From Thecamonas trahens ATCC 50062 (taxonomy: Eukaryota > Protista > Apusomonadida), in contig NW_013657623.1 in the NCBI RefSeq assembly GCF_000142905.1, positions 13,588 to 24,436 of the forward strand: DNA of 10,849 nucleotides, given 5' to 3'. The position numbers were made by a program, and so were the translations under genes. The notes under the pieces are model-generated. The model made no database searches. It was not told the DNA's origin and saw nothing but the letters and a program-made list of their open reading frames with translations. Positions 1-10,849 of this stretch are shown one piece after another (position 1 is the stretch's first letter; every line of letters begins with the position of its first letter).

Positions 1-1
1 G

Positions 2-1249
2 ACGCTGTCCGATCAGACAACCCTCTTTACTCGCTTCTGCCACGAGCTGGTCGTCGCCACCCTTGTCGCCACCATGCTCGAGCCGACCGTCGGATGCCAC
101 GCCGTCTCGGACGCCGCTCGCTCGAGCGAGACCTTTGCATCGATCATCACTTACTTTGGCACCGATCCCCAGTTTGTCACCCATCTCCGCAGCTACATTC
201 TGCTGCATACCCGGGCTGTTGCCTCGAGCGGCGGCATGCATGACGCATACCGTCGCATTGTCCCCGTCGTCCTCGCGCCGCTCATCTCGCGCCACTCTGA
301 GTTTACCAGCTTCACATCAGAGGCAGCAGCTCGGTTCCGTTCCACTACACTCTGCGAGATGATCCGGCTCATACTATGCCGCAACTTGCACCTCTTCTTC
401 CTTCGCGCCGTCGACAATCGCCAAGGTCGCTCGGCCTTGGAAAAGACGACCATCAAAATGGTCAACGGCTCGAGCGACGACATTGTCGCCGAGATTGACC
501 ATCTCTACATCGAGCTCAGGCACAAGGCCCAAATGCAACCCACCCGGGACCTCCACTGCGGGTACAAAGCGTTCCTGAAGACACCTGGCGGCCGGATGCT
601 CGCACAAGACGACCCAGGGCTGCAGAGCAAGTTCATCGACCCGGAGCAGATGACGACGCTCCTCCTTGCCGCTGGCATCGAGCCGGATCCGCTCACGCTC
701 ATGCATGAGACCGACACCAAGACCAAGCCGCAGATCGAACACGTGTGGCCGATGAACGACTGCGGCTCATGGGATGCTCTCGCTGACCCCATTCCCGACG
801 AGGGCCCCGAGACCTTGCTCCGCTGCCACATCGGCAACCTCACCATTCTCGAGGCCGCCATCAATCGTCGCTGCGGCCGGAAAGCGCCGACCTCCAAGGC
901 CAAGCTGTACGCGCCGGTCCAGAGCTCCAACGGCTCGGCCTTTCCGGCTAACATCACCATTGCTGAACGCCTCTACCGCGGTGCCTGGGGCAAGACGTAC
1001 ATCCGCGAGCGCGGCGCCGCCCTCGTTGCAGAGGTGGAACGTATATGGTCTTTCCAGCGCACACATCTCGAGTATGGCATGATGAGCCACCCTAGCGCCA
1101 ACCCATCCTCATCCTCGGCCTCATCGGCGTCCTTGCTCCCGCCCTCGCCCACGCCACCCCCTCCTTCAACCTCGCTCCCCCCTACTTCCCGTAAGCGCTG
1201 TCGGCAACCCGGCGATTCCACCTCGCCGCGCCCGTCCAAGCGGCGGTGA
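2..1249 (+). CDS. DUF1524 (GmrSD/SspE C-terminal) His-Me finger/HNH endonuclease domain protein; possibly 5'-partial
   Basis: The translation contains QIEHVWP (731-751), HIGNLTILEAAINRR (GNL at 833-841, second Asn at 863-865), KAKLY and WGKTYIRERGAALVAEVERIW (to 1048). This matches the EHIxP...GNLxLL...N...K..Y...W....I.ER...L......IW pattern of DUF1524. The frame has no stop from position 2 (TLSDQTTLFTRFCHELVVATLVAT) to ATG 74, which sits in GCCACCATG, so the true start is 74 or lies upstream of the window. Stop TGA 1247-1249. Confidence 0.8.
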   Translation, partial: TLSDQTTLFTRFCHELVVATLVATMLEPTVGCHAVSDAARSSETFASIITYFGTDPQFVTHLRSYILLHTRAVASSGGMHDAYRRIVPVVLAPLISRHSEFTSFTSEAAARFRSTTLCEMIRLILCRNLHLFFLRAVDNRQGRSALEKTTIKMVNGSSDDIVAEIDHLYIELRHKAQMQPTRDLHCGYKAFLKTPGGRMLAQDDPGLQSKFIDPEQMTTLLLAAGIEPDPLTLMHETDTKTKPQIEHVWPMNDCGSWDALADPIPDEGPETLLRCHIGNLTILEAAINRRCGRKAPTSKAKLYAPVQSSNGSAFPANITIAERLYRGAWGKTYIRERGAALVAEVERIWSFQRTHLEYGMMSHPSANPSSSSASSASLLPPSPTPPPPSTSLPPTSRKRCRQPGDSTSPRPSKRR

Positions 1250-1410
1250 CCGGTCAACCAGTGGACGAAAAAAAATCCGCGGCAGACCGATGACCAGAAC
1301 TTACCCGCTGAGCCAATTTTCTCCCCATGTCCCTTTTGGACGTGTTGCAGACGTTGCAATGACACCGTCTGACATGAGAAGGCTGTCAAGCCGCCGACTC
1401 GCACGGACGT

Positions 1411-1440
1411 CCTCCTCCTCCTCCCCCCCCCCCCCCCTCC
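1411..1440 (+). repeat. (CCT)n plus C15 homopolymer upstream of the histidine kinase start
   Basis: cctcctcctcct followed by a run of 15 C (1423-1437), about 40 nt before ATG 1475. Confidence 0.85.
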
Positions 1441-1474
1441 GTCAACAGCCTTCGCTACCACACTCCACCCATCA

Positions 1475-4400
1475 ATGGAACGCGTGGACTTGGAGCAGAT
1501 CGTCCGGTGTGCGGTGGTGCCCATGGTGGTGGTCGCTCGGCCACCCATGTCCGCGGCTACCGTGTCACCGAACACTTGGTCACCCGCAGGGCTGGCGAGC
1601 GGGGCGAGTGAGAGCAGCAACAATGGGGAAGCAGACGGCAGCGGCGGCGTGGATGTCCTGCTTGCCAACCAAGAGTTTACCACACTGACAGACAAGGCCG
1701 GAATGGTGGTCCAGGTCGAGGCAGTCGCGGCGTACCTTGCTCAGCACCCCGAGCCGCAGGGCGAGGCCGGGCGGTTGGTGGTCGCATCCGATTTTGGCCC
1801 GGTCTCCTTCTCGGTGATGGCGGTCGAGGCCGAGAAGCTACTGCTGATGGGCTCGTGCACGTACGAGGCGCTGAAGGACGCACCGCTGCTCAACTTTTTC
1901 ACAAAGTCGTTGGACATGCTCTGCCTCGCCGACCAAAAGGGCTACTTTGTGCGGATTAACCCTGTGTGGGCCAGTGTCCTCGGCTACACCGAGGAACAGC
2001 TCTATGCCAACCCGTACATCTCGTTTATCCACCCGGACGATCGGGCGCCAACCATCGAGGCGGCGTCCGGCCTTGCCCATGGCGTGAAGGTTGTCTCGTT
2101 TGTTAATCGCTATCGATGCAAGGACGGGAGCTACCGGACGTTCCGCTGGTCGTCGTCGGCCGATTCAAGGTATCTCTACGCCGTTGCGCGTGACGTCACC
2201 GAGCATTACGAGCGCGAGCAGCAGCTGCGCGAGTCAGAGCAGCACTTGCGCGAAGTGTTGCAGGCGACCGGAAACTCGCACGTGACCACCGACGCTTCCG
2301 GTGTCATCACCTCGTGTAATCCGATGACGCTCCGCCACTTTGGTCGGACCGACGAGAGCGAGATGTGTGGCGAGTTGTTGGGGATCTTTCTGCCGGCCCT
2401 CGGCATTGTCTGGGACGTTGTGCTCGACGCCATGGTATCTAACTCAACCGCCACCTTTGACGCTCTCGTCTCTGCCCAGAGAGACCAGCCCGGGATGAGA
2501 GGCCTCACACTCGAGGTCAAGGACGGAGCGGCAACTGTTCGCAATGTGACCGCCGCCAACGTCGACGACGCACCGGGCCAAATGGTTGATGTCACCATCG
2601 ACAAGACGCTCGCCGGGTTTGGCGTGCTCAACGTGAGCTACTCGGTCGCCATCGTCGACGTCTCGGAGCGGCACCGGGCCAATCTCGAGGCGGCGGCGCG
2701 CCAAAAGACCGAAGAGCTGCTCAAGACCAAGGCACAGTTCCTAGCCAACATGTCGCACGAGCTCCGGACGCCGATGAATGGCATCCTGGGCATGACCTCG
2801 CTTATGCTCTCGAGCTCACTCTCGGAGCGCCAGCGGTCTTACCTGGAAGTCATCCACCGGTCGGCATCGTCGCTGCTTACCATTGTGGAGGACGTGCTCA
2901 CGTTTTCGCGGGCAAACGCCGGCGCGCTCACCCTCGACTATGCGCCATTCTCGCTCCGGACCGCCATCGACGACATTGCGGTCATCATCTCGGCCGGAGT
3001 GCTTTCGTCGAGTGTCGACTTTGTCGTCGACCTCGCGCCCGACTTGCCGGCACGGCTGTTCTCAGATGCTGGCCGCATTCGGCAGGTCGTCATGAACGTC
3101 CTCTCCAACGCCGTCAAGTTTACCTCCAAGGGCACTGTTACACTGCGCCTCTCGAGCGCACCGGTCGACGCGGACTCGATCAACCTGCCCAACTACACAC
3201 CCGCCCATGATGACGACGACTCGGGTGTAGCGTCCGATGCACCGGCGGTGCGGCCGGAGCCGATGCGGCTGGAAATCAAGGTGAGCGACACGGGGCCGGC
3301 ATGTCGCAGACTGTTCTAGAGCGGCTCTTCGTTCCCTTTATGCAGGCGGACACGTCCATCACGCGACAGTACGGTGGGACCGGCCTTGGCCTCGCCATTG
3401 TCAAAGAGATTGTCGACCTTTTTGCCGGCCGCATTAAGGTCGAGTCGCAGGAAGGCTCGGGCACAACCGTCGACATCTCGATGGTTGTCGGCGTCTTGCC
3501 GGGAGAGTCGACGCTCGCCGAGGTCTCCATGCCGGACCTTACACTGCTTCGCAAGCAGAAGATCATGTGTGTCGACGACAACCGGGCCAACCTGCGCGTT
3601 CTCTCGGGCTTCCTCTGCGATCAGGGCCGATGCCCTGACGTGACGCTGCTCGACTCGCCGTTTGAAGCGCTGAAGGCTATCAAGGCTGCAGCACGGACCG
3701 ACTCGCCGTACAAGGTCCTTCTTCTCGACGGACACATGCCACTCTTCTCTGGACCCGAACTTCTTGCAGCTCTCGCCCGCGACAACCATCGCCCGCTCCG
3801 TGACATGTGTGTGGTGCTTTCAGTCTCAGGTGACGTCGGCGACGACTCGCGTGCGCTCATCGACACCGCACTCACCCAGGGCATGTACTTTCACGAGTTT
3901 CCCAAGCCGCTGCAGGCTATCCCCTTTCTCAACGCGCTTGCCACGCTTGTCGGCATGGCGGCAGCTCCAAGCAGCAGCGGAGCAAGCCAGACGCCGGCCT
4001 CGATACTGCTCGGCACTCCAACTCCGGCGGATGCAGCGGATCCTATCCCACTTGGACCGCAAGTCACGCTCCCACGCCGAGCCAAGGTCCTTCCTAACGT
4101 CTCGGTTAGCGAGTCGCCCGAGGAGGCTGACGATGCCGCCGATCGGCTGGGCGACGCCTGCCCAAGCTCAACACCGCCGCTAGTCGTCACATCGCAGCTG
4201 TTTGAGGCGATAGACAAGCTCGGTACCCGAGTGCTTGCCGGCATCAACGTCCTTATCATTCACCCGGATGACGAGATGCTGCTCTCGCTAGAGGCGGCGC
4301 TGGAGGCGGCCGGAACCGGCGCGGTCGACTGCGCGGCCAATACAGCAGCAGGGATCCTGGCGCTTGCGCGACGACCGCCGGCGGCGACGCTCATCCTTAT

Positions 4401-5411
4401 CGATGTCAACGACCCTTCCGCACGGTCGCTGCGCTCGTTGCTGGCGGCGACGCCGATATCCAACGACCAAGCGTACGTCGTGGGCTTGGCGGGCGACGAC
4501 ACGAGTGCGGGCCTGGGCCCGCTCGGCTCACAGGGCTCGCCGTTCCGAGCCATCCTCCAGCAGCCCATCAGCGACGAGGAGCTCGTGGACTCGGCGTACG
4601 ACACCGTTGTTCACTACCACATCTCGTTGCTCTCATCAGCGCTGCAGACGACGGCGCTCTCAGACCTCTCGGTCATGGTGGTTGAGGACCTCGAGGTCAA
4701 TCGCATGGTCCTCACAGCCATCCTCGAGTCGCTCCGCATCGACGCCATTTCGGTTGCGGTCGACGGAGCCGACATGCTGGATAGTCTGGAGGCCGCCGCT
4801 GCTGACGGTGGCAGCGGACTTCCGGACGTCATCCTCCTCGACTGCCACATGCCAGTTATGGACGGCTTCACCGCAAGCCGCAAATGGCGCGCGCGTGAAG
4901 CCGCCGACGGCTCGGGTGCCCGACTTCCGATCTGCGCAGTGACCGCCGACACCGGGCACAGCAGCTGGCGCTCGCGGCCGGCATGGATGCCGTCGCCACC
5001 AAGCCTATCTCGCCGCTCGACATCCGCGCCTTTGTTGTCGCCTTTCTTCCGCGAGTCCTCGACGACTTGCCAGGCCCGACCGAGACATGGGCGCTGCCTC
5101 CAGAGGTTGTCGACATGCTCGAGCTCGTGCTGAGCAACATAACCGGGGTTGTCCGCGCCGAGCTCGACACGGCGGCCACATGCTTGGTGCTCCTTGGTCA
5201 TCGGCGGGTCGCTGGCATGCTGCTGCTCGCCTGGGAAATGGCGAACGGGACGACAACCAACGTCGCTCACTCGTTTGTCACCCGCTACCTCGCCGAGCTC
5301 TCGCAGGCCATCACTGCAGCCGCCGCCTCCCCGGTCGGCCTCATGCCCACCGTTACCACCTCGGGCTCGACCTCTCCCGCCGACTCGCCAGTCACGTCAC
5401 CTTTGCTGTAA
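1475..5411 (+). CDS. Hybrid sensor histidine kinase/response regulator (PAS, PAS, HisKA, HATPase_c, REC, pseudo-REC, REC), interrupted by two apparent frameshifts (~3298 and ~4956)
   Basis: Three overlapping ORFs (1475-3319, 3301-5133, 4983-5411) join into one domain series. PAS/PAC: FFTKSLDMLC...NPVW...LGY...FIHPDD...RYRCKDGSYR...ARDVTE. H-box: FLANMSHELRTPMNGILG (His 2756-2758). N-box: QVVMNVLSNAVKFT. G1 box VSDTGP/GMS is split across frames. F/G2: LFVPFMQAD...GGTGLGLAIV. REC1: VDD...LLDGHMP...KP. REC3 (VED...LLDCHMPVMDG...TAD/AGMDAVATKP) is split across frames. Adding one base at each break gives 3939 nt = 1312 aa plus stop. A pseudogene cannot be excluded. Confidence 0.9.
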
Positions 5412-5500
5412 ATATCGAACGACATCGACATAGCCCCAAGCTGAAGGGGAGGGGGGGAGGGAGGCGGAGTGACAGGTGTGCCTCCGATTTGGACCACCCC

Positions 5501-5641
5501 ACCCTGCCCCACGCCTCCACCCTGCCCCACGCCTCCACCCTGCCCCACGCCTCCACCCTGCCCCACGCCTCCACCCTGCCCCACGCCTCCACCCTGCCCC
5601 ACGCCTCCACCCTGCCCCACGCCTCCACCCTGCCCCACGCC
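5501..5641 (+). repeat. 18-bp perfect minisatellite (ACCCTGCCCCACGCCTCC) x7 plus a 15-nt partial copy
   Basis: Identical units start at 5501, 5519, 5537, 5555, 5573, 5591 and 5609, with a partial unit at 5627. There are no spacers. Confidence 0.97.
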
Positions 5642-5649
5642 CTGTCCAA

Positions 5650-5669
5650 CCCCCCCCCCCCCCCCCCCC
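5650..5669 (+). repeat. C20 homopolymer
   Basis: 20 consecutive C, ending 20 nt upstream of ATG 5690. Confidence 0.9.
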
Positions 5670-5689
5670 AAACCCCCGACAGCCGTGAC

Positions 5690-6754
5690 ATGGCAGCGCA
5701 AGGGTCGCTGCTGGTGGCTCTGCCCGACGAGCTGGTGCACGTCATTGCGTACGGGACGCGCGTCCTGGACGCCCGCGACATCGTGGCTCTTGCTGCGTCA
5801 TGTCGTGCTATGCGCCGCGTCCTTTTGGGCGATCCGCTGTCGGCTGCCGCCGCGCATGCCACGGCTGGCCTTGTGGCGTGTGTGCGGCATCGGCTGTGGG
5901 CTGGCGCCCGGCGCGCTCTTGCTACCCGCGCCCTGCACGCGCCGCCGGTTGTGCCTGACCTGGTTCTCGCCGTCCTCGACAACGGCGAGCCGGAGTCGCC
6001 AGCGTGGGCGGCGCTTGTATGCGCACTGGCGGCGGCGGGCGCATCAGCCGGGCCGTGTCGCGTCCGCCCGCAACTGGAGCGACTGACGCTGCTTGGCACG
6101 ATGCCGATGGCAGCGCTCGTGCTGTCCTACGGCGTGCTCGCACTTGGGCGTCAGCTTGCGGCGTCGAGCGGCCAGGCTGTCCGCAACGCTTGCCTGGTTG
6201 TGGCGTGCGCGCGCGGCGACGCCGAGCTTGTTGCCGAGCTGCGGAGCGGAGCCGATGGAGGGCCGCCAGCAAGTGTGTCGGCGTATGAGCAGGGTGCACT
6301 GCGCGCGGCGTCGATGTGTGGCCACACCCACATTGTGGCGACGCTTCTCGCAGACGCTGACGTTGATCCAACAGAAAAGGGTAGCATGGCTATGCGGCTA
6401 GCGGCCTTGGGGGGCCACGGCACAGTGGTGGCACTTCTGGTCCAGGACGGCCGTGCCGATCCAGGCGTCCACAACAACTATCCAGTGACTGTGGCAAGCG
6501 GGAAGGGATGCAGCGAGGCCGTCGCGGCGCTGATTGCCGACCCGCGGGTTGATCCGAGTGTCCGCTCCAACCGGGCGCTCCGCTCTGCTGCGCGCTATGG
6601 ACATGCGAGTGTGGTGGCGCTCCTGCTCCAGCATCCCAGTGTCGATCCCAGCGCGTACAATTGCGACGCTTATCGAGCTGCAGTTGAGGCGGGACACGAC
6701 GACGTGGCTCATCTTCTGCAGCAAGCGGGTGGGGGGAATGCTGTGGAGCCGTAG
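5690..6754 (+). CDS. F-box and ankyrin-repeat protein (354 aa)
   Basis: The N-terminus LVALPDELVHVI...LDARDIVALAASCRAMRRV matches the F-box pattern (LPxE...L...D+..+...C+.+R.+). C-terminal ankyrin-type repeats such as DPSVRSNRALRSAARYGHASVVALLLQHPSV have an exact 93-nt period (DP codons at 6365, 6458, 6551, 6644). ATG 5690 is chosen over 5087 because the upstream extension overlaps the kinase and runs through the minisatellite. Confidence 0.85.
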   Translation: MAAQGSLLVALPDELVHVIAYGTRVLDARDIVALAASCRAMRRVLLGDPLSAAAAHATAGLVACVRHRLWAGARRALATRALHAPPVVPDLVLAVLDNGEPESPAWAALVCALAAAGASAGPCRVRPQLERLTLLGTMPMAALVLSYGVLALGRQLAASSGQAVRNACLVVACARGDAELVAELRSGADGGPPASVSAYEQGALRAASMCGHTHIVATLLADADVDPTEKGSMAMRLAALGGHGTVVALLVQDGRADPGVHNNYPVTVASGKGCSEAVAALIADPRVDPSVRSNRALRSAARYGHASVVALLLQHPSVDPSAYNCDAYRAAVEAGHDDVAHLLQQAGGGNAVEP

Positions 6755-6950
6755 CGAGGCCAGCGCATGCGATGAAGGGCAATCTAGATGAAATCGTAGC
6801 TGACCAACGGATGTCTGTGGTCAGAGCGTGCTATGTGGGTTTGTGCGAAGGAAAAAGGCAAGTGCAAGCAACTGCGAGTCGCGGACTGGCTCCCTGGACA
6901 GGGTTGACACCAATGACGCTAAATGACATCAATAATTGATCCCAAATCAC

Positions 6951-7070
6951 CGAAAATAATACTTTTATATAACTCCACACACAAAACTATACACGATTTA
7001 AATTTGTACTCACACATATATACAAACATATTTTTACAATTATTTATTTATATAACAATATAGTGAGAAA
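6951..7070. other. AT-rich intergenic island
   Basis: Hand count gives 25 G+C in 120 nt (~21% GC), against roughly 60-75% in sampled 60-nt lines of the coding regions. It contains TATATA and TATTTATTTA tracts. Confidence 0.85.
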
Positions 7071-7358
7071 TACAGCACTCATGCAACAAGCCAAAATCAG
7101 AGTTGGTCCGTCGGGGCCTCCATTTTCACCCGTGGTCGTCACTCAGTCCCCATCACGTGCTCATCACACATGTCTACGTCTGTCTCGTACTCCCATCTAT
7201 CTAGCTACCCACGTGTGAGAGGGCGAAGTTGCTTTTTTGGCGCAGTAGCGGACGAAAACCTCCCAGCTGGAGACAACCTGGCCGGCCCGAGTCCGGGCAC
7301 CCGATCCGAGCCAGCCACGGTGGTCCCTCACTTGCTGCGTCCACGCTCCACGCCACTC

Positions 7359-7374
7359 CTCTCTCTCTCTCTCT
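7359..7374 (+). repeat. (CT)8 microsatellite in the AIM24 5' region
   Basis: ctctctctctctctct, ending about 21 nt upstream of ATG 7396. Confidence 0.85.
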
Positions 7375-7395
7375 CCACCCGAGTAACAACTCAAC

Positions 7396-8577
7396 ATGCT
7401 TGTGCACCGACTGCTGGCAAGGACAGGCGCAAGTGCGACCGGAGCAGTGCTGTGCGGTGCGGCGGGCGCGGTGCGGCGAGTGTCGCTGGCGACGCGCGAG
7501 GCGACCGGGGCGGCGGCGGGCAAGGCCGAGGGCGGTCGGGCGCGGCGGACGTCGCCGGCAGGTACAGCGTTTGCGGACCTGGACTTTAACCACTTGCCTG
7601 TGGGTGGGCCTGCGGAGCACGCGGCGGCGGCGGTGGCGGCGTCCGAAGCGTCGTTCACGGTGCGGTCGGCTGGCCTTGGCTCGCTACTTCAAGTCTCGGT
7701 GGCGGCTGGCGGGCATGTGCTTGCAGCGCCGGGCTCGGTGGTGGCCCACTCGCCCGAGGCCTCGGCTGCGCTGCGGATGACGACGACGGAGCAGGGGGTG
7801 GGTGCAGCTGTGTCGCGGGTGCTGGCTGGCGCGCCGCTGGTGGTCTCGGGCATTGCTGCCGCGCCCGACGCACCGGCGGACGCGCTTGTGGCGCCGGCCG
7901 CGCTCTCAGACATTGCGCTCTTGGAGCTCGATGGCTTTGCACGGTACTGCATGGCGCCTGGAGCGTTCCTGGCGTCGACCGAGGGCGTGCGGCTGGGCCC
8001 GTGGACCGGGCTTGCTCGCGCCGGACGTGTCCGTCTCGCCCACGCCTCGGGCCGTGGCCTGGTTGCTGTCGCTGGCCAGGGTGGGCTCGTTTCGCTGAAG
8101 CTCGCGCCGGGCGAGTCGTACGTGGTGCGTGCGTCGCGGCTGGTGGCTTGGGACGACCGCATTGCGCTGCGGCGCCAGGTCACGCCCGACGACGACGAGA
8201 CTGCGGCGGCGCTAGGCGGTGGCGACGACGACGCGCCGCCGTCGTGGCAGGCCAAGGCCATGGCCATGGTCCGCCGCACCATCTCAGGCGTCCGTGACAT
8301 CGGCTGGGTCCGTGTTCAGGGCGAGGGTGAGGTCGTGCTCTCGTCGCGCGCCGAGCCGCGCTTTGGGTGGGCCTTCTCACGCAGCCCGCAAGCCGCGGCC
8401 ATGCCTCTGCCGGCGAGCGAGAGCAGCACAGCGAGCAGCGCAGCTGCGCCGGTGGCGTCAGCCACAGCGAGTGGCGATGGTGCTGCCGAGGCTGCCGAGG
8501 AGAAGCCGAAGACCCGGTTCGGTGGGGTGCTCGGCAAGAAGGCGGATGCGGCTGCCGGCGGGCCGCCGTCCGAGTAA
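7396..8577 (+). CDS. AIM24: Altered inheritance of mitochondria protein 24 (AIM24/DUF124 family), mitochondrial
   Basis: The Arg-rich, acid-free N-terminus (MLVHRLLARTGASATGAVLCGAAGAVRRVSLATR) resembles a mitochondrial presequence. AIM24-type segments are SLLQVSVAAGGHVLAAPGSVVAHS, RVLAGAPLVV, ALVAPAALSDIALLELDG, AFLAST, SGRGLVAVAGQGGLVSLKLAPGESYVVRASRLVAWD and VRVQGEGEVVLSSR. Confidence 0.85.
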   Translation: MLVHRLLARTGASATGAVLCGAAGAVRRVSLATREATGAAAGKAEGGRARRTSPAGTAFADLDFNHLPVGGPAEHAAAAVAASEASFTVRSAGLGSLLQVSVAAGGHVLAAPGSVVAHSPEASAALRMTTTEQGVGAAVSRVLAGAPLVVSGIAAAPDAPADALVAPAALSDIALLELDGFARYCMAPGAFLASTEGVRLGPWTGLARAGRVRLAHASGRGLVAVAGQGGLVSLKLAPGESYVVRASRLVAWDDRIALRRQVTPDDDETAAALGGGDDDAPPSWQAKAMAMVRRTISGVRDIGWVRVQGEGEVVLSSRAEPRFGWAFSRSPQAAAMPLPASESSTASSAAAPVASATASGDGAAEAAEEKPKTRFGGVLGKKADAAAGGPPSE

Positions 8578-8713
8578 AGTGGCTACTTGCTGTGACGATG
8601 CTAGAGAGGGCTTACCTCACTCTGGCTGCCACTCACTTGTCGCACCCGTACCCTCACCAAAAGGCCACACTGGTCGACCACTGGCCGAGCGCACCGACAG
8701 GCGCTGGCATCGT

Positions 8714-9037
8714 TTACGCGTTCTCGCCGCCGTCCGCCGGCAGAGGCTGGTTGGCGAAGAGGGTCATACCAGCAGGAGGAATGTGTGTCACGCGCTCGCA
8801 GTGGAACCTGCGATCGGCCTCGGAGCAGTAGTCCCAGGCGGTCTCTGCGTAGGCGAGACCGTCGTCAAAGGTGTACGCGCCCGACAGGGCCTTGCCGTCG
8901 GCCCACTCGCCGACAAACGCACCGCCGCCAGCCAAGAACAGCGTGCCCTTGCCGTGGAACGCCCCGTTCACCACGCTCCCCACAAACCGATTGCCGTTGG
9001 CAAAGGTGTACTCGATCTCGCCGTCGTCCCTGCCCAT
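8714..9037 (-). CDS. MORN5: MORN repeat-containing protein 5-like (107 aa)
   Basis: MORN repeats (YTFANGNRFVGSVVNGAFHGKG; TLFLAGGGAFVGEWADGK) are followed by GAYTFDDGLAYAETAWDYCSEADRRFHCERVTHIPPAGM. This matches the MORN5-type GxYTFxDGLxY...WxYC...DRRFxxE....LxPAG block as I recall it. The start is taken at ATG 9037 because the ORF extension to 9352 is low-complexity G-rich sequence. An upstream exon is possible. Confidence 0.8.
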   Translation of the reverse strand: MGRDDGEIEYTFANGNRFVGSVVNGAFHGKGTLFLAGGGAFVGEWADGKALSGAYTFDDGLAYAETAWDYCSEADRRFHCERVTHIPPAGMTLFANQPLPADGGENA

Positions 9038-9394
9038 GCCCGCCGCCCCGCCGCGCCACCGCCGCCGCCGCCCACCGCCACCACCACCGCCAGTCCAGCG
9101 CCCACCGACCGTCACCCATGCATGAGTACCCCTCCCTCCCCTCCTCCTTCCCTCTCTCCCCCTCCCCGCGCCAACATACAGCTTCTCCATCCCCACGCCC
9201 GTCTCCGCTGCAGCTGTCTCTCTCTCCCTGCCAACGGCGACAAGTGCCGCCCGCTGCCCGCCGCCCGCCGCCCGCCTGCCGCTCACCGGCCACTCGGCCA
9301 CCACCCCGTGACCGGCCCGGCTCGCCCGAACAGCAAAACTTGTATTCTCCATCCATCATGCCCAGCCGTGGCTACGGTTGTGGCGCGGCAACTG

Positions 9395-10609
9395 CTACTC
9401 GATGGCGGCCATGGTCTCGGCGATGACAGAGGCGTCAAAGGCGGCAAAGCAGAGGCGGAACCAGCCGGGCTCGGCGGCGCGGAGCTCCGAGCCCGGAGTC
9501 AGGTTGAGACCGTGATTGTCGAGGAGCCGCTGCCAGAGGCGGGCCTCGCCCTCCCAGGTCGGCTCGTCGAGGAACTGGCGGAGATCGACGACAAAGAACA
9601 TGCCTGCCACGGCGGGGACGTACGGGATGCCACAGGCGTCGAGGGCATCGGTGACGACTTGGTAGGCATCGCGGAGGCGGGACTTGGACGTGGCGAGGTA
9701 CGAGTCAATCCACGGCATGTCGACCAGCAGGTGGTGGAGCGCCCACTGGGTGTGCCGCGAGACGGCGCCCCAGTAGCCGAGACCGTCGATGGCGGCGAGC
9801 AGGTTGCTGTTGTGCGAGAGAACGCCGCCGCAGCGGAGGCCGCCCACGCCAAAGTCCTTGGAGAAGCCCCAGAGGAGATGGACGTCATCGCCGAGCGTGT
9901 CCGGGCCGAGGGTGGCGGCGGCCGAGACAAACGAGGCGTTGTCGGCAAAGACCGAGAGGGCGTAGATCTCGTCAACGACAATGTGGATGCCTTTGGCGCG
10001 AGCCCAGGCAACGGCAGTGGTGAGCTCGTCGTGGCTGTACACCCGGCCGAGCGGGTTGTCCGGGTTGCACAGCAAGAGGGCGCGGATCGGCACGTCGGCG
10101 GCGTCCCAGGCGGCATCGAGCGCTTCGGGCGTCAGTGCCCACTCGTTGTCGGCCGAGCGCTGCGCAAGGACAATGGCGAGCTCGTCGCGGGTGCCCAGAT
10201 CCATGTAGAAGCCAGCGTAGGTCGGGGCGGGGACCAGGACGCCCTCGCCCGGATCGGCGATGGCGTACATCAGCATCTCCAGCGCCGTGCCGACGCCGGC
10301 GACGAGGGCGACCTGATGTGCGGTAAAGGCGTCGGCCGGGAGCACGCCCGCGTGGACAAGGAGTCCAAGGACAGCGGTGCGGAGCGCGTCCTCGCCCACC
10401 ATCGAGCCGTAGTGCAGGTTGTGCGGAGGCATGGGCGGGACGGCCGCCAGTCGCGCCGCCATCTCCTCGGAGCAGAGGTCCGACTCGGCGATGCAGGCCG
10501 GGACGTAGCCCTCGGTCCCCACCCGCGCCAAATGCTCGCGCACGTAGCCCATCAGCGCAGGCGAGTCCACCAGCTCCTGCCCGCGTGCCGACAGCTTGCC
10601 CTTGACCAT
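9395..10609 (-). CDS. ACC synthase-like PLP-dependent aminotransferase class I/II (404 aa)
   Basis: ACS-family motifs are IAESDLC (cf. plant LAENQL), IADPGEGVLVPAPTYAGF, LLLCNPDNPLGR, HIVVDEIYALSVF, WGFSKDFGVGGLRCG (PLP lysine codon at 9857-9859) and EPGWFRLCFA. Start ATG 10609, stop TAG 9395-9397. Confidence 0.9.
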   Translation of the reverse strand: MVKGKLSARGQELVDSPALMGYVREHLARVGTEGYVPACIAESDLCSEEMAARLAAVPPMPPHNLHYGSMVGEDALRTAVLGLLVHAGVLPADAFTAHQVALVAGVGTALEMLMYAIADPGEGVLVPAPTYAGFYMDLGTRDELAIVLAQRSADNEWALTPEALDAAWDAADVPIRALLLCNPDNPLGRVYSHDELTTAVAWARAKGIHIVVDEIYALSVFADNASFVSAAATLGPDTLGDDVHLLWGFSKDFGVGGLRCGGVLSHNSNLLAAIDGLGYWGAVSRHTQWALHHLLVDMPWIDSYLATSKSRLRDAYQVVTDALDACGIPYVPAVAGMFFVVDLRQFLDEPTWEGEARLWQRLLDNHGLNLTPGSELRAAEPGWFRLCFAAFDASVIAETMAAIE

Positions 10610-10684
10610 GGTTGTCTCCTTCTGCGTGGTGAGACAAGACTTGCTGCTGCTGCGTCCGTGTTGGAAGCACGACGATGACGACGA

Positions 10685-10849
10685 GCCACCCTCCACCACC
10701 CTCCACCATCAGCCACCCTCCACCATCCGCCACCCTCCACCATCCGCCACCATCAGCCACCCTCCACCACCCTCCACCATCAGCCACCCTCCACCATCAG
10801 CCACCCTCCACCATCCGCCATCCACCATCCACCATCCGCCACCATCAGC
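10685..10849 (+). repeat. Modular C-rich tandem repeat built from CCACCCT / CCACCAT / CAG / CCG units; runs off the window edge
   Basis: Shuffled modules such as gccaccctccaccatca, gccaccctccaccatcc and ccaccctcca are repeated continuously to position 10849. Confidence 0.92.

What the first reader, a model, noticed from the sequence alone, without database searches (positions are those of the whole stretch)
2..1249. Bacterial anti-phage-type DUF1524 (GmrSD/SspE) nuclease domain embedded in a eukaryotic chromosome
Seen: an intact-looking His-Me finger (EH at 737-742, GNL at 833-841, second Asn at 863-865) plus the DUF1524 tail, contiguous with eukaryote-type genes (MORN5-like, presequence-bearing AIM24, F-box). 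Known: DUF1524 is the nuclease module of prokaryotic DUF262-DUF1524 proteins, namely type IV modification-dependent restriction enzymes (GmrSD) and the phosphorothioate-sensing effector SspE. Inference: a horizontally acquired, domesticated restriction-like nuclease that could act against giant-virus or other foreign DNA in a protist. No cognate modification genes are visible in the window. The frame is open to the left edge, so a DUF262 NTPase domain may lie just upstream.
Basis: partly seen in the sequence, partly recalled or inferred. Interest (0 to 1): 0.88.

Follow-up and report, generated by a model that had tools for sequence, protein, structure and literature searches.

The report
Divergent GmrSD-type nuclease gene in Thecamonas
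A real gene of the protist Thecamonas trahens carries an intact-looking copy of the DUF1524 nuclease domain used by bacterial anti-phage enzymes, but it is already annotated as such, similar eukaryotic cases are published, and any defence role is untested.

Summary
Window 2-1249 (+) is one open frame, and residues 225-343 match Pfam GmrSD_C/DUF1524 above the curated cut-off (E 1.7e-7).

The window is Thecamonas trahens ATCC 50062, on a 255-kb contig. The gene is already public as AMSG_10084, which UniRef names a [quoted passage not shown].

Contamination is very unlikely:
- Third-codon-position GC (GC3) equals that of the neighbouring host genes.
- The protein ends in a Ser/Pro-rich, NLS-like tail.
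- The gene is single-copy.
- Among 1.84 billion representative proteins only one relative reached E <= 0.001 (32% identity).

All detectable relatives are bacterial DUF262-DUF1524 enzymes of about 570-600 aa. Homology covers only the last ~115 residues.

Whether a DUF262 domain lies upstream could not be tested, because the 7.5 kb to the left is withheld. A separate stand-alone DUF262 gene exists on contig C19. No DndB or DndE gene was found in the genome.

Eukaryotic GmrSD/DUF1524 homologues were reported in 2015 and 2017, so this is a new member of a known kind. An ancient, host-adapted horizontal transfer is plausible, but no donor can be identified. Anti-viral function, expression and activity remain untested.

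The parts
2..1249 (+). Open reading frame of 415 codons plus TGA, open at the left edge of the window. It corresponds to Thecamonas trahens AMSG_10084, whose annotated model is 329 aa.
74..76 (+). ATG used as the start in the public gene model. The 24 in-frame codons before it have coding-like composition (GC1/2/3 = 0.58/0.46/0.79), and the low-confidence model runs a helix across this Met. The true start may therefore lie upstream.
2..673 (+). N-terminal region of at least 224 residues. It is predicted all-helical at low confidence and has no detectable homologue or Pfam family. Its size fits the helical part of a GmrSD-type C-terminal domain.
   Evidence: DndI C-terminal domain = residues 239-596 (PMC11662687)
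674..1030 (+). Pfam GmrSD_C / DUF1524 match (residues 225-343). The match to the bacterial profile extends over 713-1057.
737..742 (+). E246-H247 in the motif EHVWP, the acidic residue plus general-base His of the His-Me finger. It is equivalent to EHICP in HEC-06 and DHIYP in BrxU.
   Evidence: bioRxiv 10.1101/2024.01.29.577857
833..841 (+). G278-N279-L280, the structural Asn of the HNH motif on the second strand.
   Evidence: PMC4619093 (GmrD N169)
863..865 (+). N288, the predicted metal-ligand Asn, nine residues after N279 as in GmrD N169/N178. It is equivalent to DndI N541, whose Ala mutant strongly reduces nicking and abolishes defence.
   Evidence: PMC4619093; PMC11662687
1041..1072 (+). 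32-nt GT..AG 'intron' of the public model, which would end the protein early at TAG 1093-1095. None of the contigs laid over it shows the joint.
1085..1189 (+). Ser/Pro-rich low-complexity linker, present only if 1041-1072 is not spliced.
1190..1246 (+). Basic tail RKR-x13-KRR, similar to a bipartite nuclear localisation signal. This was read by eye and not tested.

Best explanation
This is a genuine, single-copy nuclear gene of Thecamonas trahens (AMSG_10084). Its product ends in a very divergent but intact GmrSD-family DUF1524 His-Me finger (HNH-type) nuclease domain. That domain follows at least 224 residues of unclassified helical sequence. If the doubtful 32-nt intron is not spliced, it is followed by a Ser/Pro linker and an NLS-like basic tail.

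Inferred mechanism: a divalent-metal-dependent DNA nickase or endonuclease. H247 would act as general base, E246 and N288 would hold the metal, and N279 would brace the hairpin, as in DndI, SspE, BrxU and HEC-06.

The domain is ultimately of prokaryotic origin. The gene is old or fast-evolving and fully adapted to host composition, so no donor can be named. What controls the nuclease is unresolved: a DUF262 NTPase in the same protein, the separate DUF262 gene on contig C19, or nothing. A role in restricting foreign DNA is a reasonable guess, not a result.
For: Domain identity:
- Pfam GmrSD_C is above the cut-off.
- The bacterial profile scores 46.6 bits, E 1e-16.
- BLASTP to P0003 gives E 9e-13.
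- PADLOC hits fall on the C-termini of HEC-06, SspE and Orf5.
- All ten invariant columns are kept.

Fold:
- AF2 pLDDT is 68-82 over residues 270-350, with strand-strand-helix around the motif.
- VIA-align ranks SspE CTD (Z 9.2, rmsd 5.2, 131 aligned), DndI (Z 8.6, rmsd 3.5, 115 aligned) and SspE (Z 7.8) above all unrelated helical rows.

Host gene:
- It lies on a 255-kb Thecamonas contig.
- GC3 is 0.76-0.83, against 0.74-0.79 in the two kinase ORFs.
- It is single-copy.
- There is no close relative among 1.84e9 representatives, plasmids, phages or viral contigs.

The catalytic roles rest on published mutants: HEC-06 E471A/H472A, DndI N541A, and BrxU Asp/His-to-Ala.
Against: - No activity or localisation data exist.
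- Transcription is not shown. Only assembled contigs were available, one from a metatranscriptome and one from a library of guessed RNA type, and DNA carry-over cannot be excluded.
- No orthologue was found in any other eukaryote, so purifying selection cannot be measured. Nine strain differences split 4 synonymous to 5 non-synonymous, which is too few to test.
- Foldseek matches were not significant (E >= 0.2).
- The N-terminal 237 residues are unexplained.
- The assembly has homopolymer frameshifts nearby, for example in the kinase at about 3300, so gene limits are uncertain.
Confidence: 0.72

Rival explanations
1. The window shows only the C-terminal part of a full-length fused DUF262-DUF1524 (GmrSD/DndI/HEC-06-like) enzyme. 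The NTPase sensor domain, with its DGQQR motif, would lie in the withheld sequence just upstream. NTP hydrolysis would then gate the nuclease as in the bacterial enzymes.
For: - Every detectable relative is a fused 570-650 aa protein with the EH dyad near residue 470-480.
- The frame is open to the edge, and the 24 codons before ATG 74 have coding-like GC3 of 0.79.
- A contig of run X1 continues 238 nt beyond the left edge.
- MAFFT twice places the first 12 residues on the conserved D..F..FE motif that ends DUF262, with 6 of 12 identical to P0003. The distance from there to the EH dyad is about 245 residues against about 250 in P0003.
Against: - The public gene model starts at ATG 74 and carries only PF07510.
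- The bacterial profile and Pfam detect nothing before residue 225, so the motif resemblance has no statistical support.
- An open run of 24 codons is expected about half the time in DNA of this GC content.
- Language-model look-alikes of the annotated protein are 300-330 aa DUF1524-only proteins (a lead only).
Confidence: 0.35
2. It is a stand-alone GmrD-like nuclease: a helical domain plus DUF1524, starting at or near ATG 74. It works alone, or in trans with the separately encoded DUF262 protein on contig C19, as a split GmrS/GmrD pair.
For: - The annotated start is at ATG 74.
- The visible frame up to the end of the domain (352 aa) is the size of a whole DndI C-terminal domain (residues 239-596, PMC11662687).
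- The Atlas look-alikes are DUF1524-only proteins of the same length.
- The genome holds a DUF262-only gene with FQRRYCW and DGQQR motifs at C19:47235-48860. It covers profile positions 8-135 and 216-258 and lacks DUF1524, so it is complementary to this gene.
- Single-domain homologues exist in bacteria (PMC4619093).
Against: - The two genes lie on different contigs, and nothing shows co-expression or binding.
- No complex prediction was run.
- The original 'two-gene' E. coli GmrS/GmrD was later found to be one fused protein (bioRxiv 10.1101/2024.01.29.577857).
- The two genes may be independent acquisitions.
Confidence: 0.3
3. It is a decaying relic of an old transfer: an open frame that is no longer expressed or functional.
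For: - It is an orphan with no orthologue and extreme divergence.
- Expression is unproven.
- dN/dS from nine differences is about 0.4, which cannot be told apart from neutrality.
- The N-terminal sequence is unclassifiable.
Against: - A 415-codon frame is intact in a 61% GC genome.
- All catalytic and invariant residues are retained.
- GC3 periodicity is host-like along the whole frame.
- Pieces of the gene are present in an RNA library.
Confidence: 0.12
4. It is bacterial contamination, or a chimeric assembly joining prey-bacterium DNA to Thecamonas DNA.
For: Thecamonas is grown on bacteria. The assembly contains indel errors.
Against: - There is no composition break, and GC3 equals that of the two kinase ORFs.
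- The best bacterial match is only 25-38% identical, and only in the core domain.
- The protein has a eukaryote-style Ser/Pro plus basic tail.
- Contigs from three further runs, two of them from one sample, cover parts of the gene. One runs across the left edge, and one reaches 1402, past the stop, with adjacent pieces continuing into the kinase gene.
Confidence: 0.03

Closest known systems
P0003/P0002-type DUF262-DUF1524 proteins encoded beside dnd phosphorothioation genes, and DndI (PDB 9JFL)
   Same: These are the closest sequence relatives: P0002 at E 2.8e-4 over the whole library, and pairwise E 9e-13 at 30% identity over 112 residues. The shared motifs are EH..P, GN.T.L, N, GS.FP, AW...I.ER and IWS. 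DndI is the second-best structural match (Z 8.6). The nuclease Asn corresponding to N288 is needed for full nicking activity and for defence in DndI (PMC11662687).
   Different: Homology is confined to the last ~115 residues. No DUF262 is visible in the window. No DndB or DndE was found in the Thecamonas genome. The host is a eukaryote, and the protein has an added Ser/Pro and basic tail.
SspE (PDB 6JIV, 7DRI), the phosphorothioate-sensing nicking enzyme
   Same: The DUF1524 C-terminal domain is the best structural match (Z 9.2, 131 residues aligned). PADLOC SspE models hit the same residues.
   Different: PADLOC E-values are weak (5e-6 to 0.06) and identity is 15-19%. No Ssp modification genes are visible in the window, and they were not searched for in the genome.
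GmrSD, BrxU and HEC-06 type IV restriction or defence enzymes
   Same: The Pfam family and the catalytic motif are the same. The best PADLOC hits are HEC-06 (E 1.3e-7), and EHVWP here corresponds to EHICP in HEC-06 and DHIYP in BrxU (bioRxiv 10.1101/2024.01.29.577857).
   Different: Those enzymes are fused to a DUF262 NTPase through a 200-400 aa helical linker and act on modified phage DNA. Here neither the fusion nor any substrate preference is known.
Previously reported eukaryotic DUF1524/GmrSD homologues (Coccomyxa subellipsoidea, Thalassiosira oceanica; fungal secreted DUF1524 proteins)
   Same: A bacterial-type DUF1524 domain is encoded in a eukaryotic genome, with horizontal transfer suggested (PMC4619093, PMC5714182, PMC6453484).
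   Different: This protein shows no detectable closer kinship to any of them, since none reached E <= 0.001 in the exhaustive search. It has no Excalibur domain, and no obvious signal peptide was seen by eye. It comes from a different supergroup (Apusomonadida).

Membership tests
Pfam PF07510 GmrSD_C / DUF1524 (His-Me finger group 3) | Match to the family HMM above the curated gathering score | tested here: met
   31.7 bits against a cut-off of 23, E 1.7e-7. 34.1 bits in the six-frame genome search.
Pfam PF07510 GmrSD_C / DUF1524 (His-Me finger group 3) | Acidic residue plus His dyad, then two Asn nine residues apart (GmrD D113-H114, N169, N178) | tested here: met
   E246-H247, N279 and N288 are invariant in alignments A4 and A5. 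The feature definition comes from PMC4619093.
Pfam PF07510 GmrSD_C / DUF1524 (His-Me finger group 3) | Beta-beta-alpha-metal fold | tested here: inconclusive
   The AF2 models have mean pLDDT 50 and 61, with the core at 68-82 and strand/strand/helix at the motif. VIA-align gives Z 9.2, 8.6 and 7.8 to SspE and DndI. Foldseek gives E >= 0.2.
GmrSD / BrxU / HEC-06 fused type IV restriction enzymes | N-terminal DUF262 (ParB-like NTPase, DGQQR motif) in the same polypeptide | not testable with these tools
   Nothing in the window matches DUF262. The 7,491 nt upstream (C57:6097-13587) are withheld and read N.
GmrSD / BrxU / HEC-06 fused type IV restriction enzymes | Alpha-helical linker of 200-400 residues before DUF1524 | tested here: inconclusive
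   Residues 5-226 are predicted helical, but at pLDDT 30-53. They show no sequence similarity to bacterial linkers.
GmrSD / BrxU / HEC-06 fused type IV restriction enzymes | Cleavage dependent on DNA modification, and protection against viruses | not testable with these tools
   This needs biochemistry and infection assays.
SspE / DndI phosphorothioate-sensing systems | Cognate PT-modification genes (dndBCDE or sspABCD) in the genome | tested here: not met
   No DndB (PF14072) was found, and the control genomes rang for this family. No DndE (PF08870) was found, but that control was silent, so this half is inconclusive. SspABCD was not searched.
Secreted DUF1524 extracellular nucleases (bacterial and fungal) | [quoted passage not shown] | tested here: not met
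   No Excalibur or any other Pfam family was found besides GmrSD_C. The C-terminus is instead Ser/Pro-rich with a basic NLS-like end. No dedicated signal-peptide predictor was run.

The most novel reading that the evidence does not exclude
Thecamonas keeps a domesticated, nucleus-targeted GmrSD-like restriction system. It could be fused (DUF262 just upstream) or split between this gene and the DUF262 gene on C19. It would sit a few kb from a TIR-NB-ARC-WD40 NLR-like gene as part of a eukaryotic 'defence island', and cut modified or foreign DNA such as giant-virus DNA.
Probability: 0.1. Interest if true: 0.75.

Novelty: new member of a known kind. Interest (0 to 1): 0.3.

Why it matters
If the enzyme is active, it would be one more example of a prokaryotic anti-phage nuclease module retained in a deep-branching eukaryote. 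Apusomonads are close to the animal-fungal lineage. It would also be a tractable case for asking how such a module is controlled without its bacterial partners. As it stands it is an annotated orphan with a recognisable domain. It is useful as a catalogue entry and a candidate for biochemical testing, but it does not open a new question.

Tried and rejected
1. Extending leftwards to look for DGQQR. The fetch from genomes returned N for C57:6097-13587, which is withheld. I did not try to obtain it another way.
2. Finding homologues.
   - The word-indexed searches returned only the protein itself.
   - The exhaustive search gave one weak relative.
   - A profile search added two fused bacterial proteins.
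   - A genome-contig scan gave three Hyphomicrobiales loci at 25-27% identity.
   - 301 Pseudomonadota genomes gave only weak core hits.
   - Viral contigs, plasmids and phages gave nothing, and the PDB gave nothing by sequence.
3. NCBIfam gave nothing. PHROGs gave one marginal hit at E 0.022.
4. Homology of the N-terminal 237 residues to bacterial linkers was not detected by BLASTP or by the profile. Atlas look-alikes for that part were heterogeneous.
5. Structure. Both AF2 models have low confidence outside the core. Foldseek was not significant, and only VIA-align separated the SspE and DndI domains from the background.
6. Expression and splicing. All four runs laid were assembled contigs, so transcript ends, strand and level cannot be read. 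No joint was seen at 1041-1072.
7. A dN/dS test from nine strain differences is too small to be informative.
8. A donor phylogeny was not attempted.
The annotated spliced model was used only as returned by the database (P0001).
10. Complex prediction was not used, because I do not claim that the C57 and C19 proteins bind.

Full report
**What is there.**
Window bases 2-1249 on the + strand form one open frame of 415 codons ending in TGA. The frame has no stop back to the left edge. Against Pfam the only match is GmrSD_C (PF07510, formerly DUF1524). It covers residues 225-343 at E 1.7e-7 and 31.7 bits, above the curated cut-off of 23. PADLOC models hit the same residues, always at the extreme C-terminus of HEC-06, SspE and Orf5 (best E 1.3e-7).

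- 737-742 encode E246-H247, in the motif EHVWP.
- 833-841 encode G278-N279-L280.
- 863-865 encode N288.

A profile built from the nine closest bacterial proteins matches residues 238-352 at 46.6 bits, E 1e-16.

**Whose gene it is.**
The window is G000:C57:13588-24436, on a 255-kb contig of a 28.7-Mb assembly. The protein search identifies it as Thecamonas trahens ATCC 50062 AMSG_10084 (XP_013753671.1). UniRef already names it [quoted passage not shown].

Downstream lie a PAS-HisKA-HATPase-REC hybrid kinase, an ankyrin protein, AIM24 and a class I/II aminotransferase.

Several points argue against a bacterial contaminant or a recent transfer:
- There is no composition break.
- Codon-position GC of the frame (GC3 0.76-0.83) matches the two kinase ORFs (0.74-0.79).
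- The gene is single-copy in the genome.
- Contigs of four public runs cover parts of it at 99-100% identity. One runs over the left edge, and another reaches 1402, past the stop codon.
- The protein ends in a Ser/Pro-rich stretch and a basic RKR-x13-KRR tail.

**How far it is from anything else.**
An exhaustive phmmer pass over 1.84 billion representative proteins found only the protein itself and one other sequence at E <= 0.001. That sequence is P0002 (165 aa, 32% identity, E 2.8e-4).
- P0002 lies in prokaryotic metagenome contigs next to a ScoMcrA-like SBD-HNH gene, a cysteine desulfurase, DndE and an SMC-like ATPase.
- P0002 matches the C-terminal end of a 588-aa DUF262-DUF1524 protein, P0003.
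- A genome scan and a sample of 301 Pseudomonadota genomes gave only weak hits (E >= 2.7e-4 per genome). The hits to the DUF1524 core all fell inside 570-650 aa DUF262-DUF1524 reading frames.
- Plasmid, phage and viral-contig collections gave nothing.
- Homology stops at about residue 238. BLASTP, the bacterial profile and Pfam see nothing in the first 237 residues. Language-model look-alikes for that part are heterogeneous.

A prokaryotic origin of the domain is likely, given the family's distribution: 12124 bacterial, 174 archaeal, 28 viral and 263 eukaryotic sequences (PMC5714182). The donor and the date cannot be inferred.

**Fold and mechanism.**
AlphaFold2 with the shallow alignments gave low overall confidence (mean pLDDT 50 and 61). 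The core at residues 270-350 reached 68-82. A strand carries the EH dyad, a second strand carries the residues after N279, and a helix carries N288.
- Foldseek matches were not significant, though the top ranks were BrxU, DndI, the SspE C-terminal domain and other HNH domains.
- VIA-align placed the SspE C-terminal domain (Z 9.2, rmsd 5.2, 131 aligned), DndI (Z 8.6, rmsd 3.5, 115 aligned) and SspE (Z 7.8) above all unrelated helical rows.
- Published mutagenesis fixes the roles of the equivalent residues. E471A and H472A abolish HEC-06 defence, and the equivalent Asp and His mutations abolish BrxU defence (bioRxiv 10.1101/2024.01.29.577857). N541A in DndI corresponds to N288 in the profile alignment. 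It strongly reduces nicking and abolishes defence (PMC11662687). GmrD D113, H114, N169 and N178 were predicted as the catalytic set (PMC4619093).

I therefore infer a metal-dependent DNA nickase or endonuclease, with H247 as general base. This is inference from homology, and nothing here shows activity.

**Gene limits.**
The public model starts at ATG 74. It removes a 32-nt GT..AG "intron" (1041-1072), which shifts the frame and ends the protein at TAG 1093-1095.
- No contig from runs X1, X4 or X5 shows that joint. A metatranscriptome piece starts inside the "intron".
- The assembly has at least one homopolymer frameshift close by, inside the kinase HATPase_c domain at about 3300. Automated models here may therefore patch or truncate frames.
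- I consider the unspliced 391-415 aa reading more likely, which keeps the Ser/Pro linker and the NLS-like tail. Only cDNA can settle it.
- On the 5' side, the 24 codons before ATG 74 have coding-like composition (0.58/0.46/0.79). The low-confidence model runs a helix across the annotated Met. One contig continues 238 nt beyond the window. These are hints, not proof, that the protein begins further upstream.

**DUF262.**
C57:6097-13587, ending exactly at the window's first base, is withheld and reads N. I did not seek it by other routes.

Indirect evidence points both ways. In favour of a fusion:
- Every relative is fused.
- MAFFT twice put the first 12 residues on the conserved D..F..FE motif at the end of DUF262, with matching spacing to the EH dyad.

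Against a fusion:
- That resemblance has no statistical support.
- The public model carries only PF07510.
- The visible frame already equals the size of a whole DndI C-terminal domain (residues 239-596).

The genome does hold a DUF262-only gene on another contig (C19:47235-48860). It has FQRRYCW and DGQQR motifs and no DUF1524. This gene was also noted earlier in the scan. A split GmrS/GmrD arrangement is conceivable but untested.

No DndB was found in the genome. DndE was not found either, but the control search for that family was silent. A complete phosphorothioate-sensing system is therefore not supported.

**Expression and selection.**
All four runs that were laid are assembled contigs. 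One is a metatranscriptome with 100%-identical pieces at 1-265 and 1066-1261. Another is only guessed to be RNA. DNA carry-over cannot be excluded, so transcription is not shown. Nine differences between the window and these contigs split 4 synonymous to 5 non-synonymous. None falls in a catalytic residue, and the count is too small for a test.

**Comparison with what is known, and novelty.**
GmrSD homologues from three eukaryotic organisms were reported in 2015, with Coccomyxa and Thalassiosira sequences in the published alignment (PMC4619093). In 2017, 263 eukaryotic DUF1524 sequences were counted, with possible inter-kingdom transfer noted (PMC5714182). Fungal secreted DUF1524 proteins have also been described (PMC6453484).

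No paper that mentions this Thecamonas gene was found, but databases already label it. It is a new, unusually divergent member of a known kind.

First-stage notes place a TIR-NB-ARC-WD40 NLR-like gene 3.7-8.3 kb upstream. I could not check this. If true, it makes the neighbourhood a little more suggestive of immunity, and that drives the "novel case" below.

I built no spliced or joined sequence. The annotated spliced model was used only as returned by the database.

**Verdict.**
- Interest is modest (0.3).

Noticed in passing
G000:C19:47235-48860 (L005 1363-1959, then a frame change to 2028-2984): A stand-alone DUF262/GmrS-like gene with FQRRYCW and DGQQR motifs (Pfam GmrSD_N, E 2.6e-14). A frame change or short intron lies between its two parts. 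It has no DUF1524, so it is complementary to the nuclease gene in this window.
   Followed up: partly
window 3290-3320: The hybrid histidine kinase (PAS-HisKA-HATPase_c-REC, 1475-5133) changes frame inside HATPase_c, next to a G/C run (acggggccggcatg). One extra G would restore the usual DTGPGM motif. This looks like a homopolymer error in the assembly, or a real frameshift.
   Followed up: partly
window 1041-1072: The public model of AMSG_10084 uses a 32-nt GT..AG intron that truncates the protein. No laid contig shows the joint, so it is likely an annotation artefact.
   Followed up: partly
window 5480-5690: A tandem repeat lies upstream of the ankyrin-repeat ORF. In one frame it encodes about eight copies of PHASTL, and in other frames Pro/Cys/Thr-rich or Pro-rich units.
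   Followed up: no
L006 424-921 and L007 147-644 (metagenome contigs): The closest relative, P0002, is a 165-aa DUF1524-only ORF beside a ScoMcrA-like SBD-HNH gene, dndA-like and dndE genes, and an SMC-like (DndD-like) ATPase gene. It looks like a truncated copy of a 588-aa DUF262-DUF1524 protein (P0003).
   Followed up: partly
window 1-265, 1066-1261, 2414-2592: A 'subsurface metagenome' metatranscriptome (run X2) holds pieces 100% identical to Thecamonas trahens. This suggests the organism, or carry-over of its nucleic acid, in that sample.
   Followed up: no
   Followed up: no
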